From an uncultured virus (IMG/VR IMGVR_UViG_3300037488_003116) (lineage: Duplodnaviria > Heunggongvirae > Uroviricota > Caudoviricetes): DNA of 20,000 bases. Shown here one piece after another: positions 1 through 20,000 of the stretch; positions within the stretch are counted from its first letter, which is position 1; each line of letters opens with the position of its first letter. The position numbers and the translations under genes were made by a program. Location: IMG/VR virus record IMGVR_UViG_3300037488_003116. One strand, given 5' to 3'. The notes beneath the pieces are model-generated. The model had not been told where the DNA came from. It was given only the letters and a program-made list of their open reading frames with translations, and made no database searches.

Positions 1-453
1 TCCATTGTATTGTAGTGCCAAGTTGGACATCTCATTCCTGTCCAGACCTCCTGTGGCATCAGGCAGGATAACTCTGAGGACTGTCCTGCCACATTCCGTG
101 GCTTCGACGAACAGAACATCGAAGTTCTTGATAATGCCTGCGACCCGGTCCCCGGCAGTGTAGATCACTCCGTCTTTGATCTGATCGACGATGATGCCTA
201 AGATGTCATGAGCTACTTCTATTGGGAGAGGACAACAGATCTGCAGATTGAGATGCTTGCTGGTGACCTCTAGCCCATGTGTATGCATGTTGTACTCGTA
301 GGGGGCCTCGTCGTCGTCCATAACGAAGTGGACATACCATCCATACTTTACCATGTTCTCTTTCTCGCGGGCCTCCAGTGCATCACATACGGGCTTATCG
401 AGTTTGTCATGCTTGGGCTGATCTGGGTTAGGCCCTATTATTTTTCGATTCAT
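1..453 (-). CDS. DUF4262-like protein (runs off the window edge)
   Basis: Not in ORF track. ATG at 453 after AAGGAG; open to base 1: MNRKIIG...KYGWYVHFVMDDDEAPYEYNMHTHGL...HLNLQI...VLRVILPDATG. The GWxVxxV / TxGL / PDxxG pattern resembles DUF4262. Confidence 0.65.
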   Translation of the reverse strand, partial: MNRKIIGPNPDQPKHDKLDKPVCDALEAREKENMVKYGWYVHFVMDDDEAPYEYNMHTHGLEVTSKHLNLQICCPLPIEVAHDILGIIVDQIKDGVIYTAGDRVAGIIKNFDVLFVEATECGRTVLRVILPDATGGLDRNEMSNLALQYNG

Positions 454-463
454 GCGTCTCCTT

Positions 464-643
464 TCAGCAGATTCTTTTGATTCGTTTCAGAAACTCAGGG
501 TTGGCTTCTCTGCACAAAGGCTTACCCAGTTCCTGGCATCTCTTGCCACATAGGGTACAGAGTAGTGGACAGAGCTCGGGTGAGCATTCAGTGGTAACTG
601 AGGCGTCCTCAAAAGTGAGGACTACCTCAGTCTGTTTAGGCAC
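464..643 (-). CDS. Small Cys-rich hypothetical protein (59 aa)
   Basis: GTG at 643 overlapping the upstream stop, GAAGG upstream; MPKQTEVVLTFEDASVTTECSPELCPLLCTLCGKRCQELGKPLC... (7 Cys). Confidence 0.6.
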   Translation of the reverse strand: MPKQTEVVLTFEDASVTTECSPELCPLLCTLCGKRCQELGKPLCREANPEFLKRIKRIC

Positions 644-866
644 GGATGCCTTCTTCAGTGTCTCTTCTCCGGTCATTGTAATACTCCGCTGTGTGGGTGC
701 GTTCGACGTCCGTTGCTCCGAGAGCACGCTCGATGAATTCCGTGAGGGCTTCGCAATCTTTCCCTTCGAATCCCTCAGTGGATTTATGTACCGTGACTCC
801 GTCGTTCTCGAACGTCAGCGTCACAGTCCGTTCTTTCGGGGCTTCACCTCTTGTTCTTGAGTTCAT
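636..866 (-). CDS. DUF2997 family protein
   Basis: GGAGGT SD then ATG 866; TEGFEGKDCEALTEFIERALG...HTAEYY matches the DUF2997 signature; adjacent to DUF1257 as is typical. Confidence 0.85.
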   Translation of the reverse strand: MNSRTRGEAPKERTVTLTFENDGVTVHKSTEGFEGKDCEALTEFIERALGATDVERTHTAEYYNDRRRDTEEGIRA

Positions 867-870
867 TGTA

Positions 871-1308
871 TTACCTCCCTCTCCGGAGCATGGCTCTCGG
901 ATCTTCTGCAAGTTTGAATCTGATTTGAGTACGCCCACGGTCATCCCGGGCCTCAGTGTACTCAATGCTCTGCGAATCCAACTCCATTTTGGTGGTTTCT
1001 ATTCCGCAATAGGTGGCCACCTGGGTTTGCCACGCGGTACTGTAATGTTGCCTGCCACCGTAATTATAGTCGTCAATGTGGGCGACATATGTTCCGTCCT
1101 TGGCCCTCTCCCAGCCGATGTCACTGCCACAGATGTCCTTGCGAACGACAACATTCGCCATGAACTTTTCTTCCTTGTGATAGCCACAGCACTGGATGGC
1201 CTGTTCATGGATCTCGATCCTGTTCTGCGGGATGCCTACCCTGAGCAGAGCTCTGACCAGGGCCTGGGGATTTCCGATTTTTGTCTTTACTGTCGCTACA
1301 TGACTCAT
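871..1308 (-). CDS. DUF1257 (Ycf35-like) family protein
   Basis: MSHxxTVKTKI...LVRAL, GY, ANVVVR, DIGWER.DGTY..HID motifs; AAGGAGG SD. Confidence 0.85.
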   Translation of the reverse strand: MSHVATVKTKIGNPQALVRALLRVGIPQNRIEIHEQAIQCCGYHKEEKFMANVVVRKDICGSDIGWERAKDGTYVAHIDDYNYGGRQHYSTAWQTQVATYCGIETTKMELDSQSIEYTEARDDRGRTQIRFKLAEDPRAMLRRGR

Positions 1309-1334
1309 TGAGCCTCCTTGTTAGGGTTTGATTT

Positions 1335-1340
1335 ATTATA
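1335..1340 (-). promoter_or_regulatory. Possible -10 box (TATAAT) upstream of the DUF1257/DUF2997 genes
   Basis: Perfect TATAAT on the minus strand within the 1309-1372 intergenic gap; no good -35. Confidence 0.3.
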
Positions 1341-1372
1341 CGCAGATTTCATTCCGAACCTTCAGAATATTG

Positions 1373-1891
1373 TCAGAGATTGATGGGACTCTTGGGATTA
1401 TTTTTACGGAAATCCTCAAGCAGTTCTACAGAGAGTATGCTACTCTCCTTGTCTATTGTCGCCATATACTTTGCTCGGAAAAATGCTACACCGGCTTCCG
1501 CATTGGGGGCTTCGAAGACGTCCCGGGTCTTTACTAGTCCGGTGATAACATATTTTTTATTCTCAGGCTTGAGACTGAGCCAGGACACTAGCCAATGCCT
1601 TACGTACACATACAATTGGTCTAAACCTCGGTTGCCCTTGGCATTGACTATCTTCATAAAATAATCCGCTTTGAGTTCATAGGCAATTTTACAGCGCTCG
1701 TCAACGTACGCCGCAAAAGCCTCGACTTGTTCAGGGGTCATGGCCTGACGTTTGATCTCAACTTTATTTGCTCTTTCCTTATCCCGGAGACCCTCTGACC
1801 ATTCCTGTTCAGTATACTCCTCACCGCAGACTGTCTCAGCGATCATGGCCGGGAGAAAGGGAAGGTTCTCATAGGGTGGTAATTTTTTCAT
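1373..1891 (-). CDS. Hypothetical protein
   Basis: Start moved to ATG 1891 (GAGGG SD, ATGA overlap with upstream gene); MKKLPPYENL... Confidence 0.75.
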   Translation of the reverse strand: MKKLPPYENLPFLPAMIAETVCGEEYTEQEWSEGLRDKERANKVEIKRQAMTPEQVEAFAAYVDERCKIAYELKADYFMKIVNAKGNRGLDQLYVYVRHWLVSWLSLKPENKKYVITGLVKTRDVFEAPNAEAGVAFFRAKYMATIDKESSILSVELLEDFRKNNPKSPINL

Positions 1892-2082
1892 ACTACCCTC
1901 TCTAAGTTTTTCGTATGGATGAGGAAAGGCTTTCGCATACCACCTTGTGGCATGCGAAAGCATACTCCTACATCACCAGTAGCGCCGGATTGCGGGTGCT
2001 CCTCGGTAATGACTCCTTCGCTCCCTTTATCGATACTATGAAGTCGTTTTGTAAGACGTACCTTAGCCCCTACTTTAAACAT
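1888..2082 (-). CDS. Small hypothetical protein, possible SH3/KOW-like beta fold
   Basis: GAGGA SD, ATG 2082; MFKVGAKVRL...KGSEGVI...VGVCF pattern. Confidence 0.7.
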   Translation of the reverse strand: MFKVGAKVRLTKRLHSIDKGSEGVITEEHPQSGATGDVGVCFRMPQGGMRKPFLIHTKNLERVV

Positions 2083-2752
2083 CTTTTTTCCTCTCGACGA
2101 GCATGGCGAGTACTGCAGGCCTGTATCTGTCAAGCAAACTTATCGGCTCCGACTGTAACGCTTCAGGCAACTCTGAGGGTTCGCTTGAAAGATCAAGACC
2201 CAGTTCACTGGGCTCTACATTCTGGATAAAGCCATGATTCGATAGCCTCTGTACGATGAAGGATATCCTGTTTGCCGGTGTATTCACTGAACAATCTCTG
2301 ATTGTGACCAGACCCCCTTTAATTTTGAGCCTCTTGGGGGTGTATGTGAGGGTCTTGCCACGATATCCACGATCCAGTTCTCTCATCAGATAATTTTGCA
2401 CATCTCGGCGACCCTTTTCAATCTTATACTCTTCTTCTTTCCGGGCATCCATCTCTTCAGCAATCCTTTTCTGCTCTGATGCCCAGGCGTCGAACTTCGC
2501 TTTGTCTTTGAGTGTGACGGCCTGAAGGTAATGGTTATTGATTTTTGTTACCTTTATCGGAAGATTTGCCCCCAGTTCATAGCTGTACACCATCTCTTGG
2601 ATGGTGGGAGAATGATTCTCCTGCACCACGCTACCCCATAGGGGCTCATAACCTTTTTCAATGGCGTCATTGACGATGTCCGCAAGACCTTTGGATGTCT
2701 CGGACAATAGAATTTCGAACGCTCTCGAATCAACTGCGATCGCTTTGCACAT
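2075..2752 (-). CDS. Hypothetical protein (225 aa)
   Basis: GGAGGG SD, tiles with neighbours. Confidence 0.8.
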   Translation of the reverse strand: MCKAIAVDSRAFEILLSETSKGLADIVNDAIEKGYEPLWGSVVQENHSPTIQEMVYSYELGANLPIKVTKINNHYLQAVTLKDKAKFDAWASEQKRIAEEMDARKEEEYKIEKGRRDVQNYLMRELDRGYRGKTLTYTPKRLKIKGGLVTIRDCSVNTPANRISFIVQRLSNHGFIQNVEPSELGLDLSSEPSELPEALQSEPISLLDRYRPAVLAMLVERKKDV

Positions 2753-2753
2753 A

Positions 2754-3032
2754 TTATTTGCCCTCCAGTTTATGGTTTATTTCACCGCAATTACGCTCCC
2801 ATTTGCTGTAGAGATCTTTGCCATTAACACAGGCATGTGTTCTCATGTGCTGAGACGTGAGCATGCCATTCAGCCATATCGAGAAGAAAACAGTTTCATT
2901 CCCGAAGTTCGCTTTGATCTCGTCTGCCCTTTTATAGGCAATGGCTTCATTTGTGTCTGCAAAAATTACTTCTTTAGTTTTATCTTCATACACATCATTC
3001 TGTTCTTCGATCACATAGATGGGATCACTCAT
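2754..3032 (-). CDS. Hypothetical protein
   Basis: GAGGT SD, tiling. Confidence 0.75.
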   Translation of the reverse strand: MSDPIYVIEEQNDVYEDKTKEVIFADTNEAIAYKRADEIKANFGNETVFFSIWLNGMLTSQHMRTHACVNGKDLYSKWERNCGEINHKLEGK

Positions 3033-3041
3033 TTTCGTACC

Positions 3042-3266
3042 TCAAAGGTTAAAGTGCTTTTCAATGGCTCGGTGAATCGGGGTTGGTTCACAGGGTTTTT
3101 TATTGGTATCATACAACCTCACACGGCTATTATCGGGGAGCTCTATGATGAGTACGTCATATAACTTTTTATCCGATTCATAACTGTGATAGGTGATGGA
3201 ACAGGCATGGCCTTTATAGAGGCATGCCCCTTCCACCCTGTTAAAGTTTTTCGTTATAGTTGCCAT
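3042..3266 (-). CDS. Hypothetical protein
   Basis: GAGGA SD, tiling. Confidence 0.7.
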   Translation of the reverse strand: MATITKNFNRVEGACLYKGHACSITYHSYESDKKLYDVLIIELPDNSRVRLYDTNKKPCEPTPIHRAIEKHFNL

Positions 3267-3433
3267 TCGTCGTCCTCACAGAAATCTATCCCGGCAACCT
3301 CGCTTACCAGAAGTATCTGGGCTTCGACTTCTCTCTGTCCTTCTTCCGGCAGGGAGGTTATCGAGACGACCTTACCCGGAGCTACGAGGACGCGAGGGGG
3401 TGGATACAAATAGGGTTTTTCATCATCACTCAT
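3254..3433 (-). CDS. Small acidic hypothetical protein (59 aa)
   Basis: Not in track; ATGA overlap with the radical SAM stop; MSDDEKPYLYPPPRVLVAPGKVV...CEDDEWQL fills the gap. Confidence 0.65.
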   Translation of the reverse strand: MSDDEKPYLYPPPRVLVAPGKVVSITSLPEEGQREVEAQILLVSEVAGIDFCEDDEWQL

Positions 3434-4206
3434 ATTGCTATAGCCTCCTCTTGTTCGACATAAGGTTTGCTGTACCCCCTGATTATGTCAGGTAGGGATT
3501 GGGTCAGAACATTGCCCTTCGACTCCTGATCGGCTCGTCTGAAGGACATGTTGCAACTGCTGACCACGTTGCCGTTGGCTGCAACATATACCAAGTCACT
3601 AGAACTGTCAGGGAATGTGATTCTCCCGTTGTCTTCCTCGTCTATGACCCATGGACTCTGCTGTTCAGGGTCGTCAGTCATATACTTGTTGACTGCTCTA
3701 CCCTCTCTGAGAGGGTTATTGATTGGGTGAGTCCGACTGTTGAGGGCTAAATAAGGCCTCTCAGCTTCATAGACCCCTTCGTCGGGATCATATGCCCTAT
3801 AGAACTTATTGAGGTCAATTTTGTACAATTCCTCTGTATGGTACTGGTCCCTTGACACAGACAGACAGCATGCTTCCGGAGAATCCGCATAGGAATAGAG
3901 TCGGTCGACTGCTGCCATAAACTTTCGCCAGCCGTTCCGGGTCTTGCCGTTCGTTACAATGTAGAAGGCCCCGAAAGTGATCTTTTTCCAGAGACATTCC
4001 TGGAGGAACCTTTCTATGACCTCGGAGGCCAGGGATGGCTCACCGCCAGTGAAGGATATCATGCTTATGTATTCTACATCAGCCAGAGCTAGGCCAATGA
4101 TTTGGGGGGTCATAGTAATTTGTTGAGGGGACCCTCGGAGGCAATGGGCACATTTCATGTTACATTTTCTGGTAACCTCCAGGACGAGGTTTGGAATTTG
4201 AAGCAT
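3430..4206 (-). CDS. Radical SAM protein
   Basis: EVTRKCNMKCAHC (CxxxCxxC), FTGGEP, IVTNG, SVSRDQYH, C-terminal NGNVVSSC. ATG 4206 has an AAGGA SD; ATG 4221 lacks one. Confidence 0.92.
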   Translation of the reverse strand: MLQIPNLVLEVTRKCNMKCAHCLRGSPQQITMTPQIIGLALADVEYISMISFTGGEPSLASEVIERFLQECLWKKITFGAFYIVTNGKTRNGWRKFMAAVDRLYSYADSPEACCLSVSRDQYHTEELYKIDLNKFYRAYDPDEGVYEAERPYLALNSRTHPINNPLREGRAVNKYMTDDPEQQSPWVIDEEDNGRITFPDSSSDLVYVAANGNVVSSCNMSFRRADQESKGNVLTQSLPDIIRGYSKPYVEQEEAIAI

Positions 4207-4242
4207 ATCTTTTCCTTTCATGTGGGGGGAGGGGTGGACGGA

Positions 4243-4260
4243 GCGGCGGCGTAGTAAGCC
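4243..4260. repeat. 18-bp repeat GCGGCGGCGTAGTAAGCC, copy 1
   Basis: Identical to 9665-9682. Confidence 0.9.
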
Positions 4261-4266
4261 TTGGCG

Positions 4267-4605
4267 TTATCTCGGGATAGCTGCGCTTTTGAGAGCCTTA
4301 TAGATGAGGGACTGCTCACAGACCTTATCAAGAAGGCTAGAAAAGCTACGACAAGACAACCGTGTACGACTACCAACTCCACACAATAGTTCAAACAGAT
4401 CGGAAACCTCCTTGTTAGTGAATGTTATCGTGACTGTATCGGGAGGAGGGGCGACATCTTTCCACAGGTGAATTGGTATCGCTACATTTGCCAGTGCCGT
4501 AAAGTAGCGGCGCAATTCCACGGGGGTGCGATTGTCCAAAGTGGTGAGAAGCTTTTCAAGCTCCCGCCGAAAGTATTCCACATCGACTCCATAACTGTTT
4601 TCCAT
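4267..4605 (-). CDS. Hypothetical protein
   Basis: AAGGAG SD before ATG 4605 (MENSYGVDVEYF...). Confidence 0.75.
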   Translation of the reverse strand: MENSYGVDVEYFRRELEKLLTTLDNRTPVELRRYFTALANVAIPIHLWKDVAPPPDTVTITFTNKEVSDLFELLCGVGSRTRLSCRSFSSLLDKVCEQSLIYKALKSAAIPR

Positions 4606-4607
4606 AG

Positions 4608-5153
4608 CTACTCCTTCTGGTTTGTCCATGCTTGTATGAGCCGGTCCCGTTCGGCTTCTACAAACTTTCTCAGCCTTAGTTTTGACCTTTTAAATTCACC
4701 GTCAAACGTATTCGGATTAGGCTCCATAATTTTTGTTACGTACGCAATATGGGTACCTATTTTAGGGTATATTAAAAAACCTATCTCATACCCATGTGAT
4801 AAACGCCATTCTTCAATGATCCCTATCGAGAAGATATTCTTGATGTCTACAGGTTGTGTCTCAGGGGAGAAACCTATAGCTCGGATGTTCCACACGCCAG
4901 GATTATCAGGTGAGCTGGGCTCATCATCAGGATCATCGATTATCTTGGTTGTACCTATAGGGGCCAATGCCTTGAGCGCTTCCCTATATCTATCCACCTT
5001 ACTCTGTAAATCGAGTGACTCTAAATTTATTTCATCCGCCTCACTCCGTACATTGAGAAATTCTGACTCTAATTTGTATGATTCGCTCGCCAGGTCTATG
5101 CGATTTCTGTACCCTCTCATGTCTTCGGGGAAGCGTAACAAATGTATCTCCAT
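4608..5153 (-). CDS. Hypothetical protein with N-terminal coiled-coil-like segment
   Basis: AAGGAG SD; 181 aa; locally AT-rich. Confidence 0.75.
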   Translation of the reverse strand: MEIHLLRFPEDMRGYRNRIDLASESYKLESEFLNVRSEADEINLESLDLQSKVDRYREALKALAPIGTTKIIDDPDDEPSSPDNPGVWNIRAIGFSPETQPVDIKNIFSIGIIEEWRLSHGYEIGFLIYPKIGTHIAYVTKIMEPNPNTFDGEFKRSKLRLRKFVEAERDRLIQAWTNQKE

Positions 5154-5156
5154 ACT

Positions 5157-5261
5157 TTACTCCTTTCCGAATGTGTGCCCAAGCAGGTAGAGTTTCTTCC
5201 AGTATTCCACGTAAAATCCATGCTGAATGCCAACTGACGTGTTCATAAGAAAATGTTTCAC
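5157..5261 (-). CDS. Small hypothetical protein (34 aa)
   Basis: AAGGAG SD + GTG; MKHFLMNTSVGIQHGFYVEYWKKLYLLGHTFGKE fills the gap. Confidence 0.5.
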   Translation of the reverse strand: MKHFLMNTSVGIQHGFYVEYWKKLYLLGHTFGKE

Positions 5262-5273
5262 ATCTACTCCTTG

Positions 5274-5450
5274 TTATAGTTCCATGAAGATAAGAGTCCG
5301 CTCTTTACTCTGCAGAACCCATGTTGCTTCTTCCAAAGCACGCTCGGAGGTAAAGAAAGCGGACGTATATTGTTCCTTGTGTACGTAACCACAGGTTCCG
5401 CAGGTCTCTATCTGAGTCCAACGAACTCTGTACTTGGGTCTTAAGGACAT
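5274..5450 (-). CDS. Small hypothetical protein with CxxC (58 aa)
   Basis: GGAG SD + ATG 5450; MSLRPKYRVRWTQIETCGTCGYVH...; tiles better than the 5305-5517 track ORF. Confidence 0.6.
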   Translation of the reverse strand: MSLRPKYRVRWTQIETCGTCGYVHKEQYTSAFFTSERALEEATWVLQSKERTLIFMEL

Positions 5451-5716
5451 ACAAAACTCCAGTTCTCATTGTATATGATGTCTCGCTCACGGTATCGAAC
5501 AGCGACGGGGAAGCCAAGGAACCTTACTAAGCACATCTTACATCCGGGTACTTTAAGGGGGTCATCAGCAATCGCCCATGCCTTAGACTTGGTGTCGAAG
5601 CCATAAGGACCGCCCCGGTTGATGGCCATGTAGGGAGGGATAGAGCCCGGCTCATACAGACTGAGCAGGGCCTCGGGATTAGGAAACAATACTGAGACGT
5701 CACAGGGGCCAATCAT
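5441..5716 (-). CDS. Hypothetical protein
   Basis: AAGGAG SD before ATG 5716 (MIGPCD...). Confidence 0.65.
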   Translation of the reverse strand: MIGPCDVSVLFPNPEALLSLYEPGSIPPYMAINRGGPYGFDTKSKAWAIADDPLKVPGCKMCLVRFLGFPVAVRYRERDIIYNENWSFVCP

Positions 5717-6173
5717 TCTGGCTCCTTCGCAGAGTGGAGTTAAGCCATGCCGTGGCTTCTTCAACTGAATTAACTCTCTTAGAAGCTTTCGATATACTAC
5801 CCTCTATACGAAAGACTTCATAACGGTGAGTAATGCAAGCAGAGGTAATGTACATGTTACCGATCTCATTCGTCTCTTCAAGATCGGTATAGAAGTGATA
5901 GGCCAAAACATTATGCTCGTTAACTCTTGTCGTGACTGAGCACACTTGTCGGGGTCTAATTAATACTACCGTCTGTGGAGAGTCTGCATCTTCAACAGTA
6001 ACATATGTACCGTTTAGATTCTTTCGGGTATAATGAGAGTCTCCTGCTTGCTTTGTTATGGTAGCGCCGGGATACTTGCGGGCTAATGCCCGGAACTGCT
6101 TACGCCGGTCCCGGGCACTGCCATTCAGATTAACTGTAATTGAATCACGTACATTTAATTTCATCGCTTTCAC
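5700..6173 (-). CDS. Hypothetical protein
   Basis: TAAGGA SD + GTG; 157 aa. Confidence 0.7.
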   Translation of the reverse strand: MKAMKLNVRDSITVNLNGSARDRRKQFRALARKYPGATITKQAGDSHYTRKNLNGTYVTVEDADSPQTVVLIRPRQVCSVTTRVNEHNVLAYHFYTDLEETNEIGNMYITSACITHRYEVFRIEGSISKASKRVNSVEEATAWLNSTLRRSQNDWPL

Positions 6174-6654
6174 TCCTTATGCACCTTTTTAATTTTTCTT
6201 TTAATTCATCGCTGAGATCATCCAAATTATTTAGTATTTGAAACTGCCTTTCAGTTAGGACTATATCTTTTCCACTCAGGAACATATCGTGTAGATCTGA
6301 AAGATCTGTTTCTTTCTGAAGAAGGGCTATCTGCTTTTCGGTTTCTCTGATATGCTCCTTAATGTTCTGGATAAGTTGCCTTCGATATTCGGAATCAGAG
6401 TGATCAATTATTTCCGTCCCCTCTAATGTGCACCCATAATAGATACTAAGATCGGGCTGTTTTCGATACGCCTCTCGATACTCTTCTGTGTCGCCTTCTC
6501 CTAATAAAAAGTCCCCGGGACATGGGCCACGAGTAAATTTAGATCTTAATTCACTAAGGGCGTCAACAATCATGCCCTCCGCTTTTTTAATCCCCTCTGG
6601 TTCCTTACTATATACTGAGAAGGTGACTGTCAAAGTTATTTCAGTCGTCTGCAT
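6145..6654 (-). CDS. Hypothetical protein
   Basis: AAGGAG SD; 169 aa. Confidence 0.8.
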   Translation of the reverse strand: MQTTEITLTVTFSVYSKEPEGIKKAEGMIVDALSELRSKFTRGPCPGDFLLGEGDTEEYREAYRKQPDLSIYYGCTLEGTEIIDHSDSEYRRQLIQNIKEHIRETEKQIALLQKETDLSDLHDMFLSGKDIVLTERQFQILNNLDDLSDELKEKLKRCIRSESDEIKCT

Positions 6655-6665
6655 AAGCGTTCTCC

Positions 6666-6857
6666 TTAAAGGGTTATGTTATGTATAGCATCCTGAAGGT
6701 CTCGGTAGTCCCTACGCAATCGCTTTTCATTACTGTAGGGACCGAACGAGAGACCCTTTTGATTAGCAAGGTAGACATGGATGTAGTTCGAGTCTACATC
6801 CGTAAATCGTACCTTTTTGATGTTCCTTGTACGGAACCATCCCCTGAAGCGACTCAT
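6666..6857 (-). CDS. Small basic hypothetical protein
   Basis: ATGA overlap, tiling. Confidence 0.65.
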   Translation of the reverse strand: MSRFRGWFRTRNIKKVRFTDVDSNYIHVYLANQKGLSFGPYSNEKRLRRDYRDLQDAIHNITL

Positions 6858-7141
6858 CGGAAGTCGCCTTTCTTTTTTCGCAGAGCTTGAACCTTCTCAG
6901 AGACGTCATACTCCTCGTAAGAGATGCCAAGTATGAAACAAGCTTTATAGCGGATCCATTTCTCTGAGTCTATCCGGTGCATGGTGAATTCTGTCTCACT
7001 ATGCTTCCGGACATAGACCTCATAGTAGAACCCACCCCCAGCCCAAGACTTTGTCTCGGAGCTTGCTTTGACCTCGGCAAACTCGGACAGGTCGATGACA
7101 TGAAACCCGTGGATGGAATCTTCAACGATTATCTGCATCAT
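6854..7141 (-). CDS. Hypothetical protein
   Basis: Tiling with overlapping start/stop. Confidence 0.7.
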   Translation of the reverse strand: MMQIIVEDSIHGFHVIDLSEFAEVKASSETKSWAGGGFYYEVYVRKHSETEFTMHRIDSEKWIRYKACFILGISYEEYDVSEKVQALRKKKGDFR

Positions 7142-7797
7142 TCAAGCCCTTTCAGGAAGTCATTCACATCCTGGGCGGTCTCTAACGATATCTTCAGGTT
7201 GAGGACGTCATCATCACTTATCCGGGTAGTCCGCTCAGGCTTAGCCTCTGCCCGGGTATCGTCCTTTACCTTTTCTACAAGAGATTGTAGTTTTCCCCTC
7301 ACAAATTTCTTCATGAGGGCCTTCATCTCTTCCGGGGAGGGGGGAACAAAACTCTTCACGTCAGAGTGTATGACGTGGTCTTCTCCCGATGCATCCCTAC
7401 AGATAATATCCCATTCGTCCACAGCTCCATCCTCTTGGAGCATTTGGAGAAAACCTGTCAAATAGATTTCATTTTTCTGCAACTCGGCGACCTGTCCCTC
7501 CGTGGTTACGAGCAGTGCTCGGTCCTGTATGGCATATTTAATCTCCTCGATGTGAACTCCAGCCATCTGCATGCCGCTTAGGATGAAGTTCAGTGTGGCA
7601 TTCTTTGGCCCTACCCTGAACACGGTCTCTATTCCTTCCGGTAAGTGCCGGAGGATACTCCTCTTTTCATCTCTGGTCAGTTCCCGAGGGCAACGGAATT
7701 CCACTTCGAGAACTTCATCATCTTTACTTCGATTCGTGACTGAAGGCTCGACATTGAGCCCCACACACGCTTCATGTATGATCTCTTGCCACATCAT
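7138..7797 (-). CDS. Hypothetical protein (219 aa)
   Basis: AAGGA SD; C-terminal ISDDDVLNLKISLETAQDVNDFL. Confidence 0.8.
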   Translation of the reverse strand: MMWQEIIHEACVGLNVEPSVTNRSKDDEVLEVEFRCPRELTRDEKRSILRHLPEGIETVFRVGPKNATLNFILSGMQMAGVHIEEIKYAIQDRALLVTTEGQVAELQKNEIYLTGFLQMLQEDGAVDEWDIICRDASGEDHVIHSDVKSFVPPSPEEMKALMKKFVRGKLQSLVEKVKDDTRAEAKPERTTRISDDDVLNLKISLETAQDVNDFLKGLE

Positions 7798-8045
7798 GGT
7801 TTCCTTTCGTTTGTGTCCTTAGGGGAGTTTTCGATCCTTATCGTGGACTTCCCATCGCGATATACCTCAACACCATCTTCCATTGTTAATGTAAAGCCTT
7901 TCTTCTTGACATACTCCCGGAACATATTATGAATCTTGTCCGGGGAGGCATTACCAAATGACTTCTTCAGGCTACGCTTCAGCAACCACGTTCGTATGGG
8001 ATGAAATCCCTGTATGCATACGATAATTTTTCGTTTCATATTCAC
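7794..8045 (-). CDS. Basic hypothetical protein
   Basis: AAGGAG SD, tiling. Confidence 0.7.
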   Translation of the reverse strand: MNMKRKIIVCIQGFHPIRTWLLKRSLKKSFGNASPDKIHNMFREYVKKKGFTLTMEDGVEVYRDGKSTIRIENSPKDTNERKP

Positions 8046-8053
8046 AATCTCCT

Positions 8054-8263
8054 TTAGAATAATTGACTTGTGCTCTGTCGGGCATATAGTTTGCGGAGCC
8101 AGCCCGAGCGATTCATCATGACCTTACCGTGCCCTCCGCACATCGAGCAGGGTTCACCTTTGTCGGTGATCCTGCTTCCATGCGACTGGCATCTTGGGCA
8201 GGTAAGTTTCTTGGCTGGCTCTAATCTCTGCTTGGATTTATTGAATACCTGGGGCATGCTCAT
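8054..8263 (-). CDS. Small DnaJ-type zinc-finger protein
   Basis: CPRCQSHG ... CSMCGGHG (CxxCxxxG pair). Confidence 0.7.
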   Translation of the reverse strand: MSMPQVFNKSKQRLEPAKKLTCPRCQSHGSRITDKGEPCSMCGGHGKVMMNRSGWLRKLYARQSTSQLF

Positions 8264-8916
8264 GTGGCCTTACCTTTTGATCCGATAATGACTGCAGGGC
8301 TCAACGCTCTGTCCAAATACCTACGCATGTAATATTTGGCATCCTCGCTCAAGTTCCTTCCGAACTCATACAACCTGGCCAGGAACCCGGTCCTAGGTAC
8401 GAGTGCTTCCACAGCGGTGACTCCATCGTGCTGAGCTATGATGCCATCCATCCCGTCTTTGACGGAGACGTTTAAATAGTCGAATGGATTCAAGCCCGCG
8501 GCCTTCAGGCTATCGTACAGAGCCTGAGGAGTGTGGACGTCTGTGACGGTTTTGGTCTGCTCCCAGAGCTGAGGACGTAGAGCTCCAAATAACTGGTTCA
8601 GGAGGTACAACTCCGTGACCTGGAGTGCCGCATCCTTGAGGGCCATCTTGAACTCTATCCGGAGCGGAGGCATCTCTTCCGTACCAAAGGGTTGCACTAC
8701 CCGGACGCAACCAATAAAGTTGCCTCCAGCAGCTTGTTCGGTTCTTAATCCGGATGCCAAGGTTGCCAGGCCATCTCTGGCGACCTTTTCTGCCGTTTCA
8801 TATTGGGCTTTACTGGCCCGGGCAGACAGAGCCTCTCGGGCAGTTGCCACGATCGGGTCTGTGTCAACAGTGACTTCGGGTAGGGTGTTCACTGCTTTTG
8901 TAGTTGCTCTTGCCAT
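8260..8916 (-). CDS. Hypothetical protein (218 aa)
   Basis: AAAGGA SD; Ala-rich helical N-terminus. Confidence 0.85.
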   Translation of the reverse strand: MARATTKAVNTLPEVTVDTDPIVATAREALSARASKAQYETAEKVARDGLATLASGLRTEQAAGGNFIGCVRVVQPFGTEEMPPLRIEFKMALKDAALQVTELYLLNQLFGALRPQLWEQTKTVTDVHTPQALYDSLKAAGLNPFDYLNVSVKDGMDGIIAQHDGVTAVEALVPRTGFLARLYEFGRNLSEDAKYYMRRYLDRALSPAVIIGSKGKAT

Positions 8917-8940
8917 GATCTAATCCTTTCGATAGAGAAA

Positions 8941-9198
8941 TTATTTTGAGATGTATGCACCGTCGCCACCGTTTTCACAACGTTGTGTGGCGTTATTATT
9001 GTCTTCTTGCATTCCGGCACTGTCGAGGACGGCTTTCCGCTTGACAGCACCTTTATAGGCTTTTTCGAACTGGGCATCGGTCATGCAAGTTATATCGGTC
9101 CAATGAAAGTTAATGTCCTCATAGACGAACTGTTGTCCGTCATATCTCAGGCCCAGTTCACAGAGTTTAGCAGTTCTGGCTTCGGTCTTGGGGTCCAT
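8941..9198 (-). CDS. Hypothetical protein
   Basis: AAGGAGG SD. Confidence 0.75.
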   Translation of the reverse strand: MDPKTEARTAKLCELGLRYDGQQFVYEDINFHWTDITCMTDAQFEKAYKGAVKRKAVLDSAGMQEDNNNATQRCENGGDGAYISK

Positions 9199-9216
9199 GC
9201 GTCCTCCTTCAGGTTT

Positions 9217-9426
9217 TTATTGTAGGATCTTGATTAATTTTTGCCTCGCCACAGTGCCAAGCAGTTCAGGAATATCCGCTAGGGCTTCTAGCTCACTCAC
9301 AAGGGCTAAGTGTCGCTTCTCAAGCCAAATGACGTATGTTGAGCTGAATGGATCCAAAGATGAATCCAAGAATGGATAGTCCTTGTAGAATTGTTCGTAT
9401 AGTTTATTCAATTCTGAGCTGGCCAC
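9217..9426 (-). CDS. Hypothetical protein
   Basis: GGAGGT SD + GTG 9426 (MASSELNKLY...). Confidence 0.65.
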   Translation of the reverse strand: MASSELNKLYEQFYKDYPFLDSSLDPFSSTYVIWLEKRHLALVSELEALADIPELLGTVARQKLIKILQ

Positions 9427-9772
9427 ATCGACCTCCGGTTTCGAAATCGAGATCCCGGGCTGCCTCGTCCAGGCTTCTTTCCGGTTCCTTCTTAAGGGCG
9501 TTATCAAAACGTGGTGGCCTGCAAAGCTCGGGCATGCTATTGCCTGTGACAGTAAAGTTAATCTTAATTTCTCCGCTCTGCTGCATAGCCTCTGTGAACG
9601 GGATGCCTTTTTTCTTTAGGGTGTGTTTACACCGTTCAGCGTGGTATAGGGCGGTGAGGGCAGGGCGGCGGCGTAGTAAGCCATGACCCTCAACGAGCCA
9701 ACGAAACAGAGCCCGGACGAACAGAACCGGGTTACTCATTCTTTTCAGTTCAATGGTTCCTTTATGACTCAT
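9404..9772 (-). CDS. DUF1257-like paralog lacking the central ~60 aa (possible pseudogene or assembly gap)
   Basis: N-terminal MSH..TI...NPVLFVRALFR and C-terminal ALYHAERCKHTLKKKGIPFTEA..SGEIKINF align by eye with the 871-1308 product; central GY/DIGW region absent. Confidence 0.6.
   Translation of the reverse strand: MSHKGTIELKRMSNPVLFVRALFRWLVEGHGLLRRRPALTALYHAERCKHTLKKKGIPFTEAMQQSGEIKINFTVTGNSMPELCRPPRFDNALKKEPERSLDEAARDLDFETGGRCGQLRIE
9665..9682. repeat. 18-bp repeat GCGGCGGCGTAGTAAGCC, copy 2
   Basis: Identical to 4243-4260. Confidence 0.9.
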
Positions 9773-9914
9773 ATAGTCTCCTCTGTTTGAGATACTCTTT
9801 GTGCGAACGCTTCACTTCGGATGTCCCGGCATGATACTCAGGGTGCCCGTTCCTGAGTAAGACAGAACCAGTGGCATGAGCTCCGTAGTATATCTTAGCG
9901 GGCACTATTTCATA
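9762..9914 (-). CDS. Small hypothetical protein (50 aa)
   Basis: MKIVPAKIYYGAHATGSVLLRNGHPEYH...RRLYES fills the gap; weak SD. Confidence 0.5.
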   Translation of the reverse strand, partial: YEIVPAKIYYGAHATGSVLLRNGHPEYHAGTSEVKRSHKEYLKQRRLYES

Positions 9915-9925
9915 ATGGGTGTCTT

Positions 9926-10246
9926 TCATTTACCCCTCCAGTTAATTCTTCGACTCTGTTTGGCTATTCTCTTCCTGAGTCGTCGGTGTTTGATCTTCTT
10001 CCATTCAGATTCTGTGTAGTTGGGTCTTCTCGATTGTGGATTCCCCAAATCCCAATAGCTTCTTTTAGGGGAGGTGCCCAAGAAGACGGGGGGTAGCAGG
10101 TCCTCTCCTTGGGATTGGAGGTACAGGGTCGGTGCCGCCGATCTGCATTGTAGTAGCATGTCATCTACGATGGACATAGTTTCCACCTTATGGGTATGGG
10201 AGATTAATATGGGCATCGGGCCTGACCCTATGACCATTATCTTCAT
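9926..10246 (-). CDS. Hypothetical protein with Arg/Lys-rich C-terminus
   Basis: ATGA overlap; ...RRLRKRIAKQSRRINWR. Confidence 0.65.
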   Translation of the reverse strand: MKIMVIGSGPMPILISHTHKVETMSIVDDMLLQCRSAAPTLYLQSQGEDLLPPVFLGTSPKRSYWDLGNPQSRRPNYTESEWKKIKHRRLRKRIAKQSRRINWRGK

Positions 10247-10581
10247 AGGTCAAAAAGATATGCTAACCATATCAGAACTACACTGTAGGGCCTGGGACCT
10301 ATGGACCAGTCTGAGACCCCACCGTTTAAACAGAGGCCTCGGTTTAGGCCTCGCGTCTCAAGGGGCTCAAGCAGAGTCGTCGCAGAGTACCGGGTAATGA
10401 ACTGACCATCAGGTGTGAACTTCGGACCTGCATATCGCAGGTCATAGAACTCCACAAGAGCCCTCTCATCTGAGGCCATGGAGTCCATGCCCGGGTAGTT
10501 CGGGTTTGGTACTCCTTTCGGAATGAACACAGCTCTGATCGGGCCAGCATGCCCCAAGACATCGATCTTATAAATGTTCAT
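10243..10581 (-). CDS. Phage-type hypothetical protein
   Basis: GGAGGG SD; VEFYD...GQFITRY...TLL...GLCLNGGV.DW pattern recalled from phage proteins. Confidence 0.8.
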   Translation of the reverse strand: MNIYKIDVLGHAGPIRAVFIPKGVPNPNYPGMDSMASDERALVEFYDLRYAGPKFTPDGQFITRYSATTLLEPLETRGLNRGLCLNGGVSDWSIGPRPYSVVLIWLAYLFDL

Positions 10582-10880
10582 AAGCCCTCCAGTTGTTCGA
10601 GATCAAAAGACTTCTGTTGAAACATGTCCAGCTCGTCCAGGAAATCCCGAGCCTCTTGCTCTTCGGGCCACATAGTCTTCAGGCCGAGCTTATTAAGGAG
10701 TGCCACGTATGTTGCCAGTTGTTCACCCCCTTTTTCTCGAAGCTTCTTTTCAGTCTCCATCATGGAAAAACGAAACGCATTGAACAGGGCTAAATCAGAA
10801 AGCTCTTTCTCAAGCGTTTTAATTCCTGCCGTTATCTTCTCATAGCGTTGAATTATGAACTCATTAAATTTCACTACCAT
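10578..10880 (-). CDS. Helical/coiled-coil hypothetical protein
   Basis: GGAGGG SD before ATG 10880. Confidence 0.75.
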   Translation of the reverse strand: MVVKFNEFIIQRYEKITAGIKTLEKELSDLALFNAFRFSMMETEKKLREKGGEQLATYVALLNKLGLKTMWPEEQEARDFLDELDMFQQKSFDLEQLEGL

Positions 10881-11334
10881 GATCACCCTCCGAGTTTAAG
10901 TCTTCCAGTTCTTCAATGGCCTCGGCCAGTACGTATTCCAATGCCGACAATTCATCCCGGTCCATAGCCTTACCCAGTTGATCCCGGGTCATGGCTATGT
11001 AGCTCTCCAGGTTGGCCTTCTTCTTTGCAATCTCCTGCACTGTCATGACACAGGATCTCGGGACTCTGATGCCATAGATGTTGGCATCCGAAAGAAGGAT
11101 GGACCAGTTCTGGATCGGTCCGTTCCCGATCCACTCGACTTTGCTCAGGTCGTCCACGACAAAATCATTCTGAGCAAGTTCTCCGACCGGGGTCCCGGCC
11201 TTAATTCTCAGCTCGTAAGGGGCAGGGAAGGCAGAGCTACTTGCCCTGAATTTGATGATAAGGTCGGTTGTAGTATGACCTCTGTCGGGGACTTCGATCC
11301 GTCTCGGTTCAGAATATACCAGTAATTCTCTCAC
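10864..11334 (-). CDS. Hypothetical protein
   Basis: AGGAGGAG SD + GTG. Confidence 0.8.
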   Translation of the reverse strand: MRELLVYSEPRRIEVPDRGHTTTDLIIKFRASSSAFPAPYELRIKAGTPVGELAQNDFVVDDLSKVEWIGNGPIQNWSILLSDANIYGIRVPRSCVMTVQEIAKKKANLESYIAMTRDQLGKAMDRDELSALEYVLAEAIEELEDLNSEGDHGSEI

Positions 11335-11344
11335 TGCTCCTCCT

Positions 11345-11632
11345 TTAGTTGAACTTTGGTTCGTAACCAGTAACGATAGGCTTCTGTTCGTATGTATGTT
11401 CTTCGAAACTACACTTCAAACATTTCCGTGTCCATCGCCTCTTCTGTACATCATGGAAGCTCGTCGGAGTCTCCCACGCATCGGAACCGTGTACTTCAAA
11501 TTTGTATCCTGAGGGCTCACGTATCGTCTCGGGATTGAAGAATGGCTTATCCCATGCATGGTTACAGTTACGCATACGTTCTTCATTCCTACGAATTTCT
11601 TCCTGCAACTGACGAATCTTTTCTGAACTCAT
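11345..11632 (-). CDS. Putative zinc-binding phage protein
   Basis: CNHAW ... WTRKCLKC; AAGGA SD. Confidence 0.75.
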   Translation of the reverse strand: MSSEKIRQLQEEIRRNEERMRNCNHAWDKPFFNPETIREPSGYKFEVHGSDAWETPTSFHDVQKRRWTRKCLKCSFEEHTYEQKPIVTGYEPKFN

Positions 11633-11645
11633 GGCTTTTCCTTTC

Positions 11646-11933
11646 TCATCCGTGGTCTACCTGACCACTGAAGTAGAAGTCGGTAGGGCCACTCGAAGAT
11701 AGAGCAGCCTCCGTGACAATCTCAATCTCTACCGGGACCTGGGCCCCGGGTACCCCACAGGGGCGGTCTTTATCAGCACAGCATATCGTGATTAGTTCCA
11801 CAGTCGCAGGCTGTGTCATTTCAATCCCCCGAAAGTGCATCGTTTTGGCGGAGGAATGTAAAGGGATGCTTGCTCTTAAGGGGCAGTCAATCTTCTGCCC
11901 TTCTTGGCTACAGAATACCAGGGATCGTTTCAT
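11646..11933 (-). CDS. Cys-containing hypothetical protein
   Basis: AAGGAGGT SD. Confidence 0.75.
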   Translation of the reverse strand: MKRSLVFCSQEGQKIDCPLRASIPLHSSAKTMHFRGIEMTQPATVELITICCADKDRPCGVPGAQVPVEIEIVTEAALSSSGPTDFYFSGQVDHG

Positions 11934-11944
11934 ACTAACCTCCT

Positions 11945-12409
11945 TTAATTTGCATTGGTGATAGTGGATTCAAGAAGAACGAACTGGTCCAGAGGTATGG
12001 GCTCACCCTCCGGCTTCATGATCACGGCATTGTTATAGTCGCTGTAATCGAAGATATAGTACGCACCCTTTCCGGCTTTCTCAACCTGCGACTCTATCCG
12101 ACGAGTCCCACCGTCAGTTACCTTGAGAGCAGGCCCGTTCCTTGACTGCCGAACGGCCACGTGGAATCGTTTGACCTCGACACTTCTCTGGACGCAGAAG
12201 TCTGAGAGCTTCTCGTATACCGCAATAGGGACATTGCCCATGTCCCAGCAAGGCTTAGGTGTCTCTGCCCCACCAAGAAATCGGGCCGGAGTCATGACTT
12301 CCTTACCAGGGTTTGAGAGGTTGACGGACCTCCATATCTTCACCCCCCGACCTGCTTCGATCCATGTGGTTATTTGGGTCACCGATGTCTGACTTATTTT
12401 GTATGCCAT
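11945..12409 (-). CDS. Hypothetical protein
   Basis: AGGT SD, tiling. Confidence 0.8.
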   Translation of the reverse strand: MAYKISQTSVTQITTWIEAGRGVKIWRSVNLSNPGKEVMTPARFLGGAETPKPCWDMGNVPIAVYEKLSDFCVQRSVEVKRFHVAVRQSRNGPALKVTDGGTRRIESQVEKAGKGAYYIFDYSDYNNAVIMKPEGEPIPLDQFVLLESTITNAN

Positions 12410-12410
12410 A

Positions 12411-12653
12411 CTACCTGCCTTCCGGAGGCATCACCATTATCTTCATGGATGATAATGCCATCTGATAAAACATGGGACTTTGAGTGTCCTCATGTGTGTT
12501 CCATCTGGCCCCTCCACACATTACAGCCATTGAATTTATCATGGGCTCGACCTGTGTAAGTAGGGCTTCCACTTCCGCTCTTTCCCTGTTAGGAATGTCT
12601 TCGTCTACCATGGCCATCTGAATTACTTTTTCTCTGACTGTTTTCTCGGGCAT
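12411..12653 (-). CDS. Hypothetical protein
   Basis: AAGGAG SD. Confidence 0.65.
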   Translation of the reverse strand: MPEKTVREKVIQMAMVDEDIPNRERAEVEALLTQVEPMINSMAVMCGGARWNTHEDTQSPMFYQMALSSMKIMVMPPEGR

Positions 12654-13150
12654 ACTTTCTCCTTGGTTATTTTTTTGATTTTGAAAATTGCAGTAATGAC
12701 GGGGCAGGAATATCCTGACGAAACATTGAATGTGTGTATGAATCTGACGTGATCAGGTAAAACGTCTCTCTTGAACGCAAATTTTCCAATTTCAAGAAGT
12801 CGCTGGGGAGATAGCACTTGCAGTTTAGTCGCCCATCCCTGGTCTCCTGTGCCAATTAAATCGCATAGCTTCTTATAATGCTCATAGTCCCATTCAGCGA
12901 GTCGATCAGAGTACTCACTTACACATTCGTGCGTCTTTGTGTTCATGACCTCGGGGAAGTCATCCGTTTCACATATTAACGCATCCTGACTGGCAGGATT
13001 AGAGCTACTGTATCTATATGTTTGTGGCCCAGCCTTCTCCAATCGAACCTCGTTGGCTCTTAGCTTTCGTGGAGGCTTTTCTCTCCTTTCTATATCCTCA
13101 AGAATTAGAATCTCTTCTTCATCCCAGCAGAAAAGTCTTCGTACAGGCAT
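12623..13150 (-). CDS. Hypothetical protein
   Basis: AAAGGAG SD; 175 aa. Confidence 0.8.
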   Translation of the reverse strand: MPVRRLFCWDEEEILILEDIERREKPPRKLRANEVRLEKAGPQTYRYSSSNPASQDALICETDDFPEVMNTKTHECVSEYSDRLAEWDYEHYKKLCDLIGTGDQGWATKLQVLSPQRLLEIGKFAFKRDVLPDHVRFIHTFNVSSGYSCPVITAIFKIKKITKEKVCPRKQSEKK

Positions 13151-13557
13151 CGTATCATCTCCTTTGTTAGTGCGCCAGTAGAACTATGTATCTCTTTTGA
13201 GAGGGAATGTCCACCTCTGTTATTATTTCAAGCCCAGCAGTACTCGATCGAAAGAAAAAGTTGTTCACACATATGAACTTACTCTTTTTAAATTGTTCAT
13301 TCAGATGAAACCACATATCAAGTATGCTGTGGTACGGGGATACACCTGATACACCCGGATATGAATAGGGGGCATGAATAGATCCCGTACCGGCGAGTTC
13401 TATTTGATGCCAGTATTTATCAATGCGGGGATCAGGGCTAAGAAAGCATACGCCATGTGAACCGTCTGACGTATACGCTTCAATCGCCGGAAGAACCCTG
13501 CGAGTTCTATCTATGAATTCTTCAAACGTCTCGACCATCGTATCATCTCCTTTGTTA
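13148..13557. repeat. 22-bp perfect direct repeat (13148-13169 and 13536-13557) bracketing one gene
   Basis: CATCGTATCATCTCCTTTGTTA twice; the minus strand reads TAA-CAAAGGAG-ATGATACG-ATG. Confidence 0.95.
13167..13538 (-). CDS. Hypothetical protein (123 aa)
   Basis: Start moved to ATG 13538 with AAAGGAG SD (MVETFEEFID...). Confidence 0.75.
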   Translation of the reverse strand: MVETFEEFIDRTRRVLPAIEAYTSDGSHGVCFLSPDPRIDKYWHQIELAGTGSIHAPYSYPGVSGVSPYHSILDMWFHLNEQFKKSKFICVNNFFFRSSTAGLEIITEVDIPSQKRYIVLLAH

Positions 13558-13578
13558 TTCGGTGAACCATATTGTTCC

Positions 13579-13815
13579 TTACCATCCCGTAGGTTGATAC
13601 TCGGGATGACCCGGCATATCTTCAATTTTTAGACGATCATTCAGATCTTTATAGCCTCCGGGAGCGCATTCAACTGCTCCTATTGAGCCTGAGTAAAGGT
13701 AATAGATTGCGAGGACATTCGGCTCATTTTCGTCCTTCCAGAAGACCCTTCCTTCCGTGCCGAGTGGCCAATCTGAATCGGCCTGTTTAACTGGTACCCA
13801 TTTTCGTTTGGTCAT
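13579..13815 (-). CDS. Hypothetical protein
   Basis: AAGGAG SD. Confidence 0.7.
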   Translation of the reverse strand: MTKRKWVPVKQADSDWPLGTEGRVFWKDENEPNVLAIYYLYSGSIGAVECAPGGYKDLNDRLKIEDMPGHPEYQPTGW

Positions 13816-13824
13816 GTTCGCTCC

Positions 13825-14070
13825 TTACTTGATTATGAATCTGTGACTGATGCCCTTTTTATCAGTGAATCCATACATCGTATGGGCATGATCGATCAGA
13901 TCCTTTGGATTATATTGTCGGTTCCCACGTACTGCAAAGTGCTTCCGGTAATACCCACCGGAGGGAATGTCGTCTGTCACGGGGACTTGCCGGACGAACT
14001 TACTCGCCTGATGCTTCTTAAAGACATTTGTTCGGTCAATGTGCACTGGTGCTCTCATAGTACAACTCAT
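13825..14070 (-). CDS. Basic hypothetical protein
   Basis: AGGAG SD. Confidence 0.7.
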   Translation of the reverse strand: MSCTMRAPVHIDRTNVFKKHQASKFVRQVPVTDDIPSGGYYRKHFAVRGNRQYNPKDLIDHAHTMYGFTDKKGISHRFIIK

Positions 14071-14105
14071 AGACGATTACTCCTGTTGGTTGTTAAAGCA
14101 AATGG

Positions 14106-14183
14106 TTAGAATGAACGTCGTCGGGATGTCTGGCTCGTGGCGCGAATGATTTTCTTATGAAGCTTCTTAAGGAATTTAAACAT
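14106..14183 (-). CDS. Basic 25-aa peptide MFKFLKKLHKKIIRATSQTSRRRSF
   Basis: CCCTAACTAAGGA leader/SD then ATG; fills the gap. Confidence 0.5.
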   Translation of the reverse strand: MFKFLKKLHKKIIRATSQTSRRRSF

Positions 14184-14203
14184 AAAGAGTCCTTAGTTAG
14201 GGT

Positions 14204-14247
14204 GAGAAGAAACCTGAGTGCCCCACTCAACGAATGGGCACTCAGGT
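14204..14247 (-). terminator. Probable intrinsic terminator
   Basis: 12-bp stem ACCTGAGTGCCC/GGGCACTCAGGT followed by TTCTTC on the minus strand. Confidence 0.55.
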
Positions 14248-14254
14248 ACGGTTG

Positions 14255-14455
14255 TCAGACTAAATAATCGGCATAATCGGCGAAGATCTCATCATCCTCT
14301 TCGAGTTCCGGCACTCCTAAGAGTGCCAGCAGTGTCGATCCACCCAGGGATCGGTGGGCATCTTCGTCACGGTCGCTTCCGAGGAACAGCTCCCAGTCTT
14401 GCTCTTGACTGGGGTCCGGCTTGATCATTTTCGGCATATAGTTAGGCTTGCGCAT
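14255..14455 (-). CDS. Small acidic hypothetical protein (66 aa)
   Basis: AAGGAG SD before ATG 14455; ...ELEEDDEIFADYADYLV. Confidence 0.7.
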   Translation of the reverse strand: MRKPNYMPKMIKPDPSQEQDWELFLGSDRDEDAHRSLGGSTLLALLGVPELEEDDEIFADYADYLV

Positions 14456-14483
14456 ACGAAACTCCTTCTGAAAAAATGTGGTA

Positions 14484-14514
14484 GGAAAGAAGGGAAGGGG
14501 TCTGTCCCCTCCCC
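14484..14514 (-). terminator. Probable intrinsic terminator
   Basis: GGGGAGGGG-acaga-CCCCTTCCC then TTCTTT just after the 14521 stop. Confidence 0.55.
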
Positions 14515-14520
14515 GTAACA

Positions 14521-15036
14521 TTACTTTATGATCACACCGTAGGCAGTGAGTACCGCCACGGCCTTGGTCACTACACGGGTCTTGGACTTCGGGTTGATGC
14601 CCAAGTCCTGACCGGTCAACTCTTTGACTCGGGCCAGGATCTGCGACGCCGACAGGCCCTGCAACGAGACCGTCTTGATCTCGATCACGGTCTTACCCGT
14701 AAGCAGATCGCAGGCATAACGATGAGCTTCTGGGCCTGCCCAGAAGAATTTGACTGCGGCCAGTAGCTTCTCCAAGGCTATCGGGTTCTGTCTCACCATC
14801 TGCCATACCCGGTACTTGGTCTGGTTGTAGATCGACCGGCCCAGGTTCTGCCTGAAGGCCTTGTCCCGGCCCTGGCCGGGAACGTTCTCGACGAGCGTCG
14901 AGTACACGACTGCATCGGCCGCGTCGATACGGGCTTTCACTGCCATGGCCTCTTCAGCCAGGGCGACTTCCCTGTTATGGGATTCGACAACGAGACGGGG
15001 AGCGGCTTTCACGAACGCATCACGCATTGTATTCAT
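14521..15036 (-). CDS. Hypothetical protein (171 aa)
   Basis: GGAGGT SD before ATG 15036 (MNTMRDAFVK...). Confidence 0.8.
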   Translation of the reverse strand: MNTMRDAFVKAAPRLVVESHNREVALAEEAMAVKARIDAADAVVYSTLVENVPGQGRDKAFRQNLGRSIYNQTKYRVWQMVRQNPIALEKLLAAVKFFWAGPEAHRYACDLLTGKTVIEIKTVSLQGLSASQILARVKELTGQDLGINPKSKTRVVTKAVAVLTAYGVIIK

Positions 15037-15175
15037 CTGATACCTCCATTTGGTTAGATGAATTAAAGAATTGGGAACTACGGGCTTACAACCGTCACCC
15101 CTTTCGTAGGGGTGGCCACATTGCAGGCCCATCAGGGCCTGAGTTCTGTGTTCGTCAGCGAAAGTAGCGCATCAA

Positions 15176-15193
15176 TTAGTTGCGAATAAACAT
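15176..15193 (-). CDS. Candidate micro-ORF MFIRN
   Basis: AACCCTATAACCACGGAGG-8 nt-ATG TTT ATT CGC AAC TAA. Confidence 0.45.
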   Translation of the reverse strand: MFIRN

Positions 15194-15267
15194 TCGGGGT
15201 GCCTCCGTGGTTATAGGGTTGCGGGGTTAAGATATAGGTGCTGAGATACCGGCAATTACATTACCCA

Positions 15268-15285
15268 TTAGCTCCGGGTAAGCAT
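15268..15285 (-). CDS. Candidate micro-ORF MLTRS
   Basis: AACCCTAACCACGGAGG-4 nt-ATG CTT ACC CGG AGC TAA. Confidence 0.45.
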   Translation of the reverse strand: MLTRS

Positions 15286-15336
15286 AGAGCCTCCGTGGTT
15301 AGGGTTAACCGTGCAGAGTGATGATGATGGGATTGA

Positions 15337-15654
15337 TTAAGGGAGAGAAGGAAAGTCACCGCCGATGACCCCGGTGATCCAGAGGCATTGGAGATGCTGA
15401 AGATTGATCTCCGGGATATCCACCACCACGGCAGAGATCCCGTACGCATTGGGGGAGGTCTTGCCCCAGTAGATCGGAGTGTCTTTGCCTGCCTCGGTGT
15501 CTACGAGATGGGCACATCCTGAAGACACCACCCGATCGGTTATGGTTGGAATATTGAGGACCTCATCCTCGATATCGTATTCCAAAGTGAAGACCACATC
15601 ATTGTCGAGATCAACTGAGTGAGAGGGCAGGGTCTCATAGACAATCTGAGGCAT
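15337..15654 (-). CDS. Acidic hypothetical protein
   Basis: AAAGGA SD; 105 aa. Confidence 0.8.
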   Translation of the reverse strand: MPQIVYETLPSHSVDLDNDVVFTLEYDIEDEVLNIPTITDRVVSSGCAHLVDTEAGKDTPIYWGKTSPNAYGISAVVVDIPEINLQHLQCLWITGVIGGDFPSLP

Positions 15655-15687
15655 AGTTTTCCTTTCGTTAGGGGTTCTGTTGGTTAG

Positions 15688-15867
15688 TTACACCTTCCTG
15701 TAGATATTGAAACCAATCTTGACCTCATCGGTGCCGGGCACCGTGATGTTACCTTCGGTCGACGAGATGACAACTGACTTGCCCGACGAGGACTTACCAA
15801 AGTCCTTGGTCAAGTCAACCGTGATCGTGAGGATTGGACCGTTCAGCTTGAACTCTACGTTCTTCAT
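15688..15867 (-). CDS. Small beta-rich protein (59 aa) of a conserved hypothetical family
   Basis: Not in track; AAGGAG SD; MKNVEFKLNGPILTITVDLTKDFGKSSSGKSVVISSTEGNITVPGTDEVKIGFNIYRKV. The G.SxSGK..IxST.GN motif is recalled from bacterial hypothetical proteins. Confidence 0.8.
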   Translation of the reverse strand: MKNVEFKLNGPILTITVDLTKDFGKSSSGKSVVISSTEGNITVPGTDEVKIGFNIYRKV

Positions 15868-15903
15868 ACAGACTCCTTGAAAAGGTTTATGGATTGTTAT
15901 TAA

Positions 15904-15958
15904 AGGGGACCCCCCATGACTCAGTCATGGGGACGCACCGGGCTTAACCCCTCCCGGT
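15904..15958. repeat. 55-bp double-hairpin direct repeat, copy 1
   Basis: 54/55 identical to 16871-16925. Confidence 0.97.
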
Positions 15959-16842
15959 TAGCTCTTTAAGCCGTGATCAAGTTCATCCATTTGAATAAAT
16001 GCGTACTTATTACGATATGCGTTGGCATACCGTTCTATGAACCCTTCTCGTTCTAATATCTGATTTTTCAAGGAATTAAAGAAATCTGAAAGGCGAGCGG
16101 TCTTTTTATTGTATCCGGGGTTATTAAAAATTCCTTTTCGTAGAAGGTTGTATTTATTTTGTTCTTCTAAAAGAATCTCCCTATGCTTTGATCTGATGTG
16201 CTCGGGGTGAAAATTGAATTCATAGCTGGCATAAGCAAGAGGAAAAGAAAATATGGGAAAAGAATCAATGCGTGTATCTATGCCTTCTTTGACGTCTCGA
16301 AAAGAATCTACATAACAAACTAATTCACCATCATATATACTCGTGACAATATTTATCTCATCATCTCCGTAGATAGCGGTACGTAATGCCAAACCCATAG
16401 TTTCAGTTGTTCTATGATAGGGTATCTTTATTGAATGGCTTGTATCATGGGACAGTTCGCCATTAACAAATATCAGATTGTCTTTGACGATGAATTCAAT
16501 TTCGATAGATCTATCGAGAATCGTTTCTAGACAAGGGCCATACCGTTTATCAAAGGCAGGAAAGAGACTTTTATTTACTAAAAGAGAATGGTTTAATATT
16601 TCTTCCATATTAAGGTCAACCCTTATTCCGAATGCGCATTTTTCATATTTGCTATCTCCTAATATTTCCAGTAGGACGAGAAAATTAAACGCCTTCCATA
16701 GAGCTATTATTCCGCAGGCAATAATTATAAATTTGTCGAGACCCTTATAGGCTCCTGTTACATGCAAGAAGATCATGACCATTATTCCTAAGATAAAGAA
16801 CAGGGGATAAGGTCTGAAATAACTTTTAATTTTTTCTTTCAT
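15958..16842 (-). CDS. AT-rich predicted membrane protein (294 aa, two N-terminal TM helices)
   Basis: AAAGGAG SD before ATG 16842; hydrophobic PLFFILGIMVMIFL and FIIIACGIIALWKAFNFLVLL; visibly lower GC than the flanks. Confidence 0.85.
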   Translation of the reverse strand: MKEKIKSYFRPYPLFFILGIMVMIFLHVTGAYKGLDKFIIIACGIIALWKAFNFLVLLEILGDSKYEKCAFGIRVDLNMEEILNHSLLVNKSLFPAFDKRYGPCLETILDRSIEIEFIVKDNLIFVNGELSHDTSHSIKIPYHRTTETMGLALRTAIYGDDEINIVTSIYDGELVCYVDSFRDVKEGIDTRIDSFPIFSFPLAYASYEFNFHPEHIRSKHREILLEEQNKYNLLRKGIFNNPGYNKKTARLSDFFNSLKNQILEREGFIERYANAYRNKYAFIQMDELDHGLKS

Positions 16843-16870
16843 ACACACTCCTTTGAATTGAATATTGTTT

Positions 16871-16925
16871 AGGGGACCCCCCATGACTGAGTCATGGGGA
16901 CGCACCGGGCTTAACCCCTCCCGGT
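16871..16925. repeat. 55-bp double-hairpin direct repeat, copy 2
   Basis: AGGGGACCCCCCATGACT(G/C)AGTCATGGGGACGCACCGGGCTTAACCCCTCCCGGT. Confidence 0.97.
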
Positions 16926-16933
16926 AATGGTAA

Positions 16934-17341
16934 CTATTGCATGCGGTCTAGCATCTTGGCGTATGCCGTCACCGTCCTATCATATTTTTTTGCCTCATAC
17001 GTGTATGCGTAATTGGCTGGGTCACTCTTGGCCAAGTATTCATACAGAGTACATTTTGCCTGGGCCAATTCCTTAATCGCCCGATAATACGTGGCCTTAT
17101 TAAGGGGTTCGAGTTGCCCCCGAAGCTTTTCACACCGAGCCCGGGCCTGGATCACATGACCCTTAAGGATAAATAAGGAGTCTGTCTTCTCAAGCTCCGC
17201 CGATATTGAATCGGTCAGAGCAATGGTTTGTATGACCCCGCCGACATCGACCTGAGTCAGAGCTGGGACCTGGGCATGGGACACGACTGAAAACAGGACG
17301 GCCATCAGAAACAGAGCTATAATCACTGAGAAATTTCGCAT
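16934..17341 (-). CDS. Secreted protein with Sec signal peptide (135 aa)
   Basis: AGGAG SD before ATG 17341; MRNFSVIIALFLMAVLFSVVSHA-QV signal peptide. Confidence 0.8.
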   Translation of the reverse strand: MRNFSVIIALFLMAVLFSVVSHAQVPALTQVDVGGVIQTIALTDSISAELEKTDSLFILKGHVIQARARCEKLRGQLEPLNKATYYRAIKELAQAKCTLYEYLAKSDPANYAYTYEAKKYDRTVTAYAKMLDRMQ

Positions 17342-17473
17342 AGGATCGATCTCCTGAGAGGGTTGGGTGAAAGAGTTAGGGGGAAGGAAAGAGTGGTTGT
17401 TAGCGCCCTTCCCCCTGGTTTGTGTGAATTTATATCCTACTGTATTCTTTACGTCCCCAATAGGCAATGGTCT

Positions 17474-17515
17474 TCACGAGCCATCCAGGGACGGACTACT
17501 GAAGAAATGTATCAT
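17474..17515 (-). CDS. Candidate micro-ORF MIHFFSSPSLDGS
   Basis: GGAG-6 nt-ATG ... TGA. Confidence 0.35.
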   Translation of the reverse strand: MIHFFSSPSLDGS

Positions 17516-17572
17516 AAATTTCTCCGGTATGGCTATGGAAGGAACTTGAATGCGCTAGTCCCTTCCTGATGA

Positions 17573-17706
17573 GATGACTGTTTATTACCGTCATACGGAT
17601 TGTGGCAGTCATCATACCACACCTGTGTATGCCACAGGATTCGCTGGGCTATGTTCTGGATGTGGTGCCCAGCCCCACATCCAGCAGGTCCCGTATATTT
17701 ACGTCC
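17573..17706 (-). ncRNA. Predicted structured RNA element A (two tandem pseudoknots)
   Basis: Complementary pairs 17656-65/17675-84 with 17643-49/17667-73; 17601-07/17630-36 with 17573-78/17608-13. Confidence 0.55.
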
Positions 17707-17731
17707 TACGGGTTACTGACAACCTATCGGC

Positions 17732-17767
17732 TCAGTATGACGAGGACGACCTACCGGTTTTGTTCAT
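17732..17767 (-). CDS. Candidate micro-ORF MNKTGRSSSSY
   Basis: AAGGAGGT-4 nt-ATG ... TGA. Confidence 0.45.
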   Translation of the reverse strand: MNKTGRSSSSY

Positions 17768-17795
17768 GTCTAACCTCCTTCATGGGTTAGCGGGG

Positions 17796-17891
17796 TTACG
17801 ATTTGGTCGTTTTGCGCTTGGCCCGTTTCTTGGGCCGCTGACGATGTCGCAGGACACCGTCCGATGACTCGTAGTCAGAGGGGCGATGCAT
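17796..17891 (-). CDS. Basic 31-aa peptide MHRPSDYESSDGVLRHRQRPKKRAKRKTTKS
   Basis: GGAGGT SD + ATG. Confidence 0.5.
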   Translation of the reverse strand: MHRPSDYESSDGVLRHRQRPKKRAKRKTTKS

Positions 17892-18003
17892 AGGATACCT
17901 CCGGATAGTGGTTTATGGAAAAGCCAATGTAGGGTACGCTCCCTAAATCAAGGATGTCTCCTTGACTCGGCTCAGGACATTCGGGTTCAAAACAATCTGG
18001 CAT
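17875..18003 (-). CDS. Small acidic protein (42 aa)
   Basis: AAGGAG SD before ATG 18003 (MPDCFEPECPEP...). Confidence 0.5.
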   Translation of the reverse strand: MPDCFEPECPEPSQGDILDLGSVPYIGFSINHYPEVSYASPL

Positions 18004-18061
18004 CTGTTCTCCTTGGCTAAGGTTGAAGGAAAACCCACTGGCCTTATCAGTGGGCATAGAG

Positions 18062-18631
18062 TCAGGACGTAAGAGCCATGATGGCCTTATAATCCTTTTT
18101 GTCGTCGGCAGAGTCCGGCCCGTCTAGGGGCTGGAGCTCTAGGATAGAATCAAGAGGAAGGGTCATGGCCTGCCCATCCTTGAAAGTCGTCGGTTTGAAT
18201 ACCAGTGGTAGCCCACATATGGGGCATTTTTTTCCCTCGGTTCCGGTCACGTCTAAATGAAAAGGGCATGTCCATTCCCCCTCGACTGGGAGCCAACGAG
18301 ACACCTCCGCCTTACTCAAGGTTTTTGCTTCATCAAATATCCCGTCATCACCCATAGGTGCAAACGAGGATTTTCCGAAGCCGTAGCCGTGAGCTATGGC
18401 GCACAGCAGATAGAGCCGGGGTGTAGTGCCCTTCTTGGCCACTACTGATTGCGTGCTGGTGAAGGCCCACCAGGTCGGGGTGGCATCCATGACCTCTGTG
18501 GTCACGGAGTACTTGCTGGTCTTCAGGAGCATCGGCCATGGTGCTCCTTTGATCGTTTTTACGGTCTTCTCTGTCATGATCGAGAAAACCGTACCCGCTT
18601 TAAGAACGGGCACGATATGAGATACGTCCAT
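18062..18631 (-). CDS. Hypothetical protein with an internal heavy-metal-binding (HMBD-like) motif
   Basis: AAGGAG SD; WTCPFHLDVTGTEGKKCPICGLPLV resembles YTCPMHP...PGKCPxCGMxL. Confidence 0.8.
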   Translation of the reverse strand: MDVSHIVPVLKAGTVFSIMTEKTVKTIKGAPWPMLLKTSKYSVTTEVMDATPTWWAFTSTQSVVAKKGTTPRLYLLCAIAHGYGFGKSSFAPMGDDGIFDEAKTLSKAEVSRWLPVEGEWTCPFHLDVTGTEGKKCPICGLPLVFKPTTFKDGQAMTLPLDSILELQPLDGPDSADDKKDYKAIMALTS

Positions 18632-18644
18632 ATTTTCTCCTTTT

Positions 18645-18955
18645 GCCCGTACGTGGGCCTCATGGCGGGCATCGGTGGATTCTTATCCACACTACAGCCC
18701 GCGACGGTCACGAGTCAACATTGACCCGTGACTGCCCGCACCTAAGCCGGGTGCGGTTCGGCAGGGGCGGTATGTTTAAGGTCCCCCACATTGGGACCAG
18801 TCGTGCCACCCTCATCTTACCCCTGCATTGGGGTGGCTCGGACATACCTGCCGTATGTCAGGGCGAGCACCTCGGATACTCCATACGCCCGGTGCCCACG
18901 TATGGAGAATTAACGTCCCCGGAAACCCTGCTTAGGTTGTCTCGGTTGGGACATA
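18645..18955 (-). ncRNA. Predicted structured RNA element B (about 310 nt; two pseudoknots plus several hairpins)
   Basis: Almost every segment has a complement, e.g. 18879-87/18899-907 with 18865-71/18891-97, and 18805-11/18831-37 with 18761-67/18820-26. Confidence 0.6.
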
Positions 18956-19145
18956 ATTTTATACTTACATATCACGTCCTACGGTTCGGAATGACGTCAT
19001 GCCATTCTTTTTCGAAGGATCAAACCTCCTCGGTTAGGGTTTAGTCACGTCCTTGTGACTCTTATGGGGTTTCGTACCCACGTCCCGGCGACCCGTCTTA
19101 GGTTCCGGACGTCCAGTGAGTATTACCGTCCCCACTGGCGGGACC

Positions 19146-19160
19146 TCAACACAATAACAT
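19146..19160 (-). CDS. Candidate micro-ORF MLLC
   Basis: TAAGGAGG-4 nt-ATG TTA TTG TGT TGA. Confidence 0.4.
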   Translation of the reverse strand: MLLC

Positions 19161-19205
19161 CGGCCCTCCTTAAGGTTAATGGTTAGGCCCCCGACACGGG
19201 GGCGG

Positions 19206-19424
19206 TTAGTCGTCGTCGCGGGGGGACAGACTGTCCCAGCAACGATCTTCGACCGTGTCCATATCGACGTCTTTAACCTCCTGACCGTTTTCGCTGACGG
19301 TCAGAATGTTCAGTTCCCCCGGCTCGGGGGGAGAGTCGAAACCAAAGGTAAATGGTTTCGATCCAAAGTCCACACTGAACTTGACGTCTAATATTCGCTC
19401 GTCAATAACTATTTGAGTGTGCAT
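19206..19424 (-). CDS. Small acidic phage-type protein (72 aa)
   Basis: AAGGAGG SD before ATG 19424; ...DSPPEPGELNILTV... Confidence 0.8.
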   Translation of the reverse strand: MHTQIVIDERILDVKFSVDFGSKPFTFGFDSPPEPGELNILTVSENGQEVKDVDMDTVEDRCWDSLSPRDDD

Positions 19425-19435
19425 TGTCCTCCTTT

Positions 19436-19820
19436 GCCCCACGACTTGGAACGGGGGCTGTGCATTACAGGGGAGAGCTACTCCCCTGTCCTCTGCACTG
19501 ACTGATTAGCTAACCTCAGTCAGGTTTAATGGTTTATCCGTACCGGCTCATTGCAAGAGGGGCCGGTCAGACTTGCCTGTTACGTTGTTGCTGGTTAGGT
19601 AGCCTGTCGATTTTACCCCCTCGACAGACCCCCTGCGGTCAGACCGGGAGGGACGCTCCCGGAGCTAGGCACGGGCTATCCGCATAGCCCTACTTATAAC
19701 ACCCTGCACACAAGCCATTAATTATGCAGGTTTATTGTGGGGGTTTATAGACCATATGGGTTATAGTCTCCCTTGCTTTTCGGATCAAACATAATCAGGA
19801 TAAACAAGGCAACCTGATTC
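19436..19820 (-). ncRNA. Predicted structured RNA element C (hairpin-dense, about 380 nt)
   Basis: No ORF of 60 aa or more; about nine stems including ACAGGGGA/TCCCCTGT, CTGACTGA/TCAGTCAG, ACCGGC/GCCGGT, CTGTCGA/TCGACAG, CCGGGAG/CTCCCGG, GGGCTAT/ATAGCCC, AATCAGG/CCTGATT. Confidence 0.55.
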
Positions 19821-19847
19821 TGTTCGGGTCTAATTTTTTCAGGGTGA

Positions 19848-19877
19848 TTAGACCAACACCCTTGTCATTACTTTCAT
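19848..19877 (-). CDS. Candidate micro-ORF MKVMTRVLV (an in-frame ATG at 19943 would give 31 aa)
   Basis: GAGGAGGTG-tat-ATG ... TAA. Confidence 0.45.
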   Translation of the reverse strand: MKVMTRVLV

Positions 19878-19957
19878 ATACACCTCCTCTAGGTTGTTAA
19901 AGGTTAGCACCTTAACGACCCATAGGCGGTGAATGAATGACATTCAATCCTGCTTAC

Positions 19958-19989
19958 ACTATAAAGAAAAAGTAAGTGAGTAAAGTCAA
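19958..19989 (-). promoter_or_regulatory. Possible sigma70-like promoter for the leftward transcript
   Basis: TTGACT (19989-84) and TATAGT (19963-58) in AT-rich DNA, but the spacer is 20 nt. Confidence 0.3.
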
Positions 19990-20000
19990 TTGCTTTTTCT

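Follow-up and report, generated by a model that had tools for sequence, protein, structure and literature searches.

Micro-ORFs with strong Shine-Dalgarno sites as possible orphan gene-start cassettes in a mosaic region of an uncultured phage

Gene content and micro-ORFs of the region

The window analysed here, a 20,000-nt stretch of DNA, is the promoter-proximal, mosaic (or "hyperplastic") part of an uncultured phage, and all of its genes are carried on the minus strand. It contains one copy of a promoter-like repeat (Table 1), a unit of ~65 nt that occurs directly upstream of the first gene in five tandem copies in one related locus (L002) and in four in another (L001). As judged from sequence, this repeat may act as a promoter, and the copy in the window was not called in a sigma-70 scan. 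These two loci, together with short contigs of runs X1, X3 and X4, form the comparison set, among which gaps 1 and 2 of the window have no independent relative.

A first-pass annotation described in this region an array of seven micro-ORFs of 4-13 codons and two basic peptides, all of which were reproduced on the minus strand, including the ATGA overlap between LILRKRMA and MTSFRTVGRDM. It also held that recoding of a stop codon does not explain the micro-ORFs, and we agree, because every frame of the four gaps contains two or more kinds of stop codon, with no single-stop frame among them, and TAA, TGA and TAG all terminate real genes (20, 15 and 3, respectively). The two basic peptides, however, are ordinary conserved small genes. 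Contig loose ends of X1 and X3 carry the 25-aa frame on with synonymous or conservative changes, the N-terminus of the 31-aa peptide is kept in a 55-aa ORF of L002 (11/14 identical), and the 31-aa gene shows an in-frame 3-nt insertion in run variants; on this coding-type conservation, both are read as real genes.

Table 1. Positions of the micro-ORFs, small genes and RNA features (SD, Shine-Dalgarno sequence)
Feature	Position	Strand	Remarks
Promoter-like repeat, one copy	19957..19999	-	blastn
MKVMTRVLV + cassette (CTAACC...GAGGAGGTG)	ORF 19877-19848, TAA; whole 19848..19891	-	strongest SD match of the array, -15.9
Gap 1 non-coding RNA	19498..19847	-	folding z -5.9; absent from L001, L002
Twister-P5 self-cleaving ribozyme	19440..19497	-	Rfam 41.4 bits (gathering score 37.6), full model 1-58
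MLLC + cassette (CTAACCATTAACC...AAGGAGGG)	ORF 19160-19146, TGA; whole 19146..19175	-	
LILRKRMA (TTG start) + cassette AACCCTAACC-GAGGAGG	ORF 19023-18997, TGA; whole 18965..19041	-	repeat family D2
Gap 2 non-coding hairpin-rich RNA	18632..18964	-	folding z -4.6; absent from L001, L002
31-aa basic peptide	17796..17891	-	real small gene
MNKTGRSSSSY + cassette (GTAACCCCGCTAACCC...AAGGAGGTT)	ORF 17767-17732, TGA; whole 17732..17783	-	
Structured RNA module, 254 nt	17502..17755	-	imperfect 13-nt direct repeat at bounds
MIHFFSSPSLDGS (MIHFF)	17515-17474, TGA	-	
Pistol-like repeat, copy 1	16871..16925	-	30.9 bits (gathering score 34.5), model 23-68; family D1
Pistol-like repeat, copy 2	15904..15958	-	30.0 bits; upstream of 59-aa gene
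MLTRS + cassette AACCCTAACCACGGAGGC	ORF 15285-15268, TAA; whole 15268..15306	-	X1 replacement breaks at 15305
MFIRN + second TAACCACGGAGGC copy	ORF 15193-15176, TAA; whole 15176..15229	-	13-nt identity
Conserved three-hairpin RNA motif, 75 nt	15078..15152	-	upstream of 171-aa gene
25-aa basic peptide	14106..14183	-	real small gene

Shine-Dalgarno strength and accessibility

The claim that these SDs are as strong as those of the real genes was confirmed, with energies of -9.5 to -15.9 kcal/mol in six micro-ORFs against a median of -8.4 in 44 genes, a comparison biased by the choice of the sites for their strength in the first place. Duplex energies with a generic anti-SD were -15.9, -12.6, -12.9, -9.5 and -9.5 kcal/mol for five micro-ORFs, and a site scan gave -13.0 for LILRKRMA. 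The SDs of MKVMTRVLV, MLLC, LILRKRMA and MNKTGRSSSSY (-12.6 to -15.9) thus beat those of 43 of the 44 real genes, only one of which lies at or below -12.5, whereas those of MIHFF, MLTRS and MFIRN are ordinary (-6.6, -9.5 and -9.5). Moreover, when anti-SD matches are ranked over the 20 kb, these four SDs are among the top 12, although the three gaps make up less than 8% of the sequence. Compared with shuffled DNA, the excess of bare SD+ATG sites was only moderate (the 1,760 nt of gap hold five unique sites versus 1.2 expected from shuffling, a count reached by 26 of 2000 dinucleotide shuffles), and the density of 2.8 per kb, or 3.98 when seven rather than five unique sites are counted, stays near that of coding sequence (2.0 per kb; 17 in 8,424 nt).

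When 25-nt windows of the otherwise folded gaps are ranked by openness, six of the seven starts fall in the top 9-30%, and a Fisher combination of the seven fractions, calculated by hand, gives about 0.04. Ribosomes probably bind at these starts, since they are as accessible as real ones and their SDs are stronger.

The micro-ORFs are not known to have any sequence likeness to lambda bar. Bar minigenes share with them an SD, an ATG, very few codons and a stop in a phage early region, although most frames of the window are longer than the 2-8 codons at which the bar effect was measured (PMC2490762), where toxicity peaks at the shortest frames and fades at 8-13 codons. Drop-off minigenes and ribosome sponges had been among the first suggestions; in such a reading, the frames would shut off the host by capturing ribosomes or, as bar does, by causing peptidyl-tRNA drop-off. 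MLLC, MLTRS and MFIRN, with 4-5 codons and good SDs, would suit it, but four of the seven frames have the 8-13 codons at which drop-off fades, GGA words are not enriched (39 versus 38.3 in shuffles), and a sponge would be expected to have more than seven sites; this is the least probable of the readings weighed here.

Non-coding gaps, ribozymes and decay

Gaps 1 to 4 have folding z-scores of -5.9, -4.6, -4.55 and -1.5. The structured RNA reported beside the micro-ORFs is therefore there (z down to -5.9), but it does not set them apart: two neighbouring coding controls reach -4.1 and -3.95, against +0.1, -1.2 and -0.9 in three distant ones, so strong folding belongs to the whole 14-20 kb region. 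Nor is the proposed unit of SD, micro-ORF and structured RNA a repeat, as the best local alignments between gaps score 17-24 against shuffled maxima of 24-32, and what the gaps have in common is limited to two short words and the gene-start cassette. The Rfam search found no family in gap 1 or gap 2, and the plus-strand ORF 18643-19044 over gap 2 has no homologue. The 3′ end of gap 2 holds the SD of the 189-aa gene, and that of the 254-nt module provides the ATG of MIHFFSSPSLDGS, which falls within the closing helix of the module.

Could the micro-ORFs be pseudogenes that keep the SD and first codons of full-length genes? Truncation does occur in this region, because the 42-aa gene of the window is a 5′-truncated relative of the 45-aa gene of L001, and the L002 homologue of the 31-aa gene is longer, at 55 aa. 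However, when the four gaps were compared by tblastx with L001, L002 and the masked window, only the conserved RNA motif was recovered and no gene remnants. Moreover, each minus-strand frame of the three long gaps is interrupted by 8-15 stops, and each of those of gap 4 (300 nt) by 4-7. For gap 3, folding is much stronger on the strand that is transcribed (z -4.55) than on the other (-1.43). No long ORF was found behind these starts in the two relative loci; the same type of cassette does precede real genes in the window and in L002. Decay is accordingly very unlikely.

A leader-peptide switch, also suggested at first, would re-fold the downstream RNA through translation or stalling at the micro-ORF and so control the next gene. 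Short frames with good SDs upstream of folded RNA, the four consecutive Ser codons of MNKTGRSSSSY and a predicted gap 1 fold that pairs the MKVMTRVLV SD with the anti-SD-like CACCGCCU are consistent with it. Nevertheless, the four minus-strand terminator-like calls (nine on both strands) all lie elsewhere than in the gaps that follow micro-ORFs. The next gene is 130-450 nt away, and a ribozyme intervenes in gap 1. The frames also vary in length and sequence among run variants, and the downstream genes occur in relatives without any such leader, which makes this switch very unlikely.

The twister stops 5 nt short of the SD that serves a 72-aa gene (ATG at 19424). The pistol-like repeats, which lack P1, flank a low-GC 294-aa gene (16842-15958), copy 1 being upstream of it, whereas L002 has copy 2 only and misses the gene. 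The leading stretch of the three-hairpin motif is identical in L002, the flanking genes being 70-75% identical. Pistol RNAs have been found near phage genes and other ribozymes (Harris et al. 2015, PMC4604425), and the close intergenic association of an above-threshold twister with pistol-like motifs resembles such phage clusters. It differs from them in that the pistol-like motif has no P1 and falls under the gathering threshold. Neither ribozyme motif explains the micro-ORFs directly. The gap RNAs could be functional products cut out by ribozymes.

The main alternative, possible though doubtful, is that of selected ribosome roadblocks, which would stabilise RNA from the 5′ end as STAB-SD or the ermC leader does. 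In this view a very strong SD, whether it has a mini-frame or not, would front a long untranslated RNA and hold a 30S or 70S ribosome, which would stop 5′-to-3′ decay of the downstream RNA; this would matter in a transcript cut by ribozymes into 5′-OH-ended pieces. In Bacilli, a strong SD stabilises long untranslated RNA even without a start codon, and RNase J1 degrades the 5′-OH product of glmS self-cleavage (both in PMC3997798), while STAB-SD serves as a binding site for the 30S subunit and obstructs RNase J1 (PMC4113751). The window resembles these cases in its very strong SDs with no useful protein upstream of long untranslated RNA, but every such SD is followed by a start codon and a frame of 4-13 codons, and the precedents are Gram-positive mRNAs. 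Four SDs of -12.6 to -15.9 kcal/mol against the real-gene median of -8.4, a strong SD opening each of the three long gaps (the first ~70 nt past the promoter-like repeat), accessible starts, an SD and ATG kept in X1, X3 and X4 contigs, and a twister with two pistol-like motifs in the same operon all argue for roadblocks. Against them stand equally strong SDs before ordinary genes in the relatives (L002 2219, 4464 and 7303; L001 1090), the ordinary SDs of the other three micro-ORFs, and a weaker SD in the X1 contig without the 254-nt module, a single case that can be read either way. The early idea of ribosome-loaded RNA stabilisers thus keeps some support from the unusual SDs and the ribozymes of the transcript, without being the reading that we prefer.

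Gene-start cassettes and mosaic breakpoints

The cassette consists of a stop codon or a TAACC-type C/A-rich spacer, a strong GGAGG SD and an ATG 4-9 nt later. TAAC[CA] or CTAAC occurs at -45 to -9 in six of the seven micro-ORFs (gap background 0.217), and the composite signal is clearly above chance. The same TAACC...GGAGG...ATG arrangement precedes real genes, both in the window and in L002: AACCCTAAC(C)..GGAGG lies before LILRKRMA and MLTRS, but also before real genes (window 1329-1308; L002 2207-2236 and 9680-9705), and TAACCAA(A)TGGAGGTA before the 171-aa gene of the window and a 163-aa gene of L002.

Micro-ORF segments are wholly absent from L001 and L002, and the breakpoints are start codons, stop codons or cassettes. 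Both loci join the promoter-like repeats straight to the 189-aa homologue, without window 19950-18635, and homology restarts 3 nt upstream of the start codon at 18634, to run out 1 nt past the stop at 18061. L002 has 40 nt in place of the 454-nt gap 3 and lacks 15680-15153, with the 105-aa gene, MLTRS and MFIRN, while an X1 contig has 379 different letters in place of 15306-15412, with the break (at 15305) falling where the MLTRS cassette has its first base. One X1 contig seems to lack the 254-nt module, to judge from the contig's loose end at 17501, which, joined to window sequence, places the MNKT start before SSPSLDGS and fuses two micro-ORFs into one 12-codon frame, as reconstructed from a 30-letter consensus. 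X3 carries indels inside and beside MFIRN, among them 1-nt insertions at 15178 and 15179 inside the frame. With this fusion, these indels and the segments missing from L001 and L002, conservation of the micro-ORF peptides is absent.

The micro-ORFs look less like a peptide-coding unit of a new kind than like spare copies of the gene-start signal of the phage itself, fronting inserted non-coding RNA, one stretch of which has the twister at its end. We give about even chances to their being orphan gene-start cassettes that stand where modules of non-coding RNA are joined within a mosaic early region. A recurring junction cassette would join genes in this phage group, and modules would be gained, lost and swapped at it; where non-coding folded RNA came to lie behind a cassette, the ATG would open onto non-coding sequence and meet a stop after 4-13 codons. 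The cassettes would be junction leftovers and the peptides by-products. Against this reading, neutral leftovers need not have SDs of -12.6 to -15.9, the SD and ATG of MNKTGRSSSSY survive two 1-nt insertions in contigs of X1, X3 and X4, six of the seven starts lie in the most open parts of the gaps, and in neither relative locus does any of these very cassettes lead into a full-length gene.

Among the closest known systems are the mobile PeSL cassettes of T4-type phages (Arbiol et al. 2010, PMC2839356), which are short, conserved regulatory cassettes recurring at gene boundaries of hyperplastic regions and bounding insertions, deletions and replacements between close relatives. PeSLs combine a sigma-70 early promoter with a terminator stem-loop, whereas the cassettes of the window consist of a stop or TAACC, an SD and an ATG, or of the pistol-like RNA motif. 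Also comparable to PeSLs is the 55-nt repeat, which flanks a foreign low-GC gene missing in L002.

Layout of the early region and folding of its intergenic RNA

All credible genes of the window are encoded on the minus strand. Among the 40 ORFs scanned, four matched a PHROG family and four a Pfam family (two of the latter under the curated cut-off), the informative matches being DUF4262, DUF2997, radical SAM and a few PHROGs without known function. Neither a tRNA nor a tmRNA was found in the window, and blastn against 50,697 phage records gave zero matches; metagenome runs from sediment and freshwater yielded contigs with DNA related to the window. The genes between 14 and 20 kb are set apart by four unusually long intergenic gaps (see table), and about 1.5 kb of non-coding RNA in this early operon has no Rfam family. 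Rfam matches of 12-18 bits to miRNAs, sRNAs and riboswitches in the gaps (E<=10), beyond a twister and a sub-threshold pistol-like motif, were discarded as chance. Also rejected was a gene on the plus strand of gap 2 (133-aa ORF, 18643-19044), which has no homologue and is absent from the protein collection.

Coordinates of the RNA and repeat features in the window and in the related metagenome loci L001 and L002
Feature	Position	Strand	Remarks
Gap 1	19956-19425		intergenic
Gap 2	19205-18632		intergenic
Gap 3	17795-17342		intergenic, 454 nt
Gap 4	15336-15037		intergenic
Twister-P5 (RF02684)	19497-19440	-	41.4 bits, gathering score 37.6, model 1-58 of 58
Promoter-like 65-nt repeat	window 19957-19999; L001 183-409; L002 1393-1685		one copy in the window, at its end; upstream of first gene
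Pistol-like 55-nt direct repeat	window 16925-16871, 15958-15904; L002 2822-2876	-	98% identical, spacing 967
Three-hairpin 75-nt motif	window 15152-15078 (-); L002 3117-3186		upstream of 171/172-aa gene
GGACGU sites	19114, 19085, 19052, 18979, 18918, 17706, 17456	-	mostly predicted paired

The match to the twister family is full-length and above the gathering score (E-value 1e-05 for the whole window), a candidate by covariance model. Its 3' end lies 5 nt before the Shine-Dalgarno (SD) sequence of a 72-aa gene, and cleavage would part the ~480-nt RNA of gap 1 from the downstream mRNA.

The first-pass annotation had described a repeated unit, made of a strong SD, a micro-ORF and a segment of structured RNA. 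Of the gaps, 1-3 fold well (z -5.9, -4.6 and -4.55), and gap 4 has a z of -1.5. Two neighbouring coding stretches reached z values of -4.1 and -3.95, and three distant ones +0.1, -1.2 and -0.9 (25 shuffles each). Strong folding of coding sequence was seen at 14521-15036 and 18062-18631 (minus strand, z about -4), and not below 13.2 kb. The two strands differ in gap 3 (z -4.55 vs -1.43) and less so in gap 1 (z -5.9 vs -4.4). The repetition itself was not borne out: gap-against-gap local alignments scored 17-24, within the range of shuffled sequences (maximum 24-32), a stretch of 26 nt is all that repeats within gap 2, and a repeat search of the window returned nothing beyond one 55-nt pair and the start cassettes. 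That the gaps act as a GGA sponge of the CsrA type receives little support, as GGA shows no enrichment (39 vs 38.3 in shuffles). As a separate observation, gaps 2 and 3 carry seven copies of the hexamer GGACGT on their transcribed strand, where shuffled sequences have 0.5 (0/1000), and one on the other strand.

Micro-ORFs and the strength of their start signals

Seven micro-ORFs of 4-13 codons (MKVMTRVLV, MLLC, LILRKRMA with a TTG start, MNKTGRSSSSY or MNKT, MIHFFSSPSLDGS, MLTRS and MFIRN) and two basic peptides of 25 and 31 residues were found again where the first-pass annotation had placed them, including the ATGA overlap of the frame MTSFRTVGRDM with LILRKRMA. Its view that recoding of a stop codon does not explain these short frames also stands, because stop codons of two or more kinds occur in every frame of every gap, and the real genes end in TAA (20), TGA (15) or TAG (3); an alternative genetic code is ruled out on the same grounds. 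The 25-aa and 31-aa ORFs behave as real genes: the frame of the former runs on in loose ends of contigs from the sequencing runs X1 and X3, with synonymous or conservative changes, and the latter shows an in-frame 3-nt insertion in run contigs.

The gene-start signal of this phage, or cassette, consists of a TAACC-type spacer followed by a GGAGG SD and an ATG, and is also found before real genes. The frequency of bare SD plus ATG sites, proposed earlier as a check, exceeds that of shuffled sequence (five sites in 1,760 nt of gap vs 1.2, with 26 of 2000 dinucleotide shuffles reaching five, and one site on the opposite strand of the gaps), but the density of 2.8 per kb in the gaps is close to that of coding sequence (17 in 8,424 nt); such sites are only partly above chance. 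The composite of TAAC-type motif, SD and start is clearly non-random. TAAC[CA] or CTAAC is present at -45 to -9 of six of the seven micro-ORFs, against a background of 0.217 of gap positions, and of 6/12 real genes above 14 kb and 6/32 below; CTAACC appears seven times in the gaps vs 0.73 in shuffles, none of 1000 reaching seven. Opening these starts would cost 5-8 kcal/mol, comparable to real starts, with the exception of MLTRS (10.0 kcal/mol).

Several functions for the peptides were weighed. Peptidyl-tRNA drop-off minigenes of the bar type (as described in PMC2490762) find little support; MLLC (4), MLTRS (5), MFIRN (5) and LILRKRMA (8) fall within their range of 2-8 codons, and the micro-ORFs of 9, 11 and 13 codons exceed it. 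Leader-peptide control is likewise little supported, since none of the nine terminator-like sites of both strands (four on the minus strand) lies in the gap behind a micro-ORF, and the next gene is 130-450 nt away; an attenuator would be coupled to an intrinsic terminator, or would hide the SD of the next gene directly downstream. Little also speaks for the micro-ORFs as what is left of decayed genes. The reading that fits best is that they are orphan gene-start cassettes, located where modules of non-coding RNA join; cassette-bounded shuffling would build the region, and the peptides would be by-products of modular gene shuffling.

The main reservation against orphan starts comes from the strength of the SDs. 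Four of them pair at -12.6 to -15.9 kcal/mol with a generic anti-SD, which may not be the host's; among 44 real-gene SDs, with a median of -8.4 kcal/mol, one is as strong as those four. With the same generic anti-SD, the four sites show the extended complementarity to the 3' end of 16S rRNA that is expected of a STAB-SD. A STAB-SD would also stand near the 5' end of the native or processed RNA; the first site here follows a promoter-like repeat at ~70 nt, and the others come 29-52 nt behind a stop codon. According to PMC3997798 and PMC4113751, a ribosome roadblock by a strong SD without a useful ORF is a documented mechanism, and the 5'-OH ends made by a ribozyme are attacked by RNase J1. Because the SDs are so strong, we keep open a STAB-SD-like roadblock as their possible role, which is compatible with orphan starts: both can coexist. 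If the orphan-start reading holds, a strong SD followed by an ATG in the intergenic RNA of a phage does not always announce a peptide, and more interest would lie around the micro-ORFs, in the non-coding RNA, the twister, a P1-less pistol-like junction cassette and a conserved 75-nt motif.

Breakpoints in relatives and run contigs

Orphan cassettes of this kind recall the PeSL cassettes of T4-type hyperplastic regions, where shuffling is bounded by cassettes (PMC2839356). As in PeSL, there are indels bounded by a repeated cassette (the 55-nt pair around a gene missing in L002), and the other breakpoints against relatives or run contigs coincide with a cassette, a start codon or a stop codon. 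PeSL cassettes combine an early sigma-70 promoter with a terminator stem-loop; at the cassettes of the window, the site scan called nothing resembling a promoter or a terminator.

The two related loci, L001 (1.1 kb) and L002 (10.2 kb), come from one metagenome scan. Searches of viral_contigs with two proteins, one alignment and three DNA patterns returned no relative, and a match of 23 residues in genome_contigs (L003) was taken as chance. The 189-aa protein has three homologues with 57-59% identity, and the promoter-like repeat adjoins the SD of the homologue as a tandem of four copies in L001 and five in L002. In an X1 contig, the promoter-like repeat leads into yet another gene start.

Both loci are devoid of gap 1, the twister, the 72-aa gene and gap 2. 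L002 has a 55-aa gene whose N-terminus resembles the 31-aa peptide of the window (11/14 identical); the homologue of the 135-aa gene follows after only 40 nt, in place of gap 3 of the window. The stretch 15680-15153, with the 105-aa gene, MLTRS and MFIRN, is missing in L002, which has a single pistol-like motif and no 294-aa gene. Homology between the window and its relatives begins 3 nt ahead of an ATG and ends 1 nt past a stop codon. TAACCAA(A)TGGAGGTA precedes the 171-aa gene in the window and a 163-aa gene in L002, and AACCCTAAC..GGAGG stands before real genes (window 1308, L002 2234 and L002 9703) and also before LILRKRMA and MLTRS. Judged by these sequences, cassettes are swapped between genes. 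Small proteins are mosaic as well: in a 45-aa protein of L001 (944-1078), residues 8-27 match residues 8-27 of the 72-aa protein (19206-19424, minus strand), and residues 23-37 match the start of a 42-aa protein (window 17875-18003, minus strand).

The contigs of runs X1, X3 and X4 are DNA only, and no conclusion is drawn from the absence of cover at 16010-16813, 18221-18421 and 19628-19828. The match of one X1 contig to the window ends at 17501, and its loose end, when reverse-complemented, reads as an SD, an ATG and the first MNKT codons; in a reconstruction from a 30-letter consensus, loose end and window sequence would form one 12-codon frame (MNKT then SSPSLDGS). Read from this loose end, a 254-nt multi-hairpin module (17755-17502, minus strand) appears to be missing from the contig. 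The module is flanked by an imperfect 13-nt direct repeat, the ATG of MIHFFSSPSLDGS comes from its closing helix, and it looks like an RNA module inserted into or deleted from a micro-ORF. Another X1 contig still has the first hairpins, then diverges at 17696. In X1, 15306-15412 is replaced by 379 other letters, the edge being the first base of the MLTRS cassette, and in X3 there are insertions within MFIRN at 15178 and 15179 and indels beside it at 15152, 15173 and 15195. Although two 1-nt insertions occur, X1, X3 and X4 contigs retain the SD and ATG of MNKT. Over 17349-17781, an X3 contig shows six differences and three gaps, and 6-15% of positions differ in X3 contigs of comparable depth over the flanking genes; the low difference hints that gap 3 may be constrained or recently exchanged. 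An X1 contig links 15923 to 16891 via a strand switch at a palindrome, with a 96-nt piece showing 0 differences; this join may be an assembly artefact, so the loss of the low-GC gene between the 55-nt pair rests on L002.

Pistol-like repeat, proposed self-cleavage and the 75-nt motif

The gene flanked by the 55-nt pair encodes 294 aa, has a low GC content (about 37-42%) and is missing in L002. Both copies align by cmscan to positions 23-68 of the pistol model (RF02679) with 30.9 and 30.0 bits, below the gathering score of 34.5, and no pistol match was obtained in L002 at E<=1. P2, P3 and the GU junction are present in the copies, and L002 keeps P3 by an added U-G pair (pairing by eye). A possible pseudoknot, also paired by eye, would join ACCGGG just 5' of P2 with CCCGGU in the P2-P3 junction through 6 bp (5 bp in L002), with a strand outside the P1 loop. 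The P1 hairpin, the loop of which takes part in the pseudoknot of pistol ribozymes, was not found, leaving model positions 1-22 unmatched, and the sequence upstream of ACCGGG is unlike between the two copies and L002; disruption of P1 leads to a substantial loss of pistol activity, according to PMC4604425. Consensus folding gave no covariation, either in the pistol-like motif (only three sequences) or in the 75-nt motif (only two). In an X4 contig, the pistol-like motif has other flanks on both sides. The repeat could be a variant of pistol that lacks P1 or, alternatively, a palindromic junction cassette.

In a further reading, which we consider rather unlikely, the SD mini-frames would be a selected device: the transcript would cut itself by the twister and the P1-less pistol, and ribosomes on 'super-SD' frames, one at the head of each long unclassified structured early RNA, would protect the 5'-OH products against 5'-to-3' decay. 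If true, it would tie self-cleaving ribozymes to ribosome-based RNA protection. For every reading, we infer the translation, cleavage and stability of these RNAs. This interleaving of ribozymes, gene starts and very strong SDs offers a place to test models of processing and protection.

The pistol-like palindrome may also be a putative protein-binding site at the DNA level, because CATGACT(C/A)AG, the half-site of its P3, recurs in many copies in L002 680-1260, within the non-coding DNA that precedes the promoter-like array. The 75-nt motif, without an Rfam family, is nearly identical between the window and L002, where the flanking genes are 70-75% identical.

Follow-up and report, generated by a model that had tools for sequence, protein, structure and literature searches.

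Background

To our knowledge, mini-ORFs acting through ribosome occupancy are known from a few bacterial operons only. The erm and cat leaders and toiL are very short regulatory leader peptides, the MsrDL leader is six residues long, and the bar frame of phage lambda consists of two codons (AUG AUA UAA). In the espADB operon of EHEC, ribosome occupancy of a strong site ahead of a six-codon mini-ORF protects the mRNA from RNase E, as PMC8708949 describes for this operon. For lambda bar and the Arg-stop mini-genes, the part of PMC2490762 that deals with toxicity reports it only when Pth is limiting. According to PMC6765202, twister and hammerhead ribozymes are found clustered around phage genes and might serve in the processing of polycistronic transcripts; their purpose is still undefined, and the biological role of bacterial and phage twisters still open.

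At the locus described here, mini-ORFs and a twister-like element are direct neighbours within an early operon of a phage, and a keyword search of the literature retrieved no paper pairing mini-ORFs with a twister in such an operon. The conserved twister-like element, directly downstream of the mini-ORFs, is the most informative new fact. From the comparison of related sequences, we tentatively favour the reading that the two units are putatively translated short frames which would, in cis, keep ribosomes on the 187-nt gap between the upstream gene and the twister-like ribozyme; this is plausible, if still short of probable.

Genomic setting of the locus

The window analysed here covers the final 20 kb of a virus record of 77,877 nt, which has a completeness of 48% according to CheckV. 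The minus strand carries nearly all genes of the window, few of the larger ORFs scanned could be given a named family, and a tRNA scan of the window found none. Both mini-gene units are located on the minus strand inside a 300-nt gap between two genes, here referred to as gene A (105 aa) and gene B (171 aa). Searches of Pfam and PHROG returned no match for gene A and none for gene B.

Gene A has 25 representative relatives at E ≤ 0.001 and 13 at E ≤ 1e-10, while the gene B protein has two relatives, with 66–67% identity and a conserved MN.. start. The alignment of gene B with its relatives recovered four metagenome loci (L007–L010); gene A is present in L007, L008 and L009 and missing from L010. 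Further haplotypes (X1, X2, X3 and X10) were obtained from public-run contigs aligned to the window and were rebuilt by script from difference tables, in which two rows are missing for the first four runs; the runs X4, X7, X8 and X12 gave fragments only around the units. All relatives come from a few metagenome runs labelled freshwater, lake-water or sediment, they comprise few independent haplotypes, and they form a patchwork (mosaic). Viral contigs gave no close relatives for gene A, gene B or a 538-aa ATPase-like protein, and the alignment queries were also empty there; genome contigs searched with the alignment gave no close relatives of the flanking proteins, and blastn of positions 13000–17000 against deposited phages gave no match.

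The features of the locus are as follows, in the direction of transcription:

15337..15654, minus strand: gene A, 105 aa, without family name, from the ORF list, with its stop TAA at 15339–15337
15308..15336, minus strand: C-rich spacer TCAATCCCATCATCATCACTCTGCACGGT, within a C-rich, G-poor stretch, kept in L007 and L009
15286..15307, minus strand: unit 1 leader TAACCCTAACCACGGAGGCTCT, with a Shine-Dalgarno GGAGG at 15294–15290, 4 nt ahead of the ATG
15268..15285, minus strand: unit 1 mini-gene, ATG CTT ACC CGG AGC TAA, reading MLTRS, from the sequence
15257..15284, minus strand: predicted hairpin (-9.5 kcal/mol), its 5′ arm holding the unit 1 start codon and codons 2–4
15227..15268, minus strand: TAATG-coupled 13-codon frame MGNVIAGISAPIS, a predicted ORF only
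15194..15220, minus strand: unit 2 leader AACCCTATAACCACGGAGGCACCCCGA, with GGAGG at 15206–15202, 8 nt ahead of the ATG
15176..15193, minus strand: unit 2 mini-gene, ATG TTT ATT CGC AAC TAA, reading MFIRN, from the sequence
15155..15172, minus strand: MRYFR frame, most likely a chance ORF
15080..15150, minus strand: candidate twister-like self-cleaving ribozyme, type P5 with a P3 hairpin, from a sub-threshold alignment to Rfam RF02684
14521..15036, minus strand: gene B, 171 aa, without family name, with its start ATG at 15036

Two units with duplicated leaders

Each unit consists of a leader, AACCCT(AT)AACCACGGAGG, followed by ATG, four codons and TAA (15307–15268 and 15220–15176). The 13-nt core GCCTCCGTGGTTA recurs without change as a direct repeat, its copies 88 nt apart, and the distance from ATG to ATG is 92 nt. 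Local alignment of the two units (about 90 nt each) gave a score of 40, spanning the leader and the ORF and ending at TAAT, which is above every one of 500 mononucleotide shuffles (mean 17.9, sd 3.6, max 32). The twin units with duplicated leaders proposed in the initial annotation are thus real, and its coordinates, 15176–15308, are correct. The exact 11-mer AACCACGGAGG occurs three times in the 77,877-nt record, the third copy (7497–7507) being intragenic and showing no further similarity.

The leader is found elsewhere as well. The same leader type, AAACCCTAACAAGGAGGCTCA, lies ahead of an ordinary 145-aa gene at 1331–1309, and AACC motifs lie ahead of many ribosome sites that come after -10-like boxes. 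The search suggested in the initial annotation, run with the leader pattern, was not productive: viral contigs gave 22 matches, approximately the number expected by chance, of which 9 precede ordinary long ORFs and 0 a mini-gene, and none is a homologous locus. Since the leader stands ahead of the 145-aa gene and of long ORFs in other phages, it would act as a working translation start region; judged by these occurrences, it is not special to the units and appears to be an effective start region of the ordinary kind. The leader was also considered as a promoter, which was rejected, as neither unit has a conserved -10 box. In many promoter-proximal genes, a -10-like box is followed by AACC 5–7 nt on.

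A twister-like element downstream of the units

A 71-nt element, overlooked in the initial annotation, begins 25 nt past the stop of unit 2. It is near-invariant in the window, L007, L008, L009 and L010, although the protein identity of the adjoining gene B is no more than 67% and nothing of what lies upstream of the element is present in L010. In a short-stretch search, it aligned over its full length to the Rfam Twister-P5 family (RF02684) with 29.8 bits and no non-standard pair, and the L010 copy reached 31.4 bits; as the gathering threshold of RF02684 is 37.6 bits, membership by score fails. A weak twister-P1 match to the element was superseded by this full-length alignment.

The stems P1, P2 and P4 are in the type-P5 order, with P2 formed by CACA/UGUG, P1 as a closed 7-pair hairpin and P4 by ACG/CGU, and 14/14 stem pairs are standard in 4/4 sequences. 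The minimum-energy fold of the 71-nt segment alone gave the same P1, P2 and P4 stems. The core letters AAUG and AAGCC are present, and the L4 loop reads GUUGUAAGCC compared with the consensus GUCcCAAGCC. The element has CAA where the family has UAA, with C instead of U before the predicted cut and AA after it; in twisters, a C-for-U change before the cut site may be tolerated. As for the tertiary contacts, for which the pairs were assigned by hand, T1 (GC with AAGCC) has 2/2 pairs in all four sequences, and T2 has 2/3 pairs in three sequences and 3/3 in L007; the T2 strands, ACU/UGU (ACA/UGU in L007), are off the consensus GGG/CCC on both sides. The P3 hairpin is variable and carries one compensatory change from C-G to U-A. 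According to the statement on P3 in PMC6154101, this hairpin occurs in 78% of twisters. In total, 95% of cells pair in the element, versus 25–40% for slid controls, whereas covariation statistics are uninformative because the four sequences are 94% identical.

With a strict descriptor, both strands of the 77.9-kb record together yielded this single element, and the ribozyme pattern had 0 matches in viral contigs. The twister family search of the whole record recovered only another copy, at 19440–19497, which scored 41.4 bits, above the threshold, and lies 15 nt ahead of a start codon at 19424; Rfam at the gathering threshold gave nothing in the rest of the record or in L007, L009 and L010. Because its conservation and architecture fit the family, we read 15150–15080 as a probable twister variant, with the cut predicted between C15123 and A15122. 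A sub-threshold variant is thus recognisable from conservation and architecture, and therefore ribozymes in phage operons may be under-counted.

In every version of the locus, a putatively translated frame ends 16–30 nt before the ribozyme candidate. This frame is unit 2 in six versions (17–30 nt) and a 59-aa gene in L010 (16 nt).

Variation of the units among relatives

Unit 1 has the same letters as the window in X2, X3, X10 and X1 (the ATG of X1 was taken from a second X1 contig), and it reads MLTRN in L007/L008 owing to a change from AGC to AAC. All six sequences in which unit 1 is covered, namely the window, L007/L008, X1, X2, X3 and X10, retain its frame. The ribosome site was rebuilt for five of these six, X1 being cut off there, and the unit 1 leader in the runs X1 and X2 reads AAGGAG at 7 nt spacing, i.e. 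the ribosome site is still there. The block from unit 1 to unit 2 (15223–15286) has no listed difference in the X1, X2, X3 and X10 contigs, and because this whole block is invariant in four runs, unit 1 gives no power for a test of the frame. Moreover, its near-invariance could equally be explained by the -9.5 kcal/mol hairpin that contains unit 1; in L007, 10/10 pairs of this hairpin are kept, the single change being in the loop.

Unit 2 is more variable, with 5 codons in the window, X10 and L007/L008, 6 in L009 and 7 in X1, X2 and X3. X10 has MFIRN with TTT changed to TTC, while L007 and L008, which represent one shared haplotype with both units, have ATG TTT ATC CGT CGC TAA (MFIRR). L009 has a single unit of six codons, ATG ATT CCC TTC CGT CGC TAA (MIPFRR). 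The seven-codon class is ATG AAC GTG CGT ATT CGT TAC TAG (MNVRIRY) in X1 and X2; X3 also encodes this peptide, its second Arg codon being CGG and its stop TAA, and a loose partial end in X12 fits this class. A weak stem in unit 2 (CGN with NCG) shows one compensatory change, but it is broken in X3 and X10.

Two other frames were noted in the initial annotation. The TAATG overlap that couples the 13-codon frame to unit 1 is present in the window, but in L007 the stop of this frame is lost, extending it to 18 codons, and in L009 the frame is absent. The MRYFR frame after MFIRN is likewise present, though in the window only: each of the six relatives compared (X1, X2, X3, X10, L007 and L009) has ATA in place of its ATG, so that the frame is not maintained.

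Several of these differences would be expected if the units were leftover gene starts, made and duplicated by recombination at mosaic module junctions and tolerated without function, a reading that we regard as unlikely, though to be taken seriously. The number of units is 0 in L010, which lacks both the units and gene A, 1 in L009 and 2 in the others; the presence of the units follows that of the gene A cassette, and the relatives are a patchwork. The L009 unit, which combines a leader of the unit 1 type with a spacer and frame of the unit 2 type, is an exact hybrid, as expected from unequal crossing-over within AACCACGGAGG. Upstream of 15305, X10 and X1 have about 380 nt of other sequence in place of the DNA of the window, which places a mosaic junction at the 5′ edge of the unit 1 leader. 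The likeness of the leader to ordinary start regions, in this phage and in others, also agrees with such an origin.

Signs of constraint on the reading frames

Frames left to decay should have suffered frameshifts and losses of start or stop at the rate of the spacers, which was not seen. GGAGG, ATG and a stop are present in 7/7 versions of unit 2, with GGAGG-to-ATG spacers of 8, 8, 8, 8, 7, 7 and 4 nt. Three indels fall inside the frame, +3 in L009, +6 in the MNVRIRY class and, in X1/X2 versus X3, a 3-nt deletion spanning the stop, by which a stop is formed anew as TAG, so that 3/3 are multiples of three versus about 2/11 in the flanking spacers (Fisher one-sided p = 0.027, from events counted by hand, the count depending on the alignment). 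In the comparison of synonymous with non-synonymous change, which had been suggested in the initial annotation, 4/4 inner-codon changes between close alleles are synonymous (TTT/TTC, ATT/ATC, CGC/CGT and CGT/CGG; p about 0.006, taking 0.28 as the chance of a synonymous change), whereas the two last-codon changes are both non-synonymous, giving 4/6 synonymous for all six together (p = 0.056). In the first five-copy set, the 6 ATG and stop columns are invariant and 7/12 body columns vary (p = 0.025), these frame statistics resting on few events.

All alleles have in common the tail [I/T/F]-Arg-x-stop, with Arg encoded by CGG, CGC or CGT, a variable last residue (S, N, R or Y), and, for unit 2, a T as the base after the stop in 5/7 versions and TAGA in two. 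Taken across the sampled alleles, these patterns point to a constraint on the reading frame and the tail, and not on the length (5–7 codons) or the copy number (0–2). The initial annotation had inferred selection rather than decay, and it was borne out in that short, ribosome-site-led frames are maintained, but not as to a fixed length of five codons, since there are 5, 6 or 7. Its conserved Arg4 and TAA stand as an Arg before the last residue and a stop, which is TAG in X1 and X2. It had also expected homologous loci to keep the five-codon frame, which is partly contradicted by the six codons of L009, the seven of X1–X3 and the lack of a unit in L010.

Two further points speak against leftover starts. 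No parent gene was found, as no real ORF in the record or in L007–L010 begins with MLTR, MFIR, MNVRI or MIPFR, the units and chance short frames aside. In addition, ATG micro-ORFs of up to 13 codons with a strong site are enriched about 25-fold, with 5 in the 2,113 nt of non-coding minus strand between 14071 and 20000 (starts at 19877, 19160, 17767, 15285 and 15193) compared with an expectation of 0.19 and a maximum of 3 in 2,000 resamplings.

Another reading draws its main support from the constraint on the tail. Here, the [I/T/F]-Arg-x tail of the nascent peptide would make the ribosome pause on the stop codon or close to it in response to, for example, a drug, a metabolite or stress on translation, and the pause would decide whether Rho termination occurs or which way the ribozyme folds, like resistance-gene leader peptides. 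The pattern is indeed at the level of the peptide, given the synonymous inner-codon changes and an Arg reached via three codons; the in-frame indels spare the C-terminal I/F-Arg-x while the N-terminus changes (MF-, MIP- and MNVR-), and the stop is recreated after the 3-nt deletion in X1/X2 relative to X3. There is also a precedent in MsrDL, a very short leader which, in the mechanism described by PMC10314930, blocks release-factor accommodation. We nevertheless consider this reading rather unlikely, as the last residue is free to vary, the allele classes differ strongly in sequence and length, and the stop lies 17–30 nt ahead of the ribozyme, outside the ribosome footprint. No conserved alternative structure, be it a terminator/antiterminator or one that masks the start, was found to connect gene B with unit 2, the unit 1 hairpin alone being conserved, and gene B is an orphan rather than a resistance gene. 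Furthermore, a basic residue ahead of the last one, like a TAAT stop, favours efficient termination and not pausing, and by these rules the Arg before the last residue and the TAAT stop at the locus argue against a pause.

The leader as a possible nucleic-acid site and other readings

It is also conceivable, though quite improbable, that the repeated leader itself is functional, through binding of a phage protein or RNA pairing, for example with the ACGGUUG of the ribozyme, and that the frames are incidental. The leader is the most exact part of the repeat (13/13), a leader-like copy, AACCCTAACCGAGGAGGT at 19041–19024, has no usable ATG, the minimum-energy fold pairs GCAACC of unit 2 with GGUUGU of the ribozyme, and the lack of listed differences in the block 15223–15286 of X1, X2, X3 and X10 is in line with a nucleic-acid site. 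Against it, the leader varies among versions (CCACGG, CTACGG, CCATGG and CCCAAGGAG) yet every version retains a ribosome site, L010 has an unchanged ribozyme despite the missing leader, the frame-preserving indels are left unexplained, and no promoter was found in the gap at which an operator could act.

A bar-like trap, with the units releasing peptidyl-tRNA, tying up particular host tRNAs and disturbing host translation, is highly improbable: the units do fall inside the 2–8-codon range studied for toxic mini-genes and have an Arg codon or pair (CGT CGC TAA in L007 and L009) before the stop, like the AGAAGAUAA test mini-genes of PMC2490762, but in the experiments described there cells with normal Pth accumulated no peptidyl-tRNA and the effect dropped steeply from 4 to 5 codons, while at the locus the last codon, which sets the trapped tRNA, is the least conserved position, and the strong TAAT context argues for normal termination. 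Both a nucleic-acid site and a tRNA trap fit less of the evidence than ribosome occupancy, peptide sensing or leftover starts.

Proposed ribosome occupancy of the gap

C-rich, G-poor composition is typical of Rho loading sites. The gap RNA is C-rich and G-poor, and not notably AU-rich; the C/G ratio of 2.42 in the 78-nt window 15345–15268 is at the 99.4th percentile of the minus strand of the record, and that of 2.15 in 15255–15178 at the 98.8th percentile. A consensus scan of the gap gave no promoter and no minus-strand terminator.

Under the occupancy reading, a single transcript would run from gene A through the mini-genes and the ribozyme into gene B. Ribosomes would load on unit 1, open its hairpin, possibly pass to the overlapping 13–18-codon frame, and reload on unit 2, and their presence would mask RNA that is open to Rho loading (rut-like) or sensitive to nucleases, up to the point at which the structured ribozyme has been made. 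The ribozyme would then cut between C15123 and A15122, leaving a gene A mRNA that ends in the P1 hairpin and a gene B mRNA that starts with a 5′-OH leader. The [I/T/F]-Arg-x tail together with TAAT (TAGA in two versions) may make termination fast and clean, which would limit the harmful drop-off of peptidyl-tRNA.

Some observations do not sit easily with ribosome occupancy. Ribosome docking needs no specific peptide, while the purely synonymous changes and the retained Arg suggest a role that depends on the sequence; selection for clean termination accommodates the tail constraint only loosely, as an ad hoc addition. The predicted -9.5 kcal/mol hairpin over the unit 1 start codon should reduce initiation. 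The units are dispensable, with none in L010 and one in L009. In addition, the EHEC case is indifferent to translation and peptide, going by what PMC8708949 states for it.

Going one step further, the mini-genes and the twister might form one translation-gated RNA-processing switch, in which the nascent [I/T/F]-Arg-x peptide would report the state of the host ribosomes and decide between a Rho abort and a ribozyme cut into separately stable messages. We regard such a switch as decidedly unlikely; if true, it would be the first defined biological job for bacterial and phage twisters. Among the natural variants of the locus, there are two units, one or none, and the peptides fall into three classes, with the ribozyme unchanged.

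Comparison with known systems

The mini-ORFs of EHEC LEE4/LEE1 and axe-txe come closest to the units as working analogues; in them, ribosomes bound to a strong site protect or boost the message (PMC8708949). The LEE4 (espADB) mini-ORF and the two-codon mini-genes of LEE1 and axe-txe, in the description of these operons by PMC8708949, share with the units a strong site with a very short frame, a long untranslated stretch of a polycistronic RNA and action in cis. At the phage locus, these traits correspond to GGAGG 4 and 8 nt before the ATGs, 5-codon frames and a 187-nt gap. However, the EHEC leader is AU-rich and RNase E-sensitive, whereas the gap here is C-rich and G-poor. The locus further differs from EHEC in its phage setting, in the tandem duplicate, in the position of a unit upstream of a ribozyme candidate rather than directly before the regulated gene, and in the signs of constraint on the peptide tail.

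Lambda bar and the experimental toxic mini-genes resemble the units in being frames of a few codons, led by a ribosome site and ending in TAA, with an Arg near the stop in the experimental ones, as far as these are set out in PMC2490762. The two-codon frame of the bar type is not shared, since the frames at the locus have 5–7 codons and a variable last codon. The likeness to MsrDL is that of a very short upstream frame in which, following PMC10314930 on this leader, the nascent chain matters above the free product. Unlike the units, MsrDL, erm, cat and toiL control a resistance or toxin gene via alternative RNA structures or Rho, and no such switch or gene was found here.

As for the ribozyme candidate, it differs from Twister P5 (clan CL00120, RF02684) in its score of 29.8–31.4 bits compared with 37.6, the C before the cut, a T2 off consensus and a cleavage that is predicted only. 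With that family it shares P2, a closed P1, GC for T1, an optional P3, P4 and an L4 ending in AAGCC, all in the same order.

Twister ribozyme and its leader RNA

A type-P5 twister ribozyme was detected on the minus strand at window positions 19440-19497, scoring 41.4 bits in the Rfam family search and thus above the family threshold of 37.6. As the start codon of a 72-aa gene (19424) lies 15 nt past the end of the twister, the ribosome site of this gene is placed directly behind the ribozyme. The surrounding features, all on the minus strand, are as follows:

19957-20000, promoter-like sequence at the record's end, with TTGACT and TATAGT separated by 17 nt
19877-19848, nine-codon frame MKVMTRVLV with TAA, preceded by AGAGGAGG
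19551-19534, five-codon frame MSRYG with TAA, its stop 36 nt ahead of the twister at 19497
18632-19205, hairpin-rich gene-free stretch of 574 nt, downstream of a terminator-like hairpin

The MKVMTRVLV frame lies about 75 nt downstream of the promoter-like site and heads an untranslated leader of about 430 nt, at the end of which the twister is found. In a related metagenome locus (L010, 1441-1685), the promoter-like sequence was present in four tandem copies of about 85% identity, spaced by about 65 nt. The MSRYG frame, which has no ribosome-binding site, is likely a chance ORF. Its spacing to the twister recalls the geometry at 15176, where the stop of the MFIRN mini-gene precedes a twister-like element.

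The gene-free stretch gave no Rfam match. At its start is MLLC, a frame of four codons with AAGGAGG ahead of the ATG (19160), and at 19041-19024 (-) it contains a third leader-like copy, AACCCTAACCGAGGAGGT.

Junction at the first mini-gene and start regions

A stretch of 107 nt between window positions 15305/15306 and 15413, comprising the end of the upstream 105-aa gene and the C-rich spacer, was swapped for about 380 nt of different sequence in contigs from two public sequencing runs (X10 and X1). The 3′ junction falls at the exact start of the leader of the MLTRS mini-gene.

Across the whole record, many genes that follow a gap showed a -10-like box, AACC 5-7 nt on and a ribosome site about 10 nt beyond AACC (for example, window 1345-1309 and record 76588-76544); AACC occurred no more than 45 nt upstream of the start in 52 of the 173 called starts.

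Other small frames and named genes

Two further small frames were found on the minus strand of the window:

start at 17767, 11-codon frame MNKTGRSSSSY, AAGGAGG ahead
14106-14183, very basic 25-codon frame MFKFLKKLHKK..., similar sequence kept in a related locus (L007, 2911-2997)

The latter probably encodes a genuine small protein. The first eight codons of MNKTGRSSSSY are almost letter-identical in two relatives (L008, 1-200, and L009, 700-860), which have different tails, frame lengths of 12 and 15 codons and a weaker ribosome site; what is conserved here may be a segment of RNA and not a peptide.

Few genes could be assigned to a named family:

window 3430-4221 (-), radical-SAM-like protein
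window 1-453 (-), DUF4262
record 6944-7855, sigma-factor-like protein
record 10762-11952, FtsK/SpoIIIE-like ATPase
record 56234-57850, 538-aa ATPase-like protein

The last of these matched PHROG 8638 (E 4e-110).

Follow-up and report, generated by a model that had tools for sequence, protein, structure and literature searches.

Predicted pseudoknots occupy the non-coding leaders of an early gene cluster in an uncultured sediment phage, a cluster that also holds a match to a twister ribozyme, and we read them, with a probability of roughly 0.35, as end-protecting, ribosome-holding modules of a ribozyme-punctuated early transcript. They are densely clustered in the leading, most variable stretch of the phage, whose contig spans 77.9 kb; the window is the whole 20,000-nt stretch of DNA analysed here. 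Five of the six minus-strand pseudoknots proposed in the initial annotation were found where it had placed them, with verified stems and scores beating chance (Table 1), and the evidence supports its view that a phage carries modular structured RNA outside the known catalogue. Its single new family dissolved into a generic type 1, a heterogeneous type 2 and a conserved family defined by the motif GUCC/GGAC...AUAC. Gene orientation and the twister are surer guides to the strand of these elements than the G-U wobbles on which the annotation had relied, an argument that is thin, with one wobble across the stems of 1a, 1b, 1c and 2B. The minus strand folds better than the plus strand by 12, 5 and 9 kcal/mol. 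Nested folding of the three blocks gives z-scores of -3.9, -4.0 and -4.3, and the 530-nt leader at 19160-18632 is structured almost throughout (z -3.9).

Table 1. Predicted RNA elements and neighbouring features of the window.
Feature	Position	Strand	Details
Truncated copy of 65-bp repeat	19958..20000	-	-10-like hexamer; likely early promoter array
Extra compact pseudoknot	19827..19862	-	6+8 bp; absent from the initial annotation
Type 2C	19490..19568	-	6-bp stem + 8-bp hairpin; second stem bulged, exclusive with twister
Twister-P5 ribozyme match (Rfam RF02684)	19440..19497	-	41.4 bits vs gathering 37.6; model 1-58
Type 1c, compact	19113..19144	-	5+6 bp; loop 1 = 1 nt; inter-stem loop 0 nt
M3, motif member	18900..18953	-	No good second stem; AUAC inside stem 1 of 1b
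Type 1b, compact	18865..18907	-	9+7 bp, one G-U; loop 1 = 1 nt; inter-stem loop 2-3 nt
Type 2B pseudoknot	18761..18837	-	7+7 bp plus 6-bp hairpin; inter-stem loop 7-8 nt
189-aa gene, no known family	18062..18631	-	3 homologues at 57-59%; anchor for L003 and L004
M1 pseudoknot	17690..17748	-	Loop-1 hairpin, 6-bp second stem; absent from the initial annotation
Type 1a, compact	17643..17684	-	10+7 bp, all Watson-Crick; loops 1/1/6; strongest in contig
Type 2A pseudoknot	17573..17636	-	6-7 + 6-7 bp; hairpins in loops 1 and 3
M5 full pseudoknot	17436..17493	-	Loop-1 hairpin, 7-bp second stem; outside the range of the initial annotation
Pistol-like element	16871..16925	-	No P1 or A-rich linker; after stop codon
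Second P1-less pistol-like copy	15904..15958	-	98% identical to first
Twister-like element	15081..15151	-	Added P3 hairpin; no Rfam match

Among 181 minus-strand pseudoknot candidates in the contig, 1a, 1b and 2B rank first to third and 2A ranks 33rd. Under compact geometry 1a and 1b take the first two of 57 minus-strand places, with stacking of -38.3 kcal/mol vs -27.8 kcal/mol for the best plus-strand candidate (n = 64). Of 100 dinucleotide shuffles of 17400-19950, none attained the best, top-three or top-six compact scores, and under loose geometry the best single score was attained by 4 of 60 shuffles and the top-three sum by none of 60. As one of two recurring architectures, the compact type 1 does recur, but it is a generic H-type scaffold without shared sequence, 1a, 1b and 1c having no common core. 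TGGGCACC, reported from both type-1 copies, falls in different registers (stem 2, junction and stem 1 of 1a; loop 1 and stem 2 of 1b). In stem 2 (bp) and loop 1 (nt) the copies, at 7/1, 7/1 and 6/1 for 1a, 1b and 1c, resemble CPK-1, a stable compact H-type scaffold described for the T2/T4 gene 32 operator in the available sections of PMC3835772. The lack of an inter-stem loop is shared by 1c alone (1 nt in 1a, 2-3 nt in 1b), 1a and 1b have a stem 1 of 9-10 bp, no sequence is shared, and the scaffold names no function.

The second architecture, type 2, is heterogeneous, its loop layouts differing among the three elements: both stems of 2A compete for 17607-17606 with no inter-stem loop, the loop-3 hairpin of 2B (18798-18780) and its linker form a GUCC/GGAC...AUAC member, and in 2C the linker stands before the hairpin. 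The second stem of 2C, the sixth pseudoknot of the initial annotation (19567-19490), is weak (-7.9 kcal/mol as a duplex), and its 3' strand coincides with the opening 8 nt of the Twister-P5 match, which is predicted from the model match to self-cleave and lies 16 nt before the start codon (AUG, 19424) of a 72-aa ORF. The annotation's statement that no ribozyme consensus is present is overturned by this match, which explains only the last 8 nt of the sixth element; types 1, 2A and 2B stand without an Rfam match. Against Rfam 15, types 1, 2A and 2B and the M motif reached at best 17.8 bits (thresholds 33-69), 17380-17900 and 18600-19250 gave no match even at E 10, and the rest of the contig held none above threshold; no tRNA or tmRNA was found.

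Judged on sequence, what truly recurs and is conserved is the GUCC/GGAC...AUAC motif, in which U-A-A and AUAC come after a GUCC/GGAC stem and which contains the GGACGT word. That word, seen by the initial annotation as a word only, is real, with eight copies in 17456-19114 (shuffle mean 0.6, maximum 5 in 1000). The motif has five copies within 1.8 kb and one in the remaining 76 kb, an enrichment that is post hoc, the descriptor having come from the same sites on which it was counted. Full pseudoknots form at three of the five (M1, M5 and 1c), M3 and 2B being partial; M3 and a site at 18979 are degenerate copies. Between M1 and M5 a U-A pair in stem 1 becomes C-G, and the second stems and loop-1 hairpins are unrelated in sequence yet paired; a strong second stem with hairpin is present in 2 of 2 cases here vs 2 of 59 unrelated viral sequences carrying the same stem-1 words. 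MAFFT did not align M1 and M5 structurally. All five copies have the GGA of GGAC engaged in pairing with GUCC, and only one of the eight GGACGU sites (19052) lies in a hairpin hexaloop, which we take to be of the CsrA-site type. Three pairs of structures overlap and are mutually exclusive: the M1 flank with 1a, M3 with 1b, and 2C with the twister.

Four knots begin a short distance into minigenes with a Shine-Dalgarno (SD) sequence and AUG: those starting at 19862, 19144, 17748 and 17493 lie at +16, +17, +20 and +23 of AUGs at 19877 (9 codons), 19160 (4 codons), 17767 (11 codons) and 17515, with SD pairing of -11.9, -10.2 and -11.7 kcal/mol at the first three; no separate minigene precedes 1a, 1b, 2A or 2B. 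In Logan contigs from three of four runs, codon 2 of the M1 minigene is fully altered, with AUG and stem distance unchanged; in one Logan contig M5 follows immediately on an M1-type SD-AUG start, and in another an insertion of 4 nt throws the M1 minigene out of frame. These changes argue that ribosome loading is kept, not the peptide.

Pseudoknot blocks are ~98-99% conserved in sediment relatives and exchanged as modules. In the more distant relatives L003 and L004 the neighbouring genes are kept but the upstream leader is missing; L004 also lacks the 17.4-17.8 kb block, and carries the 65-bp repeat in 4.6 tandem copies before its first gene, the -10-like hexamer of the window's copy drawing no call from a sigma-70 scan. 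In one contig, 17300-17501 differs at 2 places vs 54 for 16891-17501, and the X1 contigs across 18518-19447 are near-identical; no contig extends over 1b or 2C. The comparison covers only near-identical orthologues and two paralogues, and the high identity among the orthologues could reflect recent exchange instead of selection: single changes keep pairing at 17631, 17731 and 17732, one at 17630 breaks a terminal pair of 2A, and the orthologue differences listed include no compensatory double change. Searching IMG/VR at the protein level with three genes (189, 172 and 218 aa) or with alignments of them returned no relatives, nor did GTDB genomes or blastn in 50,697 phage records, and matches of Cas8c and the AAA ATPase among described phages reach only 27%. 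The sequencing runs listed as carrying the sequence include no RNA run.

Under our preferred reading of end-guarding modules, a long early transcript would start at the repeat array at the contig end and be cut into pieces by the twister and pistol-like elements. A minigene-loaded ribosome held at a knot would shield the RNA behind it, compact knots 1a and 1b would stop exonucleases, and the pseudoknots likely act in cis as road-blocks stabilising the pieces. In its favour are the Twister-P5 match inside the cluster and the two pistol-like cores and twister-like element downstream. Both pistol-like elements match model positions 23-68 only, at 30-31 bits (below 34.5), and retain the pistol pseudoknot, P2, P3 and core words; these helices and the flanking words are shared with a full pistol in relative L007 (RF02679; available sections of PMC4604425), but P1, present in L007, and the A-rich linker are missing in both. 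The twister-like element is kept in L004 with a shorter P3. Ribozymes tend to lie close to phage genes and to one another (PMC4604425), and their suggested role is to divide polycistronic transcripts into parts that differ in stability (available sections of PMC6765202). RNA is stabilised by ribosomes that are bound at an SD or stalled close to the 5' end, for example in phage SP82, and the SP82 RNA and ermC 5' stabilisers, as covered in the available part of PMC7509114, likewise have a strong SD near a predicted processed 5' end and a peptide that is irrelevant; here, in contrast, a pseudoknot follows, ribozymes adjoin and the effect is predicted. The ends that 1c, 1b, 2B, M1, 1a, 2A and M5 would guard are not located, since no cut site can be recognised from the twister (19440) down to the first pistol-like element (16925).

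The missing cut sites would be supplied if GUCC/GGAC...AUAC (M1, M5 and 1c, partially M3 and 2B) were itself a new self-cleaving ribozyme or processing element, with the compact knots as helpers, which we consider unlikely. Only in the motif are nucleotides conserved from one paralogue to another, the other stems being wholly different, and the M1/M5 pair exchange and retained second stems described above point the same way. Gene junctions amid twister- and pistol-like elements are the context in which pistol was found (PMC4604425), and 3 of 36 RAGATH motifs turned out to be ribozymes (available sections of PMC11061315). Those motifs too are uncharacterised structured RNAs that sit between phage genes, at most a few kb from ribozymes of the twister and pistol types, but the elements here have no Rfam 15 match and are coupled to SD-AUG minigenes. 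Against a ribozyme, the cores of the hammerhead, pistol, twister, HDV, hatchet and twister-sister classes are all missing, 1c is a plain two-stem knot with scant room for an active site, and the second stem is missing in two of five copies. Hatchet, twister-sister and twister-P3 models had no match in the contig at E 10, and the CUGAnGA and GAAA blocks of hammerheads, permuted and pseudoknotted forms included, both fail to occur in any of eight elements (one-mismatch CUGAnGA in four). An HDV ribozyme has a P3 hairpin with L3 between its P2 and P1 strands; RF02682 gave no match, 2A, 2B and 2C leave 0-8 nt at that place, and M1 has an L3-like word with P3 missing. The helix order of 2B is similar to that of pistol, without its core words.

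Nor did an outside family emerge. A strict motif pattern gave two viral matches without a convincing second stem, attributed to chance, and none in genomes; a relaxed pattern gave, from 52 of 64 collection parts, 120 loci in 59 clusters. About 30 of these loci, which belong to a single sequence group and whose second stem is weak and far away, were rejected, as were L129 (no loop-1 hairpin) and L030 (weak stem), leaving L032 as the sole possible outside member among the 120; the 20 kb around it hold no Rfam ribozyme and no Rfam match above threshold. The exact pistol-like word had no match as a DNA pattern, and two matches to a pistol pattern (L005 and L006) were due to chance. The literature search, with most subscription papers outside its scope, found no description of the motif. 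Its four words are absent from the searched supplements of PMC10690425, a set of 10,000 candidate viral RNAs (three of six listed files), where the motif may nevertheless have been listed before.

Alternatively, the knots might be set free as stable small RNAs and serve as trans-acting decoys, aimed at a defence or an RNA-binding protein of the host, a proposal we hold to be similarly doubtful. Accessory blocks shuffled among relatives at the front of an early region may be what an arms race would favour as cargo, and the 19160-18632 leader is structured beyond the needs of end protection. However, no minus-strand terminators were found bounding the elements, and although ToxI and pseudo-ToxI are also small H-type pseudoknots in phage (available sections of PMC5086642), the ToxI-like mimicry envisaged in the initial annotation failed on their tandem 34-36-nt repeats, which are absent here; one 9-bp duplication was found and the elements are unrelated in sequence. 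CsrB/RsmY-type sponges expose many GGA words in hairpin loops, unlike the paired GGA and single hexaloop site here, and the contig has no CsrA gene.

It is quite improbable, in our estimation, that minigene and knot form a ribosome trap, using up the host's capacity for initiation or adjusting how the following phage gene is translated. The strong SD pairing and unconserved peptide would suit such a trap, as would offsets of +16 to +23, which presumably place the knot at the leading edge of the ribosome, but few sites per transcript would trap few ribosomes, the first stems of 1c, M1 and M5 are weak (5-6 bp), and the strongest knots (1a, 1b and 2B) follow no AUG. No knot is preceded by a slippery heptamer (X XXY YYZ, 6-9 nt upstream), unlike -1 frameshift stimulators, which also involve overlapping frames. 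Least probable is that the elements are decaying, functionless remains of duplicated leaders and gene cassettes, as the degenerate copies, exclusive overlaps and absence from L003 and L004 might suggest, given knots of 17 and 16 bp that are perfect and together contain a single wobble, the 0 of 100 shuffles and a contig that diverges less here than in adjoining coding sequence.

The role of self-cleaving ribozymes in phages is an open question (PMC6765202). As we read this locus, one early transcript would carry a twister, P1-less pistol-like elements, a twister-like variant, minigenes and an uncatalogued five-copy motif as swappable modules, and natural relatives without the modules exist for comparison. 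The units are 30-80 nt long, so that cleavage, end protection and ribosome pausing are directly testable. Similar neighbourhoods yielded pistol, which makes the motif an inexpensive candidate for a new ribozyme; should its only role be to stabilise RNA, it would still count as a novel type of end-guard for phage mRNA.

Near the end of this virus record, the minus strand carries an RNA cluster that is real, modular and uncatalogued; the initial annotation misdescribed it in part, and a known twister ribozyme partly accounts for it. Five of the roughly six pseudoknots proposed there match their description, but the sixth, 2C, is weak. Knots 1a, 1b and 2B rank 1–3, and 2A rank 33, among the 181 minus-strand pseudoknot candidates in the contig, with energies computed as stacking sums by our own script rather than by a full pseudoknot model. 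Compact-knot scores were reached in 0/100 dinucleotide shuffles of 17400–19950; under loose geometry, the best single score was matched in 4/60 shuffles and the top-3 sum in 0/60. Folding z was about −4 in each of the three non-coding blocks. The 3′ strand of 2C (19497–19490) is the beginning of an above-gathering-score match to Twister-P5, so the 2C and twister folds are mutually exclusive, and the earlier statement that no ribozyme consensus was recognisable fails at this site. Another strong candidate (19630–19557, minus strand; 10-bp stem, rank 7/181) lies upstream of 2C and overlaps its first stem. The 'two recurring architectures' of the initial annotation are limited to type 1, because type-2 elements differ from one another in the placement of loops and hairpins, and TGGGCACC plays different roles in 1a and 1b. 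Type 1 has in common with the compact H-type scaffold CPK-1 a loop 1 of 1 nt and a stem 2 of 6–7 bp (PMC3835772).

Features of the RNA cluster and its surroundings (window positions unless a locus is named; L003 and L004 are more distant relatives)
Feature	Position	Strand	Remarks
Type 1 knots 1a, 1b, 1c	17684-17643, 18907-18865, 19144-19113	-	
Type 2 knots 2A, 2B, 2C	17636-17573, 18837-18761, 19568-19490	-	
M1	17748-17690	-	full pseudoknot, loop-1 hairpin; overlooked initially
M5	17493-17436	-	full pseudoknot, loop-1 hairpin; overlooked initially
Possible M-motif member	L032 442-385	-	unrelated 28-kb phage contig; directly 3′ of stop codon; all features
Intergenic SD-AUG minigenes	19877, 19160, 17767, 17515, 15285, 15193	-	4-13 codons
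Twister-P5 match (RF02684)	19497-19440	-	
Pistol-like cores, 55 nt each	16925-16871, 15958-15904	-	pistol model positions 23-68; directly 3′ of stop codons
Pistol-like core, same form	L004 2822-2876		after stop codon; P3 changed but paired
Twister-like element	15151-15081; L004 3118-3188	- (window)	added P3 hairpin; C replaces U before predicted cut
65-bp tandem repeat	19958-20000; L004 1383-1679; L003 175-409		internal inverted repeat, -10-like hexamer
Minimal type I-C CRISPR locus	L010 1-3689 (G000 contig start, end opposite window)		CRISPR-like repeat array, cas7 (Cas7), cas8c (Cas8c), cas5d (Cas5d)

GGACGT occurs in eight minus-strand copies within 1.7 kb (shuffle mean 0.6), in most of which GGAC forms the 3′ stem strand paired to a GUCC lying upstream; a U-A-A-type run comes next and then, 4–11 nt further, AUAC. 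A descriptor of this M motif found five sites in 17400–19200 (1c, M3, the 2B hairpin, M1 and M5) against one in the remaining 76 kb of minus strand, and a related descriptor gave five, where 1000 shuffles averaged 0.12 and never exceeded 2; both were built from these very sites, and the enrichment figures therefore overstate significance. Between M1 and M5, a U-A pair in stem 1 is replaced by C-G, and second stems and hairpins are unrelated in sequence. Unrelated viral sequences with the same stem-1 words formed 59 clusters; three of these had a second stem scoring −10 kcal/mol or lower, and two combined it with the hairpin, against 2/2 (M1, M5) in the window; AUAC was present in 2/77 distinct controls. 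The L032 site counts only as a possible member because it is single in its record and has no Rfam match nearby. As proposed, knots and M motif matched no Rfam family, Twister-P5 at the 2C end excepted; the motif may already figure in the supplements of PMC10690425, part of which was searched. One GGAC (19052) sits inside the hexaloop of a perfect hairpin (19068–19040, minus strand), and a degenerate copy (18979, within 18990–18970, minus strand) has 11 nt in common with M1.

Contigs of relatives from sequencing runs X2 and X3 differ from the window by six substitutions and three gaps (17349–17781) and by three substitutions and one gap (17487–17751), respectively; no relative spanned 1b or 2C, and 2B was spanned in part by a near-identical one only. 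Among the differences listed, 1a is free of changes, the M1 hairpin has two with pairing retained, and of those in 2A one replaces a G-C pair with G-U and another disrupts a terminal pair competing with stem 2. Among the few orthologues, no compensatory covariation was seen. One X4 contig has 54 differences across 16891–17501, just two of them in 17300–17501. In two X4 contigs M1 leads into other sequence where 1a would stand, which makes M1 a separable module. In L003 and L004 (57–59% protein identity) the repeat array lies immediately 5′ of the 189-aa gene, and in L004 another gene occupies the place of the 17.4–17.8 kb block; from these arrangements and the contigs with M1 but not 1a, the blocks are accessory and exchanged.

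The record is a 77,877-bp linear contig (CheckV completeness 48%), of which the window is the final 20 kb, with its plausible genes on the minus strand; the source is probably a large phage, and near relatives were found in sediment metagenomes. The contig terminates in a truncated copy of the 65-bp repeat, a candidate promoter array or origin, with the assembly break inside it. In L004, 4.6 copies precede the first gene; the knot region is therefore the front of the gene cluster, which from its position we read as a putative early region. A C-rich low-complexity stretch (L004 1–900) contains several copies of CATGACTCA, a word that in the pistol-like elements of the window also makes up stem P3. 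The 189-aa gene (18631–18062, no known family) has a 30-aa Cys/His zinc-ribbon-like insert (~18114–18300), missing in three close homologues.

Compared with a full pistol (L007 5693–5765, 49 bits), the pistol-like elements have the same core without P1 and the A-rich linker; their activity is uncertain, because P1 disruption reduces activity in canonical pistols (PMC4604425). The element at 15151–15081, twister-like by eye, received no Rfam score; its L004 copy is invariant apart from P3.

Four knots begin (19862, 19144, 17748, 17493) at +16, +17, +20 and +23 from AUGs with Shine–Dalgarno (SD) sites, that at 17515 being weak (−6.6 kcal/mol), and their frames span 4–13 codons. Several minigenes follow a C/A-rich leader common to real genes. 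The X2, X3 and X4 contigs retain the AUG of the M1 minigene but differ at 3/3 positions of its second codon; in one X4 contig a 4-nt insertion frameshifts the minigene and leaves stem 1 intact, and another fuses an M1-type start directly to M5. It is the start site that is conserved, and not the peptide.

Our preferred reading, with a probability of roughly 0.35, is that the elements protect RNA ends in cis on an early transcript punctuated by ribozymes: ribosomes would be loaded on minigenes and held at the knot, slowing decay of cut pieces, which the very stable compact knots would also help to slow. Its weak point is that no known cut site lies between 19440 and 16925, and this keeps alive the main rival, unlikely in itself, that the M motif cleaves; cores of hammerhead, HDV, hatchet and twister-sister are absent from knots and M motif. 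That the knots are trans-acting decoys is likewise doubtful, and the ToxI-like mimicry first suggested for them fails on the tandem repeats that define such RNAs (PMC5086642). Minigene and knot acting as a ribosome trap seems improbable; relics seem very improbable. A CsrB-type RNA was rejected: just one of the eight GGACGU copies is exposed in a hairpin hexaloop, and the contig has no CsrA gene. End protection would unite two published ideas, that ribozymes process polycistronic messages into pieces differing in stability (PMC6765202) and that SD-dependent 5′ elements such as SP82 stabilise RNA (PMC7509114).
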